From: an uncultured Candidatus Saccharibacteria bacterium
GTDB taxonomy: Bacteria; Patescibacteriota; Minisyncoccia; Phycocordibacterales; EsbW-18
Length of the DNA: 64,000 nucleotides
Direction of reading: 5' to 3'
Assembly: GCA_964520295.1 (NCBI GenBank)
Contig: CAZFMQ010000001.1
Location: 7,048 to 71,047 of the forward strand
The notes below the pieces were generated by a model. The model was not told the DNA's origin. It did no database searches and was given only the letters and a program-made list of their open reading frames with translations. This document shows positions 1-64,000 of the stretch, one piece after another. The position numbers and the translations under genes are program-made. Position 1 is the first letter of the stretch. Each line of letters begins with the position of its first letter.

Positions 1-2760
1 ACAGATACATGGCCTGGATGGACATTGTGGCAAGGAGATAATCAGTCAGCAGTAAGTTATGCGGTTGCCGAGCGCACGTATACACAAGCATCAGAAGAGC
101 AGTGGATATTCCGCCCTATGTCTACCGGTGCTGTAAGCGCTACCAACGAAGGACGATCAGCACTCTGTTATCGCAACAGCGGAGACAGCAACGAAAACGT
201 ATGTGTGGGGCTTCATACCGCTGGTGCTAGCGAACGCATTGAGATGTATTGTACAAATAACGGAAGCTTAAGTGTCGTAGGTTCTATTTCTTCAGCGGCA
301 CTTTCAGATAGTATAGTGCTCGGCATCCAGAAGAATGGTGATGTGTATTCGGGGTACGTCTATCCTTCAGATGGTGGTTTCAGCCATCCAACAAATGCAA
401 TGGCTTTTGGTTCATGTACGAAAACAGGTAACACCACATTTGACACCATTCAGTATCAGGTATCAACAGCAAACGAAACCCCATCACCAGTTACCGGTGT
501 TGATTTCATCCGTTACTACGCATCACGCACCTTTGCACTCCTCAACCCTGCACCGGCAAATGCAGGAGCGGGCATCATCAGCGCGGGCTTGCAAGGACAA
601 GTTGCCTACTACGCCGATTCTGGCACAACCACACTTTCGGGTTCATCAAATCTCGTTATTGATACATCGGGCAACGTTGGTGTGGGCACTTCAACGCCAT
701 CAGAAAAATTGCACGTAGAGGGTAATGCCATTATCACGGGCACAACAACAGCATCATGTTTCTCAACAGATGGCATCAATTGTTTGGCAGACAGCGGTGA
801 GTTCGCAACCACTACAGCTGACTTCTGGCTCAGCACAAAGTCCTTGCAAGACCTCGGCGATGTCGCAACAATGACCGCAACAACCGGTGATCTCTTGTAC
901 TGGAACGGAAGCGAGTGGGCAAACATTGCCACCTCATCACTCGGTCTTGGCGGTGGGGGAGGAGGCGGCGGTTCCGGTACGGTCAATACCGCAACAACAG
1001 GACAATTTGCATACTACGCATCAGACGGCACGGCGGTATCGGGTCAGTCAGTGCTCACGACTGACGGCACTAACATCGGCATTGGCACGACGACACCAGG
1101 CGAGAAGCTAGATGTCTGGGGCAACTTCCGTGTCGGTGTAAGCGAAACCCCACTTATATTTGCAAACACGGGAACGGGCATGCTCGGCATCGGCACCGCA
1201 TCACCAAGTGCGAAATTGCACGTGGTCGGCTCGACGCGATTTGAAGGTGGCAACTTCTCGGTTGGTGGCGGTGGTATTTTCCACAACACACTGACGAACA
1301 TGACGTCCATTGAGTCACTCAACCTCGGCAACATGAGCTTTGACACAGATGCCGGCATGGTCTCATGGATAAACTTGCCGATTTCAACGTCGCCCGCCGC
1401 GGGTGTCGTGCAGAGCTACAGCGCGCAGATTGACGATAATCCATTGCTCACGCTGTACGGTGAGTCAGACGGCAGTGGCGGAGCACGCAATATGCGCGTA
1501 GGTATTGGCACGACCACACCGAACGCACTGCTGACACTGCAAGGTTCTGCCGCCACCTCATCAACGCTGCTCTTCAATGTTGCCTCAAGTTCTGGTGCAA
1601 GTATCTTCTCTATCTGGAGCAATGCAACGGCGTCCACAACTGCGGGCGGACGTGTGGGAGTCGGCATGGCTTCCAGTGATGCACCACTCACTACGCTTGA
1701 AGTACGCGGTTTCAACGAAGCACCAACAACCGGCTCAAGCACCAACGGTATTCTTGGTTTGTATGCGGAAGGCATCACACCAGAACTCTCCATGGGCGTT
1801 ACGACAGTTGGTGGAGTATACACGTGGATACAGGGCAAGCATCGCACGGATCCAAATACCTACTATCCTGTCGTTATCAATCCAAATGGCGGCAATGTCG
1901 GCATTGGTACGACCACTGAAGCAAGTGCGTCAAGTACGCTGACCGTTGCCGGCGGCGTCTCACTGCTTGATTTGCCGACAGTGTCGTCGTTCCCACAAGA
2001 CGTACTGTGTATCACCACGGAAGGTGTGGTGCAGAGAAACCTTGGTGCAGGAACCTGTACGACATCATCCATTCGCTTTAAGCATGGTGATAAGAATTTG
2101 GAAATTGGTTTGACCCAGCTCGTTCAGTTGCGCCCCGTGTCATTCGTCTACAATGGCACGGAAGAAGAGCGTGTGGGATTCATTGCCGAGGACGTAGACA
2201 AGATTGAAGGTCTTGACCCATTTGTGTTCCGCGAAGAAGATGGCACACCGCGCGGTGTGCGCTACGAGGATATGGTCGCACTCGCCGTCAAAGCCATTCA
2301 AGAGCTGAATGCAAAGGTGGAGACACTGCTGACGGCGATGGCAGAAGGCGTGGTGGAGTTTGCAAAAATTATTGCCGACAATGTGACGACACGTGAACTG
2401 TGTCTTGATGATGTGTGCATCACGAAGTACGAATTGCAACAATTACTTGATAGTGCCGATGTACAGAGCGCGCCACAGCAACCAGAAGAGCCGGTGCTAC
2501 CCGAAGAGCCACCAGTTACACCGCCAACAGAACCTGTTGATCCCGACGAGCCAATTGAACCGGAGCTTGTCCCGATGCAAGAGGGAGTCCCGACAGAGCC
2601 TGTGCCACCTGAACCGGAAGACCCTGTAGATCCCGACGAGCCAACTGATCCCGATCCAGAGGTTCCGACAGAGCCCGAAGAACCTGGACCAATAGAGCCT
2701 GTTGATCCCGAGTCGGAGGTCCCGACACAGCCCGTGGAGGGAGAACCGGTAACACCGTAG
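1..2760 (+). CDS. Tail-fibre-like repeat protein with C-terminal peptidase-S74 intramolecular-chaperone domain and Pro/Glu-rich tail. It is 5'-truncated: the frame is open from position 1 and the first listed start (25) is TTG.
   Basis: Repeated motifs of the form GIGTTTP..KL.V.G (for example NVGVGTSTPSEKLHVEG, NIGIGTTTPGEKLDVWG, MLGIGTASPSAKLHVVG). The segment SSIRFKHGDKNLEIGL…VSFVYNGTEEERVGFIAEDV…RGVRYEDMVALAVKAIQEL matches the S74 tail-spike/endosialidase chaperone signature (S-x-R-x-K…N). The C-terminal ~100 aa are PEEP/PVDP low-complexity. A poly-Gly linker GGGGGGGGSG is present. Confidence 0.6.
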   Translation, partial: TDTWPGWTLWQGDNQSAVSYAVAERTYTQASEEQWIFRPMSTGAVSATNEGRSALCYRNSGDSNENVCVGLHTAGASERIEMYCTNNGSLSVVGSISSAALSDSIVLGIQKNGDVYSGYVYPSDGGFSHPTNAMAFGSCTKTGNTTFDTIQYQVSTANETPSPVTGVDFIRYYASRTFALLNPAPANAGAGIISAGLQGQVAYYADSGTTTLSGSSNLVIDTSGNVGVGTSTPSEKLHVEGNAIITGTTTASCFSTDGINCLADSGEFATTTADFWLSTKSLQDLGDVATMTATTGDLLYWNGSEWANIATSSLGLGGGGGGGGSGTVNTATTGQFAYYASDGTAVSGQSVLTTDGTNIGIGTTTPGEKLDVWGNFRVGVSETPLIFANTGTGMLGIGTASPSAKLHVVGSTRFEGGNFSVGGGGIFHNTLTNMTSIESLNLGNMSFDTDAGMVSWINLPISTSPAAGVVQSYSAQIDDNPLLTLYGESDGSGGARNMRVGIGTTTPNALLTLQGSAATSSTLLFNVASSSGASIFSIWSNATASTTAGGRVGVGMASSDAPLTTLEVRGFNEAPTTGSSTNGILGLYAEGITPELSMGVTTVGGVYTWIQGKHRTDPNTYYPVVINPNGGNVGIGTTTEASASSTLTVAGGVSLLDLPTVSSFPQDVLCITTEGVVQRNLGAGTCTTSSIRFKHGDKNLEIGLTQLVQLRPVSFVYNGTEEERVGFIAEDVDKIEGLDPFVFREEDGTPRGVRYEDMVALAVKAIQELNAKVETLLTAMAEGVVEFAKIIADNVTTRELCLDDVCITKYELQQLLDSADVQSAPQQPEEPVLPEEPPVTPPTEPVDPDEPIEPELVPMQEGVPTEPVPPEPEDPVDPDEPTDPDPEVPTEPEEPGPIEPVDPESEVPTQPVEGEPVTP

Positions 2761-2761
2761 T

Positions 2762-5656
2762 ATGCGTTTCATCACACCAACGAAAACACGCATAGCACTG
2801 GCAGTTGCAGGCATTGCGTGCATCATTTTGATTGTCGCTGTTGCATCAGGTAATTCATTCTTCGGCATATCCATGCGCAACGATACACTTGCCGACGGTC
2901 TCATCGGACATTGGACCTTTGACGGCAAGTACATGACACCAGGTGTGCAGGATGCTAGTGGCAATGAGTTACACGGTACGCTCTCTGGATTTAGTGCGAC
3001 GACCACTGTCATCGGCAAAATCGGCCAGGCATTGGATTTTGATGGTGTGAATGATTACGTCAATATCGGCGACATTGATCTCACAACCGCCATGAGTGCT
3101 TCTGCATGGTTTTATGTAGATAGCTTTAGTACTGGTGGCTTACTCAATAAAGGCATCGTGTCTCGCCATATTGGTGACGCAGGCAGTAATCGTTCGTGGT
3201 CGTTGTATGTTGATTTACAAACGAGTGGTTCCAACCCACGCCTCGGTGCCGCGCTTTCAAGTAATGGTACAAACCAAGCTTCCAATAATCTTGTTGGTAC
3301 CACCATGCTACAAGAAGGCAGGTGGTATCATGCGGTGCTCACATACGATGCAAATGACAAAACCATTATCTATATAGATGGTGCACAAGAAGCAACAGAT
3401 GCTACACCGCCTGCATCACTCCATTTGAATGATATTCCTGCAAAAATCGGTACACAATATACTGCAACGGATAACCGCTTCTTTTTAGATGGAAAAATAG
3501 ACGACGTGCGTATCTACAACCGCGCGCTCACACCCGAAGAGGTGCAGCGCCTCTATTCTCTCGGTGAAGGTGTCAAAATTGATGCATCACGCGCAACGGG
3601 TGGACTCGGCAACGGCGCGGATTCGGGTCTTGTTGGCCACTGGACCTTTGACGGCAAGTACATGAACCCGAATCCACAAGATTCAAGTGGGTTGGGGAAA
3701 CATGGTGTGCTTACAAACTTCGCTGCCAACCCGGGCATCATTGGCCCTATTGGCCAGGCGCTCGCATTTGATAGCGCCACCGATTACGTACAGATAGATA
3801 ACCCCGATATGCCCACAGGTGATTTCACCATATCGGCGTGGGTGCGCATGACGTCATTTGCGGGTTCACCGACCATTGTGATGATAGGCAACGGATCCAA
3901 TGGTGTGGCAGGTAACGAAATATGGTGGGGGTTTGATACAAGTGGTCGCCTCGGTCACAATTTTGATGGTACAAGTGGTGCAGAGAGTAATACGTTGTTG
4001 TCTCTGAACACATGGGCGCACGCCGTATTACGACGTTCAGGAAGTGCAGTGGAAATGTTTTTGGACGGCATGCTCGTCAGCACATTCACGCGTGCGCAGA
4101 CGCTAAACTTTTCAACGTGCCCGCTTTTTTTAGGGACGGATGCAGACAGTGGTTGTTCGGGCAATTTGGGTAACTATTTCCATGGCCAGATGGACGATGT
4201 GCGTGTGTACGATCGCGCACTTTCCAACGAAGAGGTGATAGTGCTGTACAACATGCGCGGGGGCACCAAAATAGCAACAACACCGCAGGGCGGTGATCTC
4301 TCCAATACAGTTGGTGCTGATCCATATGGCCACTGGACGTTTGATCTCGCGGATTTGGTTTCGGGTGTGCAAGATGTCAGTGGCAATGGACACCACGGTC
4401 AATTGATACTCGGCTCAAATGGCAACACGGCAACGACGACGGCTACAGGTGTGAGAGGGGAGGCGCTAGTGTTTGATGGTAATGATGACCGTGTGCAAAT
4501 TGATTCGCCGAATTTGCCGACGGGTGATTTCACTATATCATTCTGGGCAAAAGCAGATTCATACAGTGGAGGTCCAGCGTTACTCATGATAGGAAACGGT
4601 GCTAATGGTACGGGGGGTAATGAAATATATATTGCATTTCATACAACAGGACAGTTACGGTACCTTGTGGATGGCGGAGATACATTTGAGAGTGCTAAGG
4701 CACTACCTGTCGGCACATGGGGACATATTCTACTACGTCGCACAGGAAGCACTGTTGATTTGCTTCTTGATGGGGTGAAAATACTAACTAGCACGAGCGC
4801 TGGAACGTATAATTATGGGTCATGTCCTCTGCATTTGGGCGTTGATCCGGATTCAGGTTGCTCGGGTTCTTTGACGCAATTCTTGAATGGTCAGCTCGAT
4901 GATTTTCGTGTGTATGACTATGCACTTTCAGATGGTGAAGTGCAGGCGCTGTATCTCGGCGATTCAGGTAATGCTTCTTCAGATTTGATCGCACACTGGA
5001 CATTTGATGGCAAATACATGACCCCGGGCGTGCAGGATGCAAGTGGCAATAATTTGCACGGAACACTTTCAGGATTTTCTGCTACCACTACCGTGATTGG
5101 TCGCATCGGCCAAGCACTTGATTTTGATGGTACGAATAATTATGTATCAGTTCCCGATACTACTGCCCTGGATTTTGGTACAGGGAACATAACCATGAGC
5201 GCGTGGTTTAAGGCACCAAATGAGAATCAGTACAGAACAATAGTTGTGAAGCGAAATCCTTCCTCTCCATTTACCCAAGCTGGTTTGTTCATCTGTACTA
5301 TCAATAGTGGTGGCACCTGTTCTGCAAGTAAAAAACTAACGGGTATTTTTTACGGAGGATCATTAGGTAGCGCTTTGTTCGTGCACACCACAAATGATGT
5401 TGTTGATGGAGAGTGGCACTTAGCGACAGTAGTCCGAACGGGGGCAGCGTCTGCAAAAATATATATTGATGGTGTTGAGGTGGCAACGACAGTGCAACTT
5501 GCGGCAGGTACTCCGAATGTTAATAACAACAACCCACTCATGATAGGGAACGATGGGAGCAGTCACTTTTTCTCAGGTGCAATTGACGATGTGCGCATTT
5601 ACGGGCGTGCACTCACCGCCATCGAAATAGAACGCCTCTACAATATGGGGAGATAA
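2762..5656 (+). CDS. Membrane-anchored protein with four tandem LamG-like (concanavalin-A-like lectin, Laminin_G_3) domains
   Basis: N-terminal TM helix IALAVAGIACIILIVAVA. Four repeats share the pattern HWTFDG…GVQD.SGN..HG.L…IG.IGQAL.FDG.NDYV…DDVR(I/V)Y.RAL…E(V/I)..LY. The gene starts 2 nt after the upstream stop. Confidence 0.65.
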   Translation: MRFITPTKTRIALAVAGIACIILIVAVASGNSFFGISMRNDTLADGLIGHWTFDGKYMTPGVQDASGNELHGTLSGFSATTTVIGKIGQALDFDGVNDYVNIGDIDLTTAMSASAWFYVDSFSTGGLLNKGIVSRHIGDAGSNRSWSLYVDLQTSGSNPRLGAALSSNGTNQASNNLVGTTMLQEGRWYHAVLTYDANDKTIIYIDGAQEATDATPPASLHLNDIPAKIGTQYTATDNRFFLDGKIDDVRIYNRALTPEEVQRLYSLGEGVKIDASRATGGLGNGADSGLVGHWTFDGKYMNPNPQDSSGLGKHGVLTNFAANPGIIGPIGQALAFDSATDYVQIDNPDMPTGDFTISAWVRMTSFAGSPTIVMIGNGSNGVAGNEIWWGFDTSGRLGHNFDGTSGAESNTLLSLNTWAHAVLRRSGSAVEMFLDGMLVSTFTRAQTLNFSTCPLFLGTDADSGCSGNLGNYFHGQMDDVRVYDRALSNEEVIVLYNMRGGTKIATTPQGGDLSNTVGADPYGHWTFDLADLVSGVQDVSGNGHHGQLILGSNGNTATTTATGVRGEALVFDGNDDRVQIDSPNLPTGDFTISFWAKADSYSGGPALLMIGNGANGTGGNEIYIAFHTTGQLRYLVDGGDTFESAKALPVGTWGHILLRRTGSTVDLLLDGVKILTSTSAGTYNYGSCPLHLGVDPDSGCSGSLTQFLNGQLDDFRVYDYALSDGEVQALYLGDSGNASSDLIAHWTFDGKYMTPGVQDASGNNLHGTLSGFSATTTVIGRIGQALDFDGTNNYVSVPDTTALDFGTGNITMSAWFKAPNENQYRTIVVKRNPSSPFTQAGLFICTINSGGTCSASKKLTGIFYGGSLGSALFVHTTNDVVDGEWHLATVVRTGAASAKIYIDGVEVATTVQLAAGTPNVNNNNPLMIGNDGSSHFFSGAIDDVRIYGRALTAIEIERLYNMGR

Positions 5657-5659
5657 TAA

Positions 5660-5880
5660 GTAGGGCACAGGGAACAGTTAACAGCCCCGATACATCGGGG
5701 CAGGGGAACAGGAAGAAAAAAGACGATAGATAACAGAGGACAAGGGCTGACTGAGCAACCGAACCTCTCAGTTTAAGAGAAAAGCAACCCTCCCCCTAAT
5801 TCGCGCGAATTAGGGGGAGGGTTTTCTTTCTGACTTTTTCTTCCCCCGTTCCCTGTTAACTGTTCCCTAGTCCCTACGTT
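5660..5880. repeat. MITE-like structured intergenic element with ~25-bp terminal inverted repeats
   Basis: Left end is GTAGGGCACAGGGAACAGTTAACAG. The reverse complement of the right end is GTAGGGACTAGGGAACAGTTAACAG (2 mismatches). The interior holds two perfect hairpins, CCCCGATACATCGGGG and CCCTCCCCCTAATTCGCGCGAATTAGGGGGAGGG. Confidence 0.4.
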
Positions 5881-5947
5881 TCTTGCATCACTGGGTACAC
5901 TATGGTATCTTTTCTCCACCCACACAGCGGGGTTTTTCTTTGGAAAT

Positions 5948-6364
5948 ATGGCAACAATCAATCAACTAACACGACGCAATCGCAAAAAAGTGGGACGTAA
6001 AGCCAAGACCACTGGTCTTCGTCGTGGTTTCAATACGATTACGAACCGCCCAACCCGCTACATTTCTCCTTTTAAGCGTGGCGTGTGCACACAGGTAAAG
6101 ACCACAACACCAAAGAAGCCAAACTCAGCTATCCGTAAAATCGCACGTGTACGTTTGACGAACGGTCACGAAATTACCGCATACATTCCTGGTATGGGAC
6201 ACAAATTGCAAGAGCACTCTGTGGTATTGGTGCGTGGTGGTCGTGTAAAGGACATCGGTGTTCGCTACACTATCGTACGTGGCACATTGGACGCAGAGGG
6301 CGTAGAGAAGCGCATGAAAGGTCGTTCACACTACGGTGCTAAGAAACCAAAAGCAGCTAAATAA
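5948..6364 (+). CDS. rpsL: 30S ribosomal protein S12
   Basis: [10 protein letters not shown]…VRLTNG…[21 protein letters not shown]; full-length match to S12. Confidence 0.95.
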
Positions 6365-6375
6365 TATATTCAATC

Positions 6376-6873
6376 ATGCGACGCCGACTCAAAGCACGTG
6401 AAAAACACCCTGTTCAACCAGACCGTACGTACAATTCTGTAACGGTTTCTAAACTCATTTCATACGTTACGAAAAGCGGTAAGAAAAACACCGCACAGCG
6501 TCTTGTGTACGGTGCACTAACACGTTTGCAGACAGAACACGATGTACAAGAGCCCGCAGCACTTTTGGAGCAGGCAATTCAGAATGTGGCACCTACAATG
6601 GAAGTACGCTCACGCCGTGTCGGTGGTGCAAACTATCAGGTGCCATTTCCTGTACGCCCAGAGCGACAGCTCGCACTCGCACTCCGATGGATTTTGGAAG
6701 GTGCACGTAGCAAAAAAGGAAGCGATTTTTCAAAGCGACTTGCCGATGAACTCTTTGCCGCAAGCAAGGGTGAAGGTGGTGCAATGACGAAGCGTGAGAA
6801 CGTACACCGCATGGCAGAAGCCAACAAGGCATTTGCACACTTCGCACTCTCACGTTCAAAGACGAAAAAATAG
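6376..6873 (+). CDS. rpsG: 30S ribosomal protein S7
   Basis: Position after rpsL; S7-like sequence throughout (KSGKKNTAQRLVYGAL…MEVRSRRVGGANYQVP). Confidence 0.95.
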   Translation: MRRRLKAREKHPVQPDRTYNSVTVSKLISYVTKSGKKNTAQRLVYGALTRLQTEHDVQEPAALLEQAIQNVAPTMEVRSRRVGGANYQVPFPVRPERQLALALRWILEGARSKKGSDFSKRLADELFAASKGEGGAMTKRENVHRMAEANKAFAHFALSRSKTKK

Positions 6874-7040
6874 GGAACAGGGACTAGTTCACATGCCCGC
6901 CCGTACCGACTGGTACAGTCGGGCGAGGAACAGAAGAACCAAAATCTCAAGGCATCGCCTTGAGATTTTGGTTCTTGAGACACATTTTCTTTATTTTTCC
7001 TGTTCCCCGGTAACTGTGCCCCGTTCCTTAGGTATCCATT
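6870..7040. repeat. Second structured intergenic element related to the 5660-5880 element
   Basis: Starts TAGGGAACAGGGACTAG right at the rpsG stop. Contains hairpins CCGACTGGTACAGTCGG and a 16-bp-stem hairpin GAACCAAAATCTCAAGG…CCTTGAGATTTTGGTTC. Ends with CCTGTTCCCCGGTAACTGTGCCCCGTTCC, whose reverse complement contains GGGCACAG and GGGAACAG. Confidence 0.35.
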
Positions 7041-7145
7041 TGCTAGATAGGCGATCAGTGGTATAGTACCTGTGCCCGTGGGGGCTTGTTTTTATATCAC
7101 ATACGCACCACACACAGTACGTAACAGTAAAATACATAATTATAT

Positions 7146-9296
7146 ATGAATAGAGAGTATCCATTAGAGAAAGTACGCAACTTCGGAATTATTGCACACA
7201 TTGACGCCGGCAAAACGACGACATCAGAGCGCGTTCTTTTCTATACCGGTTTGTCACACAAGATTGGTGAAGTGCACGAAGGTGAAGCAACCATGGACTG
7301 GATGGATCAAGAGCGCGAGCGTGGTATCACCATCACTGCTGCTGCGACAACTTGTTTTTGGACTCCTACAGGTGAAAAAGATAACCCAGATCGTAAACAC
7401 CAATTCAACCTCATTGACACGCCAGGACACATTGACTTCACCATTGAAGTAAAGCGCTCACTGCGCGTATTGGACGGTGCTGTTGTCGTCTTTGACGGTG
7501 TATCGGGTGTGGAGCCACAATCAGAGACAAACTGGCGCTATGCCGACGAAGGTAAAGTGCCTCGTTTGTGTTTCATCAATAAATTGGACCGCACCGGTGC
7601 ATCATTTGAACGTTCATTTGCATCCATTCTTGATCGATTGACGACAAAAGCGGTACGCATGCAGATTCCTATCGGCGAAGAAGATAAGCACCTCGGTGTA
7701 GTGGATTTGCTTACCATGAAAGCAGTGTACTTTGAAGGCAACATGGGTAGCACGCTTCGCTATGATGAGATTCCAGCAGAGTTGCAAGCGGATGCAGAGA
7801 AATACCGCCACGAACTCATTGAGCGCATTGTGGAGCAGGACGAGCAGGCAATGAACGACTATCTGGAAGGGAAGGAGCCATCATTGGAGGACTGCAAAAA
7901 GATTTTACGCCGCGCCGTTATTGCAAACGAAATTGTGCCGGTGTTTACAGGCTCATCGTTGAAGAACAAAGGTGTACAGCTCGTGCTGGATGCCGTTGTA
8001 GAGTACTTGCCATCACCATTGGATATTCCTCCTGCGCACGGTATTGATCCACGAACCGGAGACACCATTGAACGAGAAACATCAGACAGCGCACCATTCG
8101 CCGCACTCGCGTTTAAAGTGCAGACCGACCCATTCGTTGGTCAGCTCACGTTCTTCCGCGTGTACTCAGGAACCGTTGAGGCGGGCTCATACATTTACAA
8201 CAGCCAAACAGAAACCAAAGAGCGTTTGGGACGTATTGTGCGCTTGCACGCAAATGACCGCGAAGAAGTGAAGAAAGTGTACGCAGGAGAAATTGCTGCG
8301 GCGGTAGGTTTGAAAGATGCAAAAACATCACACACACTCTGTGATGAAAACAATCCAATTATTCTGGACCCAATCAAGGTGCCTGAACCAGTGATCTCAT
8401 TGCGTATTGAACCAAAGACAAAGGCAGACCAAGAAAAACTCGGTCTCGCGCTCAAGCGTCTTGCCGATGAAGACCCAACATTCCGCGTTTCTACTGATCC
8501 AGAAACACTTGAAACGATTATTGCCGGCATGGGTGAATTGCACCTTGAGGTGCTCGTCGAGCGCATGCGTCGCGAGTTTTCAGTGGATGCAAACGTTGGT
8601 AAGCCACAGGTGGCATATCGCGAAACTATTTTGGGCGAAGCAGACGTGGAGCACAAATACATCAAGCAAACAGGTGGTCGCGGTCAGTACGGTCATGTGA
8701 AAATCCGCGTCAAGCCGATGGATGTTACCATCGCAGAAGAAGATTTGCCGAAGAACACAAAGCGCGACGATGGATTGGAGTTCATCAACTCTATCAAGGG
8801 AGGTGTCATTCCACAGGAGTACATCCCAGCAGTACAGAAGGGTTTGAAAGAGGCGATGGATCGCGGTGTGCTTGCGGGCTTCAAGTTGGTAAACATTTCA
8901 GTGGATTTGTACGATGGTTCGTACCACGAAGTGGACTCATCTGAAATTGCGTTCAAGATTGCAGCGTCACAAGCATTGCAAGAAGCAGTGCAGAAAGCAC
9001 GTCCGGTGATGCTTGAACCAGTGATGAATGTGGAAGTAGTAGTGCCCGAGCAGTTCATGGGTGACATTACCGGTAACCTTTCATCAAAGCGTGGTCAGAT
9101 TCAGGGTATGGAGGACCGCGGTGCGCTCAAAGCAATTAAAGCATTTGTACCATTGTCAGAAATGTTCGGTTACACGACACAGTTGCGCTCAATGACGGAG
9201 GGTCGTGGTAACTCAACAATGGAATTTGATCACTACGAAGTGGTGCCAGATAACGTGGCAAAGACGGTGATTGAGGCGAGAGGAGCAGGGAAGTAA
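7146..9296 (+). CDS. fusA: Elongation factor G
   Basis: [22 protein letters not shown]…[12 protein letters not shown]; EF-G domains II-V present; 716 aa. Confidence 0.95.
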
Positions 9297-9321
9297 GTGG
9301 TCCGACCTCTTTGTTGTATGT

Positions 9322-9353
9322 AAAAACCCGCCATCTACGATGGCGGGTTTTGG
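9322..9353. terminator. Bidirectional Rho-independent terminator shared by fusA and the convergent small ORF
   Basis: AAAAACCCGCCATCTACGATGGCGGGTTTTGG: GC stem flanked by an A-tract and a T-tract. Confidence 0.55.
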
Positions 9354-9371
9354 TTGTGGGGTGAGCCGAGC

Positions 9372-9617
9372 TCAGAGCTCGGTCGGCGGCGGGTCGTTGT
9401 GGTACGACCCCTTCTCCAGCAGGATGTTGAATCCTGCGTTGAGGGTCAACATGTGACCCTTGTACGGCCCCTCCTTGGGCCGTACGTTGAGGAGTCCGCC
9501 GATGCCCTGGCGAACGTCTGCGGCCACGAACTTCCCCGGGAAACAGGGAAGCTCGATGTGGTAGCAACCGGTCCGGATGTTCCGGTCGCACTGCACCACT
9601 TGGCGCGGCCTGTTCAT
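9372..9617 (-). CDS. Hypothetical 81-aa protein inside a G+C-rich islet
   Basis: Reads MNRPRQVVQCDRNIRTGCYHIELPCFPGKFVAADVRQGIGG…YKGHMLTLNAGFNILLEKGSYHNDPPPTEL. A GGGAGAAAG Shine-Dalgarno sits 5 nt upstream. It ends at the bidirectional terminator. Local G+C is visibly above that of the flanks. Confidence 0.35.
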   Translation of the reverse strand: MNRPRQVVQCDRNIRTGCYHIELPCFPGKFVAADVRQGIGGLLNVRPKEGPYKGHMLTLNAGFNILLEKGSYHNDPPPTEL

Positions 9618-9816
9618 ATGACTTTCTCCCATATAGTCACCGTGCGTTATGCACGGGACATCCCCGAGTACAACCAAAAGAACTACTACAGCTGATTGTA
9701 CATACTTTTCTAAAAAACGCAATACCACCGTATCATGCCTGTGGAAAATTTGACCGCAGAGTTTGGTTCTGGTACTATGCCTCGAGGCCACAAGGCCGTT
9801 TTTTTTCCACACAGAC

Positions 9817-10158
9817 ATGACACGATCGCTCAAAAAAGGACCATTTATCAACATGAAGTTGATGGCAAAAGTCGCCAAGCAAAAAGCAGGCGGTCCTGCT
9901 ATTCGCACATGGGCACGCGCAAGCGTTATCACGCCAGAAATGCTCGGCTACACCTTTGCAGTACACAACGGCAAGAACTTTATTGACGTATTTGTGACAG
10001 AAGAAATGGTAGGGCACCGTCTCGGTGAGTTTTCACCATCAAAAACATTCAGAAAGCACGGTGGTCAAATGCAGAAAGCACTTGATACTGCTAAGAAAGA
10101 CGCAGAAATTGCAGCAGCGCAAGCCGCTAAGAGTGCAGCAGCTGATAAGAAGAAATAA
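9817..10158 (+). CDS. rpsS: 30S ribosomal protein S19 with Lys/Ala-rich C-terminal extension
   Basis: [11 protein letters not shown]…[35 protein letters not shown]. Confidence 0.9.
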
Positions 10159-10166
10159 AAGAGCGT

Positions 10167-10604
10167 ATGAAAGTGTATCTTAAAAACTATCGTCAATCAC
10201 CACGAAAAGTTCGCCTCGTTGCGGACATGATTCGTGGTAAGGCAGTGCCACAAGCGCTGACATTGCTCCGTGCAACACCAAAGCGTGCAACGGGCCCGAT
10301 TGAAAAAGCACTTAAGTCAGCAATGGCAAATGCAAAACAGCACGGTGTTGCCGACGTTGAAGCACTCGTTATTTCAGAGATCCGCGTTGATAAGGGCATC
10401 ACGATGCAACGTTATTTGCCACGCGCACAAGGTCGTGCAACTGCATACGACAAACACTCAAGCAACATTATTTTGGTGCTTGGTGAGGCGCAGAAAAAAG
10501 GCAAAAAGGGTGCATCAGCATCAAAAGCGCCCATTGCAAAAACAGTCGCAAAAAAGGTAGCAAAGAAAGCACCAGCAAAGAAATCTGCTAAAGAATCTTC
10601 ATAA
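10167..10604 (+). CDS. rplV: 50S ribosomal protein L22 with Lys-rich C-terminal extension
   Basis: SPRKVRLVADMIRGK…ALTLL…KALKSAMANAK…ISEIRVDKG. Confidence 0.9.
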   Translation: MKVYLKNYRQSPRKVRLVADMIRGKAVPQALTLLRATPKRATGPIEKALKSAMANAKQHGVADVEALVISEIRVDKGITMQRYLPRAQGRATAYDKHSSNIILVLGEAQKKGKKGASASKAPIAKTVAKKVAKKAPAKKSAKESS

Positions 10605-10619
10605 TTTTATTCATATTCT

Positions 10620-11276
10620 ATGACACACAGAGTACATCCATTTGCACATCGCCTCGGCATTCTCCGTGATTGGCAGTCACGCTGGTTTGCACGTGGCGCT
10701 GATTATCGCGCGAACTTGAAAGCAGACGTGCTTATTCGTCGCAAGTTGGCAAAAATGACCGACAAGATGTACGTGTCTGATATTGAAATGGAGCGCCGTG
10801 GTCCACAGCTTCGCGCACTTATCAAAACATCACGCCCCGGTCTTATTATCGGACGCTCAGGTGAGGGTATTGCAAAAATCAAAAAAGAGATGGACCGCTT
10901 CATTGCAAAAGAGGGTCTCACAAATGTTGGTGCACTCAAAATTGATGTTGAAGAAGTAAAATCACCAGAATCACACGCCATGATTGTGGCAGGTATGGTG
11001 AAAGAGGGCATTGAGAAGCGCACCCCATTCCGTCGTGTGCTCAAGCAGACCGTGGACAAAGTGATGGCAAACCGCGACGTGCAAGGTGTTCGCATTACAC
11101 TTTCCGGTCGTCTCGGTGGTGCTGACATGGCACGTCGCGAGCAGTTGAAGCGTGGTCGTATTCCGTTGCAGACCTTGCGTGCGGATATTGATTACGCACA
11201 CGACGAGGCACACATCTCTCAGGGTCAGATTGGTATTCGTGTGTGGATTTACCGAGGTGATATTTTCGCTAAATAG
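10620..11276 (+). CDS. rpsC: 30S ribosomal protein S3
   Basis: KH domain followed by the S3 C-terminal part, RLGGADMARREQLKRGRIPLQTLRADIDYA. Confidence 0.95.
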   Translation: MTHRVHPFAHRLGILRDWQSRWFARGADYRANLKADVLIRRKLAKMTDKMYVSDIEMERRGPQLRALIKTSRPGLIIGRSGEGIAKIKKEMDRFIAKEGLTNVGALKIDVEEVKSPESHAMIVAGMVKEGIEKRTPFRRVLKQTVDKVMANRDVQGVRITLSGRLGGADMARREQLKRGRIPLQTLRADIDYAHDEAHISQGQIGIRVWIYRGDIFAK

Positions 11277-11290
11277 TTTTCAAAACGCAT

Positions 11291-11707
11291 ATGTTGTTTC
11301 CTAAGAAAGTAAAATACCGAAAATGGCAGACAAAGCGCGTCAACCCTAAGAAGGTTGGGGTTGCAAGTCGTGGCACAACAGTGGCATTTGGTTCATTCGG
11401 TTTGAAATCAATGTCTGCACACCGCATCACCTCAAATCAGATTGAAGCGGGTCGTCGCGTGATTCGTCGTGCGCTCGGTAAGAACGGCAACCTGTGGGTA
11501 CGCTTGTTCCCAGATCGCCCGTACACGGCAAAGCCAGCGGAAGTAGGTATGGGTAAGGGAAAGGGTGATCCGAAAGGATTTGTAACGGAAGTACTTCCGG
11601 GACAGGTGCTCTATGAAGTAGATGGCGTATCAGAAGCAGTAGCACGCGAGGTATTGCGTAAGGGTGGTGCAAAAATGCCACTGAAGACAAAAATCGTTGC
11701 ACGTTAG
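11291..11707 (+). CDS. rplP: 50S ribosomal protein L16
   Basis: KYRKWQTKRVNPK…GSFGLKSMSAHRITSNQIEAGRRVIRRAL. Confidence 0.95.
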   Translation: MLFPKKVKYRKWQTKRVNPKKVGVASRGTTVAFGSFGLKSMSAHRITSNQIEAGRRVIRRALGKNGNLWVRLFPDRPYTAKPAEVGMGKGKGDPKGFVTEVLPGQVLYEVDGVSEAVAREVLRKGGAKMPLKTKIVAR

Positions 11708-11736
11708 GTATTTTTTGGGTAGTATCACACGGACAT

Positions 11737-11925
11737 ATGGCAAAGAAACAGAATTACAAAAACATGACAGACAAAGACCTTATCGCACTCGTTGGCGAGA
11801 AGCGTGAGGCAATGCGTCAGGTTCGTTTCGCTACGTCATCAAGTCGCGGTCGTGATGTGAAGCAGTTGCGTGAAAGCAAGAAAGACATCGCGCGTGCGCT
11901 CACCGAACTCTCATCTCGTGCATAA
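11737..11925 (+). CDS. rpmC: 50S ribosomal protein L29
   Basis: 62 aa; DLIALVGEKREAMRQVRFA; operon position. Confidence 0.9.
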   Translation: MAKKQNYKNMTDKDLIALVGEKREAMRQVRFATSSSRGRDVKQLRESKKDIARALTELSSRA

Positions 11926-11932
11926 TCATTCT

Positions 11933-12172
11933 ATGGAAACTACAGTAAAAAAACCAAAAATCCTCAAGGGTGTTGTTGTGTCAGACAAAATGAAAGACAC
12001 GATTGTTGTTGCGGTACAGCGCTACATCAAGCACGCAAAGTACGGCAAGTACCTCAAGCGCCAGAAACGATACAAGGCACACGATGCGGGTAACACCAAG
12101 CGTATGGGGGAGATTGTGTCTATTATTGAGACCGCACCTATCTCAAAAGACAAGCACTTCAAAGTGATGTAA
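11933..12172 (+). CDS. rpsQ: 30S ribosomal protein S17
   Basis: [31 protein letters not shown]…; the internal ATG at 11933 was chosen over the overlapping ORF start at 11870. Confidence 0.9.
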
Positions 12173-12185
12173 TTATTTTAATACT

Positions 12186-12557
12186 ATGATTCAACCACGT
12201 TCCATCGTTCAAATTGCAGACAACTCCGGCGCAAAAATCGGACGTGTGTTTAAGGTGCTCGGCGGGAGCAAGCGCCGCTACGCTGAAATCGGCGATAAAA
12301 TTGTAATGTCAATTCAGGTTGCAGAGCCACGTAAAGCAACAAAGAAGAAGGATGTGGTACACGCTGTTGTGGTTCGTCAGAAAAAAGCATTTCGTCGCAA
12401 GGACGGTTCATACGTTCGCTTTGACGAAAACGCAGTGGTGATTGTTGATAAGGTAAAGCCAGAACCAAAGGCAAACCGTATTTTCGGTCCGGTACCACGC
12501 GAGCTCGGTGAGCGTGGCTTCCAGAAAATCGTTTCACTTGCGCCAGAGGTTGTATAA
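12186..12557 (+). CDS. rplN: 50S ribosomal protein L14
   Basis: [17 protein letters not shown]…[12 protein letters not shown]. Confidence 0.95.
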
Positions 12558-12561
12558 CTAT

Positions 12562-12777
12562 ATGCACGTAAAAAAAGGAGACAAAGTAAAAGTGATTGCA
12601 GGTAAGGACAAAGGTGCGTCAGGCACCATTGTGCGCGCATTCCCAAAGAAGAACCTCGTACTTATTGAGGGTATCAACCGCGTAAAGCGCCATCAGCGTG
12701 CAAATCGCAAAAACAACAAAGGTCAGATTGTAGAGAAGGCAATGCCGCTACACGTTTCAAACGTGACTAAAGCATAA
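12562..12777 (+). CDS. rplX: 50S ribosomal protein L24
   Basis: [39 protein letters not shown]; internal start chosen. Confidence 0.9.
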
Positions 12778-12785
12778 CGATATAT

Positions 12786-13325
12786 ATGATTACGGTACAA
12801 GAAAAACAGAAAAAAGCATTTGGTGAATTGAAAGAGCAACTCAACATTGCCAACGTTATGGCACTTCCTAAAATTGAGAAGGTGATTGTGTCAGTGGGTG
12901 TCGGTTCAGTGAAGGACAAGCACAGAATTGAAGTGATTCAAGATCGTCTTGAAAAAATTACGGGCCAAAAGTCAGTGAGCCGTGTTGCAAAACAATCTAT
13001 CGCGTCATTCAAACTTCGTGAAGGTCAGACCATCGGCTACCAAACAACGCTTCGTGGTCAGCGCATGTACGATTTTTTGGATCGTTTGTTCAACATTGCA
13101 CTCGCACGTACACGCGACTTCCGTGGTATTGATAGAAAATCAGTTGACCCCATGGGCAATCTCTCCATTGGTATTCGTGAGCACTCTATTTTCCCAGAAA
13201 CAGCAGATGAAGAAGCACGCGATGTATTTGGTTTCGCCATCACAATTGTAACGACTGCAAAGAATAAAAAAGATGCAGAGGCATATCTTGAGTACATTGG
13301 TGTGCCGTTCAAAAAGGCAAGCTAA
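12786..13325 (+). CDS. rplE: 50S ribosomal protein L5
   Basis: DFRGIDRKSVDPMGNLSIGIREHSIFPE. Confidence 0.95.
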   Translation: MITVQEKQKKAFGELKEQLNIANVMALPKIEKVIVSVGVGSVKDKHRIEVIQDRLEKITGQKSVSRVAKQSIASFKLREGQTIGYQTTLRGQRMYDFLDRLFNIALARTRDFRGIDRKSVDPMGNLSIGIREHSIFPETADEEARDVFGFAITIVTTAKNKKDAEAYLEYIGVPFKKAS

Positions 13326-13337
13326 ACATGTAATAAA

Positions 13338-13378
13338 GAGCCCGAATCCCGCCGTGTCGGGATTCGGGCTCTTTTGTT
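13338..13378 (+). terminator. Rho-independent terminator after rplE; its T-tract overlaps a TTGACA -35-like box
   Basis: AGAGCCCGAATCCCGCCGTGTCGGGATTCGGGCTCTTTTGTTGACA. Confidence 0.5.
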
Positions 13379-13468
13379 GACAGGGACATGTGCCGCATGT
13401 ACTCTGCCCGCAGAACAGTGTTCATTTATAGTGCTACACACACGGGCAATACAGCCCAAGGGAGAAAT

Positions 13469-14020
13469 ATGGCTATCAAAAGTCCCACGCTTTCGGACAG
13501 GCAGATGCAGAAGTTCATCAAAAAGATCGGCGGGAAGGATGTTATCATCGGCATCCTCAATGGCTCGTTGCAGTGCAGAGTTGAAACGGTGGAAACGCAG
13601 ATGCGTGGTTGTATTACCCGATACGTTCACGTAGATCGCACTAGAACACCGCGACAGGTCCTCAAGGCGACGGGGCGGAAGCAGTACGTTGAGAAGAGCG
13701 CTCTTGCTACGATGCCGCGAGGTGAGGGGCAATGCGTTGAGATGATTTTCTTCAAGCTCGGCCACTTCATCTCCGATGATGACCTCGCAAAAGAGTACTA
13801 TCTCCGTGACTTGTCACCTGATCCGTACGCTCAGGCGGCCATCAACGCAGCAGACCCCGCCTTCGCTTACTTCTATCCCAACTGCACACACTGGATAGGC
13901 GTTGCTGGTCGATGGTGCTTCGCAACTTTTTACGAGAGCGTCATGGCCAAGCGAGGAGTGAACATTGGCCACGACAGTGCTGGTTGGAGTGGCAACTGGT
14001 GGTTCGGTGGTCGCCGCTGA
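13469..14020 (+). CDS. Hypothetical 183-aa protein inserted into the spc r-protein operon
   Basis: Reads MAIKSPTLSDRQMQKFIKKIGGKDVIIGILNG…NCTHWIGVAGRWCFATFYESV…GHDSAGWSGNWWFGGRR. SD AGGGAGAAAT upstream. Bracketed by terminators. Visibly higher G+C than the flanking r-protein genes. No family recognised. Confidence 0.45.
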   Translation: MAIKSPTLSDRQMQKFIKKIGGKDVIIGILNGSLQCRVETVETQMRGCITRYVHVDRTRTPRQVLKATGRKQYVEKSALATMPRGEGQCVEMIFFKLGHFISDDDLAKEYYLRDLSPDPYAQAAINAADPAFAYFYPNCTHWIGVAGRWCFATFYESVMAKRGVNIGHDSAGWSGNWWFGGRR

Positions 14021-14037
14021 GCACTACTCGTTTTTTT

Positions 14038-14080
14038 GCCCCGCTATTCCGAGATTTCGGAATGGCGGGGCGTTTTCTTT
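14038..14080 (+). terminator. Rho-independent terminator after the inserted gene
   Basis: CCCCGCTATTCCGAGATTTCGGAATGGCGGGG followed by a T-tract. Near-identical hairpin core to the one at 38514-38551. Confidence 0.5.
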
Positions 14081-14287
14081 TGCTTCAGGTGCTCAGTTCC
14101 ACGCTTCCTTGCCCTTTTTCTCCACCTCTGGTAGTATGTGAGGGCTTCAGTTTTTGGAGCTTGTCCTACAGAGCAATACGCACCGTAGGAGACAACGCCT
14201 CACCGCCTGCCAGCCGCCAAGCATACATCGTATCGCTTAGCCATGGGCACGCTCCCGAGGCACTTTCATTTTGGATATACATACAAT

Positions 14288-14557
14288 ATGGCACGTAAAG
14301 CAATAGTTGCACGAGACAAAAAACGCGCAGATATGCGCGCACGGAACGCAGAAAAGCGTGCCGCTTTGAAGGAGTCACACGACTACGAAAAACTGCAGAC
14401 ACTCAAGAAGAACGCATCACCGGTACGCACGAAGCACCGCTGTTTTAAGTGCGGTCGTCCACGTGGCTACATGCGTGAATTCGGTTTGTGCCGTATTTGT
14501 TTCCGTGAACTCGCAAACCGCGGTCAGATTCCGGGTATTAAGAAAGCAAGCTGGTAA
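14288..14557 (+). CDS. rpsN: 30S ribosomal protein S14, zinc-binding type Z
   Basis: [25 protein letters not shown]: the CxxC…CxxC motif. Confidence 0.9.
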
Positions 14558-14565
14558 TTTTTCAT

Positions 14566-14955
14566 ATGACTACTGATCCTATTGCAAACTTCATTACCGC
14601 ACTCTCAAATGCCGCTCGCGCAGGCAAAGAGACCGTTGTGATCCACCGTTCAGCTATCAAAGAGGCAATCGCAAAAACTCTCAAGGGTGCCGGCTACCTC
14701 TCACAAGTGTCTTTGAAGGGCAAAAACGATAACAAGATTGAAGCAACACTTACGTACGCCGGCGGAGAAGCAAAGATTCATGGTGTGAAGCGCCTTTCAC
14801 GTCCAGGCAAGCGCATGTACGTTAGTGCAAGTGAAATTACACCTGTACGCCAAGGATACGGTCATCTTATTTTGACGACACCACAAGGAGTGCTCACTGG
14901 TCAGGATGCACGCAAGAAACACATTGGTGGGGAAGTATTGTTTGAAATCTGGTAA
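14566..14955 (+). CDS. rpsH: 30S ribosomal protein S8
   Basis: TDPIANFITALSNAARAGKETV; LTTPQGVLTGQDARKKHIGGEVL. Confidence 0.95.
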   Translation: MTTDPIANFITALSNAARAGKETVVIHRSAIKEAIAKTLKGAGYLSQVSLKGKNDNKIEATLTYAGGEAKIHGVKRLSRPGKRMYVSASEITPVRQGYGHLILTTPQGVLTGQDARKKHIGGEVLFEIW

Positions 14956-14960
14956 ATCAT

Positions 14961-15494
14961 ATGTCACGTATTGGTCGTCAAAAAATTGAAATTCCAGCAG
15001 GTACAACCGTTACAAACGAGAACGGCATGCTTACGGTTACTGGTCCAAAAGGAACACTCTCACGTGCATTCCGTAGTGATATTGCCATCAGCATTGAAGA
15101 CGGCGTCATAACACTTGCGCCAAAGAAAGAGGGCAAGCAGACAGGCGCACTTTGGGGTACATACGGCTCACACATTCAGAACATGGTTGAGGGTGTGAAC
15201 AAAGGATACGAAAAGAAACTTATTCTTGAGGGTGTGGGCTTTCGTATTGAGGTAAAGGGCAAAGAGCTTGTGATGGCACTTGGTTTTTCACACCCTGTGG
15301 TCGTTGCAATTCCAGACGGTCTCACCGTCACATCAGAAAAGAACATCACCACGTTTTCAGGTATTGATAAGGAACTTGTAGGACAATTCAGCGCAAAGAT
15401 TCGCGCACTCAAGAAGCCAGAGCCATACAAGGGTAAAGGGTTCCGATTTGAAGGTGAAGTTATCCGTCGTAAGGAGGGAAAACGCGCAGCGTAA
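14961..15494 (+). CDS. rplF: 50S ribosomal protein L6
   Basis: SRIGRQKIEIPAGTTV…LTVTGPKGTLSRAF; two L6 repeats. Confidence 0.95.
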   Translation: MSRIGRQKIEIPAGTTVTNENGMLTVTGPKGTLSRAFRSDIAISIEDGVITLAPKKEGKQTGALWGTYGSHIQNMVEGVNKGYEKKLILEGVGFRIEVKGKELVMALGFSHPVVVAIPDGLTVTSEKNITTFSGIDKELVGQFSAKIRALKKPEPYKGKGFRFEGEVIRRKEGKRAA

Positions 15495-15513
15495 TGTAGC
15501 ATAGACACACGAT

Positions 15514-15858
15514 ATGACAGCTCACAACAAAAAAGAACAACGAGTACGTCGCCGCGCGCGCATTCGCGCAAAGGTTTCAGGTACCAGCGAGCGTCCTCGC
15601 ATGGCAGTATTTCGTTCAAATACTGCGCTTTCTGTACAGCTCATTGATGATGAGCGTGGCGCAACACTAATTGCAGGCTCAACACGTGGCATGAAAGGCA
15701 AGCCATCTGAAAATGCGCGTGCGCTCGGTGCAGAGATTGCGAAAGCAGCGAAGGATAAAAAAATTACACAGGTCGTATTTGATCGAGGAGGATTTTCATA
15801 CGCAGGCAGCATTGCAGCAATTGCAGAAGGTGCACGCGCAGAAGGTCTCACACTGTAA
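15514..15858 (+). CDS. rplR: 50S ribosomal protein L18
   Basis: RRRARIRAKVSGTSERPRMAVFRSN…IDDERGATL…GFSYAGSIAAIAEGARAEGL. Confidence 0.9.
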   Translation: MTAHNKKEQRVRRRARIRAKVSGTSERPRMAVFRSNTALSVQLIDDERGATLIAGSTRGMKGKPSENARALGAEIAKAAKDKKITQVVFDRGGFSYAGSIAAIAEGARAEGLTL

Positions 15859-16499
15859 TGTATATGTCAGACCAAACACACACAAAAGAAAAAGAGATGG
15901 ACACGACAGTTGTTGCAACTGATGTTGCGACAACAGCTGATACCACAACACAGGAAGGTGGGGAGCGTGCGCGCACAGAACGTGGTGGACGCTTTGCCAA
16001 GAACCCACGTCGTCGTCCGCGCGCACGCACAGAACGCGTGAAGCCAGAGTTTGATCAGCGTATCATCAGCATTCGTCGCGTAACCCGCGTGGTATCAGGT
16101 GGTCGCCGTTTCTCATTCTCTGTCTGTGTGGTTGCGGGTAACCACCGCGGTCAAGTTGGTGTCGGCACCGGTAAAGCAGGTGACACTGCATTGGCAGTGG
16201 AGAAGGCATACCGTAGCGCACTCAAGCACAAGATTGACATCGCAAAGACAGATACCAACTCAATTCCGCACGAAGTACAGGCAAAGTACAGCAGTGGTAT
16301 TGTAAAATTGTACCCAGCACCAGGTCGTGGTCTTATTGCGGGTGGTGCAGTACGTGACGTGTTGGAGCTCGCAGGTTTGTCAGGTATTGGTGCAAAAATT
16401 CTTTCACGCAGTCACAACAAGCTCAACAATGCGTGTGCAACTATCAAAGCGTTGTCACAACTCCAGCAACCAAAGCGTTCAGCTAAGAAACCAGAATAA
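15858..16499 (+). CDS. rpsE: 30S ribosomal protein S5 with ~60-aa N-terminal extension
   Basis: RVTRVVSGGRRFSFSVCVVAGNHRGQVGVGTGKAGDTALAVEKA. Confidence 0.9.
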   Translation: MYMSDQTHTKEKEMDTTVVATDVATTADTTTQEGGERARTERGGRFAKNPRRRPRARTERVKPEFDQRIISIRRVTRVVSGGRRFSFSVCVVAGNHRGQVGVGTGKAGDTALAVEKAYRSALKHKIDIAKTDTNSIPHEVQAKYSSGIVKLYPAPGRGLIAGGAVRDVLELAGLSGIGAKILSRSHNKLNNACATIKALSQLQQPKRSAKKPE

Positions 16500-16505
16500 A
16501 CTCGT

Positions 16506-16955
16506 ATGCAACTTCACGAACTCAAAAGAAAAACACCAAACACCAAAGCACGTCGCGTCGGACGTGGTGGTAAGCGTGGTAAAACAGCTGGCCGCGGTAC
16601 AAAAGGTCAGAAAGCACGTGCAGGTCACCGCATTCGTCCAGAGTTTCGCGACATGATTAAGAAATTGCCGAAGCGTCGTGGATACGGTAAGCACCGCGCA
16701 ACCTCTACTATTGGCGGACGCATTGCACCATTTGCACTTGATATTCGTGCCCTTGATACTGCATTTGCATCAGGTGACACTGTCACTATGGCATCACTTG
16801 TGGAAAAGAAACTTATTCCAACACGCGGAGGAAAGATGCCTGCAGTCAAAATTCTTGGAAACGCACCAGTTGCACACAAGCTCACCATCTCTGGTGTTCC
16901 TGTGTCAGCGACTGTAAAGAAGGCAATTGAGAAGGCGGGTGGCAGCGTTGCATAA
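16506..16955 (+). CDS. rplO: 50S ribosomal protein L15. No L30 gene lies between rpsE and rplO.
   Basis: LHELKRKTPNTKARRVGRGGKRGKTAGRGTKGQKARAG. Confidence 0.9.
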   Translation: MQLHELKRKTPNTKARRVGRGGKRGKTAGRGTKGQKARAGHRIRPEFRDMIKKLPKRRGYGKHRATSTIGGRIAPFALDIRALDTAFASGDTVTMASLVEKKLIPTRGGKMPAVKILGNAPVAHKLTISGVPVSATVKKAIEKAGGSVA

Positions 16956-16957
16956 CT

Positions 16958-18229
16958 ATGGGAAATTTTTTCAATAAACTGAAAATTGTTGTCGGCGATC
17001 GACAGTTGCGTTCGCGCATGTTGTTTGTGCTCGGCATTCTCGGTTTGTCCCGCGTCTTCGCTGCTATTCCAATTCCTGGTATTGATACCGTAGCGCTTGC
17101 GCAATTTTTCTCAAACAATCAATTCTTCGGATTCCTCAACCTCTTTTCGGGTGGTGGTCTTTCAGGTCTTTCTATTGTGATGCTCGGTGTGGCTCCGTAC
17201 ATTACGGCGTCCATCATCATGCAGTTGTTCACCGTGCTTTCCCCTCGCTTGAAAGCAATGTTCCACGAAGAAGGGCAGGCAGGCCGTCGCCGTGTATCAC
17301 AGTACTCCCGCTTACTTTCTGTACCACTTGCAGCACTGTCAGCATTTGGTTTTATCATGTTGCTCCAGCGCAACGGTATTCTTGCACCACTCTCATCGCT
17401 TGATTTGATTACCAACATCATTGTGGTCATTGGTGGTGCTGTATTGATGATGTGGCTCGGTGAACTGATTTCTGAATTCGGCATCGGCAACGGCGTCTCA
17501 CTCCTCATTTTTGCAGGTATTATTTCAAGTTTTCCAACTGCACTGCAACAGCTGGCGTTCACCTTTACCCCTGAGCAAATTCCTGCATACATCGGCTTCC
17601 TCGTAGCAGCCGTCATTACGGTGTTGGGTGTGGTGGTGGTGACAGAAGCAGAGCGTCCTATTCCGGTTACGTACGCAAAGCAGGTGCGCGGTAACCGCGT
17701 ATACGGCGGTGTATCCACATACTTGCCGTTGCGTATCAATCAGGCGGGTGTGATGCCAATTATTTTTGCGCTCTCAATCTTGTTGTTCCCGGGCATGATT
17801 GCAAACTTTCTTTCAGGGGTTGCGAATCCACTCGTGCAGAAGATTGTGCTCCTCATTAATGGTTTTCTGAATAATTTGCTCTGGTACGGTATTGCATACT
17901 TCGTACTTGTGTTCTTGTTCACGTACTTCTATACGACTGTTACGTTTGATCCAGACGCATTGTCAAAGAACTTGCAGCGTTCAGGTGCATTCATTCCTGG
18001 TGTTCGTCCTGGTGCATCAACCTCAACGCACATTGCAAACATTCTGACGCGCCTCACGTTGCTCGGCGCTCTCTTCCTCGGTCTCATTGCAATTTTGCCG
18101 CTTATTATGCAGTCAATTACAGGTATTACCTCCATTGCCATCGGTGGTACCGGTTTGCTCATTGCGGTGTCAGTGGTAGTTGATCTTGTTAAGAAAATTG
18201 AAGCACAGGTATCGCTTCGCGAATACTAA
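16958..18229 (+). CDS. secY: Preprotein translocase subunit SecY
   Basis: 10 TM helices; GIDT…FSGGGLSGLSI…GVAPYITASIIMQL; operon position. Confidence 0.95.
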   Translation: MGNFFNKLKIVVGDRQLRSRMLFVLGILGLSRVFAAIPIPGIDTVALAQFFSNNQFFGFLNLFSGGGLSGLSIVMLGVAPYITASIIMQLFTVLSPRLKAMFHEEGQAGRRRVSQYSRLLSVPLAALSAFGFIMLLQRNGILAPLSSLDLITNIIVVIGGAVLMMWLGELISEFGIGNGVSLLIFAGIISSFPTALQQLAFTFTPEQIPAYIGFLVAAVITVLGVVVVTEAERPIPVTYAKQVRGNRVYGGVSTYLPLRINQAGVMPIIFALSILLFPGMIANFLSGVANPLVQKIVLLINGFLNNLLWYGIAYFVLVFLFTYFYTTVTFDPDALSKNLQRSGAFIPGVRPGASTSTHIANILTRLTLLGALFLGLIAILPLIMQSITGITSIAIGGTGLLIAVSVVVDLVKKIEAQVSLREY

Positions 18230-18309
18230 AATTAAAATCGGCAAAAGACACAACGAGAGACCGAAACGCCCAGTGGTGTTTCGGTCTCTTTTGTTGTTAT
18301 ACTTGAGCC

Positions 18310-18876
18310 ATGCAATACAACACCATTGTCATTTTAGGTAAGCCGGGTTCTGGGAAGGGCACACAGGCGGCCCTGTTGTCGGAGAAGGCGGGTTTCCCTG
18401 TGTTTGCGGCATCAGCGCGTCTCAAAGAGTTGGCGCAATCGCATCCTGACATTGGTCAAGAGATTTTGGAGAGCATGCACCAAGGCGTGCTCGTGCCTCA
18501 TTGGATTATGTCGTACTTGTGGATTTCAGAGATGGTGGCACTCGGGCACCACGGCGGTATTATTTTTGATGGCGCGGTGCGCAAGCTTGAGGAAGCAAAA
18601 TTATTTCATGAAGTGATGACGTGGTTGAAGCGTTCATACACGGTTGTGTATCTGAATATTTCAAATGAAGAATTGTACGATCGTCTTTCTAAGCGTGCAG
18701 GGATTGAAGGACGTGCTGACGACACTGAAGAAGTTATCAAAAAACGTTTGATTGAGTACGATGAAAATACGCAAGATTCACTCACGTTCTTTAAAGAGCA
18801 AGGAACGTTGAAAGAAATAGACGGGGAAGGAAGTGTTGAGGAGATTCATGAGCGCATTATGCAGGTCCTGATATAG
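18310..18876 (+). CDS. adk: Adenylate kinase
   Basis: ILGKPGSGKGTQA P-loop; follows secY. Confidence 0.85.
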   Translation: MQYNTIVILGKPGSGKGTQAALLSEKAGFPVFAASARLKELAQSHPDIGQEILESMHQGVLVPHWIMSYLWISEMVALGHHGGIIFDGAVRKLEEAKLFHEVMTWLKRSYTVVYLNISNEELYDRLSKRAGIEGRADDTEEVIKKRLIEYDENTQDSLTFFKEQGTLKEIDGEGSVEEIHERIMQVLI

Positions 18877-18877
18877 T

Positions 18878-19645
18878 ATGAATTTTATCAAAGCACCAGA
18901 AGATATCGGGCATATTCGCGAAGCAGGAAAGCGCCTCGCGCGCATTCTTCGTGTGGTTGGCGAACACGCCACGGCGGGTACGACAACGCAGGCACTCAAT
19001 GACATGTGTGAGCATCTCATCCGTGAAGGTGGTGATACACCCGCATTTCTCAATTACAAACCCGATGGCGCATCCCGTCCATTTCCCGCAACGCTGTGCG
19101 TGTCTATAAATGATGAGGCGGTGCATGGTATCCCATCTCCGACACGTGTATTGCGTGATGGTGATATGGTGAGTTTAGATGCGGGGCTTATACACAACGG
19201 ATGCATTGCAGATATGTGCATCACCGTTCCTGTTGGTGTCGTTGATGCACAAGCACAGCATCTGATTGCTGTTACAAAAGATGCGCTATTCAAAGGTATT
19301 GCCGTTGCACGCGGTGGTGCACATACGGGCGACATTGGGCGTGCCATTGAACCATTCGTATTGGATGCGGGATTTGAAGTGGTGGCTGATTTGGGTGGAC
19401 ATGGGGTTGGCTACGCAGTACATGAGGTGCCACATATTTTTCACATTGCCTTAAAAGGAAAAGGTGATGTATTGGAGCCGGGTATGGTTATTACTATTGA
19501 GCCAACAGTTGCCGAAGGTGCAGGAGAGGTAGAGATTGCAGAAGATCAATGGACGTACCGTACCATAGATGGTTCACGCACTGCTCAATGGGAGCATACT
19601 ATCCTCATTACCGATGGCGACCCAGAGATTTTGACGCTAGAATAG
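18878..19645 (+). CDS. map: Methionine aminopeptidase, type I
   Basis: Pita-bread fold; metal-ligand context D…D…H…E…E (for example SLDAGLIHNG, HGVGYAVHE, ITIEP). Confidence 0.85.
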   Translation: MNFIKAPEDIGHIREAGKRLARILRVVGEHATAGTTTQALNDMCEHLIREGGDTPAFLNYKPDGASRPFPATLCVSINDEAVHGIPSPTRVLRDGDMVSLDAGLIHNGCIADMCITVPVGVVDAQAQHLIAVTKDALFKGIAVARGGAHTGDIGRAIEPFVLDAGFEVVADLGGHGVGYAVHEVPHIFHIALKGKGDVLEPGMVITIEPTVAEGAGEVEIAEDQWTYRTIDGSRTAQWEHTILITDGDPEILTLE

Positions 19646-19649
19646 TAGT

Positions 19650-22262
19650 ATGAAATCAATAGAAGGAGCTCCAGTACCAACAGGGCCAGAGGTACCAGCG
19701 GAGCGAGTTACCAAAAAACCGCGCGCATCTAGAAAAAAACAAGCAGAGCCCAAAGCCCCCACGGTTGAGGAGGTGTTTACACCAGAGCAACGAGAAGCGG
19801 GTATACAAGCGGCAAAAGAAGCACAAACGCCGCGCGTCACAAAGAAATTTATTGAAGATAGGCGTATCAAACTTGAAGAAGATACGTGGCTTACAAAACA
19901 AAAGAAAAAGGAGATTGAAGATTTGATTGATGAGTTAGAAGAAATTCACATCGGACTCAAAGAAAAAAAGTATTCTGTTAAAGAGATAGGAGAGAGACGG
20001 GATCGACAGGCGCATCTAGTACGGCAATTACGCGTTGGATCTGAAATGGGTATTACAGAAGATGAGATAGAAGAGGTGCGCGCCATTGGTATGCGTGATG
20101 CAGAAGTGCGCCGTGCAAAAGCTGCAAAAGCAAAAAAGCGAAACGCAAAACCAAAACGAGAAAAAACTGCAAAGGAGCGTGTTACAAAAGGCGAAGTAGC
20201 GGCAGCCTACGCAAAAATACAAGAAGCGCAGGATGCAAAAAAAGAAATACCAACTGCATACGAGGCGGCTCTGAAACGATTGGCAGAAGTAGATGTGCAA
20301 GAATCATTGGCATCGGTCGCTGTTGCGGAAGGTATTGCACTAGATGAAAACCACGATGGTTTGACGGAGAAGCTATCCACTGAAGAGGGGGTATTTTCTG
20401 AATCAGATGTGTTTGAAAAAATGACCGACGAAGAGCAGGTGGAGGCAGCCCTTGAAACTGTGCCCGCAAAAGAACGACCAACATGGTTGCGCAAACTTGC
20501 AGGTGCAGGATTTGCTTTGCAAGAAGCAAAAAATGCATTTGGAGAAAAGGCATTCGGATTTGCCTATGAGAAGTTTTTTAAAAAAACACTACAGGATAAA
20601 GCAGAGGGGGAAGATGTTGGTGATACGCGTTTCAATTCAGCATTGTTGATGCGCTCGTTGGCCAATCACTATGCAAGCGCAAAAGAGCAATCACGCCAAA
20701 ATCGAGAAGATTTCTACGCGGGCAAAAGCAAAAAGAGTGCCTGGGCACAACTTGCAGGGGAAGGTATTCGTGCAACGCGTGCAGTGTTTGCGCCGTTCAA
20801 TATGCTCCGCTCCCCAGTGTGGGCATTGATGGCAATGGGTCGCATATCAGAAACCGCATCGGATGTACGTCTTGAAAAGAAAAAATGGGGTACCACGGAG
20901 GATGAGGCAGCGGAGGAGGCGTGGTACTTGTACCAACGGGCAGAAAAGAGTGCACGAGAACAGAATCGTGCAATGCCGACTGCCGATGATATTCGACGTG
21001 AATATGTGACGAGGGTTGCCGAGGGCACGTTCGAAGCATATGAGGGCACCATTGCCACCTCAAGTGCTGGTATGGCTATCAAAAAGTTGATTGAACCGAT
21101 GTATGTACAATTGCAAGAGATACAAGCCAATACCACGTTGACTTCAGAAGAAAGGGAGACGCAATTGAATGCGTTGGCACAGAAACATGAAAAAATGATG
21201 CATGAAATCGACGCGCTTGTTGATCAAACGGGAAAAGTAGATGCAGTTGCATACTACTTGAAACGCTCGGGTGTATGGACAAAGCGTGTTGCAACCGTAC
21301 TTGCGATTGAAACACTTGCTGAAGCGGGGTGGCGCATTGCTCAATTGGACACTGCATTTCACATAAGCCCAGATACGCTGGCAGAGGCGCACGAGTACGG
21401 AGCGGCGGTGAATCATGCACCAGAGTATGCACCGGATGTTGCGGGAGCATTATCGGCTGAAGAGGCACAAAAGATAGTGACATCGGTGGAAGGGGTATCA
21501 GAAGCACCGGAGGTACCCGCATCTGTGGAGGTAGAAAAAGCAGCACCAGTTATCATTGAGAAAGGAGGTAATATTTGGAGTGCGGCAAAAGAAGTATTTG
21601 GGGACACGGGGTTGCCCAAAGAACAGTTTGCTGAAGCATGGAGTAACTCAACGGTAGCACTTGCTGATGGTCGTGAGATTCCGCTTGCCGAACTCCATTT
21701 GGTACATGAGGGCGATACTCTTTCATATGTGGCAGGGGAGAATGGTGCCGTGGGACATTTTGAATTCAATAATGAATCACACATTGCGTATGGTGATGCA
21801 CTCAATTTACCGGGGGCACATGAAGCCACACCGACATTTGACGAAACAGTTGATGTGGAACCGCGAGCAGTCGGCGTGCCTGAAGAGGCGCTTGAAACAA
21901 TAGACACACCTCGTGAGGTGCGAGTCGAGATGAGTGATATGTATGATGCGGCATCGGAAGCATCAACAGAGTCATATACTGAACCGCTCGCACGTGAAAT
22001 GCACGAAAAATTGCAAAACTTTTTTGGGGACTATACCAATGAGCGTGCGTCATCGTGGCATCAATGGAAGGATATGGGTGCGCGTAAGTTTATGCGCCTT
22101 GCACTCGGAGATGATACGCTCGATGCATCGTTTCAAAAACATCTTGAATACTTGCAAGAACAAACAGGATCACGCCCACGTGGTGGTTTTTGGCAAAAAA
22201 ACGAGACTGTGGAAGCATACCTAGAGCGTGCCACTGCCGAACTACTCAAACGCAAAGAATAA
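19650..22262 (+). CDS. Large (870 aa) highly charged K/E/A-rich, predicted coiled-coil protein of unknown function
   Basis: Low-complexity KKQAEPK…, AKAAKAKKRNAKPKREKTAKER. Possible LysM-like bit HLVHEGDTLSYVAG near the C-terminus. No TM helix. Occupies the position normally held by infA-rpmJ-rpsM-rpsK-rpsD-rpoA-rplQ. Confidence 0.5.
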   Translation: MKSIEGAPVPTGPEVPAERVTKKPRASRKKQAEPKAPTVEEVFTPEQREAGIQAAKEAQTPRVTKKFIEDRRIKLEEDTWLTKQKKKEIEDLIDELEEIHIGLKEKKYSVKEIGERRDRQAHLVRQLRVGSEMGITEDEIEEVRAIGMRDAEVRRAKAAKAKKRNAKPKREKTAKERVTKGEVAAAYAKIQEAQDAKKEIPTAYEAALKRLAEVDVQESLASVAVAEGIALDENHDGLTEKLSTEEGVFSESDVFEKMTDEEQVEAALETVPAKERPTWLRKLAGAGFALQEAKNAFGEKAFGFAYEKFFKKTLQDKAEGEDVGDTRFNSALLMRSLANHYASAKEQSRQNREDFYAGKSKKSAWAQLAGEGIRATRAVFAPFNMLRSPVWALMAMGRISETASDVRLEKKKWGTTEDEAAEEAWYLYQRAEKSAREQNRAMPTADDIRREYVTRVAEGTFEAYEGTIATSSAGMAIKKLIEPMYVQLQEIQANTTLTSEERETQLNALAQKHEKMMHEIDALVDQTGKVDAVAYYLKRSGVWTKRVATVLAIETLAEAGWRIAQLDTAFHISPDTLAEAHEYGAAVNHAPEYAPDVAGALSAEEAQKIVTSVEGVSEAPEVPASVEVEKAAPVIIEKGGNIWSAAKEVFGDTGLPKEQFAEAWSNSTVALADGREIPLAELHLVHEGDTLSYVAGENGAVGHFEFNNESHIAYGDALNLPGAHEATPTFDETVDVEPRAVGVPEEALETIDTPREVRVEMSDMYDAASEASTESYTEPLAREMHEKLQNFFGDYTNERASSWHQWKDMGARKFMRLALGDDTLDASFQKHLEYLQEQTGSRPRGGFWQKNETVEAYLERATAELLKRKE

Positions 22263-22284
22263 CAGATGCGCTATACTGTAGAGT

Positions 22285-25044
22285 ATGGAACGATTTTCAG
22301 TGACAGCGGAGACACAATTTTCTTCTGCTGAACAAGAAGCAGCGTTTTTGCGTGAGCGCCTCAAGCGCTTGGAAGAGGGTATTGATAGTGGCGCAGACAC
22401 ATTACGCCACGAGCGCCCCGAAGAACAGTTGACGCGTGCATACGCTTCTGTACAACCAGAGAAGGTACTGGCGAAAGGGCATCAGATGTTGAAGCCAGAA
22501 ATTGATGCCGTCGTGCTTGATTTGGCTCCCGAAGAGCACGATACCGTTATGAGTGAATTACTTACGCTTGTGCGTGAAAAGGGTATTCGCAATGCACTGT
22601 CAGTTGTTGAAAAATTACACGATGCGCATATAGAAGACGATTTTCATCGGTTTTTAGCAGAATATCTCAAGACGGGATACCCCGTTTCTGGTATCAAGGA
22701 GGGGGATGTGCTCTGGAAGGCATTGCATATGACACTATTGGAGGTAACGTTGCCGTTTTCCGCACAGGAAGCACGCGAGCACCAGCGCCCACTGAAAGAA
22801 TTGCTCTCATCTATGGAGCAATTTTATGCAGGCGCACTGTCTACAACAGCAGAAAAAAATGCAAAGAAAAATTATTTCACGATTGAGTTAGCAGTAGAAT
22901 CACATCAAGAGCACATCGCACTCTTTCTCTCGGTGCCAGTTGAGAAGGTGCCACTCTTTGAGCGTCAGTTACTTTCTATTTTCCCGCAGGCACGTATTGA
23001 GGTTGCAAAAAATGATTACAACGTCTTTGTGCCCGAAGGGCAGGTGGCGGGTTCTACGGTGTCGTACAGTCGTCCATCCGCGTATTCGCTTAAAACACAC
23101 GAATCCTTTGACTACGACCCGCTCAATATCTTGCTCTCGTCATTTGCAAAGTTGCTCAAAACAGGGGAGGGAGCAGCATTTCAAGTACTGATTCGCCCTG
23201 CGCAAACCGATTACACAGGACGATTTAGAAAGTCGTTGGAAAAACTATCAAAGGGTATTTCAGTGAAAGAGGCGTTTGCGCAAGAATCACTCATGTCTTC
23301 TATTGGTAAGGAGCTCAACGGGTTGTTCTTCTCATCGGGGAAAAAAGAGGACACAGAAAAAGAAAAGGAGCGCGTGATAGATGATATCGCCATAGAGCAA
23401 GTTAAGCAGAAGGTGGCGCATCCAATTGTGGAGACAAACATACGTCTCGTGGCATCAGCAACCACTATGACACGGGCCGAAGCAATACTTTCAGACATGG
23501 AAGCGAGCCTCAATCAGTTTGAAGACCCGCGCGGGAATGCACTGGTGTGCACGCGCATCAAAAAGAATGCATTCAAAGTATTCATTAAAAACTTCTCTTT
23601 CCGTCTTTTTTCTGAGAGCAATGTGTTGCCGATGAATTTGCGCGAAGTTGCATCAATCATTCACCTGCCGACCGCAGGAAGCGATGGCTCGCGAGAATTG
23701 AAACGTTCAAAGTCAGGCGGCGCACCAGCGCCTATGGATTTGCCAACAGAAGGAATCCTTCTCGGTCATAACACATACGGCAATAAGCGCACACCAATAC
23801 ACATGGCAGATGTTGATCGTGTGCGCCACCTGTACGTCATTGGTCAGACTGGTACAGGTAAAACAACCATTTTGAAAAATATGATTGTACAAGATATCAA
23901 AAATGGGGAAGGGGTTTGTATGATTGATCCGCACGGCACTGACATTCAAGACATTCTTGCGCAGATTCCGAAAGAACGTTGGGATGATGTTATTTACTTT
24001 GATCCTGCACACACAGAGCGTCCGATGGGGTTGAATATGTTGGAGTACGATACGCGATACCCCGAGCAAAAGACATTTGTGGTCAACGAGCTCTTTTCTA
24101 TTTTCCAAAAATTATATGAGGCAGATACCATGGGGCCAATGTTTGAGCAGTACTTCCGTAACGCCACGCTCTTGGTTATTGAAGATCCCAACAGTGGTAA
24201 TACACTCGCAGATGTGTCGCGTGTCTTAAGTGATCCTGCATTTCGTGAATTGAAGCTTGCGCGCTGTAAAAACCCTATTGTGGTGCAGTTTTGGCGCGAT
24301 GTTGCCGAAAAAGCAGGTGGCGAATCATCGTTGGTCAACATGGTGCCGTACATCACCAGCAAGTTTGACGTCTTTTTGGCGAATGATTTTATGCGTCCGA
24401 TTATTACTCAGCGCACATCGGCGTTTAATTTCCGCCAGATTATGGATGAGCGCAAAATCTTACTCGTCAATCTCTCCAAGGGGCGTTTGGGTGATATCAA
24501 TGCCAACCTCATCGGCCTTATTATTGTCGGCAAGATTCTCATGGCGGCACTGTCACGCGTGGACGTACTTGGGCGTGGGGAAGTACATCCGTTCTATCTC
24601 TACATTGATGAGTTCCAAAACGTAACGACTGATTCTATCTCAACCATTCTTTCAGAGGCGCGTAAGTACAAACTAGGATTGATTGTGGCGCATCAGTTTA
24701 TTAAGCAATTACCAGATAAAATTCGTGATGCGATATTCGGTAACGTCGGTTCTTTGTGTGCGTTCCGTGTTGGTTCTGAGGACGCAGAGTTTTTGGAAAA
24801 ACAATTCACACCTGTATTTTCAGCAACTGATTTGATGAACATAGATAACTTCAATGCAGTTATTAAAATGCTAGCGAATAATAAGCCCGTGCGTCCGTTC
24901 AACTTGCAAATTGAAAAACCAGCAGAAGGCAACATTGATGTAACCGACCGCCTCAAAGAACTTTCCTATGTTCGGTATGGTCGCCCACGCGCTGAAATTG
25001 AGGCGCAGGTAAGTACAACCCATACGGGTTTTGGCAATTCTTGA
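22285..25044 (+). CDS. FtsK/HerA-superfamily P-loop ATPase with a TraG/TraD/VirD4-type C-terminal domain (type IV coupling-protein-like). It has no N-terminal TM anchor.
   Basis: Walker A HLYVIGQTGTGKTT; Walker B FYLYIDEFQN; KLGLIVAHQF…GNVGSLCAFRVGSEDAEFL matches the TraG-D_C pattern. The N-terminal ~480 aa are unique. Confidence 0.6.
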   Translation: MERFSVTAETQFSSAEQEAAFLRERLKRLEEGIDSGADTLRHERPEEQLTRAYASVQPEKVLAKGHQMLKPEIDAVVLDLAPEEHDTVMSELLTLVREKGIRNALSVVEKLHDAHIEDDFHRFLAEYLKTGYPVSGIKEGDVLWKALHMTLLEVTLPFSAQEAREHQRPLKELLSSMEQFYAGALSTTAEKNAKKNYFTIELAVESHQEHIALFLSVPVEKVPLFERQLLSIFPQARIEVAKNDYNVFVPEGQVAGSTVSYSRPSAYSLKTHESFDYDPLNILLSSFAKLLKTGEGAAFQVLIRPAQTDYTGRFRKSLEKLSKGISVKEAFAQESLMSSIGKELNGLFFSSGKKEDTEKEKERVIDDIAIEQVKQKVAHPIVETNIRLVASATTMTRAEAILSDMEASLNQFEDPRGNALVCTRIKKNAFKVFIKNFSFRLFSESNVLPMNLREVASIIHLPTAGSDGSRELKRSKSGGAPAPMDLPTEGILLGHNTYGNKRTPIHMADVDRVRHLYVIGQTGTGKTTILKNMIVQDIKNGEGVCMIDPHGTDIQDILAQIPKERWDDVIYFDPAHTERPMGLNMLEYDTRYPEQKTFVVNELFSIFQKLYEADTMGPMFEQYFRNATLLVIEDPNSGNTLADVSRVLSDPAFRELKLARCKNPIVVQFWRDVAEKAGGESSLVNMVPYITSKFDVFLANDFMRPIITQRTSAFNFRQIMDERKILLVNLSKGRLGDINANLIGLIIVGKILMAALSRVDVLGRGEVHPFYLYIDEFQNVTTDSISTILSEARKYKLGLIVAHQFIKQLPDKIRDAIFGNVGSLCAFRVGSEDAEFLEKQFTPVFSATDLMNIDNFNAVIKMLANNKPVRPFNLQIEKPAEGNIDVTDRLKELSYVRYGRPRAEIEAQVSTTHTGFGNS

Positions 25045-25096
25045 TTATAGGTGTCTCGTTTGCTACGATGATGCCGTTACTCATAGTATTTTTGTT

Positions 25097-25681
25097 ATGA
25101 AAAATCCGAAGGAAGAGAAGACATTCGTGATGGTAAAGCCCGATGGCGTTCGTAAGGGTCTCGTGGGGGAAATCATTCACCGTTTTGAGCAGCGCGATCT
25201 TAAAATCGTTGCGTTGCAGATGTTTCAGCCAACGCTCAAACAGATGGATAAGCATTATCCAAAAGATAAGATGTGGATTACCCGTGTGGGTGAGAAGACG
25301 GCTGGTACGTATGAAAAGTATGGCTACTCGTTAAAAAAAGATTTTGGTACTGAAGATAAGTACAAAATAGGTAAAATCGTGCGCGGATGGCTCATCAATT
25401 ATATGGTGTCAGCGCCATTGGTGCGCATGGTTGTGCAAGGTGTGCATGCGGTAGATATGGTACGTAAAATTGTAGGTCCGACCATTCCATATGCGGCAGA
25501 CATGGGTACGATTCGTGGTGATTATTCAGCCGATTCGCCAGTGCTTGCGAATGCGGAGAAGCGTGCCATCATGAACCTGGTACACGCGTCAGAAACGCCA
25601 GCTGAAGCAGCTCATGAAATCAAACACTGGTTTGGTAAAGATCCGGTCTTCTCATACAAACGCTTTGGTGTAGATCAATAA
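25097..25681 (+). CDS. ndk: Nucleoside diphosphate kinase with a ~35-aa internal insertion
   Basis: EKTFVMVKPDGVRKGLVGEIIHRFE; GTIRGDY; NLVHASE with the catalytic His. Extra segment KMWITRVGEKTAGTYEKYGYSLKKDFGTEDKYKIG. Confidence 0.8.
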   Translation: MKNPKEEKTFVMVKPDGVRKGLVGEIIHRFEQRDLKIVALQMFQPTLKQMDKHYPKDKMWITRVGEKTAGTYEKYGYSLKKDFGTEDKYKIGKIVRGWLINYMVSAPLVRMVVQGVHAVDMVRKIVGPTIPYAADMGTIRGDYSADSPVLANAEKRAIMNLVHASETPAEAAHEIKHWFGKDPVFSYKRFGVDQ

Positions 25682-25684
25682 TAA

Positions 25685-25745
25685 TTGGTTTTTGAGGTGA
25701 AAATACCGCCCAAAATACACTATGTATTTTGGGCGGTATTCACTT
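25685..25745 (+). terminator. Terminator hairpin after ndk
   Basis: AATACCGCCCAAAATACACTATGTATTTTGGGCGGTATT. Confidence 0.45.
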
Positions 25746-26036
25746 TCCATTTTCTTTGTGTCGTAAACTGCTATCCACCCTTGCATCAACAGTAGTGGAA
25801 GGGGTATCGTATATGTGGGGTTGTTTTGGATATTATCTAGATCAAATAATTTTTTCAGGGACTTCGAATTGTTTCAAACCGACCGCCTTGGCGGACGTAC
25901 TGAGAAGACCCACCTAGCTTCTGCTAGGTAAAAATCTGAAATGACCCCAACAATGAGCTCCGAACTGCTGTTCGGAGCTCATTGTTTTCGTATGATATAC
26001 TTGAGATGTTACTGAGGCATATAATCAGAGTATTCC

Positions 26037-26465
26037 GTGACGGAAAAACGAACCCGCATTTTACTTTTTATAATCGCTATAACTGCTTTTGCGCTCTTTT
26101 ACCTTGATCATATTGCGCAAGAACGTTTTTACTATTGGCTGTACTGGTGGTATGACATTATGATGCATTTTCTCGGCGGTTTTCTTGTCGGCAGCATTGT
26201 TTTGTGGGGAATTGCGCGATTCTACACTCCGCAAAAATGGACCACATTTGGATTGTTCACACTTACCGCACTTTCTGCTGCAACCATCGGGCTTGCATGG
26301 GAGTATTTTGAGTTTTTTTCCGGCGCACTCATATTACAGCGCGGTGATATTGTGGGGGATACAAAGCTTGATTTAGTTATGGATGTTTCAGGTGCATTGG
26401 TGGCGTGGCTTTTTGTCATGCCGACGGTATTCAAACGTTTTTCATTTTCTAAAAAAGTAGTATGA
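26037..26465 (+). CDS. Hypothetical 4-TM membrane protein
   Basis: Four hydrophobic helices; W/Y-rich; overlaps the next start by 4 nt. Confidence 0.4.
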   Translation: MTEKRTRILLFIIAITAFALFYLDHIAQERFYYWLYWWYDIMMHFLGGFLVGSIVLWGIARFYTPQKWTTFGLFTLTALSAATIGLAWEYFEFFSGALILQRGDIVGDTKLDLVMDVSGALVAWLFVMPTVFKRFSFSKKVV

Positions 26466-27841
26466 ATGAAGTAGCTCCAAATACAAACGTACGCATTGGA
26501 TTTTATGGTGGTGTCGGAGCAGTTACCGGTGCGAACTTTCTGCTGGAATCACCACAGGCAAAGATTCTTGTGGATTGTGGTTTGCATCAAGGTGGGCGTA
26601 TATGTAGTCCTGAAAATAGCAATGTGTTTCCGTACGATCTTGCCACCATTGATTCGCTTGTGGTAACGCATGCGCACGCGGATCACATCGGGCGCATTCC
26701 CAAACTTGTTAAAGATGGGTTTACAGGAAAGATATATTCAACGGCAGAGACAAAAAAACTAGCTGAAGTGATGCTGCCGGACACGGCGCGTCTAATTGGG
26801 CAGGAGGCGATAGAGTGCGGTACGGAGGCGCCATATGCACCCGATGATGTTGGTCGCGTGTTTGCGAACTGGGAAACGATACCGTACTATGCGCCGTTCA
26901 CTATCGGTGATTTCACACTCATGCTGAAAAACGCGGGGCATATTCTCGGTTCGGCCATGGTTGAGTGTGTGCATCCAAAGGTGGGCAAGATACTCTTTAC
27001 CGGTGATTTGGGTAACTCACCATCACTTCTTCTTAAAAACACTGACATTGTTGAAAATGTGAACTACCTTGTTATGGAATCAGTGTATGGCGACCGCGTG
27101 CACCCAGTGGTGGATAGTCGTTTGGGGCAGTTGGAAGATGCAATTGAATTGACGGTAAAACACAATGGCACACTCATCATCCCATCGTTTTCAATAGAAC
27201 GCACACAGAACCTACTCTATGAGATAAACATGCTCGCGGAAAAGGAACGTATCCCTGATGTGCCGGTTTTTCTTGACTCGCCATTGGCATCAAAGGTAAC
27301 CCAGATTTATAGGGAATCAGTATCTGAATATAACGAATCAACTCAGAAGGTGATTGCGCGAGGAGATGATATTTTTTCATTCAAGAATCTTACGGTAGTG
27401 GAGTCGGAAGAGGAATCGCGTAAAATTCACGAACTACCTGGAGCAAAAATTATTATTGCGGGATCGGGCATGTCTGTTGGTGGTCGTGTTATTTCTCACG
27501 AACGACAGTATCTCAGTGATCCCAACAGCACACTTCTCGTTGTTGGGTACCAGGCACCGGGGAGCATGGGGCGTTTGCTCGTAGACGGTGCGAAGGAGGT
27601 TACCATCAACAAAGAAATCGTTCCGGTTCGTGCCCGTATTGTATCGGCAATTGGATATTCCGGGCATCGTGATTTGAATGGTCTGCTTGATTTTGTAAGC
27701 ACCACAAATGTATCTATCAAGCGCGCATTCGTTACCATGGGTGAACCAAAGAGCTCTCAATTTCTTGCACAGCGTTTGCGCGACTATTACGGTATTGATG
27801 CGCAGGTGCCAAATCCGGGCGATGTAATTTCTTTAGAGTAG
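26462..27841 (+). CDS. MBL-fold beta-CASP family RNA-processing nuclease (RNase J/CPSF-like)
   Basis: VVTHAHADHIGRIP (HxHxDH); N-terminal GGVGAVTGANFLLE; beta-CASP-like C-terminal half. Confidence 0.65.
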   Translation: MNEVAPNTNVRIGFYGGVGAVTGANFLLESPQAKILVDCGLHQGGRICSPENSNVFPYDLATIDSLVVTHAHADHIGRIPKLVKDGFTGKIYSTAETKKLAEVMLPDTARLIGQEAIECGTEAPYAPDDVGRVFANWETIPYYAPFTIGDFTLMLKNAGHILGSAMVECVHPKVGKILFTGDLGNSPSLLLKNTDIVENVNYLVMESVYGDRVHPVVDSRLGQLEDAIELTVKHNGTLIIPSFSIERTQNLLYEINMLAEKERIPDVPVFLDSPLASKVTQIYRESVSEYNESTQKVIARGDDIFSFKNLTVVESEEESRKIHELPGAKIIIAGSGMSVGGRVISHERQYLSDPNSTLLVVGYQAPGSMGRLLVDGAKEVTINKEIVPVRARIVSAIGYSGHRDLNGLLDFVSTTNVSIKRAFVTMGEPKSSQFLAQRLRDYYGIDAQVPNPGDVISLE

Positions 27842-27889
27842 GTTTGTGCACATTTGTGCATGGGTTTGTGAGAAGAGCACGGTATACTG

Positions 27890-28522
27890 ATGCATATGAG
27901 TTATCGCAAAGATGTAAATAACGATATAAAAATATGTGTATCGGGTGCGGCTGAAACATCGCACTGTGGTCCGCACGCGTATGAGCTAGCAAAAGAATTA
28001 GGTCGTGAAATTGCCCGACAGGATGCAGTGATTGTAACCGGTGCTACAACCGGGTTTCCGCTGTGGTCTGCGATTGGTGCAAAGGAAGCAGAGGGCACGT
28101 CTATCGGATTTTCTCCTGCCGCTAGTGAGCGCGAGCACATTGAAGCGTTCCGCTTGCCACTAGATTACATGGATCTCATCATTTACACAGGTTTCGGCTA
28201 TGCGGGTCGTGATCTTATTCTGACACGCTCATCTGATGCAGTGCTTTTTGGATGCGGGCGCGTGGGAACGATTCACGAGTTCACCATTGCTTTTGAAGAC
28301 AATAAGCCAATCGGTATTTTGGAAGGGGATTGGTTGACTGATGAGACCATCAAGACCATTGTGGAGCGCGGTAATCGCGCATACGAAAAAATCGTGTACG
28401 ATACCAATCCAAAGAAGCTAATAGAAAAAGTGATTGAATTGGTGAAAAAAGATAAGGCGGCTGATCGTATGACGTATAGCTATCGTCCGGTAGAGGAGGA
28501 CGATGGTTCTATAAAGGGCTAG
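27890..28522 (+). CDS. LOG/TIGR00725-family Rossmann-fold protein
   Basis: ICVSGAAET; VIVTGATTGFP; GCGRVGTIHEF resembles the LOG PGGxGTxxE motif. Confidence 0.45.
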   Translation: MHMSYRKDVNNDIKICVSGAAETSHCGPHAYELAKELGREIARQDAVIVTGATTGFPLWSAIGAKEAEGTSIGFSPAASEREHIEAFRLPLDYMDLIIYTGFGYAGRDLILTRSSDAVLFGCGRVGTIHEFTIAFEDNKPIGILEGDWLTDETIKTIVERGNRAYEKIVYDTNPKKLIEKVIELVKKDKAADRMTYSYRPVEEDDGSIKG

Positions 28523-28570
28523 AACAAAAAAGCAAATACACGTAGCGTCCGAAGCGCTTCGGGCGCTCAG

Positions 28571-28601
28571 TAACAAAAATCCCGCCTTTCGGCGGGATTT
28601 T
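28571..28601. terminator. Bidirectional terminator between the LOG-like gene and rplT
   Basis: AAAAATCCCGCCTTTCGGCGGGATTTTTGTT, preceded by a second hairpin AGCGTCCGAAGCGCTTCGGGCGCT. Confidence 0.5.
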
Positions 28602-28604
28602 TGT

Positions 28605-28952
28605 TTATGCTGTTACCTGGGTAACGATGCGTTCAAATGTTTTTGGGTGGTCTTTTGCAATTTCTGCAAGCATTTTGCGGTTCAATACAATACCTTTTTT
28701 GTGCACCAATCCCATGAATTTGCTGTAGGAGATATCAAATGGTGTGAGACCTGCAGAGATGCGGTTCTGCCAAAGTTTGCGGAAGTCGTTCTTTTTATCT
28801 TTGCGGTGTGCGAATGCGTACACGCCTGCGTGGAAGAGTGCTTCGCGTGCTTGGCGCTCCTTGCTTTTGCGCGCATTGCGAAAGCCTTTGGTGCGTGCGA
28901 GCACGTTGCGGCGACGCTTCATTGAAATCTTTCCTCGTTTTACTCGTGTCAT
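28605..28952 (-). CDS. rplT: 50S ribosomal protein L20
   Basis: MTRVKRGKISMKRRRNVLARTKGFRNARKSK…. Confidence 0.9.
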   Translation of the reverse strand: MTRVKRGKISMKRRRNVLARTKGFRNARKSKERQAREALFHAGVYAFAHRKDKKNDFRKLWQNRISAGLTPFDISYSKFMGLVHKKGIVLNRKMLAEIAKDHPKTFERIVTQVTA

Positions 28953-28981
28953 GGTTGGTAGTAGTAGTTAGTGGCGGGGGA

Positions 28982-29167
28982 CTATTTGCCTGCAAGAAAA
29001 CGTGTGCGCACCTTCACCGTCAAGTTGATTGGCTTATTGCGCTTACGTGCAAGCTGGGTTGAACGCGACTCTTTTGCGTTGTAGTGGTTGCCACCGGCCT
29101 TTCGTCCGATGATTTTTCCTGATTTTGTAACGCGGAGGCGCTTACTGTATGCCTTATTTGTTTTCAT
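28982..29167 (-). CDS. rpmI: 50S ribosomal protein L35
   Basis: MKTNKAYSKRLRVTKSGKIIGRKAGGNHYNAKESR. Confidence 0.85.
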   Translation of the reverse strand: MKTNKAYSKRLRVTKSGKIIGRKAGGNHYNAKESRSTQLARKRNKPINLTVKVRTRFLAGK

Positions 29168-29252
29168 AAAAAATGCCCCCTAGAGGCCTAGTCATAATAC
29201 CCTTTTTCGGGGAGTTTGCAAGCCCTTCTGGAGTACACGCTGGAGTACCTAT

Positions 29253-29810
29253 TTAGCGCTCGTATTTACCAACAACAAACTCAAATCCGCCCTCTGTTGG
29301 GTCGCCAAAATCAAATTCTGGACATGTCCAACCAGGGGAGAGCTGGTGGCGTCCTGGGCTTGCTTCCATATCCACGATACCAAGAACATAAAATGGGCCA
29401 CGTTCTTCAGGGCACCCGTAGGATCCAGCAGGGAATCGATAGTAACGGACATTTGCCTGCTGACTTGCGAGTGGGTCAAACACTGTGCCACTCATAGCCT
29501 TGTTGATGACGAGCGTATTGATGAAATCATCATCCTCTGGTGTATCCCAGAACGAGGCAGAGAACCCATCACCTTCTCCAACGGTAAAACTGCTGTCGTT
29601 ATCTGAATCTGGGTAGATTTGTGCAGTTGCAAAGTACAGTTCAAGTCCTGTTTGTAGTTCACGAATAGAGGCGATGCGCTTGCTGTCGCGGGCGTTTTTT
29701 CGCGCACTATTTACCGCTGACAAAATAACGCTGGAAAGCAGTGCAATAATAGAAAGTGAAACAAGGATTTCGATAAGGGTAAAACCATGTTTTCGTGATG
29801 TGTAGTGCAT
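29253..29810 (-). CDS. Type IV pilin / pseudopilin-like protein
   Basis: Prepilin N-terminus KHGFTLIEILVSLSIIALLSSVIL: the G-F-T-L-I-E methylation/cleavage motif followed by a hydrophobic helix. Confidence 0.6.
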   Translation of the reverse strand: MHYTSRKHGFTLIEILVSLSIIALLSSVILSAVNSARKNARDSKRIASIRELQTGLELYFATAQIYPDSDNDSSFTVGEGDGFSASFWDTPEDDDFINTLVINKAMSGTVFDPLASQQANVRYYRFPAGSYGCPEERGPFYVLGIVDMEASPGRHQLSPGWTCPEFDFGDPTEGGFEFVVGKYER

Positions 29811-30112
29811 ATAATTATGATTGAGCGTGAGCAAGTTCCGGCGGAATTTCTCGTTGTGCGTTGAGCGGCTCTTCGTTGATGGTTCTAAAGAAGAGCATGG
29901 ATGCGATCGCAAAACAGAAGCATCCAGTTGCCACAAGCAACAAGCGGGCAACAGCAGGTGATGACGTGATGCCCCAACGCACTAACGCGTTTACAAATAC
30001 ACCGTCTGATTTTCGACTCGCAATAGGGGGCAAGCCCGCATCCTCAAACTGAACATCTATCATACGTGTATGGTATCGGCTTTTATGGTGAGTCGCAATC
30101 CACTCCTGTGGA

Positions 30113-31219
30113 CTAGCTGTAGAGCGCTTCTGTGGCGGTGAGCATTCGCTCAAGAGAGAATTCTGTTCGTACTTTTCTCTGTAGTGCCGAGCCTACTTGT
30201 GCCCGTAATGCGGGATTTTCAATGAGGGTGGTGAGTGCGTTGGCGAGTGCCTGCGGATCCTTTGATGGTACGAGCAACCCCGTCTTTCCGTCTTCGATAA
30301 TCTCTGGAATGCCACCGACGCGTGTGGCGACGACAGGTAACCCTGCGTTACCGGCTTCTAGGAGTACGTAGCCCGATGCCTCGGACAGAGAGGGGAGCAC
30401 AAAACAATCAAACGCGCGCATATAGTGTTCAGCATTTTGCACATGTCCTTGAAGGAATATGTTTGCGGAAAGTGAATGTTGTTCTATATGATTCTGCAAT
30501 CGCTGTCGTTCTTCTCCTTCTCCCCAAATGACATATGAGATATTTTGCGCATTGAGTGTGTGGACGGCCTCAATGGCGTATGTGATGCCTTTTATGGGGT
30601 GCAGTTCAGCAACAGTACCGAGTACGGTCGTGTTGTCCGTTTTTTCTGGTAATACGTGGCGAGCTTCTTCTTGTGACAGTGGAGATGCGTTACGTAGTCC
30701 GAGGTTGATGACGGTTATTTTTTTTGCGACACCCGGAAAATACAACGCTTGAGAACGAACTGATTCTGAAACAGCAATCGTTGCATGGCATAACAGCATA
30801 GTTATGTAATGGATCATGCAAATAAAAATTTTACTCAGCATGTTTCTATCTTCGTTCCATGCCCAACCATGCGCGGTAAAAATAATTCGAGGCACATGCA
30901 ACAGGCGTCCAATGACAGCACCAAGCGCCCCTATTTTTGAACTATTGAGATGTACTACATCGGGATGTTCCCGACGAATGATGCGCATGAGTTCTATAAA
31001 AGTCCGTACATCTTTTTGTAAGTGTACGTCGCGTGTGAGGTGGGGGAGAGAAATAACGCGCACAGATGCTTCGGTGAGACGTGTGGTTAGTGTACCGTTA
31101 CCACCACACACCACTGCAACATCGTGTGTGGTATTGAAATGTGTCGCCAAATCATACACATATCGCTGTGCACCGCCCCAATTAGATTTTGTTATAACGA
31201 AGAGTATCTTCTTTTTCAT
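30113..31219 (-). CDS. Glycosyltransferase family 4 (GT-B)
   Basis: MKKKILFVITKSNWGGAQRYVYDL; EASGYVLLEAGNAGLPVVATRVGGIPEII. Confidence 0.75.
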   Translation of the reverse strand: MKKKILFVITKSNWGGAQRYVYDLATHFNTTHDVAVVCGGNGTLTTRLTEASVRVISLPHLTRDVHLQKDVRTFIELMRIIRREHPDVVHLNSSKIGALGAVIGRLLHVPRIIFTAHGWAWNEDRNMLSKIFICMIHYITMLLCHATIAVSESVRSQALYFPGVAKKITVINLGLRNASPLSQEEARHVLPEKTDNTTVLGTVAELHPIKGITYAIEAVHTLNAQNISYVIWGEGEERQRLQNHIEQHSLSANIFLQGHVQNAEHYMRAFDCFVLPSLSEASGYVLLEAGNAGLPVVATRVGGIPEIIEDGKTGLLVPSKDPQALANALTTLIENPALRAQVGSALQRKVRTEFSLERMLTATEALYS

Positions 31220-31302
31220 GGCATGTGTCATTACGCTCTTACTATGTCTGTTTTCTCGTTGCTTCACAAGGGTCTGCTGCTGGTGTACGCTACTGTGTAC
31301 GT

Positions 31303-32652
31303 ATGCACGTGGGCAGGATTACAAGCCGTTGGGAGCCGTTCACACTTCTACTCGGAGACCTATTGGTACTCTATTTTTCGTTATGGATTGCGTTGTGGTT
31401 TCGTTGGTTTTCTTTCCCAACGTTGAGTGAGTTTGAAATATATATCAAACCCTTTACGTTCCTTTTTGTGCTCTGGATTTCTGTGTTTTTTATTGCGGGT
31501 TTGTATGACAAGCACACAACCGTACTAAAGAAACAGATTCCAACCATCATTTTTAATGCACAACTTATAAATAGCGCACTGGCGGTCTTCTTTTTCTACA
31601 TCATTCCTTATTTTGGTATTACGCCTAAAACCATCCTTTTTATTTTTCTTGTTGTCTCCTTTGCTTGTATGGTGCTTTGGCGTCGCTACAGCATCATGTT
31701 GTTTGATGTACCTGATCGGCAACCCGCATTGCTCATTGGCTCAGGTCCGGAGATGGAAGAATTGTGGAAAGAGATAAATGAAAATCCTCGGTACGGTATT
31801 TCTTTCGTGTCTATACTCAATCTTGAGCGCGTGGGAGAAGCAGATGCAAATGCAACGGTGTCGGATTTCATTGAGCGCGAATCTATTCGTAGTGTTGTGG
31901 TAGATACCCAACATGACGCGGTGCAGACGATTTTGCCAAGTTTGTATAGCTCGCTGTTTTCCGGCGTGCGGTTTTTGGATATGCATAAAGTGTATGAGGA
32001 TGTGTTTGACCGCGTGCCACTGTCACTGCTGGGCTATAACTGGTTTCTTGAAAATATCTCAATGACAAAGAAAATAGCGTATGAATTTTGTAAGCGTGTG
32101 ATGGATATCATTATTTCTATTCCACTTGCGCTTCTAACAGTGATACTCCTGCCATCCGTGTGTTGGGCAATTAAGTGGGACGATAAAGGACCTATTTTTA
32201 TTGTGCAGGAGCGTATCGGCAAAGATAACAAGCGCATTCTGATTCCTAAGTTTCGCACCATGCGCACAAATGATCGTGGTGTGTGGGTAAAAGAAAACGA
32301 TGATCGCATTACGCGTGTAGGTCGCTTCTTACGCAAATCTCGCATTGATGAACTTCCACAACTTTTTTCAGTGCTTAAGGGGGACATGTCGCTCGTTGGT
32401 CCACGCCCTGATATCTACGATCTCGGTTTGCAACTTGCAGAAGAGATTCCATACTATGTGGTGCGCAACGTCATCAAACCTGGTTTGTCGGGATGGGCAC
32501 AGATTCGCCAGAAGTTGCCACCGCAATCATTGGAGGAGACAAAGCTTCGTTTAGCGTATGATTTCTATTATATTAAGAATCGCTCATTGTTTTTGGATAT
32601 AAAGATTGCACTTAAAACAGTGATGACATTATTGTCGCGAGCGGGTAAATAA
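31303..32652 (+). CDS. Polyprenyl-phosphate sugar phosphotransferase (bacterial sugar transferase, WbaP/EpsE-like)
   Basis: Multi-TM N-terminus plus C-terminal KRVMDIIISIPLALL…GKDNKRILIPKFRTM…DELPQLFSVLKGDMSLVGPRP. Confidence 0.75.
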   Translation: MHVGRITSRWEPFTLLLGDLLVLYFSLWIALWFRWFSFPTLSEFEIYIKPFTFLFVLWISVFFIAGLYDKHTTVLKKQIPTIIFNAQLINSALAVFFFYIIPYFGITPKTILFIFLVVSFACMVLWRRYSIMLFDVPDRQPALLIGSGPEMEELWKEINENPRYGISFVSILNLERVGEADANATVSDFIERESIRSVVVDTQHDAVQTILPSLYSSLFSGVRFLDMHKVYEDVFDRVPLSLLGYNWFLENISMTKKIAYEFCKRVMDIIISIPLALLTVILLPSVCWAIKWDDKGPIFIVQERIGKDNKRILIPKFRTMRTNDRGVWVKENDDRITRVGRFLRKSRIDELPQLFSVLKGDMSLVGPRPDIYDLGLQLAEEIPYYVVRNVIKPGLSGWAQIRQKLPPQSLEETKLRLAYDFYYIKNRSLFLDIKIALKTVMTLLSRAGK

Positions 32653-32658
32653 TTTTTT

Positions 32659-33711
32659 ATGCAACATACTATTTTTATTACGGGTGCAGCAGGGTATATC
32701 GGCACAATGCTTGTGCGTGAGTTTGCACAGCGCGATAACATCTCACGTATCATTGGTTTAGACAAAGAAAAAATACCAGATCTTCTTGAGGGTGTAGAAA
32801 AACTAGTATGGATTGAAAAAAATACCTCAGATGATTGGGAACAGGATGTTGCACAGTACACTCCTGATATTGTTATTCATGCAGCGTGGCAGATACGAGA
32901 GATGTATGGTCAGCAAGATCTCCAATGGAAGTGGAATATCGGTGGGTCAGAAAAAGTATTTGATTTTGCCTTCTCCCACACATCAGTGCAGCGACTCATC
33001 CATTTTTCAACGGTTGCATCATACGCCGCACGTCCTGATAACACGATTGCACATCGTTTTACCGAGGAAGAACCATTCAGAAAAAGTGATTACCTGTATG
33101 CTGAGGAGAAGCGTATTGCTGAGGAGCGTTTGAGGGATCGTTATGAGCAAGCACAGCGGGTAGGGGAGCACACCCCGCTGGTGCGCGTGATTCGTCCCGC
33201 AGCCATTACTGGACCGCGCGGCAGATATATGCGCGTACGTTTCGGACTGCAGTCCGCCCTCTCTGGTCAATTGAAAGAAAACTTTATACATCGCCTTATA
33301 TCTGCAATGGTATCCTTCGTGCCCATAACAAAGCAGTGGTGTCGGCAGTTTATTCACGAAGATGATGTGGTTTCGATTGTGGAACTCCTGGCATTCAATG
33401 ATATACCCTCACCATTTGAGATATTTAACATCTGCCCCCCTGGCGATGTCGTAACAGGAAAAGATATGGCACAGGCAGTTGGTAAGCGAACAGTGCGTGT
33501 ACACCCCTTACTTGTACGGATTGCATTTTTCTGTATGTGGCATATTTCACGCGGTCGCGTGCCAACATCACGTGGTGGTTGGAAATCATACTCGTATCCA
33601 ATTGCTGTAGATGGATCAAAAATTACACACATGTGCGGTTTCCATTACACAATGTCTTCAAAAGATGCATTTGTGAAAAAGGAAGGGAAGTACATGCAAT
33701 TTGTGAAATAG
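32659..33711 (+). CDS. NAD-dependent epimerase/dehydratase (extended SDR)
   Basis: IFITGAAGYIGTMLVREF Rossmann motif; YxxxK context. Confidence 0.7.
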   Translation: MQHTIFITGAAGYIGTMLVREFAQRDNISRIIGLDKEKIPDLLEGVEKLVWIEKNTSDDWEQDVAQYTPDIVIHAAWQIREMYGQQDLQWKWNIGGSEKVFDFAFSHTSVQRLIHFSTVASYAARPDNTIAHRFTEEEPFRKSDYLYAEEKRIAEERLRDRYEQAQRVGEHTPLVRVIRPAAITGPRGRYMRVRFGLQSALSGQLKENFIHRLISAMVSFVPITKQWCRQFIHEDDVVSIVELLAFNDIPSPFEIFNICPPGDVVTGKDMAQAVGKRTVRVHPLLVRIAFFCMWHISRGRVPTSRGGWKSYSYPIAVDGSKITHMCGFHYTMSSKDAFVKKEGKYMQFVK

Positions 33712-34120
33712 TGTTGCAAAAGTAGCGGGGACGTGTAGAGTACCTGTTAGAAAGGAGGTCATATATGGCTGTCATTGGAGACGCGCTTGTGGTGCGTTTG
33801 CCGAGGGCGGTTTCACCAGAGAAACTTGAGGTGGCGATGGAGATTGCTCGCAAGGTAATTGCGAGCACCGACATTCCGGATGGTTCTGGCTTGATTCTGT
33901 CAGTGCCTCCGGACAACAGCGATCTGGATGATACACACATGATTATCCAGATCTATCGCACCTGCCCGCCCTTGCCAAAGGGGTGAACGACCCCGCCATC
34001 TGTACAGATGGCGGGGCATTGTTTTTGCGATATTTTTGGGATAGGAGTATACTCGCCGTTACATACCGCTCTGCACGTTTTGATGTGTGCATGATGTATC
34101 TAAATAAACAACGGTTACAG

Positions 34121-35452
34121 ATGAAATACAAAATTGGAGCACTCAGTATTCTTGTGGCAACATTTTTGATTGGCTTTTTTGTGTACAGCACAGAAAATCC
34201 AACATCGCCATACGCATTCAAACAAGGTCTGGATCTTGCGGGCGGTACTATGTTGACCTATCGCGCAGATGTGTCTGGTATTGCACCAGCGGATTTGAAA
34301 GATTCCATGCGCACGCTCCGCGATGTGATTGAACGTCGTATCAATGCAGGCGCAGTGTCCGGTGTACTCGGTGTGTTGGAGCCCGTCATTCAAGAGGAAG
34401 TTGCAAACCTTGGAGGCAGTGAGGAACACCGTGTGATTGTGGAGTTGCCAGGTGTGACTGATTTGGCGGGCGCAACTGAGTATCTTAAAAAGACACCTGT
34501 GCTCGAATTCAAATTGCTTGCAAACGGTGACGAACTTACCGCAACCGGCACCGGTACGCCAGAGTATGCAGATACAGGATTGACCGGACGCTATCTCTCA
34601 AGTGCACAGGTGCAATTTGTACAGGGCGGGCAGGGCATCATGCAGACACCTGTGGTGGCGCTGCAATTTGATGAAGAAGGTGCCGCGCTCTTTGGAAAAA
34701 TCACCAGCGAGAATGTCGGCGAAATACTTGCCATTTTCCTTGATGGACAAATTATCTCAGCGCCAGTGATTCAAACAGCAATTACTGATGGTCAGGCAAT
34801 TATTACTGGATCGGGTTCTGCAGAAGAAGCGCGCGAGCTTGCCAATAATCTGAAGTTCGGCGCGTTGCCTGTGCCAATTGAACTCATTGGTTCTGAAAAT
34901 ATTGGTGCATCGCTTGGTTCAGATATTGCGGCATCTGGTGTGAAAGCGGGTATCGGTGGTTTCCTTGTTATCGCATTGTTTATGACACTGTGGTATCGCT
35001 TACCTGGTCTTATTGCAACACTTTCACTCTGTGTGTATACCGTGCTGACACTCGCACTCTTCAAACTTATTCCGGTAACACTCACCGCATCGGGTATCGC
35101 CGGTTTCATACTTTCTATCGGCATGGCGGTGGATGCGCACGTGCTCGTGTTTGAACGAACCAAAGAAGAATTACGCGGTGGCAAAGGCATTCGTCAGGCG
35201 ATTGAAGATGGATTTTCTCGTGCATGGCTTTCTATCCGCGATGGTAACCTCACCACCATTCTTGCCGCAGTGATTTTGTTCTTCATGACCAACACACTGG
35301 TGCGTGGCTTTGCACTCACACTTATTCTTGGTGTGGTGGTGTCATTACTCACTGCAACCATCGTGACGAAAGTGTTTATGAATGCGATTGCACCGGATAA
35401 AGTAACACCGCTCACCCGATTCTTATTCGGCTCCGGTATTTCTAACGTATAG
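34121..35452 (+). CDS. secD: Protein translocase subunit SecD (start uncertain; the ORF is open from 33983)
   Basis: N-terminal TM, large periplasmic domain, six C-terminal TMs; GLDLAGG. Confidence 0.8.
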   Translation: MKYKIGALSILVATFLIGFFVYSTENPTSPYAFKQGLDLAGGTMLTYRADVSGIAPADLKDSMRTLRDVIERRINAGAVSGVLGVLEPVIQEEVANLGGSEEHRVIVELPGVTDLAGATEYLKKTPVLEFKLLANGDELTATGTGTPEYADTGLTGRYLSSAQVQFVQGGQGIMQTPVVALQFDEEGAALFGKITSENVGEILAIFLDGQIISAPVIQTAITDGQAIITGSGSAEEARELANNLKFGALPVPIELIGSENIGASLGSDIAASGVKAGIGGFLVIALFMTLWYRLPGLIATLSLCVYTVLTLALFKLIPVTLTASGIAGFILSIGMAVDAHVLVFERTKEELRGGKGIRQAIEDGFSRAWLSIRDGNLTTILAAVILFFMTNTLVRGFALTLILGVVVSLLTATIVTKVFMNAIAPDKVTPLTRFLFGSGISNV

Positions 35453-35454
35453 TC

Positions 35455-36393
35455 ATGTTTGTCATCAACTATAAAAAAATATTCTTTATTTTTTCTGCAG
35501 TATGTATTGCGTTGTCGTTAGGTGCACTTATGAAGTGGGGTCTGCACCTTGGTGTTGATTTTACCGGTGGCTCTTCAGTGACCGTATCGTACACCGATGC
35601 TGTACCTGCACCAGAAACGATTGCAACTGCATTGGAAGGCGCTGGTTTTGAGAATACGGTTGTGCGTGCAACGGGGGAGCGCGGCATCAATATTCGCATG
35701 CAGGCATTGGCAGATACAGACCACGATGTGCTTACGCAAGCACTGACTATTGAAGGTAGTGTGCCAACGATTGAGCGTTTGAGCTCTGTTGGTCCATCAG
35801 TGGGGCAGGAGCTCCGTCGCAAGACCATGTGGGCAATTGTGCTCGTGTTGCTCATGATTATCGTATACCTCGCATTTACATTTCGTCGGGTGTCAAAACC
35901 GGTGTCATCGTGGATGTATGGTTTGGTAGCGATTGCAACACTCGCACATGACGTCATTATTCCAACCGGTCTTGCAGCATTTCTCGGACACTATGCAGGA
36001 TTTGAGGCAGATATCTTGTTTGTGGTGGCACTGCTCACTATTCTCGGTGTGTCAGTGAACGACACGATTGTGGTGTTTGACCGTATTCGTGAAAATCTAA
36101 GCTTGCAGGAGGGGCATCGTTCACCTCAAAAAACATTTTCAGAAACTGTTGGTGAAAGTTTGAAGCAGACGTACGTGCGTTCATTCAACACGTCGTTTAC
36201 GGTGGTACTTGTGTTGATTGTATTGTTCTTCTTTGGTGGTGCGGCAATTCATGGATTTATTTTGACCTTGCTTGTTGGGCAGATTGCAGGAACGTACTCG
36301 TCTATTTTCCTTGCATCACCGATGTTGGCGGTTATTGGGGAGCGCAAGATTAAAAAAGAGGGAACCCACTCGCTCACACGATCGGGCAAGTAG
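35455..36393 (+). CDS. secF: Protein translocase subunit SecF
   Basis: GVDFTGG…; 6 TM; adjacent to secD. Confidence 0.85.
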   Translation: MFVINYKKIFFIFSAVCIALSLGALMKWGLHLGVDFTGGSSVTVSYTDAVPAPETIATALEGAGFENTVVRATGERGINIRMQALADTDHDVLTQALTIEGSVPTIERLSSVGPSVGQELRRKTMWAIVLVLLMIIVYLAFTFRRVSKPVSSWMYGLVAIATLAHDVIIPTGLAAFLGHYAGFEADILFVVALLTILGVSVNDTIVVFDRIRENLSLQEGHRSPQKTFSETVGESLKQTYVRSFNTSFTVVLVLIVLFFFGGAAIHGFILTLLVGQIAGTYSSIFLASPMLAVIGERKIKKEGTHSLTRSGK

Positions 36394-36485
36394 GGAAACA
36401 GAAAAGGGCTTCGACTCCAAAAAAGGGGTCGAAGCCCTGAATCTATTGACACAAAACAGTTTTTATATATTACTGGTATGAACCA

Positions 36486-36806
36486 ATGGTGGTTCATACT
36501 GTTCTTTCAGGGGGGATGCTGATGTTGGATATACTCAAAGACCCAATCTTGGGTAACCCACTCATATGGGGCGTACTCCTGTATGTTGTGTTGTACGTAG
36601 TGAGTGAGGTTGCTGGGCATCGGCAGGACCGTGCATGGGAGAAACTTCAGGAGGAGCGTTGGGCGCGAATCCGCCATGGAGAAACTCTCAAGCCGTTACC
36701 ACCTCACGTTGATCAGCGTGGCGCGATGCGGTTTGATGTCGCATCCATGCTTCGATCTGAGCACGACCGAAGCATTATTGCAGATATTTTGCGCCCCCAA
36801 CTGTAG
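36486..36806 (+). CDS. Hypothetical small membrane protein
   Basis: One or two TM helices. A palindrome GTATGAACCA…TGGTTCATAC and a TTGACA box lie just upstream. Confidence 0.3.
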   Translation: MVVHTVLSGGMLMLDILKDPILGNPLIWGVLLYVVLYVVSEVAGHRQDRAWEKLQEERWARIRHGETLKPLPPHVDQRGAMRFDVASMLRSEHDRSIIADILRPQL

Positions 36807-36917
36807 TTGGGGGCGTTTTTGCAACCCATTGACGACTTTGACTTTAGAGAGTAATATAGAGCACGTACATCCGACCCCCGCAGGGGTTTTTTAGTACCAG
36901 AAAAAAATACAAAAACT

Positions 36918-37106
36918 ATGAGCAGATTCGTTCAATATCTCAAAGACACGCAAACAGAGTTGAAGCACGTGTCATGGCCAACACGCCGACAGGCAATTAT
37001 CTTTACCTGTATCGTGATTGCTGTATCTGTTGCAGTTGCCGCATACATTGGTGCGCTGGACTGGGCATTCACCTGGGTTGCTGAGACCTTCATCCTTGCT
37101 CGCTAA
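36918..37106 (+). CDS. secE: Preprotein translocase subunit SecE
   Basis: 62 aa; ELKHVSWPTRRQAIIFTCIVIAVSVAVAAYIG; precedes nusG. Confidence 0.75.
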   Translation: MSRFVQYLKDTQTELKHVSWPTRRQAIIFTCIVIAVSVAVAAYIGALDWAFTWVAETFILAR

Positions 37107-37251
37107 TCTCTGAAAATCAAGGAGCGGGGCGACTATGATTTTCGAGACCTCGCCCTCTACAACATCTAAAACTCAAAATTATTTACACAGAAAAAAAGAG
37201 GGTGGGGTGATGATTTTGAAAGCTCGCTCTCGCTCACTAATAAAACCTATT

Positions 37252-37800
37252 ATGTCTACACAAAAACAACAGGATCAAGGACGTCACTGGTACGCCATTC
37301 ACACCTACGCAGGTTATGAGGACGCTGTTGTGCGTAACCTCAAACAACGTGTGGAGAGTTTGGGTATGGAAGATAAAATCTTTAACGTACTCATTCCAAC
37401 TGAAAAGAAAATTAAAGTAAAACGTGGCAAGCGCGTAGAAGAAGAGGAGAAGATTTATCCGGGCTACGTGCTCGTGGATATGATTGTGACTGATGATTCC
37501 TGGTACGTCGTACGTAACACGCCACGTGTGACAGGATTCGTTGGTTCGGGTATTCAGCCGGTACCATTGCGCCAAGACGAAATCGATGAACTCTTTGGTC
37601 GCATGCAGGCAGATATTCCGATGCACGCCATTGACTTTGAATTGGAAGACCGCGTTACCATCGTGGACGGTCCGTTCAAAGAATTTGAAGGACGTGTGTC
37701 AGAAGTTGATCGTCAGCGCGGTAAGGTCAAAATTCTCGTCTCAATGTTTGGTCGCGAGACGCCGGTGGAGTTGGATTTCTTGCAGGTTAGAAAGATATAG
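37252..37800 (+). CDS. nusG: Transcription termination/antitermination factor NusG
   Basis: HWYAIHTYAGYE…; KOW GRVSEVDRQRGKVKILVSMFGRETPVELDF. Confidence 0.85.
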   Translation: MSTQKQQDQGRHWYAIHTYAGYEDAVVRNLKQRVESLGMEDKIFNVLIPTEKKIKVKRGKRVEEEEKIYPGYVLVDMIVTDDSWYVVRNTPRVTGFVGSGIQPVPLRQDEIDELFGRMQADIPMHAIDFELEDRVTIVDGPFKEFEGRVSEVDRQRGKVKILVSMFGRETPVELDFLQVRKI

Positions 37801-37891
37801 TCGGACTTGAAAGAAGTAGCAAACAGTAGTACTATCCCATCGTTACGCATTAGTCTTCGGTTCGCGCTTCTCGGACTACAATACAAAAAAC

Positions 37892-38311
37892 ATGGCAAAA
37901 AAAGTTCTAAAAACCCTCAAATTGCAGATCCCCGGTGGTGCGGCAACTCCTGCGCCTCCATTGGGTGCAACGCTTGGTCAAGCGGGTGTTAACATTGGTG
38001 ATTTCGTTAATAAATTCAACACCGCCACTGCAGAGATGCGTGGAGAAACAGTGTCGGTATTGCTCACTGTATTTGAAGATCGAAGCTACGACTTCGTACT
38101 CAAAAGCCCACCAGCAACATCACTCTTGCTCAAAGCAGCAGGTATTCAGAAAGGTTCTGGCAATCCGCTCAAGATTGTGGGCAAGGTAACCAAAGCGCAA
38201 GTAAAAGAAATTGCAGAGCGCAAGTTGGTAGACCTCAACGCACACGATGTTGATGCCGCAATGAAAATCATTGAAGGTTCAGCTCGTAGTATGGGGATTG
38301 AAGTGCGTTAA
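37892..38311 (+). CDS. rplK: 50S ribosomal protein L11 (no rplA/rplJ/rplL follow)
   Basis: [26 protein letters not shown]…. Confidence 0.9.
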
Positions 38312-38480
38312 TCGCACTTCAATCCGCCGGAGGCCGACTGGGCCGAGGCAGGCCTGCGCAACTTTTCAGCAGAAAAGTATGTGCAGGTTGAGTGCGTTAA
38401 TCGCACTTCAATCCGCCGGAGGCCGACTGGGCCGAGGCAGGCCTGCACAACTTTTCAGCAGAAAAGTATGTGCAGGTTGA
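38303..38480 (+). repeat. Tandem duplication, 2 x 89 bp with 1 mismatch, beginning with the last 9 nt of rplK
   Basis: Unit GTGCGTTAATCGCACTTCAATCCGCCGGAGGCCGACTGGGCCGAGGCAGGCCTGC(G/A)CAACTTTTCAGCAGAAAAGTATGTGCAGGTTGA. Contains the hairpin CTTTTCAGCAGAAAAG. Confidence 0.85.
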
Positions 38481-38513
38481 GGTGAAATAAATTTCTAATC
38501 TGGAATTAAAAAA

Positions 38514-38556
38514 CACCCCCGCCATTCCGAAACTTCGGAATGGCGGGGGTGTTTGT
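38514..38556 (+). terminator. Rho-independent terminator
   Basis: CACCCCCGCCATTCCGAAACTTCGGAATGGCGGGGGTGTTTGTT. Confidence 0.5.
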
Positions 38557-38603
38557 TATGTGCTAGTGTAGCGCCAGATTATAACCCGACGAAAGGAGAC
38601 ACA

Positions 38604-39182
38604 ATGAATATCAGGCAGGAAACACGCATTTTTGAGCCACCGTTTGTGGCACAAAAGTACGTGCAGAGCATGGAAGATCTTGCGAGTATTCGCAAGGGCT
38701 ACGAGTTGCTGGGCAAGAAGGTTGTTCTCACACAAGGTGTGTGGGACCTCCTGCACCGTGGCCATCTGCGGTACCTGTACGCCGCCGCACAAATGGGCGA
38801 CGTACTCATTGTCGGTGTTGACTCTGATGCTTTGACGCGTAAGCGCAAGGGAGAAGGGCGACCGGCAGTGCCACAGGACGAGCGTATTGAAATGCTGGCA
38901 TTTGAGCATTTCATCAACCACATCGTTCTGCGGGATGTACAGCAGGACATCGGCACGCTCATCAAGACGGTGCGTCCCGATGTCCTGATTGTCTCGGAAA
39001 CGACCAAGGACTTCCCGAAAGAGGATGTTGAGGTCTACACCGAGTGCTGTGGACAGATTGTGCGGCTGGCGGAACAGGCGCGGACGAGTAGCACGGAGCG
39101 TCTGCGTCAGCAGGTAATTCAGGGGAAGCTGGAAGTGGTGAACCTTCTGGAAAATCTCATCAAGAAGGTGAGGGGTTCATGA
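38604..39182 (+). CDS. Cytidylyltransferase-like nucleotidyltransferase (HxGH family; TagD/RfaE-domain-II-like)
   Basis: VVLTQGVWDLLHRGHLRYL…VGVDSD; SD AAAGGAGACACA ahead of the ATG; 4-nt ATGA overlap with the next gene. Confidence 0.55.
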   Translation: MNIRQETRIFEPPFVAQKYVQSMEDLASIRKGYELLGKKVVLTQGVWDLLHRGHLRYLYAAAQMGDVLIVGVDSDALTRKRKGEGRPAVPQDERIEMLAFEHFINHIVLRDVQQDIGTLIKTVRPDVLIVSETTKDFPKEDVEVYTECCGQIVRLAEQARTSSTERLRQQVIQGKLEVVNLLENLIKKVRGS

Positions 39183-40009
39183 CACTTCCCATCGTCGCCT
39201 ACGTTCCCGTAATCCATCAGGGGTATCTGGAACTGTTCGCACAGTATCCGGAGTATCTCTATGTGCTAAACGAGGATGTACTCTCGCTGGTGCCGTATCT
39301 GTCGCGCGATGTGCGTGCGTGTAGACCCGAAAGTATTGTCGCGCAAGCACGCGGACTCGGTTTTTTCCGAGAGGTGCGTGTTGTGGGCAGGCAGTACCTC
39401 AAGTCGCTGAAAAAATCGGGCATGCACGTGGTGATGCCCGATGAAGACATTTCGCGCGAAGTGGCAAAGCGCTTCTCGCTTGAGGCACAGGTGCAGTTTG
39501 CAAGTGTGTTTCTGCGATACGACAGTACCGTGGTTGCAAAAGCATCTGTACCTAATCCGCATCACACGATCACGCAGGAACGCGCGCACGCCGATTTTAT
39601 GAAGCGTGCGCGCGCAGAGACGAAGCGGAGTCCTGACTGGTGGCGGCAAGTCGGTGCGGTTGCAGTGTGCAAGGACAGAACTGTGCTGTCTGCGCACAAC
39701 GAGCACTTTCCGGCACAGCAAACAGCGTACATCATGGGTGATCCGCGTACGCCGTTTGCTCCCGGAGAACGCACCGATATCTCTCTTGCAGGACACGCAG
39801 AACGAATGCTTATTGGTTCTGCGGCTCGACGAGGGATTTCGTTGCATGGTGCTGACCTGTACGTTACTACCTTTCCGTGCCCGGCATGTGCGATTCAAAT
39901 CGCCGCCACCGGATTCTCTCGGGTGTTCTACGAGGAGGGTTACTCGCTTGCGCAAGGAGATGAAATTCTCCGAGAGCACGGAGTAACGCTGACTCGGGTT
40001 GTTCTTTAG
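39179..40009 (+). CDS. Fusion protein: unknown N-terminal domain (~130 aa) plus a C-terminal dCMP/CMP deaminase zinc-binding domain
   Basis: GHAERMLI…LYVTTFPCPACAIQIA (H-A-E…P-C-x-x-C). Confidence 0.65.
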   Translation: MTLPIVAYVPVIHQGYLELFAQYPEYLYVLNEDVLSLVPYLSRDVRACRPESIVAQARGLGFFREVRVVGRQYLKSLKKSGMHVVMPDEDISREVAKRFSLEAQVQFASVFLRYDSTVVAKASVPNPHHTITQERAHADFMKRARAETKRSPDWWRQVGAVAVCKDRTVLSAHNEHFPAQQTAYIMGDPRTPFAPGERTDISLAGHAERMLIGSAARRGISLHGADLYVTTFPCPACAIQIAATGFSRVFYEEGYSLAQGDEILREHGVTLTRVVL

Positions 40010-40065
40010 AAAAAGCCCCCAACCGTGCGAACGGTTGGGGGCGTATTTTTTACAGAGACATACTG

Positions 40066-40536
40066 CTAGTCGTTGCCGATGGCTTTGCCACCGTACGAGC
40101 CAAGCCACAAGCTAATGCGCTTGGCCTGACCAGCGGCATGGTGGGGCGGCACGATGAGGTGCCCATGCAGATGCTGCACGGTGGATCCAGAGTATCCGGA
40201 TTCACCGAAGCGCATCAACAGTCCGCCACCGGGGATGTTGTATTCCGTGCATGCCCAGTGCATCAGCACACCAAATCCCGTCCACTCGTCGTCCACGAGT
40301 TCGGCGGGGGAAATGATGTGTCGCTTGGCGATGCAGAGCAAGTGCAACTGGCTCTGCTGGTATGGCCACTGGTTCTCGGTGAGCACCCAGTGGTCGTTTT
40401 CATACAGCACCGGTCGCGCATGGAACCGCAAAAGATGTTCGGGACAGAATGGACAGACCTTGTCTGCCACAATGTCCTCCATCACCTTGCGTTGTTCGTC
40501 CTCCCGCGCGTGTTCCAGGTTCACGTACTTGGTCAT
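40066..40536 (-). CDS. HIT-superfamily (histidine triad) protein with an N-terminal CxxC…H motif
   Basis: VQHLHGHLIV (HxHxHxx); CPFCPEH; SD GAGGAGGGG. Confidence 0.6.
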   Translation of the reverse strand: MTKYVNLEHAREDEQRKVMEDIVADKVCPFCPEHLLRFHARPVLYENDHWVLTENQWPYQQSQLHLLCIAKRHIISPAELVDDEWTGFGVLMHWACTEYNIPGGGLLMRFGESGYSGSTVQHLHGHLIVPPHHAAGQAKRISLWLGSYGGKAIGND

Positions 40537-40546
40537 GAACCCCTCC

Positions 40547-41485
40547 TCATACTGGTGTCGGGATTGTCATCGCAGGATGCGGATGATACTCCGAGAGTGA
40601 GAAGTGATACGGCGTGAACGCAAACAGATCCGTCACGCTCGTGTCCAACGACATGGTGGGGAATGGGCGCGGTGCGCGGTTGAGCAGTTCCTGTACGAAT
40701 GGAATCTGTTCCTCGTAGATGTGCACGTCAGACAACATGCACACCAACTCACGCATCCGATAACCGACGGTGTGCGCCACCATCATGCCGAAGGCCATGT
40801 ATTGCACGATATTGAACACGAGCCCGACGGGCGCATCAGCACTCCGCTGGTAGTGCACGATATCCAGTTCTTCCGTTTCCGGATAGGCGTGGATGTGGAT
40901 GTCGCCATGGCACGGTGCCACGACAACCTTCCGTTCGTTCGTCGGACCGGGAACCGCATACTGCGGCGCCCAGTTGCTGATGCGTAGGGTGCGCAGGTGC
41001 GGAGCGCGCTTGAGCAACTCCACCACATTGCGCACCTGGTTGACTGATGGTCCTTCGGCGGTGGGGAAATTCGTCCACACCGAGCCGTACGAACCGGGGC
41101 CGAGATCACCTTCGGGAAGTCCGAACACGTCGCACTTCTCCTTGGTAACCCAGCGCTTCCACCACGGGCACCCCCACGCCTTGAGTTCTTCGTGCGTGTG
41201 GGCGCCATGCAGGAAGCCGATGTGTTCGGCGAGCGCACCATGCAACAGGTTGCCGCCGAGATCGCGTTCGGTCATGAGTGGGAATCCGTTTGAGAGCGGA
41301 TACCGCAACACTTCACCGACCAGCTTCAGCGCGGACTTTCCCTGAATGGGATAGACCGTCTGCCCGCTGGACAAAATACTGTCCAACAGGTCGTGGTACT
41401 GCCAATCTGCCTTTCTTTCCATGATATGTCTCCTGTAAAGGTACGGTTCTGGTGGCACTATACGTGTGTGACGTGCGTGCGTCAA
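40547..41485 (-). CDS. Diverged thymidylate synthase (ThyA)-family enzyme
   Basis: EGDLGPGSYGSVW (ThyA has GDLGPVYG.QW); VVAPCHGD (PPCH, catalytic Cys); VHYQRSADAPVGLVFNIVQY (YQRS.D…PFNI.SY); SDVHIY (GD.HIY); RAPRPFPT (REPRP.P); YHPHP. The dUMP-binding DRTGTGT block is replaced by PIQGKSALKL. Confidence 0.75.
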   Translation of the reverse strand: MTHARHTRIVPPEPYLYRRHIMERKADWQYHDLLDSILSSGQTVYPIQGKSALKLVGEVLRYPLSNGFPLMTERDLGGNLLHGALAEHIGFLHGAHTHEELKAWGCPWWKRWVTKEKCDVFGLPEGDLGPGSYGSVWTNFPTAEGPSVNQVRNVVELLKRAPHLRTLRISNWAPQYAVPGPTNERKVVVAPCHGDIHIHAYPETEELDIVHYQRSADAPVGLVFNIVQYMAFGMMVAHTVGYRMRELVCMLSDVHIYEEQIPFVQELLNRAPRPFPTMSLDTSVTDLFAFTPYHFSLSEYHPHPAMTIPTPV

Positions 41486-41523
41486 TCAATGCGCTCTGGG
41501 CATTTTTTGTGTAGGATGGGGAT

Positions 41524-43209
41524 GTGAATACAAGCAAGCAAGTTCTCATAGAGGCGGTACAGGCAGTGTGCGTAGAGCTCGGCTATCCCGAGGTGTCGTT
41601 TGTGATTGAGCGACCTGCCGATATGCAACATGGCGATTGGGCGTGCAACGTGGCACTGCTCCTTGCAAAGCATGTTGGTAAAAAGCCACGAGACATTGCC
41701 GAGACAATTGCAGGGGCATTGCGTGCTCGTTCGCTTCCACACATCGCGTCTATTGAAATCGCGGGCGCAGGTTTCATCAATGTGCGTTGCACACCTGCAT
41801 ATTTCAAAGAAGCACTCGCACGCACGCTCGCCAATACCACAGACATGACGAACCCTGCATTCGCGGGAAAAACAGTGATGGTGGAATACACACAACCAAA
41901 TCCATTCAAACCATTTCACATCGGACACTTGATGAGCAATACCATCGGCGAGACGATTGCGCGTGCGTATGCTGATGCGGGTGCAACAGTTATACGTGCA
42001 AACTATCAAGGTGATGTTGGTTTGCACGTTGCAAAAGCACTGTGGGGCATGATGCAAAAAAATGTAGATCCATCAGATATTGCAGGTATCGGTACGGCGT
42101 ACGCATATGGGCATGAGCAGTATGAGACCAATGAAACTGCGAAAGCAGAAATCATTGCACTGAACAAAAAAGTGTACGCGCGCGACGAAAGCATTATGGA
42201 TACGTACACCGCAGGGCGCACCGAGACGCTACAGGCATTTGAAAAAATTTACGCACTGCTTGGCACCACCTTTGACGAATACTTTTTTGAAAGCGAGGTG
42301 TGGGAGCAGGGTATGACACTCGTGCACGAGGGAGTGGAGAAGGGCATTTTTGAAAAGAGTGATGGCGCCATTGTGTTTCCGGGGGAGAAATATGGATTGC
42401 ACACACGTGTCTTCATTACACGCGAGGGTATTCCAACGTATGAAGCAAAAGAATTAGGGTTGTGTTTGGAAAAAACACAACGTCGCACCTTTGATGTTTC
42501 AGTGACCATCACCGCTGTGGAGCAAGAGCAGTACTTCAATGTGGTGTTCAAAGCATTTGAAGTGTTGCGTCCAGAGTTTGTAGGGAAGTTTCTACACGCG
42601 CACCACGGCATGATGGTGTTGCCATCAGGGAAAATGGGTTCGCGCAAAGGCAATGTCATCACCGGTGAATCACTTATTGATGACATGATTGCGCGTGCAA
42701 AAGAAAAAGTATCGGAGCGCGGCGTGTCTGATGCCGAGCAGATTGCACAGGATGTCGCTGTCGGTGCCATTAAGTACATGGTGCTCAAACAAGGTTTGGG
42801 TAAAAACATCACGTTTGATATTGAGAAGTCACTTTCATTTGAAGGAGACTCAGGACCATATCTGCAGTACACGTACACACGCGCCAATGCGGTATTGGAA
42901 AAAGCGCGTGACAACGGTATTGTACCTGCGCTCAATGAACAAACAGAAACGACTGATGTAGTGCGTCTCTGCGAGCGTTTTGCCGAAGTAGTGCGTGGTG
43001 CGCTTGAAAAACAGTACGCACCGAATGATCTCGTGCACTACCTCATTGCAGTGGCGTCGGCATTCAATAGTTGGTACGCACAAGAAAAAATCGTAGACAC
43101 CGACAATATGGATGTCTCTGCACACCGCACGGCGGTTACACAGGCGGTGGCATCCATCCTCTCGCACGGCCTGTCTCTGCTTGGCATCCCAACACCATCA
43201 AGAATGTAA
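41524..43209 (+). CDS. argS: Arginine--tRNA ligase
   Basis: HIGH-class I (PFHIGHLMSN); DALR anticodon-binding C-terminus. Confidence 0.85.
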   Translation: MNTSKQVLIEAVQAVCVELGYPEVSFVIERPADMQHGDWACNVALLLAKHVGKKPRDIAETIAGALRARSLPHIASIEIAGAGFINVRCTPAYFKEALARTLANTTDMTNPAFAGKTVMVEYTQPNPFKPFHIGHLMSNTIGETIARAYADAGATVIRANYQGDVGLHVAKALWGMMQKNVDPSDIAGIGTAYAYGHEQYETNETAKAEIIALNKKVYARDESIMDTYTAGRTETLQAFEKIYALLGTTFDEYFFESEVWEQGMTLVHEGVEKGIFEKSDGAIVFPGEKYGLHTRVFITREGIPTYEAKELGLCLEKTQRRTFDVSVTITAVEQEQYFNVVFKAFEVLRPEFVGKFLHAHHGMMVLPSGKMGSRKGNVITGESLIDDMIARAKEKVSERGVSDAEQIAQDVAVGAIKYMVLKQGLGKNITFDIEKSLSFEGDSGPYLQYTYTRANAVLEKARDNGIVPALNEQTETTDVVRLCERFAEVVRGALEKQYAPNDLVHYLIAVASAFNSWYAQEKIVDTDNMDVSAHRTAVTQAVASILSHGLSLLGIPTPSRM

Positions 43210-43255
43210 TATCCACACAGAAAGCGCCCGCGTATGCTGTATACTGCTGATATCT

Positions 43256-43675
43256 ATGGAGATGGACGCAACACCACGCAGAATGACAGAGGCGCCTTCA
43301 CGACGCGGGCGCGGCATCAAAAAAGTATTCTTTTTCCTCGTATTATGCGCACTTCTTGTCGCAGGTATCTGGTACTGGCTTTCATTGCCCGCAACTGGTT
43401 CATCTGAAGCAACTGCACGTCAAACAGAAAGTGCAGTAGAGCGTGTGTCTAAGGTGATGGTGTTACCACAGGACGAACAACCTGCAATCGGCACAATTAT
43501 TGATCCGTATAAATTCCAAGGAGGGGTATTTTTTGACGTAGTACAAATGGGGGATCTTGTGCTCATGTATCCCGAGCGCGGTATGCTCATTGTGTACAGT
43601 GCCGCACATAAAAAAATTGTAGGTGTTGCACCATTTGTCATGAATACACCGCCAGGCATCTCGGTTACCGAGTAA
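43256..43675 (+). CDS. Hypothetical membrane-anchored protein
   Basis: TM VFFFLVLCALLVAGIWYWL; short extracytoplasmic domain; ends 3 nt before the next gene. Confidence 0.35.
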   Translation: MEMDATPRRMTEAPSRRGRGIKKVFFFLVLCALLVAGIWYWLSLPATGSSEATARQTESAVERVSKVMVLPQDEQPAIGTIIDPYKFQGGVFFDVVQMGDLVLMYPERGMLIVYSAAHKKIVGVAPFVMNTPPGISVTE

Positions 43676-43677
43676 TC

Positions 43678-44916
43678 TTGCTTCTCAACAGGGTATGTAG
43701 CGAGTTTGCATACGTATTTTACAATAGAGTTACTGTGATCCCGCTGTCGTTATATTATTTGAAGATAGCATCTCTATCTGTTGCCATTGTGCTCGTGGCG
43801 ATAGCAATTTCTCCATTCATCATTCACAGTCAGGAGGGAGCAGAATCAGCAGAAGATTTTGTAGAAGAAGTGTCAGAAGAAATTGTTGAGGATGAAGTAC
43901 AGGAGGTACCAGCAGAACCAGAATCAGAGCCAGTTCCGGAAGAGCCCGAAGAAGAGCACACAGAGGAAGCCACCGATACAGAAGAGGTGGTTATTACTGA
44001 TGTCGGCAACGAAGCAACTACGACAGATGGTACAGAAGTGCTACACATTCCTTTTCCACAGGAGGAAGCAACCACAACTGCTTCAAGTAGTACTGAAACA
44101 TCAGAGAGCGCAACAAGCACCGCCTCCTCCACCGCATCAGACGTTGCAACAAGCACCGCATCTTCCACCGAATCAGACGTTGCGACGAGCACCGCGTCTT
44201 CATCAGAAACATTTTCAGAAGATCCATTTGCAACGTCAGTGGAATTGACGCCATTGACGGAAGCAGAAATAGCAACACCTGAAATACAACAAGACCTTGC
44301 ACAACTTGAAATATTTACAACGACCACCGACGCACTGCCAACAGATGATGCCACCACCACTGCGTCTACCACAGGGGATGAGTATCTAGAGATTGTATTG
44401 GAAGAATTGCCGCTTGAAGAGGAGATAGTGGAAGAAGAATATGTTTTGGCGCCACCATCACCAGAACCTCCACCACTGTATGAATCGCCATGGCAACGAT
44501 ATCTCAATAAGGTATTTGCGCTTGATGATGAGGCACGGCATACATGCACGTTTGAAAGTGATGTAAATCTTACTGAAGGTGGCACACAAGACGTAACGCT
44601 ATTGTTATCTAATCGAAACGGCTCTATGGGTGAGCTAGAAGTAGGGAATACACCTAATGGTGTGAGTGTGTTATTCAATGGTGAAGATAGTTATGTACAA
44701 TTTTGGTCAGCGGGACCAGAGACGCGATTGAGTATAGAAGTAAAACGTACGCTGTGGGCACAAGAGGGAATGTTCAATGTCCCTGTATTTTATACGAAAG
44801 GTTCATCTACCACTGTATGTCAGCTTATTATTATCAATGGTGTGTATCCGCAATCAGAGAGCGCCACGCAAGAGGTTCTTATTACCGATAGTGTCTCTGA
44901 AACGAAAGGAGAGTAG
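43678..44916 (+). CDS. Secreted/anchored surface protein: N-terminal TM, long acidic S/T-rich low-complexity stalk, C-terminal ~130-aa beta-rich domain
   Basis: TM IASLSVAIVLVAIAISPFII; EE/PE-rich; ATSTASSTASDV-type repeats; folded C-terminal domain. Confidence 0.45.
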   Translation: MLLNRVCSEFAYVFYNRVTVIPLSLYYLKIASLSVAIVLVAIAISPFIIHSQEGAESAEDFVEEVSEEIVEDEVQEVPAEPESEPVPEEPEEEHTEEATDTEEVVITDVGNEATTTDGTEVLHIPFPQEEATTTASSSTETSESATSTASSTASDVATSTASSTESDVATSTASSSETFSEDPFATSVELTPLTEAEIATPEIQQDLAQLEIFTTTTDALPTDDATTTASTTGDEYLEIVLEELPLEEEIVEEEYVLAPPSPEPPPLYESPWQRYLNKVFALDDEARHTCTFESDVNLTEGGTQDVTLLLSNRNGSMGELEVGNTPNGVSVLFNGEDSYVQFWSAGPETRLSIEVKRTLWAQEGMFNVPVFYTKGSSTTVCQLIIINGVYPQSESATQEVLITDSVSETKGE

Positions 44917-44922
44917 TACGAT

Positions 44923-47900
44923 ATGCAGTATAAGCGCATCATACAAAATAGTATGTTTATTGTGTACAGTGCGGTACTGGTATTTTTTGCGCTACCTGCA
45001 ATGGCCGCAACGTTTACGATGCAGACGGGATATTACGTAGGTGATGGTACAGATAATCGCGTTATCTCAGGACTTGGCATAACACCGAATGTGGTGTTTG
45101 TGAAAGATGATACCAATAATGGAGACGACGGTATTATTATGCGCACCAGTGCAATGGCCGGTGATTCATCTGCTAAACTGGCCGAAGCAGAAGCCAATGC
45201 CGCCGATCTCGTACAAGCACTTGCGTCAGGACAATTCACCATCGGTGCTGAGGCAGACATCAATGCAGTAGATCAAATGTATTACTGGACTGCGTTCGGT
45301 GGCAGTGATTGTACATCCACGGGTACGTTGTGTGTGGGTTCATATTTGGGCAGTGGTGATCTTTCACGCAATGTGAACGTGGGGTTTGCGCCCGATTTGG
45401 TGATTGTCAAACGAGCGGGCGCAACAGCAGGTGTGTGGACTTCATCGGCAATGCCCGCCAATACTACCGCTTTTTTCCATGGTGCCGCATCAAGTGCCGG
45501 TATCATCACGGCATTGGGTGCTACTCATTTTACAGTCAGTGCAAACGCAGCTGTTAATACTTTGGACAGTACATATTACTTTGTTGCATTCAAACAGGTT
45601 AGTGGCGCTATGGATGTGGGCACGTATACAGGGAACGGTAACGACAACAGAAATATAACATCATCTGATGACGCAGGGCTGACTTTTCAGCCGGACTTTG
45701 TGTGGGTCAAATCTTCAGCTGCTACTATAGCAGTACTTTCACAAACTGAACATTATGGTGATCGTACATACACAGCAGGAGACATATCATCTTTGTCAAA
45801 CAGCATACAAGAGTTACGTTCTGCTGGCGGTTTTCAGGTAGGAAATGAAACAACATATAACTCAGTTAATACAACAGGGAATACCTACTATTACGCGGCA
45901 TTCAACGGTGCGGTTGCAAAAAATCCTGCAAGCGAAACCTATACCATGAAATCCGGCTCATATACAGGTACCGGTTCGGGATTTTCTATTGGAGGTATTC
46001 CCTTTACACCCGACTTGGTCATTATTAAACACAATAATCAAGCAACTGATCAATACGCTGTTTTTCGTACAAGTCAGATGGGGGGCGATAACACATTGCA
46101 GTTTGCTACAGCAGCTTCTTTTACGGGTGGCATTACCTCATTGAATGCTAGTGGTTTCTCCGTTGGGACGGATGCTCGTGTTAATACTTCTGGTGATACA
46201 TACTACTGGACTGCATTTGGCAATGCCACGCGTCCTGACAAATCCGGTGGTGCAAATAATTTTGCAGTTGGTGCGTATATAGGCACGGGTGTAGATGGTT
46301 CTTCCGTAACGCGTCTCCCCATCGGTCCTGATTTATTGGTGGTAAAGCGCAGTGATAGTACAAACAATGGTGTATGGAGAACCAGTTCAGTGGCGGGTGA
46401 TTCATCTTTGTTTTTTCACAATGCAGCATCTGCGGCAAACTATATTCAGGCACTGACAAGTGATGGTTTTGAGCGCGGAAATAATGGATCAGTCAATACT
46501 GGTAGCGGTCGTTACAGTTATTTTGCATTTGCAGAGGGTGATGATTTTGTGCAGAACTCGTATACAGGTAATGGCAGTACGCAAAATATTGCTGCATACA
46601 ATTGGCAACCAGATATGGTATGGACGAAGAAAGGGACGGGAGGTACTGCGCGTGGTGGGTTATTACGTACGTCTGTAGTGAGTGGTGATGCATCATGGCC
46701 ATTTCTCAATCAAGCAACCCTTTCTAATGGTTTTACTAACCTACTCTCTGACGGTTTTTCATTAGGTTCATCGGTGGATGCCAATGAAAGCGGGTACACC
46801 TACTATTACGCGGTATGGGATGGTAAGAAGTATGGTCAATCAGGATTTCGTTTTTTTGAAAATACAGATAGCACAAGCGTGGGTACACCTCTTGCAAATG
46901 CAAATACGTCTGCAACACTGGGTGCTGTCGGTGATACATTTCGTCTTCGTATGTTGATGCACCTGACGGGAGGTAATTTATTACAAGGTAATGGTGGGTT
47001 CATATTGCAATACGCACAACCAAGCCCTTTTGATACTACTTGTAGTGGTCTGATGACATGGAATGACGTAGATACAGACACGGCAATTGCATTTTATGAT
47101 AACCCTAGTGCCACGGATGGTGCCGCACTGACAGCAACGAGTACTGATCCAACAAATGGTCTCTACACCATCGTCAATCAGAATTATCTAGAATCTCAAG
47201 GAAGTGGTTTTACCAATGGTATTGCTACCATCGCAGATATCCAAGATGGTAAATGGGATTTTTCGCTCGTGGACTACAGTGCTTCCGCCAAAACCACATA
47301 TTGTTTTCGTATGCGTCGCGCCGACACAGTATTATTTGAAGATTACACGGTACCGGCGGTGCGTATCACCACAGGAGCAACAGGAAGCCATGTGCCAACT
47401 GTCTCTAATGTATCTATTGATGAAGGGGCTCCGTCCATTACCTTGACTGAAGGTACGACCAAAAATGTGCAATGTACCGCAACAGCTACCGATACTGATG
47501 GGTATAGTGATATTACTGCTGTGACGGCGCACTTACACCAATCGTCAATCGATGTGAGTGCGCCCGCCGATGATAATCATCACTACATTGTTTCGGGCGA
47601 TTCGCAATGTGTACCGTCAAGTGGGTCAGGCAATTCCGAGGAATACACATGTACATTTGCGGTACAGTATTTTGCCAATCCAACGGATGCAGGTTCACCG
47701 AACGTGTTGGATGAGTGGGTGTGTTCTGTGTTTGCGTATGACGGTACATCCACCAGTACGGTGGCGACAGATACCACAGAGATAGATTCATTGATTGCGC
47801 TATCTGTTGATCCAGAAAGTATTGATTATAGTGAGGGTGGCCCACTGCTTCCTGAAGATATCTATGTACTTGTAAATAAAATGGATGTAGTCAACACAGG

Positions 47901-48183
47901 TAATCGGGACATTGACCCGCAGATTTCAGGCACACTTATGACAGGTGATGTACATAGTGGCACAATCGCGGTAGGGGAGCAGAAGTATGAAAATTTTGCT
48001 TTCGACTATGCCACTGAGGGCATCACACTGACGACCACGCCCACAACGATGGATTTGGCACTTCCACAGCGCACGGGTGGGGTAGTGTCAGATATACTCC
48101 ATTGGGGTATTCAAATTCCTTTGGGGACAATACCCGACACATACACAGGTGTAAATACACTGACTGCAGTGCCGGCGATATAA
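44923..48183 (+). CDS. Giant secreted protein (1086 aa): signal peptide, six tandem ~105-aa repeats, CARDB-like Ig domain, C-terminal LPQRT…WGI module
   Basis: Signal peptide VLVFFALPAMAA. Repeats share Y.G.G…F.PD.V.VK…W(R)TS.M.GD.S…GF.VG…VN…YY(Y/W).AF. C-terminus reads …VNKMDVVNTGNRDIDPQISGT…DLALPQRTGGVVSDILHWGIQIPLG. Confidence 0.6.
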   Translation: MQYKRIIQNSMFIVYSAVLVFFALPAMAATFTMQTGYYVGDGTDNRVISGLGITPNVVFVKDDTNNGDDGIIMRTSAMAGDSSAKLAEAEANAADLVQALASGQFTIGAEADINAVDQMYYWTAFGGSDCTSTGTLCVGSYLGSGDLSRNVNVGFAPDLVIVKRAGATAGVWTSSAMPANTTAFFHGAASSAGIITALGATHFTVSANAAVNTLDSTYYFVAFKQVSGAMDVGTYTGNGNDNRNITSSDDAGLTFQPDFVWVKSSAATIAVLSQTEHYGDRTYTAGDISSLSNSIQELRSAGGFQVGNETTYNSVNTTGNTYYYAAFNGAVAKNPASETYTMKSGSYTGTGSGFSIGGIPFTPDLVIIKHNNQATDQYAVFRTSQMGGDNTLQFATAASFTGGITSLNASGFSVGTDARVNTSGDTYYWTAFGNATRPDKSGGANNFAVGAYIGTGVDGSSVTRLPIGPDLLVVKRSDSTNNGVWRTSSVAGDSSLFFHNAASAANYIQALTSDGFERGNNGSVNTGSGRYSYFAFAEGDDFVQNSYTGNGSTQNIAAYNWQPDMVWTKKGTGGTARGGLLRTSVVSGDASWPFLNQATLSNGFTNLLSDGFSLGSSVDANESGYTYYYAVWDGKKYGQSGFRFFENTDSTSVGTPLANANTSATLGAVGDTFRLRMLMHLTGGNLLQGNGGFILQYAQPSPFDTTCSGLMTWNDVDTDTAIAFYDNPSATDGAALTATSTDPTNGLYTIVNQNYLESQGSGFTNGIATIADIQDGKWDFSLVDYSASAKTTYCFRMRRADTVLFEDYTVPAVRITTGATGSHVPTVSNVSIDEGAPSITLTEGTTKNVQCTATATDTDGYSDITAVTAHLHQSSIDVSAPADDNHHYIVSGDSQCVPSSGSGNSEEYTCTFAVQYFANPTDAGSPNVLDEWVCSVFAYDGTSTSTVATDTTEIDSLIALSVDPESIDYSEGGPLLPEDIYVLVNKMDVVNTGNRDIDPQISGTLMTGDVHSGTIAVGEQKYENFAFDYATEGITLTTTPTTMDLALPQRTGGVVSDILHWGIQIPLGTIPDTYTGVNTLTAVPAI

Positions 48184-48331
48184 TAACGCTACATAGCACG
48201 AGCAGTATTGTTGCCCTCTCATTATCCACAGCAGTACAACACGAGAAAACGGCATTTGCTATACTTTGCGTATGTCCAGTCCATGCTGATAGCGCGCTGG
48301 CCGTACTCTTATTCTGTTTCATAATCACCCC

Positions 48332-49216
48332 ATGAAAAAGACAGGGCTCATACTCGCTTCTTTGTTGCTCTCTACAGCATTTATTGTGTTTGCGGATGAT
48401 GTATCCACACAAGTGACTGTAGGTAACGCAACGCCATCAGCAACCAACCCCACGTTCAATGGGGGAGGTGCCATTACGCTTACTGAAAACACCACAACGA
48501 CGGTGTACGCTACCACCACAGTCACTGATACAAACGGGTGCGAAACAATTGTAGGAGTAACCATGGATTTTTATCGATCAGGTGTTGGCACGACATCATG
48601 TGACACCATTGGTGAAGCAGATGAAAACTATTGTTACCCACGTGTATCTTGTTCGGTCGCGGGCGGTTCATGTACTGGCCCTTCTGACACCAGTGCCGAT
48701 TATGTATGTTCTGTAGATTTGGAATACTATGCCGACCCTACTGACAGTGGTACATATGCTGCAGAAATCTGGAACGCAACAGTATATGCGGGTGATGGTA
48801 TTGCAACGACAACAGGTAACACGGGTACTGCTGAAGTAAACACACTTTTGGCGCTTGATGTAACAAGTTCAATCAACTACGGTACGCTCTCACCAAACAC
48901 TGATACGGGTGCTGATAATGCAACAACCACAGTGACAAATACCGGTAACGGTGCAATAGACCCAGAAGTTTCAGGTACCGACATGACTTCTGTTGGTGAC
49001 ACTATTACGGTTGGCTATCAAGAGTACGCAACCACCTCATTCACATATGGTGCGGGTACAGATCTTACTGGATCGGGTGTGCGTGCAGAAATTGATTTGC
49101 CACAACGAACTACGAGTGTGGTACAGGCACTGCTCTTGTGGGGTATCGGCATTCCCGCAGGTCAACCATCGGGTACATACACAGGTACCAACACATTTAC
49201 TGCCATTGCCGACTAG
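48332..49216 (+). CDS. Secreted 294-aa paralog of the C-terminal third of the giant protein
   Basis: Signal peptide MKKTGLILASLLLSTAFIVFADD. Aligns with 44923-48183 residues ~790-1086, including TVTNTGNGAIDPEVSGT and IDLPQRTTSVVQALLLWGIGIPAG. Confidence 0.6.
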   Translation: MKKTGLILASLLLSTAFIVFADDVSTQVTVGNATPSATNPTFNGGGAITLTENTTTTVYATTTVTDTNGCETIVGVTMDFYRSGVGTTSCDTIGEADENYCYPRVSCSVAGGSCTGPSDTSADYVCSVDLEYYADPTDSGTYAAEIWNATVYAGDGIATTTGNTGTAEVNTLLALDVTSSINYGTLSPNTDTGADNATTTVTNTGNGAIDPEVSGTDMTSVGDTITVGYQEYATTSFTYGAGTDLTGSGVRAEIDLPQRTTSVVQALLLWGIGIPAGQPSGTYTGTNTFTAIAD

Positions 49217-49241
49217 CATTACCTAAATATTTGCGACTGTC

Positions 49242-50186
49242 ATGAGCACTACACTTGTTAAATACAGCACAAAAATACTTCTCATGTGTGTGCTTGTGTG
49301 CGCGCCATTATTGACGCGTGCGGGATTTGGCGTCTCTCCAGGTCTTATTGAAGAATTACACCTTGTGCCAGGTACCCACATGGAAAAGACATTGTATCTC
49401 GTGCAGGGTGATCCAAAGCTAGATTTGCCTGCAACTGTTGCAGTTGAATCAGCAGATATTGCAAACTGGCTGACATTTCCTGATGGTACCTCGTTTATCA
49501 TTCCTGCTGGTGTACAGCAATATCCGTTACGCGTTGCATTTGATGTGCCGGTAGATGCACCTGTAGGTGACTATACTGCGTACATTCGTGTTACGACGCT
49601 TCCAAAACAAGATCCTGAAAATCAAATCACCATTGCACTCGGTGGACGCATTGACGTGCACCTTGTTGTTGGTACCGATATTGTAGTGGATTGGGATGTG
49701 CCACATATTGACGTGCTTGATGTAAAAGAGGGGGATGATCCAGAGGTGGTGCTGACAATTGATAACCGTGGTAATACGCAGGCAGGACCAGAGCGTGTAT
49801 CGTTTGATCTGTATAACAAGTATGGTGATGTGCGTTTGGGGTATGCAGAGACAGCGCAGGTATCCCGCGTACCATCGTTTACACGCAAGGCGCTTAAAGT
49901 AACATTTCCAATTGATATTCGTTTAGCGCCAGGGGAGTACTGGGGTCATGTGCGTGTGTATGGACGCGATGGTGTACTTGTACGCGAACTGAAAACACCA
50001 TTTGATGTAACGGTAAAGACCTTTGAAGAGAAGTATGGCGACCTCATTGTTGTCGGCGGTGCACTTCTTATCCTCTTGCTATGCATTGCGCTGGTTCGTT
50101 CAATTATTAAACACCGCCGCGCGCACAAGCAGTTGATGCATCATCAGCAGAACAACGTGCCACCACCGCCAATGCGCGTTTCCTAA
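49242..50186 (+). CDS. Signal-peptide protein with two predicted beta-sandwich domains, a C-terminal TM anchor and a basic tail. Topology resembles CscA/DUF916.
   Basis: Signal peptide ending LLTRAGFGVSPG. C-terminal TM LIVVGGALLILLLCIALV then RSIIKHRRAHK. Confidence 0.5.
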   Translation: MSTTLVKYSTKILLMCVLVCAPLLTRAGFGVSPGLIEELHLVPGTHMEKTLYLVQGDPKLDLPATVAVESADIANWLTFPDGTSFIIPAGVQQYPLRVAFDVPVDAPVGDYTAYIRVTTLPKQDPENQITIALGGRIDVHLVVGTDIVVDWDVPHIDVLDVKEGDDPEVVLTIDNRGNTQAGPERVSFDLYNKYGDVRLGYAETAQVSRVPSFTRKALKVTFPIDIRLAPGEYWGHVRVYGRDGVLVRELKTPFDVTVKTFEEKYGDLIVVGGALLILLLCIALVRSIIKHRRAHKQLMHHQQNNVPPPPMRVS

Positions 50187-50188
50187 GT

Positions 50189-51112
50189 ATGTTGTGGCGA
50201 CGTCTCCTCCTGTCGCTTATATGTATCGGCAGCGCAGCGCTCTGTAGCGCTACGGCGTTTGCCGACGATACCACCGTGACGGTGGAAGTCGTGATGCGTC
50301 AATGTTCAGATGGGATAGACAACGACGGCGATGCACTTATTGATTATCCTAATGATCCAGATTGTGATTCGCCAAATGATGACAGTGAAGGTGATGGAGT
50401 ACCACCCACTTCTGATGACGATGATGGTGGCGGTCGTGCATCATCATCGTATCGTCGTGGCACGCTGATACAATCGGCTATTCTATTTCGTGGAATAGCG
50501 CAACCGAACACATGGGTATTTGCATTTGAAGGTGATGACATGATTGGTATGGTGCAGGCTACAGTAGACGGCACATTCACGATGGGGCCAATAGCATTTT
50601 CTCCTGCACAAACGATATTTACGTTGTACGCATTTGACCCCGTGACAGGCACAACCACCACACATGCATTTCCGCTCACCATTCCTCGCTACTCAGTGGT
50701 AACCATAAGTGGCATTGCGCTGGGTATCGCACCTTTGGCGACAACAACCACAGCGACACTCCCGCCAATTTTATTTTTAGATGTTGTTGCCACTGACACA
50801 GCACACACAGAGTATCCAATACAATCACCCACAGAGAGTGTGCGTCCTGTACTCCCCACAGTTGTGACGCCCGATGCCGTGTATAGAGCATCATTGTTCG
50901 TAACGTCCGTGCGCGCACTTCTACAGACGCTCTATGATGGGTTCTTTGCGTGCCCAACACCGTACGACGTACGCGTCTTTTTAGCATCAGTGCAATTTTT
51001 GCAACCGTTGACACCGTTTATCCCATGCACCGTGTTGTGGTTTTCTGACCCGTTCTCGGCGCGTGTATTTGATGCTATAGTCGGTGTGTATGACAGCATC
51101 AGAAGGCGTTGA
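50189..51112 (+). CDS. Secreted protein with a MopE-like Cys/Asp metal-binding motif
   Basis: Signal peptide; CSDGIDNDGDALIDYPNDPDCDSPNDD (the C.DG.DND.D..ID…D.DC motif). Confidence 0.5.
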   Translation: MLWRRLLLSLICIGSAALCSATAFADDTTVTVEVVMRQCSDGIDNDGDALIDYPNDPDCDSPNDDSEGDGVPPTSDDDDGGGRASSSYRRGTLIQSAILFRGIAQPNTWVFAFEGDDMIGMVQATVDGTFTMGPIAFSPAQTIFTLYAFDPVTGTTTTHAFPLTIPRYSVVTISGIALGIAPLATTTTATLPPILFLDVVATDTAHTEYPIQSPTESVRPVLPTVVTPDAVYRASLFVTSVRALLQTLYDGFFACPTPYDVRVFLASVQFLQPLTPFIPCTVLWFSDPFSARVFDAIVGVYDSIRRR

Positions 51113-54100
51113 AAAAAGTGAACATGCGCTACGAGAGGAAGAGATTCTAGCGCAATGGAAAGAGCGAAATATCTTTGCAAAGACGTTGAAACAACCTGCA
51201 CCGCAGGGCGAGTTTACCTTTTATGAAGGCCCGCCAACAGCAAACGGACGTCCGGGTATTCACCACCTGATTTCGCGTATCTTCAAAGACGTTATTCCGC
51301 GCTACAAAACAATGCGTGGTTTCCACGTGCGTCGTAAGGCGGGGTGGGACACGCACGGTTTGCCTGTGGAGATTGCAGTAGAAAAATCACTCGGCCTCAC
51401 CTCAAAGAAACAAATTGAAGAGTACGGTATTGCGAAGTTCAATGAGCAGTGTAAAGAGGACGTGTGGAAATACATCAATGAGTGGCAAGAGTTTACGGAG
51501 CGCATCGGCTACTGGGTTGATCTCAATGATGCCTACATCACGTACTATCCGTCATATATAGAATCAGTATGGAACATTGTTGCGCACGTAGAGAAGCGCG
51601 GACTGCTGTATAAGGACTACAAAGTAGTCCCGTGGTGTCCGCGTTGTGGTACCGCACTCTCATCACACGAGCTTGCACAGGGATATCAGGATGTAAAAGA
51701 TTTATCTGTGTATGCGAAGTTTCGCGTGGTCGGGGAGGAGAATACTTTTTTGCTTGCATGGACAACGACACCATGGACACTTCCTGGTAACGTCGCGCTT
51801 GCCGTTGGTGCAGATATCGCGTATGTGAAAATCGCACAAGGCGGAGAGTTTCTTTGGTTGGCGCAAGAGCGCCTGTCGGTTGTGGAAGGGGAATATGAAA
51901 TTGTTGCAGGGGCGCGTGGTGCAGAGCTGGTAGGCATGTCGTATGAGCCTCTGTATCCGTTCTTGGGTGCACAGATTGCAGGAGCAGAAAAAGAGAAAAT
52001 GGAGAACGCATACAAGGTGTATCCGGCAGATTTTGTAACTACGGCAGATGGTACGGGTATCGTACACACAGCGGTGATGTACGGACAAGATGACTTTGAG
52101 CTCGGCAACCGCGTTGGATTGCCGAAGCACCACCTCGTTGGGGAAGATGGGCGCTTCATGTCAGGCACCGGTCTATTTGAAGGACGATTTGTGCGTGATG
52201 AAGATGTCGCAGTGGATGTGATAAAAGATTTGGCGGGTCGCGGACTGCTGTTTGCGAAAGAAAAATACGAACACACCTACCCGCACTGTTGGCGCTGTAA
52301 AACACCGCTTATCTACTACGCGCGCAATTCATGGTACATCCGTATGTCAGCACTCCGCGATGACCTCGTGCGTGAGAACAAAAAAATTAATTGGGTGCCA
52401 AGTCACATTCGCGACGGGCGTTTCGGTGAATGGCTTCGTGAAGTAAAGGATTGGGCAATATCGCGCGACCGCTACTGGGGTACGCCATTGCCTGCGTGGG
52501 AGTGTCAGTGTGGACACCGAGAAGTTATCGGTTCTATCGCGCACCTCAAAAAACTCACGCGCTCACGGGGCAATACATTCACGTTCGTGCGCCACGGAGA
52601 AGCAGAAAATAATGTACAAAACATTTCAAGCTCTGATGCCGATGCACCATTTCATCTTACGGAACGTGGCCGTGCACGCATCGCGCATGTTGCAAAAACA
52701 CTGACACGCAAGAAAGTATCTGCAGTGTACGCATCGCCATTTGTACGCACACAGGAGACAGCGCAGATTATTGCCGATGCGCTCGGAAAGAAGCATGACG
52801 ATATTATCACCGACAAACGATTGGGTGATTATGATTTCGGTGATTTTAGTGGTGGATCATATCATGATTTTCTTGCGTATGAAGGTGAGCACTTCACCAC
52901 GTATCGCGATCGTGCGCCGAATGGGGAAAGTTATGCAGATGCGCGTGCACGTTTTGCAGAGTTTCTCTATGACATAGATAGCAAACACGAACACGAGCAC
53001 ATCGTTGTCGTTTCGCACGGTATTTCATTGGAAGTCATCCCAGCAATTTTGGAAGGTATGGATGATACGCACGCAAAGCGTTTTATAGACAACATCAGCA
53101 CAAATCCGGGTGATACATTGTCATTTTCATTTGTACCAGTGCCACACAACGATGCACACGAGATTGATTTGCATAAACCATATATTGATGCAGTTGATTT
53201 GGTGTGCCCTGCATGTAGCAAAACGATGGCACGCACACCTGAGGTGATGGATGTGTGGTTTGATTCGGGTGCCATGCCGTTTGCGCAAGATCACTATCCA
53301 TTTGAAGGTGGTACGTATTTTTGGAATGCACAAAAACTTGCGTATCCTGCGCAGTATATTTCAGAAGCGATTGATCAAACACGAGGATGGTTTTACACAC
53401 TGCACGCAGTCGGTGCATTGATGGGGAAGGGTCGCGCGTATGAAAACGTGATTTGCTTAGGACACATTTTAGACGGTCAGGGTAAAAAAATGAGTAAGAG
53501 TTTGGGCAACATCATCAACCCATGGGAGGTTATGGCGAAGTATGGTGTTGATGTGGTGCGTTTTTGGATGTTCTCCATCAACCAGCCGGGTGATACAAAA
53601 AGTTTTGATGAGAAGACGGTTGATGAGGTACAAAAAAAGGTATTCAACATCGTGCGTAATGTCATGGCGTTTTATGCACTCTACGATGATGGTGCACCAT
53701 TGCCGAATGCGCGCAACAGCAAACATATTCTTGATACATGGATTTTGGCGCGCACCGATGCATTGGTGACGACGGTAACGCGCGAATTGGATGCATACCA
53801 CGCATTTGAATCTACCCGCGCAATTAAAGAGTTTGTTACCGATGTATCTACGTGGTACGTGCGCCGTTCTCGTGATCGTTTTCGCTCAGGTGGGGAGGAT
53901 GCGTTATATGCTCGTGCAACAACCCAGTATGTGTTGCAGGTGTTGGCAAAACTTCTTGCGCCGTTCACACCGTTTTTTGCAGAAGAGATATACCAAGCAA
54001 CGGGAGGCACTGCCGAAAGCGTGCACTTAGAAGCGTGGCCGGTTGCAGGCACAGTGTCGGGTGCGGAGACAGTATTGAAAGAAATGGAAGAGGCGCGCGA

Positions 54101-54545
54101 TGTGGTATCAAAAGCACTTGAAGCGCGCATGGGTGCGGGTATCAAAGTGCGCCAACCGCTCGCAACACTGACACTCTCACCACTGCACAAAGCATTGGCA
54201 CACAATGCTGAGTTGCTCGCGGTGATTGCAGATGAAGTAAACGTCAAAGCGGTAGTGGTTGCATCAGAAGAGCAAGGATTGGATGTGTCGCTGGATACAA
54301 CAATAACGCCTGCACTGGAGCAAGAGGGTGCTGTGCGTGAAATAATTCGTGCTATTCAAGATTTCAGAAAGACATCAGGATTACAGGCAACCGATACACC
54401 TGCATTGCACATCACCACATCAGAAACACAGAGCGCATTGATTGCAGAACATAAAGAAACACTACAGAAAGCAACGAATGTATCCGACATTATGGTTGCA
54501 ACAGGGGATACAGGTACAGAGCCGTTTGTGTTTTCATTGCGCTAA
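51090..54545 (+). CDS. ileS: Isoleucine--tRNA ligase carrying an inserted histidine-phosphatase (PGAM-like) domain
   Basis: HIGH (PGIHHL) and KMSKS present. About 195 aa inserted between ECQCGHREVIGSIAHLKKL and HKPYIDAVDLVCPACS, with FVRHGEAENN (RHGxxxxN), SPFVRTQETA and VVVSHGIS. Confidence 0.85.
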   Translation: MTASEGVEKSEHALREEEILAQWKERNIFAKTLKQPAPQGEFTFYEGPPTANGRPGIHHLISRIFKDVIPRYKTMRGFHVRRKAGWDTHGLPVEIAVEKSLGLTSKKQIEEYGIAKFNEQCKEDVWKYINEWQEFTERIGYWVDLNDAYITYYPSYIESVWNIVAHVEKRGLLYKDYKVVPWCPRCGTALSSHELAQGYQDVKDLSVYAKFRVVGEENTFLLAWTTTPWTLPGNVALAVGADIAYVKIAQGGEFLWLAQERLSVVEGEYEIVAGARGAELVGMSYEPLYPFLGAQIAGAEKEKMENAYKVYPADFVTTADGTGIVHTAVMYGQDDFELGNRVGLPKHHLVGEDGRFMSGTGLFEGRFVRDEDVAVDVIKDLAGRGLLFAKEKYEHTYPHCWRCKTPLIYYARNSWYIRMSALRDDLVRENKKINWVPSHIRDGRFGEWLREVKDWAISRDRYWGTPLPAWECQCGHREVIGSIAHLKKLTRSRGNTFTFVRHGEAENNVQNISSSDADAPFHLTERGRARIAHVAKTLTRKKVSAVYASPFVRTQETAQIIADALGKKHDDIITDKRLGDYDFGDFSGGSYHDFLAYEGEHFTTYRDRAPNGESYADARARFAEFLYDIDSKHEHEHIVVVSHGISLEVIPAILEGMDDTHAKRFIDNISTNPGDTLSFSFVPVPHNDAHEIDLHKPYIDAVDLVCPACSKTMARTPEVMDVWFDSGAMPFAQDHYPFEGGTYFWNAQKLAYPAQYISEAIDQTRGWFYTLHAVGALMGKGRAYENVICLGHILDGQGKKMSKSLGNIINPWEVMAKYGVDVVRFWMFSINQPGDTKSFDEKTVDEVQKKVFNIVRNVMAFYALYDDGAPLPNARNSKHILDTWILARTDALVTTVTRELDAYHAFESTRAIKEFVTDVSTWYVRRSRDRFRSGGEDALYARATTQYVLQVLAKLLAPFTPFFAEEIYQATGGTAESVHLEAWPVAGTVSGAETVLKEMEEARDVVSKALEARMGAGIKVRQPLATLTLSPLHKALAHNAELLAVIADEVNVKAVVVASEEQGLDVSLDTTITPALEQEGAVREIIRAIQDFRKTSGLQATDTPALHITTSETQSALIAEHKETLQKATNVSDIMVATGDTGTEPFVFSLR

Positions 54546-54547
54546 GT

Positions 54548-55141
54548 ATGTATTCAAAGACGCACACGCACGCTATTGTTTTGGGACATTATGATGCGGG
54601 TGAAGCAAGTCGCGTGTACCGATTATTTACGCGCGACCTCGGCACAGTGTTTGCGCGAGCGCAATCATCGCGCCTGCTTGGTTCAAAGCATCGGTATGGT
54701 TTGCAAACACTATCGGTCGCAGAAGTGTCGCTTGTGCGCTCGCGCGGGGGATGGCGACTGACGAATGTGGTGCCGCAAGTATCACTCCATGCGTTGCATA
54801 AAGACGCGCGTGCGAAGCACGCGCTGACGTGTCGTATACTCGCACTTGTACGGCGCTTTGTTATAGGTGAAGAAGAAGGAGGAGAGTTGTTCGGCATACT
54901 CTGGAATGGTCTTCATTTTTTTGAGAAGCACGCACTATCATCGGAACACGCACGGTGGTTTGAAGCACTGCTCGTACTACGCATACTCAATACGTTGGGA
55001 TACGTGCAGCGTAATGCTGTGTACACACCATTCGTAGAAAGTCCATCTCTATTTTCGCAAGAACATATAGAGCAATTTGCACCAGCATATACAACGGCAG
55101 TGCAAGAAATAAACCGCGCAATTATCGCATCGCACTTGTAA
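54548..55141 (+). CDS. recO: RecO-like recombination mediator (short form, no zinc finger)
   Basis: N-terminal OB-fold pattern AIVLGHYDAGEASRVYRLFTRDLG…; helical C-terminal part. Confidence 0.45.
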   Translation: MYSKTHTHAIVLGHYDAGEASRVYRLFTRDLGTVFARAQSSRLLGSKHRYGLQTLSVAEVSLVRSRGGWRLTNVVPQVSLHALHKDARAKHALTCRILALVRRFVIGEEEGGELFGILWNGLHFFEKHALSSEHARWFEALLVLRILNTLGYVQRNAVYTPFVESPSLFSQEHIEQFAPAYTTAVQEINRAIIASHL

Positions 55142-55234
55142 TCGCCGGTGTCGTGGTGTAGTTGACAAAAAGTGTATTTTAGGATATACTGTACACCAGG
55201 TGTTGTTTCTAAACTAACAGAAAGGAGAAAAAGA

Positions 55235-56068
55235 ATGCGAAGAGAAGAGTTGGAGGAGTCGGAACCGTTTCCTCCGTACCCTACGGATGAGTCGGATGCC
55301 ATGAGCGCCCAGGAGACCGTCCAGTGGGCGGTCATCCTGGTCGTAATCATCGGCCTCATCATCTATGTGATGATGAAGCCGACGCCGGCCGAAGGACAGG
55401 AGTTTTCGATGTCTTACGAGAGTAAGTACATCGACTACAACGGAGAGCTGCTTCATGACGACCCTGTCGGTCGTCTGAAGTATTTCCAGCCGTTGTCCCA
55501 GAACAACTGTCTCTATCTCTACAGCGAAGTGCTGTGGGACGGGGATAGCTGGGGCAACTCGTACGGCGACGAAGCTGGGCTGTATCTCGGATGCTACTTC
55601 GCATCCGAGAACACGAGTTGGTTCGTCGACGCGGGTGCGGGTTATGTCTGGGTTTCCAAGCTGGAAGGCGAGGAAATCCCAGACATCATCAACCCGTACG
55701 TGGAGCTCGGTCGGTCATTCGACCGCAACGAGGAGGGAGCGTCATTTTCGCTCTCTCTCGTTGCGGATGGATACCATCCAACCGAGAGTTGGCTGCAAGA
55801 TGGGTGGTTCACCCGCCTTCGCACAGTCAGCATGGTGCCTCTGGGATCGCGCGCGAATCTGCGCGTGTTCTTGGAGGGCACGCACGATCCAGGCGTATAT
55901 GGCCTGGATGAGGCGTACATCGGTTTGGCTGACCTGTCTGTTCAGTTTTCCCTTGGGGAAAACTGGACGGTGGCACCAGGGTTCAAGCGGTCCGTTCTAC
56001 TCTCGGATGTCTCGGATTACCGAGATGACGAGAGTTCGTGGATGCTCACGTTCTCGTACAGTCGTTAG
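55235..56068 (+). CDS. Hypothetical beta-strand-rich membrane-anchored protein in a G+C-rich insert
   Basis: SD AAAGGAGAAAAAGA ahead of the ATG. TM VQWAVILVVIIGLIIYVMM. Alternating-hydrophobic strands SFSLSLVADGY, NLRVFLEGTHD, WMLTFSYSR. Confidence 0.35.
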   Translation: MRREELEESEPFPPYPTDESDAMSAQETVQWAVILVVIIGLIIYVMMKPTPAEGQEFSMSYESKYIDYNGELLHDDPVGRLKYFQPLSQNNCLYLYSEVLWDGDSWGNSYGDEAGLYLGCYFASENTSWFVDAGAGYVWVSKLEGEEIPDIINPYVELGRSFDRNEEGASFSLSLVADGYHPTESWLQDGWFTRLRTVSMVPLGSRANLRVFLEGTHDPGVYGLDEAYIGLADLSVQFSLGENWTVAPGFKRSVLLSDVSDYRDDESSWMLTFSYSR

Positions 56069-56113
56069 TTGTACTTGTTGTGCTGTAAAGCGCGTCGTTA
56101 CCGACGCGCTTTT

Positions 56114-56950
56114 CTATTTTTCACTCAACCTGTATCGTACAGCACGTTTTTCAATAAATCCTTCAGTGCGTAGTGCAGAAAGTGCAGCACGCACATCAAC
56201 AGGTGTTCTCTTTGTATGTTTCACTATCTGTTTTTCAGTGGTTGTGTGTTGTGCAAGTAGTTTCAGAATGGCACCGCGCAGTTCGCGCTTTGACCCTTTG
56301 AATGTGGATTGTCTCACGTAATGTTTGCTTCGGACATTTGCATTACCTACAGTTTTTTTCAAGTGCGCACCGTAGTCCATAAGCGCCCAATACCACATAC
56401 GAGGATTACGCATGTATAGCATGTCGGCAATTTTGTTTTCTAGTACCGCATCTGACACGTGCTTCCTCCGTGGAAAAAAATGATGCAGAAATACAGTGCG
56501 TATGTTTGTTTCAATAAGCATCATCGGTTCGTTCCATGCAAATGCACACACGGCTCCTGCGGTATACGGACCAATACCAGGCAGTGCAACAAGCGCACCA
56601 TACGTTCGGGGCAGGGTGCCGCGATGTTCTTGCATTACAATTTGTGCTAAACGATGCAGTGCAAGCGCACGACGGTTATAGCCCAGCCCTTGCCAGAGTG
56701 TAAGGACATCGGCAGTTGTGGCTCGTGCAAGTTTTGCAATCGTGGGAAAGCGTTTTAAAAATTGTGCATACTTCGGCAGAACACGATCAACCTGCGTTTG
56801 TTGCAGCATCATTTCCGATACAAGAATATGGTACGGATTATCGGTGTGTCGCCACGGGAGCGTATGGCGACCGTGCTTCTTGTAAAAATCCAATACAACC
56901 TTTTGGAATTGGCGCGTATCCATACACATAGCGTATCGCACAAATAGCAA
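56114..56950 (-). CDS. mutY: MutY-like HhH-GPD adenine DNA glycosylase, short form lacking Fe-S cysteines and the C-terminal NUDIX-like domain
   Basis: VLDFYKKHGRHTLPWR…PYHILVSEMMLQQTQVDRVLP (MutY has VLDWYDKYGRKTLPWQ…WLSEVMLQQTQV); LPGIGPYTAGA HhH-GPD loop; no Cys cluster. Confidence 0.65.
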   Translation of the reverse strand: MLFVRYAMCMDTRQFQKVVLDFYKKHGRHTLPWRHTDNPYHILVSEMMLQQTQVDRVLPKYAQFLKRFPTIAKLARATTADVLTLWQGLGYNRRALALHRLAQIVMQEHRGTLPRTYGALVALPGIGPYTAGAVCAFAWNEPMMLIETNIRTVFLHHFFPRRKHVSDAVLENKIADMLYMRNPRMWYWALMDYGAHLKKTVGNANVRSKHYVRQSTFKGSKRELRGAILKLLAQHTTTEKQIVKHTKRTPVDVRAALSALRTEGFIEKRAVRYRLSEK

Positions 56951-56986
56951 TAGAAAAAAGCAAAAAAAAGTGGTATTCTGCGCTCT

Positions 56987-57074
56987 GGAGACGTGTCAGA
57001 GTGGTCGAATGTACCTCCTTGCTAAGGAGGCAGGGCGCAAGCCCTCGTGGGTTCGAATCCCACCGTCTCCGCCA
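56987..57074 (+). tRNA. tRNA-Ser (anticodon GCU), class II long variable arm, encoded CCA
   Basis: Acceptor stem GGAGACG/CGTCTCC. Anticodon stem-loop CCTCC-TTGCTAA-GGAGG. Variable arm CAGGGCGCAAGCCCTCG. T-arm GTGGGTTCGAATCCCAC. Confidence 0.9.
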
Positions 57075-57094
57075 AGACAACTAAGTATCGGAGT

Positions 57095-57109
57095 GACCCG
57101 AATACCTAA
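57095..57109 (+). repeat. 15-bp direct repeat (left copy) GACCCGAATACCTAA flanking the AT-rich mini-island
   Basis: Second copy GACCCGAGTACCTAA at 58228-58242. A third partial copy GACCCGAGTACT lies near 58338. Confidence 0.45.
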
Positions 57110-57137
57110 TCTTTCCTATTTAAGGTAAAATATAATT

Positions 57138-57821
57138 ATGAATCCAAAAAGCTTTTTTAGAGAAGACTTAAATCTAATGAACCGATGGTGGCACCGGTTG
57201 TTTCTTGTGATTTTTATTGTTGCATTTATTTCTATTGTGATAGCTGTTATCTCAAGTACGGTAAACGATAACCAGTTACCAAAATACAGAAAGGTTGGAA
57301 TGCTATCTGATCGAATGACAAGTAAAGTGCAGCTCATAGGAAATCTGGTAAAGCCGAATGAAAAAATTGCTGTTTATGAACATAACCTATATGGCTCGTA
57401 TCTTGGCAAGGATTTTTATGACGGGAATGGAGGCTGGCTATTGAAACAAGAATATTATTGTGCAAAAAATATTTCCGATCATGTTGAAGAAATATCAGAA
57501 ATAACTGGAGTAAAAAACTATAAAGGCAACTCCGAGTTGGTTTCATTGGATGAATTCAAATCTTATCTTGCAAAACAAAATGCTGACTGCATCGAGAACC
57601 TTAAGCTGGATGAAATTAATTTTTTAGGTAACATCCGTAATACTTTGTCTTGGGGTCTTGAAGCTGATGATATGGCTGTTTGGCAAATATCTGTATTGAA
57701 AACTATTGTTGCAGTTTTGTTACCAATATTGTTTATAACACTAGGTTTTATACTACTCCTTGTAATCTATTATAAAGTTTTCTTATTTATTGTTTTTGGT
57801 AAATCTCAAGGAGTCAATTAG
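57138..57821 (+). CDS. Hypothetical membrane protein (N- and C-terminal TM helices), AT-rich
   Basis: Markedly lower G+C than the surrounding window. TMs LFLVIFIVAFISIVIAVI and VAVLLPILFITLGFILLLVIYY. Confidence 0.4.
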   Translation: MNPKSFFREDLNLMNRWWHRLFLVIFIVAFISIVIAVISSTVNDNQLPKYRKVGMLSDRMTSKVQLIGNLVKPNEKIAVYEHNLYGSYLGKDFYDGNGGWLLKQEYYCAKNISDHVEEISEITGVKNYKGNSELVSLDEFKSYLAKQNADCIENLKLDEINFLGNIRNTLSWGLEADDMAVWQISVLKTIVAVLLPILFITLGFILLLVIYYKVFLFIVFGKSQGVN

Positions 57822-57822
57822 T

Positions 57823-58221
57823 ATGTGGTTAGAACTACTCCAAAATATTTTAGGTGCATTTCTGGGAGCGGGTATCATAGCTGCAATATTTGGTTACTGG
57901 TTTGAAGAAAGACGAAGGAAAGAAATCAAGAAAGAGGAAGCTGTAGAGGCTGTCTCAGAACTCCTAGCAGAATGGATCAGGTCAGGTTACATCAGCAATG
58001 TAAGCGAGAATGAGGCTCGTTGGAGATTGCAATCAATGTACTGGAAAACCGTTCTTCGCTTGGATAAAAAAATCCTTGATGTACTAATCCCTCGGTTAGC
58101 AAACAAAGAAGATGCTGTTCCAACCAATGAGGTAATAGTTGAGGTTAGGAAAGCCTTACTCAATCTGAAGAAGCCAGATATCAAGGCAAGCGATTTAAAC
58201 AACTGGCTTCCAAAGAAATAG
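57823..58221 (+). CDS. Hypothetical small membrane-anchored protein, AT-rich
   Basis: MWLELLQNILGAFLGAGIIAAIFGYWF; SD AGGAGT ahead of the ATG, 2 nt after the upstream stop. Confidence 0.4.
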   Translation: MWLELLQNILGAFLGAGIIAAIFGYWFEERRRKEIKKEEAVEAVSELLAEWIRSGYISNVSENEARWRLQSMYWKTVLRLDKKILDVLIPRLANKEDAVPTNEVIVEVRKALLNLKKPDIKASDLNNWLPKK

Positions 58222-58227
58222 CACCCC

Positions 58228-58242
58228 GACCCGAGTACCTAA
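58228..58242 (+). repeat. 15-bp direct repeat (right copy)
   Basis: GACCCGAGTACCTAA, 14 of 15 identical to the 57095 copy. Confidence 0.45.
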
Positions 58243-58397
58243 ATTCGCATACTCAAAATGTGCTAAAATACCCTTACAAGGCTTGAACGTGTGGGTACTT
58301 AACCCACGTAGCCCGCACTAAAAACCTGTTATCGGTAGACCCGAGTACTCAGGTGCACATATTTAAATGCGACAGAATATCGCGTCTTATCGTGAAG

Positions 58398-58775
58398 CTA
58401 CTGCAACGTAACGGTTGCGTTTAGTTTGTGATACGCGCGATACGAAAGTATGAGTACTATCATGCACACTGCAGGCAAAATGAGCATTGAGGACATGCCA
58501 TAGACAATTGCCAAACTTGCAAATGCGAACATGAAGTCAAAACCAAATCCAACGTATGCCCATTCCTTGATGCGTGCCGGAATGGCAGGAATAATCAAAA
58601 TGAGTGCACCAAGCACCTTGCAGATGGTCAGCAACGTGCCGAAGTAATCAGGGTAGCCGAGCGCGCGAATACCTTCGCGCGCCAATTCGGTGTGCGAGGT
58701 GAGTGCGGGCACGACACCTTCAAATAAAAAGATAAAGGTAGTGGTAACCCAAAAAAGTATTTTTGTTTTTTTCAT
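58398..58775 (-). CDS. DoxX-family membrane protein
   Basis: 4 TM; MKKTKILFWVTTTFIFLFEGVVPALT…. Confidence 0.55.
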   Translation of the reverse strand: MKKTKILFWVTTTFIFLFEGVVPALTSHTELAREGIRALGYPDYFGTLLTICKVLGALILIIPAIPARIKEWAYVGFGFDFMFAFASLAIVYGMSSMLILPAVCMIVLILSYRAYHKLNATVTLQ

Positions 58776-58813
58776 ACAGCATTGAGTGTACTTCATTTTT
58801 AGACAGGCGTACA

Positions 58814-59059
58814 ATGACGTGTATGGCAGATATCATTGTGCAGGTCAAAGTGCGGGCGGGCGCCAAAACAGAGAGTGTTGAGGAGATAGGGCAACACACT
58901 TTGAAAGTACGCGTGACGACGGCACCAGAAAAAGGAAAAGCAAACAAGCGTGTGGCCGAATTGGTGGCACAGCATTATCACGTGCCTGTATCGTGCGTTA
59001 TTCTGACGTCGGGAAGCACCTCACCAGAGAAGCGTTTTTTGATTTCAGGCGTGCAGTAA
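58814..59059 (+). CDS. DUF167/YggU-family small protein
   Basis: IIVQVKVRAGAKTESVEEIGQHTLKVRVTTAPEKGKANKRVAELVAQHYHVPVSCVILTSG. Confidence 0.55.
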   Translation: MTCMADIIVQVKVRAGAKTESVEEIGQHTLKVRVTTAPEKGKANKRVAELVAQHYHVPVSCVILTSGSTSPEKRFLISGVQ

Positions 59060-59137
59060 TGCGCGTGGTATACTGTAATAAGAAACCGATGTTTATTATG
59101 TATCAAGCGCGCGATGCGCGCATAACCATCTCATACT

Positions 59138-59851
59138 ATGAAACGATTTCTTATTACGTTGTCTATTCTTGTTGTCGCATTGTTGGGTATTAAGTTTTTG
59201 GCGCCAACCATAGAAACACCTACGCCGGCATCTACTGCGGCAACATTTTCTGACGGCACTACACACGTTGATGCATCGTTTGATAACGAAGCACACACCG
59301 TTACGTTCACACATGAAGCAACGGGCGAGATAACACTGCCACAGGCGGTATCAGCAAGTGGCGCACGATATGCGAACGAAGACGAGAGCATTGTGTTTTG
59401 GGAACATCAAGGTGAGGTAACTATTACAAAAGATGACGAGACCGTCTTTCAAGGTGACGTACAAGAAGATGTAGAGACGCCAGAAGAGCCGTCAGCAACT
59501 GTAGCAACACCTGCAGAGTTGGTTGGTACATGGGAGTGGCAGAAAACAGAGATGAATGATGATTCAGAGGTGGTGCCTACGGAGGCGGGAGCGTTTACCT
59601 TGACGTTTGCGCAAGATGGACGAGTGTCGGGTACCACGGATTGTAACAATTATATGGGAAGCGTAACGGTAGATGGCTCATCTTTGAGCTTCGGTCAGCT
59701 AGCAAGCACGATGATGTATTGCGAGGGTTCACAGGAAAGTGTCTTTACGCGTGCACTTATGGATGTGGCAACGTACGTTTTTGATGCAGAAGGCAACCTG
59801 GTGCTCAATATAAAATTTGATTCGGGTAATATGCATTTCGTGAAGCAGTAG
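59138..59851 (+). CDS. Secreted MliC-like plus META (HslJ-like) two-domain protein
   Basis: Signal peptide. MliC-like TFSDGTTHVDASFDNEAHTVTFT…ARYANEDESIVFWEHQGEVTI. META LVGTWEW…FTLTFAQDGRVSGTTDCNNYMGSVTVDG.SLSFGQLASTMMYC. Confidence 0.55.
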   Translation: MKRFLITLSILVVALLGIKFLAPTIETPTPASTAATFSDGTTHVDASFDNEAHTVTFTHEATGEITLPQAVSASGARYANEDESIVFWEHQGEVTITKDDETVFQGDVQEDVETPEEPSATVATPAELVGTWEWQKTEMNDDSEVVPTEAGAFTLTFAQDGRVSGTTDCNNYMGSVTVDGSSLSFGQLASTMMYCEGSQESVFTRALMDVATYVFDAEGNLVLNIKFDSGNMHFVKQ

Positions 59852-59942
59852 TGGGGAACAAAGCACCCGAAGTGCCAAGAGCACTTCGGGTGCTTTTCTG
59901 TTAGTATGAACTCACTTCATTATTCATAACTATACACAATGT

Positions 59943-60521
59943 ATGGCACTCAATATAAAAGTGATTGCGGGTAGTGTTCGTGAAGGGCGTTTTGCCGACA
60001 GAGCAGCACAGTGGATTGCGGGAGCATTAGCAAACCAAAATGATGTAACGGTGGAGGTCATTGATTTGCGTGACTACGACATGCCGTTTTTCAACGAAGT
60101 ACAAACACCATCATCAAAAACACAACCGTATACGCACGAAGCGGTGGCGCGGTTCACACAAAAGATTGCAGAAGGCGATGCCTTCGTCATTGTGACGCCG
60201 GAATATAATCACAGCACTTCAGGCGTTCTGAAGAATGCGATGGATTGGGTTTTTCAAGAATGGCAAAACAAACCTGTTGCATTTGTGAGTTATGGTTCGG
60301 TGGGCGGTGCGCGCGCTGTAGAGCACTTGCGCCTCATTGCCATTGAGCTACAGATGGCGCCGATTCGCAACGCGGTGCACATGCCTGGCGCGCAGTATTT
60401 TCCTGTACTTATGGGGCAGGCAGATGCACAGGAGCTATTCGCGAGCATGCAGAAAGCGGCAGACGGTATGATTTCCCAGCTGATTTGGTGGGCGCAGGCG
60501 CTCAAAACCGCCCGTGGTTAG
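59943..60521 (+). CDS. NAD(P)H-dependent FMN reductase
   Basis: KVIAGSVREGRF…FVIVTPEYNHSTSGVLKNAMDW. Confidence 0.75.
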   Translation: MALNIKVIAGSVREGRFADRAAQWIAGALANQNDVTVEVIDLRDYDMPFFNEVQTPSSKTQPYTHEAVARFTQKIAEGDAFVIVTPEYNHSTSGVLKNAMDWVFQEWQNKPVAFVSYGSVGGARAVEHLRLIAIELQMAPIRNAVHMPGAQYFPVLMGQADAQELFASMQKAADGMISQLIWWAQALKTARG

Positions 60522-60590
60522 TATTTGGCACTAGGCAGAGGTATACTAGAGGTCATCATTAGTAAGAGTAGTTAGTTGTAATTTTTTTTT

Positions 60591-61175
60591 ATGACAGAAG
60601 AATCAATGTCATCATCTGCACCAGCAGGTGGTGCAAAGTGGGGTATTGCGCTCATCATCGGTGTCTTGCTCCTCGGAGGTTGGGCATTGTTTGGTCGCAA
60701 TGGCGGCTCAAGTGTAGACATGGGCGGTTCAGGTGACACCATTCAAGGATCATTGAAAGAATTGATTGCGCTTGGTGGTAATCGCACCTGTACCTACACT
60801 ATTACAACTCCAGATGGTGATATGGAAGGTGTTGTGTACACTGCAGGTGGTTCATCACGCAGTGATGTCACATTTACTTCAAGTGAGGGTGCGATGACCA
60901 TGCACTCAATCACTGACAGTGAGTACATGTACTCATGGTCTGATGCGATGGCGTTTGGTGTGAAGATGCGTTTGTCAGATGTAGAAAATGCATCTGCAGA
61001 TACATCAGCAGATGCATCAGCGGGAAATAAGGCGGATGCGTACACGCAGTCAGTTGATTTTGATTGTAAAAACTGGTCAGCGGATGCGTCAGTATTCGCA
61101 CCTCCAACATCTGTGGACTTCCAGGATATGTCCGACATGATGCAACAGATGCAACAAATGCAGGGACAACAGTAG
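60591..61175 (+). CDS. Hypothetical membrane-anchored secreted protein with a Gln/Met-rich C-terminus
   Basis: TM WGIALIIGVLLLGGWALFG; no recognised domain. Confidence 0.35.
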   Translation: MTEESMSSSAPAGGAKWGIALIIGVLLLGGWALFGRNGGSSVDMGGSGDTIQGSLKELIALGGNRTCTYTITTPDGDMEGVVYTAGGSSRSDVTFTSSEGAMTMHSITDSEYMYSWSDAMAFGVKMRLSDVENASADTSADASAGNKADAYTQSVDFDCKNWSADASVFAPPTSVDFQDMSDMMQQMQQMQGQQ

Positions 61176-61296
61176 GGGGCAGAGTGAAGGCAAGGAAAAG
61201 AGTCCGAATTCCGACTTGTTGGGATTCGGACTCTTGTTTTTAGCGCCCGAAGCGCTACAAGCGCTTCGGGCGCTCAGTGTCTCGTGCCTCATGACT

Positions 61297-62004
61297 TCAG
61301 TGCGCCACCGCAATGCAAAGAATGCGGCGCGCGCCCGCGGCACGCAGGGCGCGCGCCATATCCGACATTGTCGCGCCACTTGTCGTTACATCATCAATGA
61401 CGAGTATGTTTTTATCGCGCACCGCCTCCGTGTCAGTAACAACGAAGACGTTATGCGCATTTTTTTGTCGCTCAGAACGTGAACGCGTCAGTGTTTGACT
61501 TTCTCGATGTGTTACTCGTCCGACGCAGTGTGGCGCGTACATACAGACGTCTGCAGAAGCATGGGACACAAAACTGTGCGCAATCTCACCTGCATGATTG
61601 TAACCACGTTTGCGTTTTTTTCGTGGAGACATAGGTACGGGGACTACGAACCACGGCATACCACACATGAGCGTATGGACTGCCACATCCTCTCCGTATA
61701 TATCCCACATGACTGCGCCCAACATATGACAGACCGATTTTTTACCACGATATTTACCAACGTGGATTGCCGTGCGCACGAGTGCATCGCGATACACAAA
61801 AGGAGATAGCGTATAGGGCTTTTTTCGCACAACGTGCGCATGTCTGCGGGCGGCGCACTGCATAAAGTCCGTGGCGGTCATTGCGGCCACCCGCCTTTCT
61901 TCCGACGTCAACGGAAAAAAGAAATCAATGAGAGCGTGAAATATGGCGCGTATGCTATGCATAGTGTCTGCGGGGCGTGTATAAAATGGTATACTACAGG
62001 GCAT
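61297..62004 (-). CDS. comF: ComF-family phosphoribosyltransferase-domain protein
   Basis: C-terminal NILVIDDVTTSGATMSDMARAL PRTase motif. Confidence 0.6.
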   Translation of the reverse strand: MPCSIPFYTRPADTMHSIRAIFHALIDFFFPLTSEERRVAAMTATDFMQCAARRHAHVVRKKPYTLSPFVYRDALVRTAIHVGKYRGKKSVCHMLGAVMWDIYGEDVAVHTLMCGMPWFVVPVPMSPRKKRKRGYNHAGEIAHSFVSHASADVCMYAPHCVGRVTHRESQTLTRSRSERQKNAHNVFVVTDTEAVRDKNILVIDDVTTSGATMSDMARALRAAGARRILCIAVAH

Positions 62005-62022
62005 AAAATAGTTCTAAAGTGC

Positions 62023-63156
62023 ATGTCTGAATTATTAGATACACTCAAAAAAGTTGTCGGTGATCTTACAAAGCCAAAACCAAAAAGCGTTCTTGGTATT
62101 GACGTATCATCATCCACTATAAAAGTGGTGCAGTTGGGGCGCGTGAAAGGTCGCGCAGTACTTGAAACATACGGTGCGCTTGCACTCGGACCTTACGCGG
62201 GTGTAGAACCGGGCAAGGTAACGAGTTTATCACCGGATAAAATTGGTGAAGCACTCATTGACCTTCTCAAGGAAGCAAAAACATCAACGACGGCGTGTGG
62301 TATTGCTATTCCGCTTTCATCATCGCTCATCAATGTGATTTCAATGCCGAATGTGGGCGAGGCAAAACTAAAAGAAATGGTGCCGTTGGAGTTGCGCAAG
62401 TACGTGCCGGTGTCTATCAATGAAGTCATGGTGGATTGGCGTGTCGTACCGCGCATTGAGGCGCAAACGCGTGAGGAAGTTGAGAAAGAACGAGAAGAGG
62501 AAAAAAATAAAAAAGTAGAAGTGCTAACGGTCGCTATTCATAAAGAGACTATTGATCGCTATACGCAGATGGTACACAAGGCGGGTTTGCAAGCATCATT
62601 CTTTGAAATAGAAGTGTTCTCTACGATTCGCACAACGATGGAAGAGGAGTTAGCACCGACGATGGTTATCGGCCTCGGTGCGGGTACGACGAAGGTGTAC
62701 ATTGTTGATCGCAAAGTATTGCGCGAATCGCACATCGTCAATCGTGGTTCGCAAGAAATCACCCTGGCACTGACGAAGGGACTTGGCGTGTCGCAACAAC
62801 AAGCAGAAGAAATGAAAAAAACATACGGTGTGCTGTTGCAGGGAGTAGGTGCCGATGTAGGGCAAATTTCCTCACTTGTCGTTGATGCGATATTAGGTGA
62901 GGTACAGCGTGTGATGCTGGCGTATCAGCGCAAGTATTCGCGCAACATTAGTCGCGTGATTTTAACGGGCGGTGGCATCATCATTCCGGGTATTGTGGAT
63001 CGCGTGCACGAAACGTTGCAAGTAGATGTATCAGTTGCCAATCCATTCATGAAAGTTGAGGCCCCAGCGTTTCTTGGTGATGTACTCAAACAAGTAGGAC
63101 CTGAGTTTGATGTGGCAATAGGCGTTGCGTTACGCAAACTTGAAGAATCCGCGTAA
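62023..63156 (+). CDS. pilM: Type IV pilus assembly protein PilM (actin-like ATPase)
   Basis: VLGIDVSSSTIKVVQLGR…; ASKHA fold; followed by a PilN-like gene. Confidence 0.8.
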   Translation: MSELLDTLKKVVGDLTKPKPKSVLGIDVSSSTIKVVQLGRVKGRAVLETYGALALGPYAGVEPGKVTSLSPDKIGEALIDLLKEAKTSTTACGIAIPLSSSLINVISMPNVGEAKLKEMVPLELRKYVPVSINEVMVDWRVVPRIEAQTREEVEKEREEEKNKKVEVLTVAIHKETIDRYTQMVHKAGLQASFFEIEVFSTIRTTMEEELAPTMVIGLGAGTTKVYIVDRKVLRESHIVNRGSQEITLALTKGLGVSQQQAEEMKKTYGVLLQGVGADVGQISSLVVDAILGEVQRVMLAYQRKYSRNISRVILTGGGIIIPGIVDRVHETLQVDVSVANPFMKVEAPAFLGDVLKQVGPEFDVAIGVALRKLEESA

Positions 63157-63249
63157 CACGAAGGGGCTCCGCCCCGCACAACAAAGATATGCACACATCG
63201 TATTCGTTTTGATGTGCAACCTGTTCTATACTAAAGACATATAACGCTC

Positions 63250-63972
63250 ATGGCGGAGCAATTTCAGACATCATTCATTCCGAAGAAAGCCGTGGAGACA
63301 CAAGCACCACAGGGCGGTTTTTCAGGTGCAGGTATCGCATCATTCATCGGCATTCTCTCATTGGTTGTGTCGGTGGCATTGGCAGGTGGTGTATTTGCCT
63401 ACGATATATATCTCAACAATGCCATTACGCGCAAAGAAGCACAGTTGCAACAACAGCGCGATGCATTTGCACCAGAGGTGATTCGTGACATGTCACGCTT
63501 GAGTACAAAAATCTCCGTATCAGAAAATCTGCTGACACAGCACATTGCCACATCAGAAATATTCAATTTGTTGCAAGCGCTGACACTGCAAACGGTGCGT
63601 TTCACTTCATTCTCATTCAGTACGACTGAAAAGGGTATTCAAGTAACGATGCAAGGGGAAGGTCTGTCGTTTACATCGGTGGCATTGCAGGCAGACGAAT
63701 TTGCTCGTAACGCAAACTTCACCGGTACTGTCTTTTCATCATTTGCCCTCAACAATGTCGGTAACGTAACATTTTCAGTTATAACGACGGTCAATCCAAA
63801 AATTATTTCGTATCCTGAAAGTGTAACGAAGCGGGGAACAGCAGTGATGGACGTGCCAGTGCAACCAGTTGCGACTGTACCGCAGGAACAGTCGTTGCCA
63901 GCTCCGGAAGAAGCACAAGCAGTACAAGCACCCGAAACACCCGAAGCAGTTGAGAATCCCCAAACATTCTAA
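63250..63972 (+). CDS. pilN: PilN-like bitopic membrane protein
   Basis: N-terminal TM IASFIGILSLVVSVALAGGVFAY, then coiled coil NNAITRKEAQLQQQRD; position after pilM. Confidence 0.5.
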   Translation: MAEQFQTSFIPKKAVETQAPQGGFSGAGIASFIGILSLVVSVALAGGVFAYDIYLNNAITRKEAQLQQQRDAFAPEVIRDMSRLSTKISVSENLLTQHIATSEIFNLLQALTLQTVRFTSFSFSTTEKGIQVTMQGEGLSFTSVALQADEFARNANFTGTVFSSFALNNVGNVTFSVITTVNPKIISYPESVTKRGTAVMDVPVQPVATVPQEQSLPAPEEAQAVQAPETPEAVENPQTF

Positions 63973-64000
63973 ATATATATGCGTTTTATCACAGGTATCA

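Follow-up and report, generated by a model that had tools for sequence, protein, structure and literature searches.

The genomes of Patescibacteria (CPR) are very small, and their mobile DNA has been little studied. Targeting of tRNA genes is typical of tyrosine recombinases and not of large serine recombinases (LSRs), and the known LSR phages mostly insert into protein-coding genes. The CIMEs of the ICESt1/ICESt3 family in Streptococcus thermophilus have lost their integration genes, have kept attL and attR and undergo tandem accretion (PMC5704250). The tycheposons of Prochlorococcus are cargo elements located at tRNA genes, including tRNA-Ser(UGA), with partial tRNA copies flanking them; serial integration in tycheposon islands pushes older elements outward, with remnants and partial tRNAs found scattered, and the tycheposons that have an LSR are a minority of 27 in 937 (bioRxiv 10.1101/2020.12.28.424599).

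The window (the whole 64-kb stretch of DNA analysed here) contains an intact tRNA-Ser(GCU) gene at 56987–57074 on the + strand (ARAGORN; Rfam RF00005, 53.7 bits), with the discriminator G at 57071 and CCA at 57072–57074. The segment 57110–58227 behind this gene is of foreign composition, as indicated by a G+C content of 0.358 compared with 0.483 ± 0.029 for windows of the same size (n = 1,208; minimum 0.424), which corresponds to z = −4.35 and bears out the low G+C content that an earlier note on this DNA had described just 3' of the tRNA gene. The GC3 values of its two ORFs are 0.294 (ORF1) and 0.333 (ORF2), compared with 0.471 ± 0.084 (minimum 0.354) for ORFs elsewhere (n = 45, each at least 150 residues long). 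The flanking genes, which encode an HhH-GPD (MutY/Nth-like) glycosylase on the left (56114–56950, − strand; Pfam) and a DoxX_2 family membrane protein on the right (58398–58775, − strand; Pfam E = 2.5e-13), are host-like in composition. The nearest genomes, from a one-per-species scan with the MutY-like neighbour, are only 54–58% identical in the MutY-like protein. Loci L066 and L072 retain the MutY–tRNA-Ser synteny and have other genes at the position of the island; their divergence from the window is too great for base-level alignment.

In our view this locus probably contains an integrase-less miniature derivative, of 1,244 bp at ~57073–58316, of LSR-encoding integrative elements or temperate phages of Patescibacteria that insert at the 3' end of tRNA-Ser. 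The tRNA-Ser(GCU) gene would be the integration target and supply the B arm. The junctions are likely to fall directly 3' of the tRNA (after ~57072) and directly 3' of a conserved tRNA-like element of about 93 nt (after ~58316), and the span given for the unit follows from these two positions. The T-arm and 3' acceptor strand of the tRNA, GTGGGTTCGAATCCCACCGTCTCCGC (57047–57072, + strand), constitute the left-hand copy of the imperfect repeat that in fact flanks the unit. This copy agrees with 58291–58316 at 19 of 26 positions, a score that was reached in none of 500 shuffles. The core of the earlier reading, site-specific integration beside a tRNA gene by a remnant or satellite-type element, is supported, and the layout of the site suggests that the unit integrated in this way.

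Two 15-bp repeats and a third, partial copy had been reported in the earlier note, and all are present on the + strand: R1, GACCCGAATACCTAA (57095–57109), R2, GACCCGAGTACCTAA (58228–58242), with which the conserved element begins at its 5' end, and R3, GACCCGAGTAC(T) (58338–58349). An exact search of the 64 kb for their core, GACCCGARTAC, gives three matches and no more, at 57095, 58228 and 58338; allowing up to one mismatch gives five, where 1.13 ± 0.99 are expected and five were reached in none of 100 shuffles. The 15-bp repeats had been taken to bound the island; in our interpretation they are probably internal parts of the arms of a split attP and not the recombination junctions. R1 belongs to what would be an element-borne P' arm at 57073–57109 (+ strand), composed of the trailer CAAGACAACTAAGTATCGGAGT followed by GACCCGAATACCTAA, in which AGTATCGG and CCGAATAC form an imperfect inverted repeat with a 6-nt spacer. 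The same trailer-plus-repeat motif is found 3' of tRNA-Ser genes of three isoacceptors, after 22 of 47 copies of the conserved element, and next to the LSR gene in L128 and L110. R2 is preceded by CACCCC (58222–58242 for CACCCC plus GACCCGAGTACCTAA, + strand), which in family alignments matches the final bases of the P-arm variant ...GAGACCCC. The conserved tRNA-like element itself had been treated earlier as no more than the gap from R2 to R3. The third, partial copy lies in the flank, where a second trailer and R3 together read ACTAAAAACCTGTTATCGGTA-GACCCGAGTAC-TCAGG (58317–58354, + strand) and contain the palindrome ACCCGAGTACT/AGTACTCAGGT. This stretch is identical at 28 of 40 positions to the sequence behind the element in the viral contig L146 (0 of 500 shuffles) and is host B' or else what an older element has left of its P' arm. 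We had initially parsed the locus with R1 as attL, R3 as attR and the crossover inside the repeat. This parse was downgraded to a rival or secondary process because in L128 and L110 the trailer and repeat are element-borne and the junctions are at ...CCGC.

The conserved element, the putative P arm, occupies 58226–58316 on the + strand (nhmmer E = 3e-22) and ends in ...GTGGGTACTTAACCCACGTAGCCCGC; its last 26 nt resemble the T-arm and acceptor end of a tRNA. It is one of a family whose 47 distinct copies come from Patescibacteria metagenome and IMG/VR contigs, and is 88–94% identical to those in L127 (94% over 94 nt), L133 and L123. The viral contigs were scanned with the short motifs AGTATCGGAGTGACCC and GCTAAAATACCCTTA and then with nhmmer. 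The matches to AGTATCGGAGTGACCC were unrelated coding sequence only and were discarded, and those to GCTAAAATACCCTTA were mostly due to chance; nhmmer recovered two true copies, in L146 and L249. The family is linked both to tRNA-Ser and to LSR genes. Copies are found 0.7–5.6 kb downstream of a same-strand tRNA-Ser in six loci (L102, L111, L118, L123, L128 and L140), with GCU, UGA and GGA represented among the isoacceptors, and they often form arrays in which small cargo genes separate the copies. LSR genes (Resolvase, Recombinase and Zn_ribbon_recom domains) adjoin copies in L100, L110, L111, L114 and L128, and also in L146 and L249, which are both of the IMG/VR viral contigs that hold the element; the LSRs of L128 and L146 are 72% identical. 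The LSR ORFs of L114 and L100 extend into the element. Opposite the element in the window, at 58277–58315 on the − strand, we note the last ~13 codons of such a gene, RATWVKYPHVQAL with its stop, in which 10 of 13 and nine of ten residues are identical to the LSR C-termini of L114 and L100, respectively (tblastn). This relic is all that is left of an LSR in the unit. A tblastn search with four LSRs and one tyrosine recombinase located no recombinase gene within the 64-kb window, which extends the earlier statement that the island lacks an integrase, from which it had been deduced that the island is probably a remnant or a satellite-type element.

The complete element in L128 offers a model for the parent. 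Its left end consists of tRNA-Ser(UGA) (569–656) followed by trailer, hairpin, repeat and terminator; the LSR gene (688–2085, − strand) and cargo comprising a META-domain protein and a helicase follow, and the right end has two copies of TTGGCATTT, the repeat and the element (5679–5770), with a different trailer beyond. Of 62 positions in that second trailer, 48 match the trailer behind tRNA-Ser in L072, and the attL arm of L128 agrees with the sequence behind the element in L110 at 83 of 108. In each of the pairs L106/L114, L110/L126 and L131/L140 the element is common to both members and divergence sets in immediately after ...CCGC. Together with L128, these three pairs suggest a crossover at ...CCGC/CA. 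The parental attP would then comprise two copies of TTGGCATTT, the repeat and the 93-nt tRNA-like element on one side, and the trailer (AGTATCGG...), the repeat and, further on, the LSR gene on the other. Recombination at this position would leave the tRNA intact, placing the trailer, repeat and left-hand cargo beside it as attL and the repeat and tRNA-like element at the far end as attR. We infer that an LSR was the enzyme responsible. The unit in the window would have kept both arms of the split attP and lost the recombinase with the rest of the element, apparently by deletion, leaving a two-gene membrane-protein operon. Under this model the empty site would read ...CCACCGTCTCCGC/ACTAAAAACCTGTTATCGG and the circular junction ...CCCACGTAGCCCGC/CAAGACAACTAAGTATCGG. 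We speculate that a related LSR might still move the unit in trans.

The operon comprises two genes for small transmembrane proteins, in agreement with the earlier description. A conserved leader, TATTTAAGGTAAAATATAATT (57113–57137, + strand), which is also present upstream of ORF1 homologues in L009/L010 and L300, precedes ORF1 (57138–57821, + strand; 227 residues). ORF2 (57823–58221, + strand; 132 residues) starts after a gap of 1 nt, with GGAG 8 nt upstream of its start, and is probably translationally coupled to ORF1. ORF1 is predicted to have a conserved N-terminal stretch, FFRxDLNLxxRWWHRLF, and two transmembrane helices (17–43 and 186–220) separated by a mixed α/β domain of ~140 residues with two invariant cysteines (Cys108 and Cys151), which the predicted topology would place outside the cell. 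ORF2 has one predicted N-terminal transmembrane helix and a conserved helical domain. The AF2 model of ORF1 is confident (pLDDT 88.6), and that of ORF2 is unreliable (pLDDT 48.5). ORF1 has 69 homologues, every named one of which is from Patescibacteria, and matched nothing in Pfam, PADLOC or PHROGs, nor in the structure libraries PDB and BFVD. For ORF2 there are seven close homologues, and 79 cluster representatives with a profile, and the database searches (Pfam, PADLOC and PHROGs among them) assigned no family. The earlier note had asked whether the two proteins might be abortive-infection or defence-like; PADLOC returned 0 families for either, and in PHROGs the best E values were 0.02–0.03 for single proteins and no family recurred across family members. 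As to function, we speculate that this cargo could be an accessory module of phage type that works at the envelope, with superinfection exclusion as one example. Both ORFs are intact and under purifying selection, as indicated by dN/dS values of 0.10 for ORF1 (against L009) and 0.22 for ORF2.

A homologous operon with 83.5% identity over 1,117 nt is present in L008/L009/L010, in a genomic context that differs from that of the window. There it forms the second cassette of a three-cassette array and has the same right-hand junction as in the window, ...TAGCACCC(C)GACCCG. In L300, a 251-kb contig, tRNA-Ser(GCU), trailer and repeat are likewise followed by an ORF1 homologue. At unrelated sites, ORF1 homologues lie in ~1-kb low-G+C islets in hosts of 0.51–0.52 G+C (L001 and L302). 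A tyrosine integrase gene beside the homologue in these two loci was considered as the integrase of the element and rejected; its composition is host-like, unlike that of the islet, and it is therefore probably a housekeeping Xer-type gene.

The recurrence of the operon and of its right-hand junction in another genome, at another array position and among other neighbours, bears on the idea that the island is an immobile scar, i.e. that a single prophage integrated once, was almost wholly deleted and has not moved since, with no residual att function. We regard this as possible but on the doubtful side. The window without a recombinase and the LSR relic inside the element are in keeping with it, as are the degenerate partial units that are common in the family (L140 4620–4860; second copies in L123, L133 and L097; L066 and L072), but the good preservation of both att arms, exemplified by the close match to the L127 copy, and the selection acting on both genes argue against it. 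That the genes are simply native and the repeats due to chance, without any horizontal transfer, is scarcely credible. ORF1 homologues are indeed widespread in Patescibacteria, and the one in L300 also lies behind tRNA-Ser(GCU), but the compositional deviation, repeat statistics far from chance and the low-G+C islets at unrelated sites effectively refute this explanation already, and the relatives with the MutY–tRNA-Ser arrangement hold other genes at the island position. It is also very improbable that, in place of a recombination site, the 93-nt element represents a functional gene for a small tRNA-like RNA or a tRNA-Ser duplicate in decay. Its tRNA-like end ...CCCGC(CA), a T-arm-like hairpin and the terminator-like hairpins behind several copies (L127, L098, L113, L116, L118 and L126) might be read in this way. 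Rfam gave no family for it even at E up to 10, however, ARAGORN called no tRNA, and RNAalifold on 39 copies gave a covariation term of 0.07, the sole predicted hairpin being the search seed. The loop TACTTAA does not follow the T-loop consensus, an acceptor-stem partner is missing, divergent copies break the hairpin without compensation, and the element sits in phage-like contigs, where it overlaps LSR coding sequence. The noncoding-RNA reading was rejected on the Rfam and covariation results.

The boundaries of the cassettes present a difficulty for the LSR model. The homology between the window and L009 cassettes starts 8 nt after R1 and stops inside R2 at 58233, so that it ends at the 15-bp repeats and not at ...CCGC, and each of the two cassette copies adjoins an element of a different subfamily; exchange of a second kind, at the repeats, is therefore needed. 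The crossover point assumed in the model is, moreover, drawn from a comparison of unrelated loci. The element in the window is followed by a TATCGG-type trailer, resulting in a P/P'-like junction, and such a junction is no direct product of canonical LSR attP × attB chemistry. The cassette boundaries and subfamily switch would suit a cassette system with a dedicated recombinase acting at the 15–17-bp repeats (GACCCRNRTACCTAA), as at integron attC/attI or pdif sites, with the tRNA-like element as a separate module; the expected junctions would be GGAGTGACCCGARTAC/TCAGGTGCAC and CACCCCGACCCGAGTAC/CTAATCTTTCC. Arrays of the form repeat, cassette, repeat, element plus trailer, repeat and cassette occur in L123, L133, L136, L105 and L097, with small and diverse contents (an HNH endonuclease, a methyltransferase, GrpB, DUF4440 and a weak, sub-threshold HATPase_c-like match), but LSRs are the only candidate recombinase that recurs beside the arrays. 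A crossover inside the repeat would fit CCTAA being common to R1 and R2 and G at position 8 to R2 and R3, and trailer plus repeat form an imperfect palindrome, AGTATCGG-N6-CCGAGTAC, that resembles a core site. The repeats at the 5' ends of the elements lack the left palindrome arm, however, and would thus be half-sites, while L128 and the three divergent pairs place the junction at ...CCGC. Exchange between related phages at short conserved boundaries could also yield the same pattern without a dedicated enzyme, and overall we judge a system centred on the repeats to be decidedly unlikely.

A broader version of the LSR interpretation, which we put forward tentatively and consider unlikely, is a cassette-capture system of Patescibacteria in which integrase-less cassettes of 0.4–1.2 kb with an att module of ~125 nt build up as tandem arrays downstream of tRNA-Ser genes of every isoacceptor and are moved in trans by phage LSRs. 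The module (repeat, tRNA-like element, trailer and repeat) would mimic a tRNA-Ser 3' end with its trailer, LSRs of resident or infecting phages would insert, excise and shuffle the cassettes, and the ORF1 family would be among the commonest cargos. Were this so, the system would be a functional analogue of the integron that relies on a serine recombinase and on a site mimicking a tRNA, and it would provide gene flux for tiny genomes.

On the reading that we prefer, an LSR-derived miniature unit, the mini-island is a recurrent and fairly ordinary kind of mobile-DNA relic. The locus and the ~47 related copies point to a recurrent hot spot behind tRNA-Ser at which phage-like LSR elements leave small cargo modules. 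If this is correct, the 93-nt element, together with the AGTATCGG...GACCCGAGTACC trailer, would provide a sequence handle for prophages, remnants and flexible genes in CPR metagenomes, and the recombinases and their att sites would be natural tRNA-targeting serine recombinase pairs of possible use as genome-engineering tools. The two conserved membrane-protein families would then be frequent mobile cargo and candidates for roles in phage exclusion or host interaction.

Comparison with integron arrays and CALINs and with pdif modules indicates a similar arrangement of tandem, mostly same-strand small cassettes without a recombinase, with a conserved site of ~100 nt between cassettes and boundaries at a short conserved core. 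The array described here differs in being anchored on a tRNA gene, and it has no alternating XerC/XerD sites such as those of pdif modules. No integron IntI tyrosine recombinase is present in the 64-kb window, and arrays elsewhere have LSR neighbours. The element contains no R''/R' or GTTRRRY cores, and when folded as single-stranded DNA it forms only a 5–7-bp hairpin (z of −1.6 to −1.8); identity with an integron-like attC was rejected on the folding and the missing cores. The recombinases next to the element have the Resolvase, Recombinase and Zn-ribbon architecture of the LSRs of phiC31/Bxb1-type prophages, with the gene beside the att site, and the attP and attB half-sites are alike over ~25 bp as in phiC31/Bxb1-type integration. 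Unlike in most of the known LSR phages, integration here would be at the 3' end of tRNA-Ser; unlike in the phiC31/Bxb1 type, the recombinase ORF crosses the attP arm in one subfamily, and there are arrays of P/P'-like junctions that canonical attP × attB chemistry would not lead one to expect.

The unit has the position at a tRNA 3' end, the direct repeats of that end and the deviant composition of a tRNA-targeted islet. It shares with tycheposons the location at a tRNA gene, a flank resembling a partial tRNA and remnants at related loci, a likeness of layout. The phylum is a different one, the cassettes are far smaller, a replication module was not observed, and the 'partial tRNA' is a conserved, element-borne mimic of 93 nt with a non-canonical loop rather than a copy of the host tRNA. 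The parents proposed here, phage-like Patescibacteria elements with an LSR, differ from those of CIMEs, which are ICEs with tyrosine integrases, and at only 1.24 kb the unit also departs from CIMEs in size. As in CIMEs, the unit is located where a conserved target gene has its 3' end and related elements form tandem arrays, and by analogy the unit would be expected to move only if a related element provides the recombinase. The unit contains two small membrane-protein genes and neither recombinase nor transfer genes; its left arm matches the trailer and repeat of L128/L110, and its right arm matches other element copies at the 88–94% given above. Because attL and attR are retained and the integration genes have been lost, the unit is CIME-like by definition.

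The DNA immediately 3' of tRNA-Ser(GCU) stands apart from the rest of the window in both repeats and composition. ARAGORN finds a single tRNA in the window, this gene (56987-57074, + strand; Rfam score 53.7 bits), which is also the sole Rfam family to reach its gathering score across the whole window. Short direct repeats follow at 57095 (R1, GACCCGAATACCTAA), 58228 (R2, GACCCGAGTACCTAA) and 58338 (R3, GACCCGAGTACT). Perfect matches to GACCCGARTAC number exactly three in the 64 kb; with one mismatch allowed there are five, compared with 1.13 ± 0.99 expected, a count reached in 0 of 100 shuffles. The G+C content between R1 and R2 (57110-58227) is 35.8% (z = -4.35), compared with 48.3 ± 2.9% (minimum 42.4%) in 1,208 other stretches of the same size. 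This interval carries two membrane-protein genes, ORF1 (57138-57821, 227 aa) and ORF2 (57823-58221, 132 aa), which are 1 nt apart, with GGAG 8 nt upstream of the ORF2 start. Their GC3 values (0.294 and 0.333, respectively) are lower than those of all 45 other long ORFs (mean 0.471, minimum 0.354). On the left the interval is flanked by an HhH-GPD glycosylase gene (56114-56950, - strand) and on the right by a DoxX_2 gene (58398-58775, - strand). The tRNA calls, the repeat counts and the composition thus bear out the earlier note, which had described a low-G+C two-gene segment with repeats at these positions beside this tRNA. Elsewhere in the window, 39001-42000 is the only markedly GC-rich stretch (0.55-0.57 versus 0.48); no rRNA or other Rfam family was found in it.

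The interval between R2 and R3, previously taken for a spacer, in fact holds a member of a conserved element family of which we collected 47 distinct copies with flank sufficient for analysis. Window positions 58228-58320 resemble a ~95-nt element in L009, a metagenome contig. Scanning metagenome contigs with the most conserved 17-mer of that element (GTGGGTACTTAACCCAC) gave 48 loci, about 35 of which match far past the seed; in L127, L133 and L123 the identity is 88-94% across ~94 nt. A profile built from these copies retrieved additional copies of greater divergence from the same loci, as well as two in the IMG/VR viral contigs L146 and L249. The family consensus reads (C)CCGACCCAC.TACCT.A ... 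GCTAAAATACCCTTA ... GTGGGTACTTAACCCAC....CCCGC(CA), and the end of a copy is in most cases CCGC or CCGCCA. The final 26 nt of the element are identical to the T-arm and acceptor strand of the adjacent tRNA at 19 positions (0 of 500 shuffles). The element is most probably a DNA site, and several results speak against an RNA gene. It has no match to any Rfam family at E values up to 10, ARAGORN does not call it as a tRNA, and RNAalifold on 39 copies predicts the seed hairpin alone with a covariation term of 0.07; this hairpin is broken, and not compensated, in diverged copies. Folded as single-stranded DNA, the region gives no attC-like long hairpin (z = -1.6 to -1.8).

These copies link the locus to a recurrent family of elements associated with large serine recombinases (LSRs) in Patescibacteria. 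LSR genes (Resolvase, Recombinase and Zn_ribbon_recom domains) are found next to copies in L100, L110, L111, L114 and L128 and likewise in both viral contigs; the LSRs of L128 and L146 are 72% identical. A trailer motif, AGTATCGG-N5-6-(G)ACCCGAGTACC, forming an imperfect inverted repeat, is found ~10 nt past the tRNA end in all of the tRNA-Ser genes retrieved with elements and in that of L070, which was found independently by MutY synteny. The trailer and repeat also follow the element in 22 of the 47 copies. L128 has a complete arrangement, in which tRNA-Ser(UGA) (569-656) is followed by trailer, hairpin, repeat and terminator, a full-length LSR gene (688-2085, - strand), cargo consisting of a META-domain gene (2170-2718, - strand) and a ResIII/DEAD helicase gene, and then two copies of TTGGCATTT with repeat and element (5679-5770), leading into CAACACGAGTTAGCTCGAC. 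A META/MliC-domain gene also lies in the window, at 59138-59851, 0.8 kb downstream of the island; the DNA on that side of the island may likewise have been acquired, at an earlier time. The tRNA-side arm of L128 agrees at 83 of 108 positions with the sequence 3' of the L110 element, a sequence that in L110 leads into a second LSR belonging to the same subfamily. The arm 3' of the L128 element agrees with the L072 tRNA-Ser trailer at 48 of 62 positions. From these two matches we infer that the TATCGG trailer and repeat are an element-borne P' arm and that crossover probably occurs at the tRNA 3' end, ...CCGC|CA. In three locus pairs with a common element (L106/L114, L110/L126 and L131/L140), the two sequences diverge exactly at this ...CCGC point.

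On the L128-based model, the integrated unit in the window would span approximately 57073-58316 (1,244 bp) and would consist of the P' arm (trailer and R1, 57073-57109), a conserved leader, ORF1, ORF2, CACCCC, and R2 with the 93-nt element. R1 and R2 would then be the halves of a split attP, joined in the circular form as R-element | trailer-R, an arrangement found intact in L110, L135, L136 and L146. The bases CACCCC are the end of a P-arm variant, ...GAGACCCC, present in L146, L128 and L105. The true flanking repeat would be the T-arm/acceptor segment (57047-57072 and 58291-58316). The earlier note was right about the presence of the 15-bp repeats but probably not about their role as bounding junctions, and its main idea, site-specific integration next to a tRNA with no integrase inside, holds. 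No LSR or tyrosine recombinase was found in the 64 kb, which on this model makes the unit a cis-mobilizable element (CIME), in which attL and attR are kept and the integration genes lost. Beyond it, 58317-58354 (trailer and R3) matches the sequence 3' of the L146 element at 28 of 40 positions and is either the native trailer of the host or a P' remnant of an older element.

In L114 (2-1339, +) and L100 (135-1667, +) an LSR ORF on the strand opposite to the element reads into it, ending ...WRATWVKYP..., with the final ~10-13 codons of this subfamily on the P arm. Crossover at ...CCGC could exchange this C-terminal tail for tRNA-encoded residues, an integration-dependent switch. The window retains a 13-codon relic of such a C-terminus (58277-58315, - strand).

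Sixteen of the 47 copies, those of phage/LSR type, have TTGGCATTT twice in tandem, 11 nt apart, upstream of the repeat [for example, L128 5653-5676 and, in oriented contigs, L110 10-36 and L146 1660-1684]. Together with ...TACCTCAAATG on the opposite side, the tandem forms a pseudo-palindrome centred on GACCCAC, possibly an operator or accessory binding site. Some neighbours are phage-like: a recurring module with ORFs of ~430 and ~250 aa, read as putative ParB-methyltransferase and methyltransferase genes, precedes such copies in L106, L113, L114, L116 and L120, and putative ORFs resembling the reverse transcriptase and Avd of diversity-generating retroelements (DGRs) lie near the element in L099 and L104. 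An unusual anticodon, ACU, marks a tRNA-Ser-like gene in L104 (4254-4341, - strand), which lies ~185 nt downstream of a same-strand copy and may be element-borne or degenerate. Just 3' of the L146 trailer (oriented 1836-1878) there is a perfect 17-bp hairpin, GTTCGAATCCCTTAGTG/CACTAAGGGATTCGAAC, with a T-loop-like GTTCGAATCCC.

Copies lie 0.7-5.6 kb downstream of same-strand tRNA-Ser genes with anticodons GCU, UGA and GGA in L102, L111, L118, L123, L128 and L140, and arrays of three (L136) or two copies (L105, L123, L131, L133, L097 and L098) are separated by 0.4-1.1-kb cassettes, mostly on the same strand. The cargo includes HNH homing endonucleases (L102, L123), a methyltransferase and GrpB (L133) and small membrane proteins; other, degenerate scars occur in L140 and L066/L072. 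The HNH genes (HNH_repeat and HNH domains; L102 2966-3880 and L123 714-1364, - strand) are the first cassettes after tRNA-Ser(GGA) and tRNA-Ser(GCU) with trailer and repeat. A homing endonuclease cutting the conserved trailer could provide an independent insertion route at this site.

The same two-gene operon occurs in three Logan contigs (L008-L010), 83.5% identical over 1,117 nt (window 57117-58233). In L009 it is the second cassette of an array, in a genomic context unlike that of the window: a tRNA-like 3' end with AAGTATCGGACGTGACCCGAATGC, a DUF4440 gene, the ~95-nt element, then ORF1-ORF2, a second element that has diverged, a gene for 136 aa whose HATPase_c-like match is weak and sub-threshold, and opposite-strand ABC transporter genes. 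The two copies share the right-hand joint ...AAATAGCACCC(C)GACCCG, although they occupy different array positions in different genomes and adjoin different element subfamilies. Both genes are under purifying selection (dN/dS 0.10 for ORF1 and 0.22 for ORF2), and in the 251-kb contig L300 tRNA-Ser(GCU), trailer and repeat again precede a homologue of ORF1, with 54% identity. The common joint in different contexts, the purifying selection and the L300 homologue at the same tRNA suggest that the unit is more than a scar and are compatible with its having moved since it formed. A difficulty is that the homology between the window and L009 cassettes ends at the 15-bp repeats and not at ...CCGC, so some exchange must also take place at the repeats; it could be a further site-specific process, or recombination between modules at their short conserved boundaries. 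This is the main rival to crossover at the tRNA 3' end, or else a secondary mechanism beside it. Between window 57138-58221 and L009 638-1721, dS differs threefold between the genes (1.08 for ORF1, 0.35 for ORF2), suggesting a mosaic history inside the cassette.

The ORF1 family comprises at least 69 sequence clusters, and its named members are all Patescibacteria (Paceibacterota, Gribaldobacteria, Uhrbacteria and Magasanikbacteria). Its members share an N-terminal FFRxDLNLxxRWWHRLF motif, two predicted TM helices and, between the helices, a ~140-aa domain that contains two invariant cysteines. The AF2 model is confident (pLDDT 88.6, pTM 0.75); it has no structural match in the PDB or BFVD (best E > 2), and no match was found in PDB sequences, Pfam, PHROGs or PADLOC. 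Homologues have a G+C content of 30-39% even where that of the host is 44-52%. In L001 (5900-7000) and L302 (7001-7528) they form ~1.1-kb low-GC islets (0.30-0.38 versus ~0.53) adjoining a gene for a 274-aa tyrosine recombinase, which is transcribed divergently and has a host-like composition; there is no tRNA, 93-nt element or obvious flanking repeat. This appears to be a second mode of ORF1-family insertion. In L005-L007 the homologue adjoins a terminase gene in a prophage-like region with a DGR, whose hallmark RVT_1 and bAvd domain genes lie at L005 570-1972. ORF2 has an N-terminal TM helix and a conserved helical domain. It belongs to a small family (79 cluster representatives), searches gave no family assignment, and one homologue lies inside a type I restriction-modification island (L011). 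The best guess from genomic context, though a rather unlikely one, is that ORF1-ORF2 are an accessory ('moron') module that derives from a phage and works at the cell envelope, as in superinfection exclusion.

An integron is ruled out, as attC structures and IntI are both absent. We consider it rather improbable that the cassettes form an integron-like system working in trans, based on serine recombinases and tRNA-mimic sites. Literature searches on Patescibacteria/CPR with serine recombinase, prophage and tRNA, or integron and attC gave no matching description, which is weak evidence of novelty. The unit behaves like CIMEs, which retain attL and attR after losing their integration genes, including in tandem accretion at att sites (PMC5704250). 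The locus is also like the tRNA-anchored islands of Prochlorococcus, the tycheposons, which are flanked by partial tRNAs, whose newcomers displace older ones outward, whose remnants are abundant and a minority of which carry an LSR (bioRxiv 10.1101/2020.12.28.424599). The Patescibacteria locus differs from both: the phylum is another, an LSR apparently acts at the tRNA 3' end, the cassettes are very small, and a conserved, element-borne tRNA mimic takes the place of a copy of the host tRNA.
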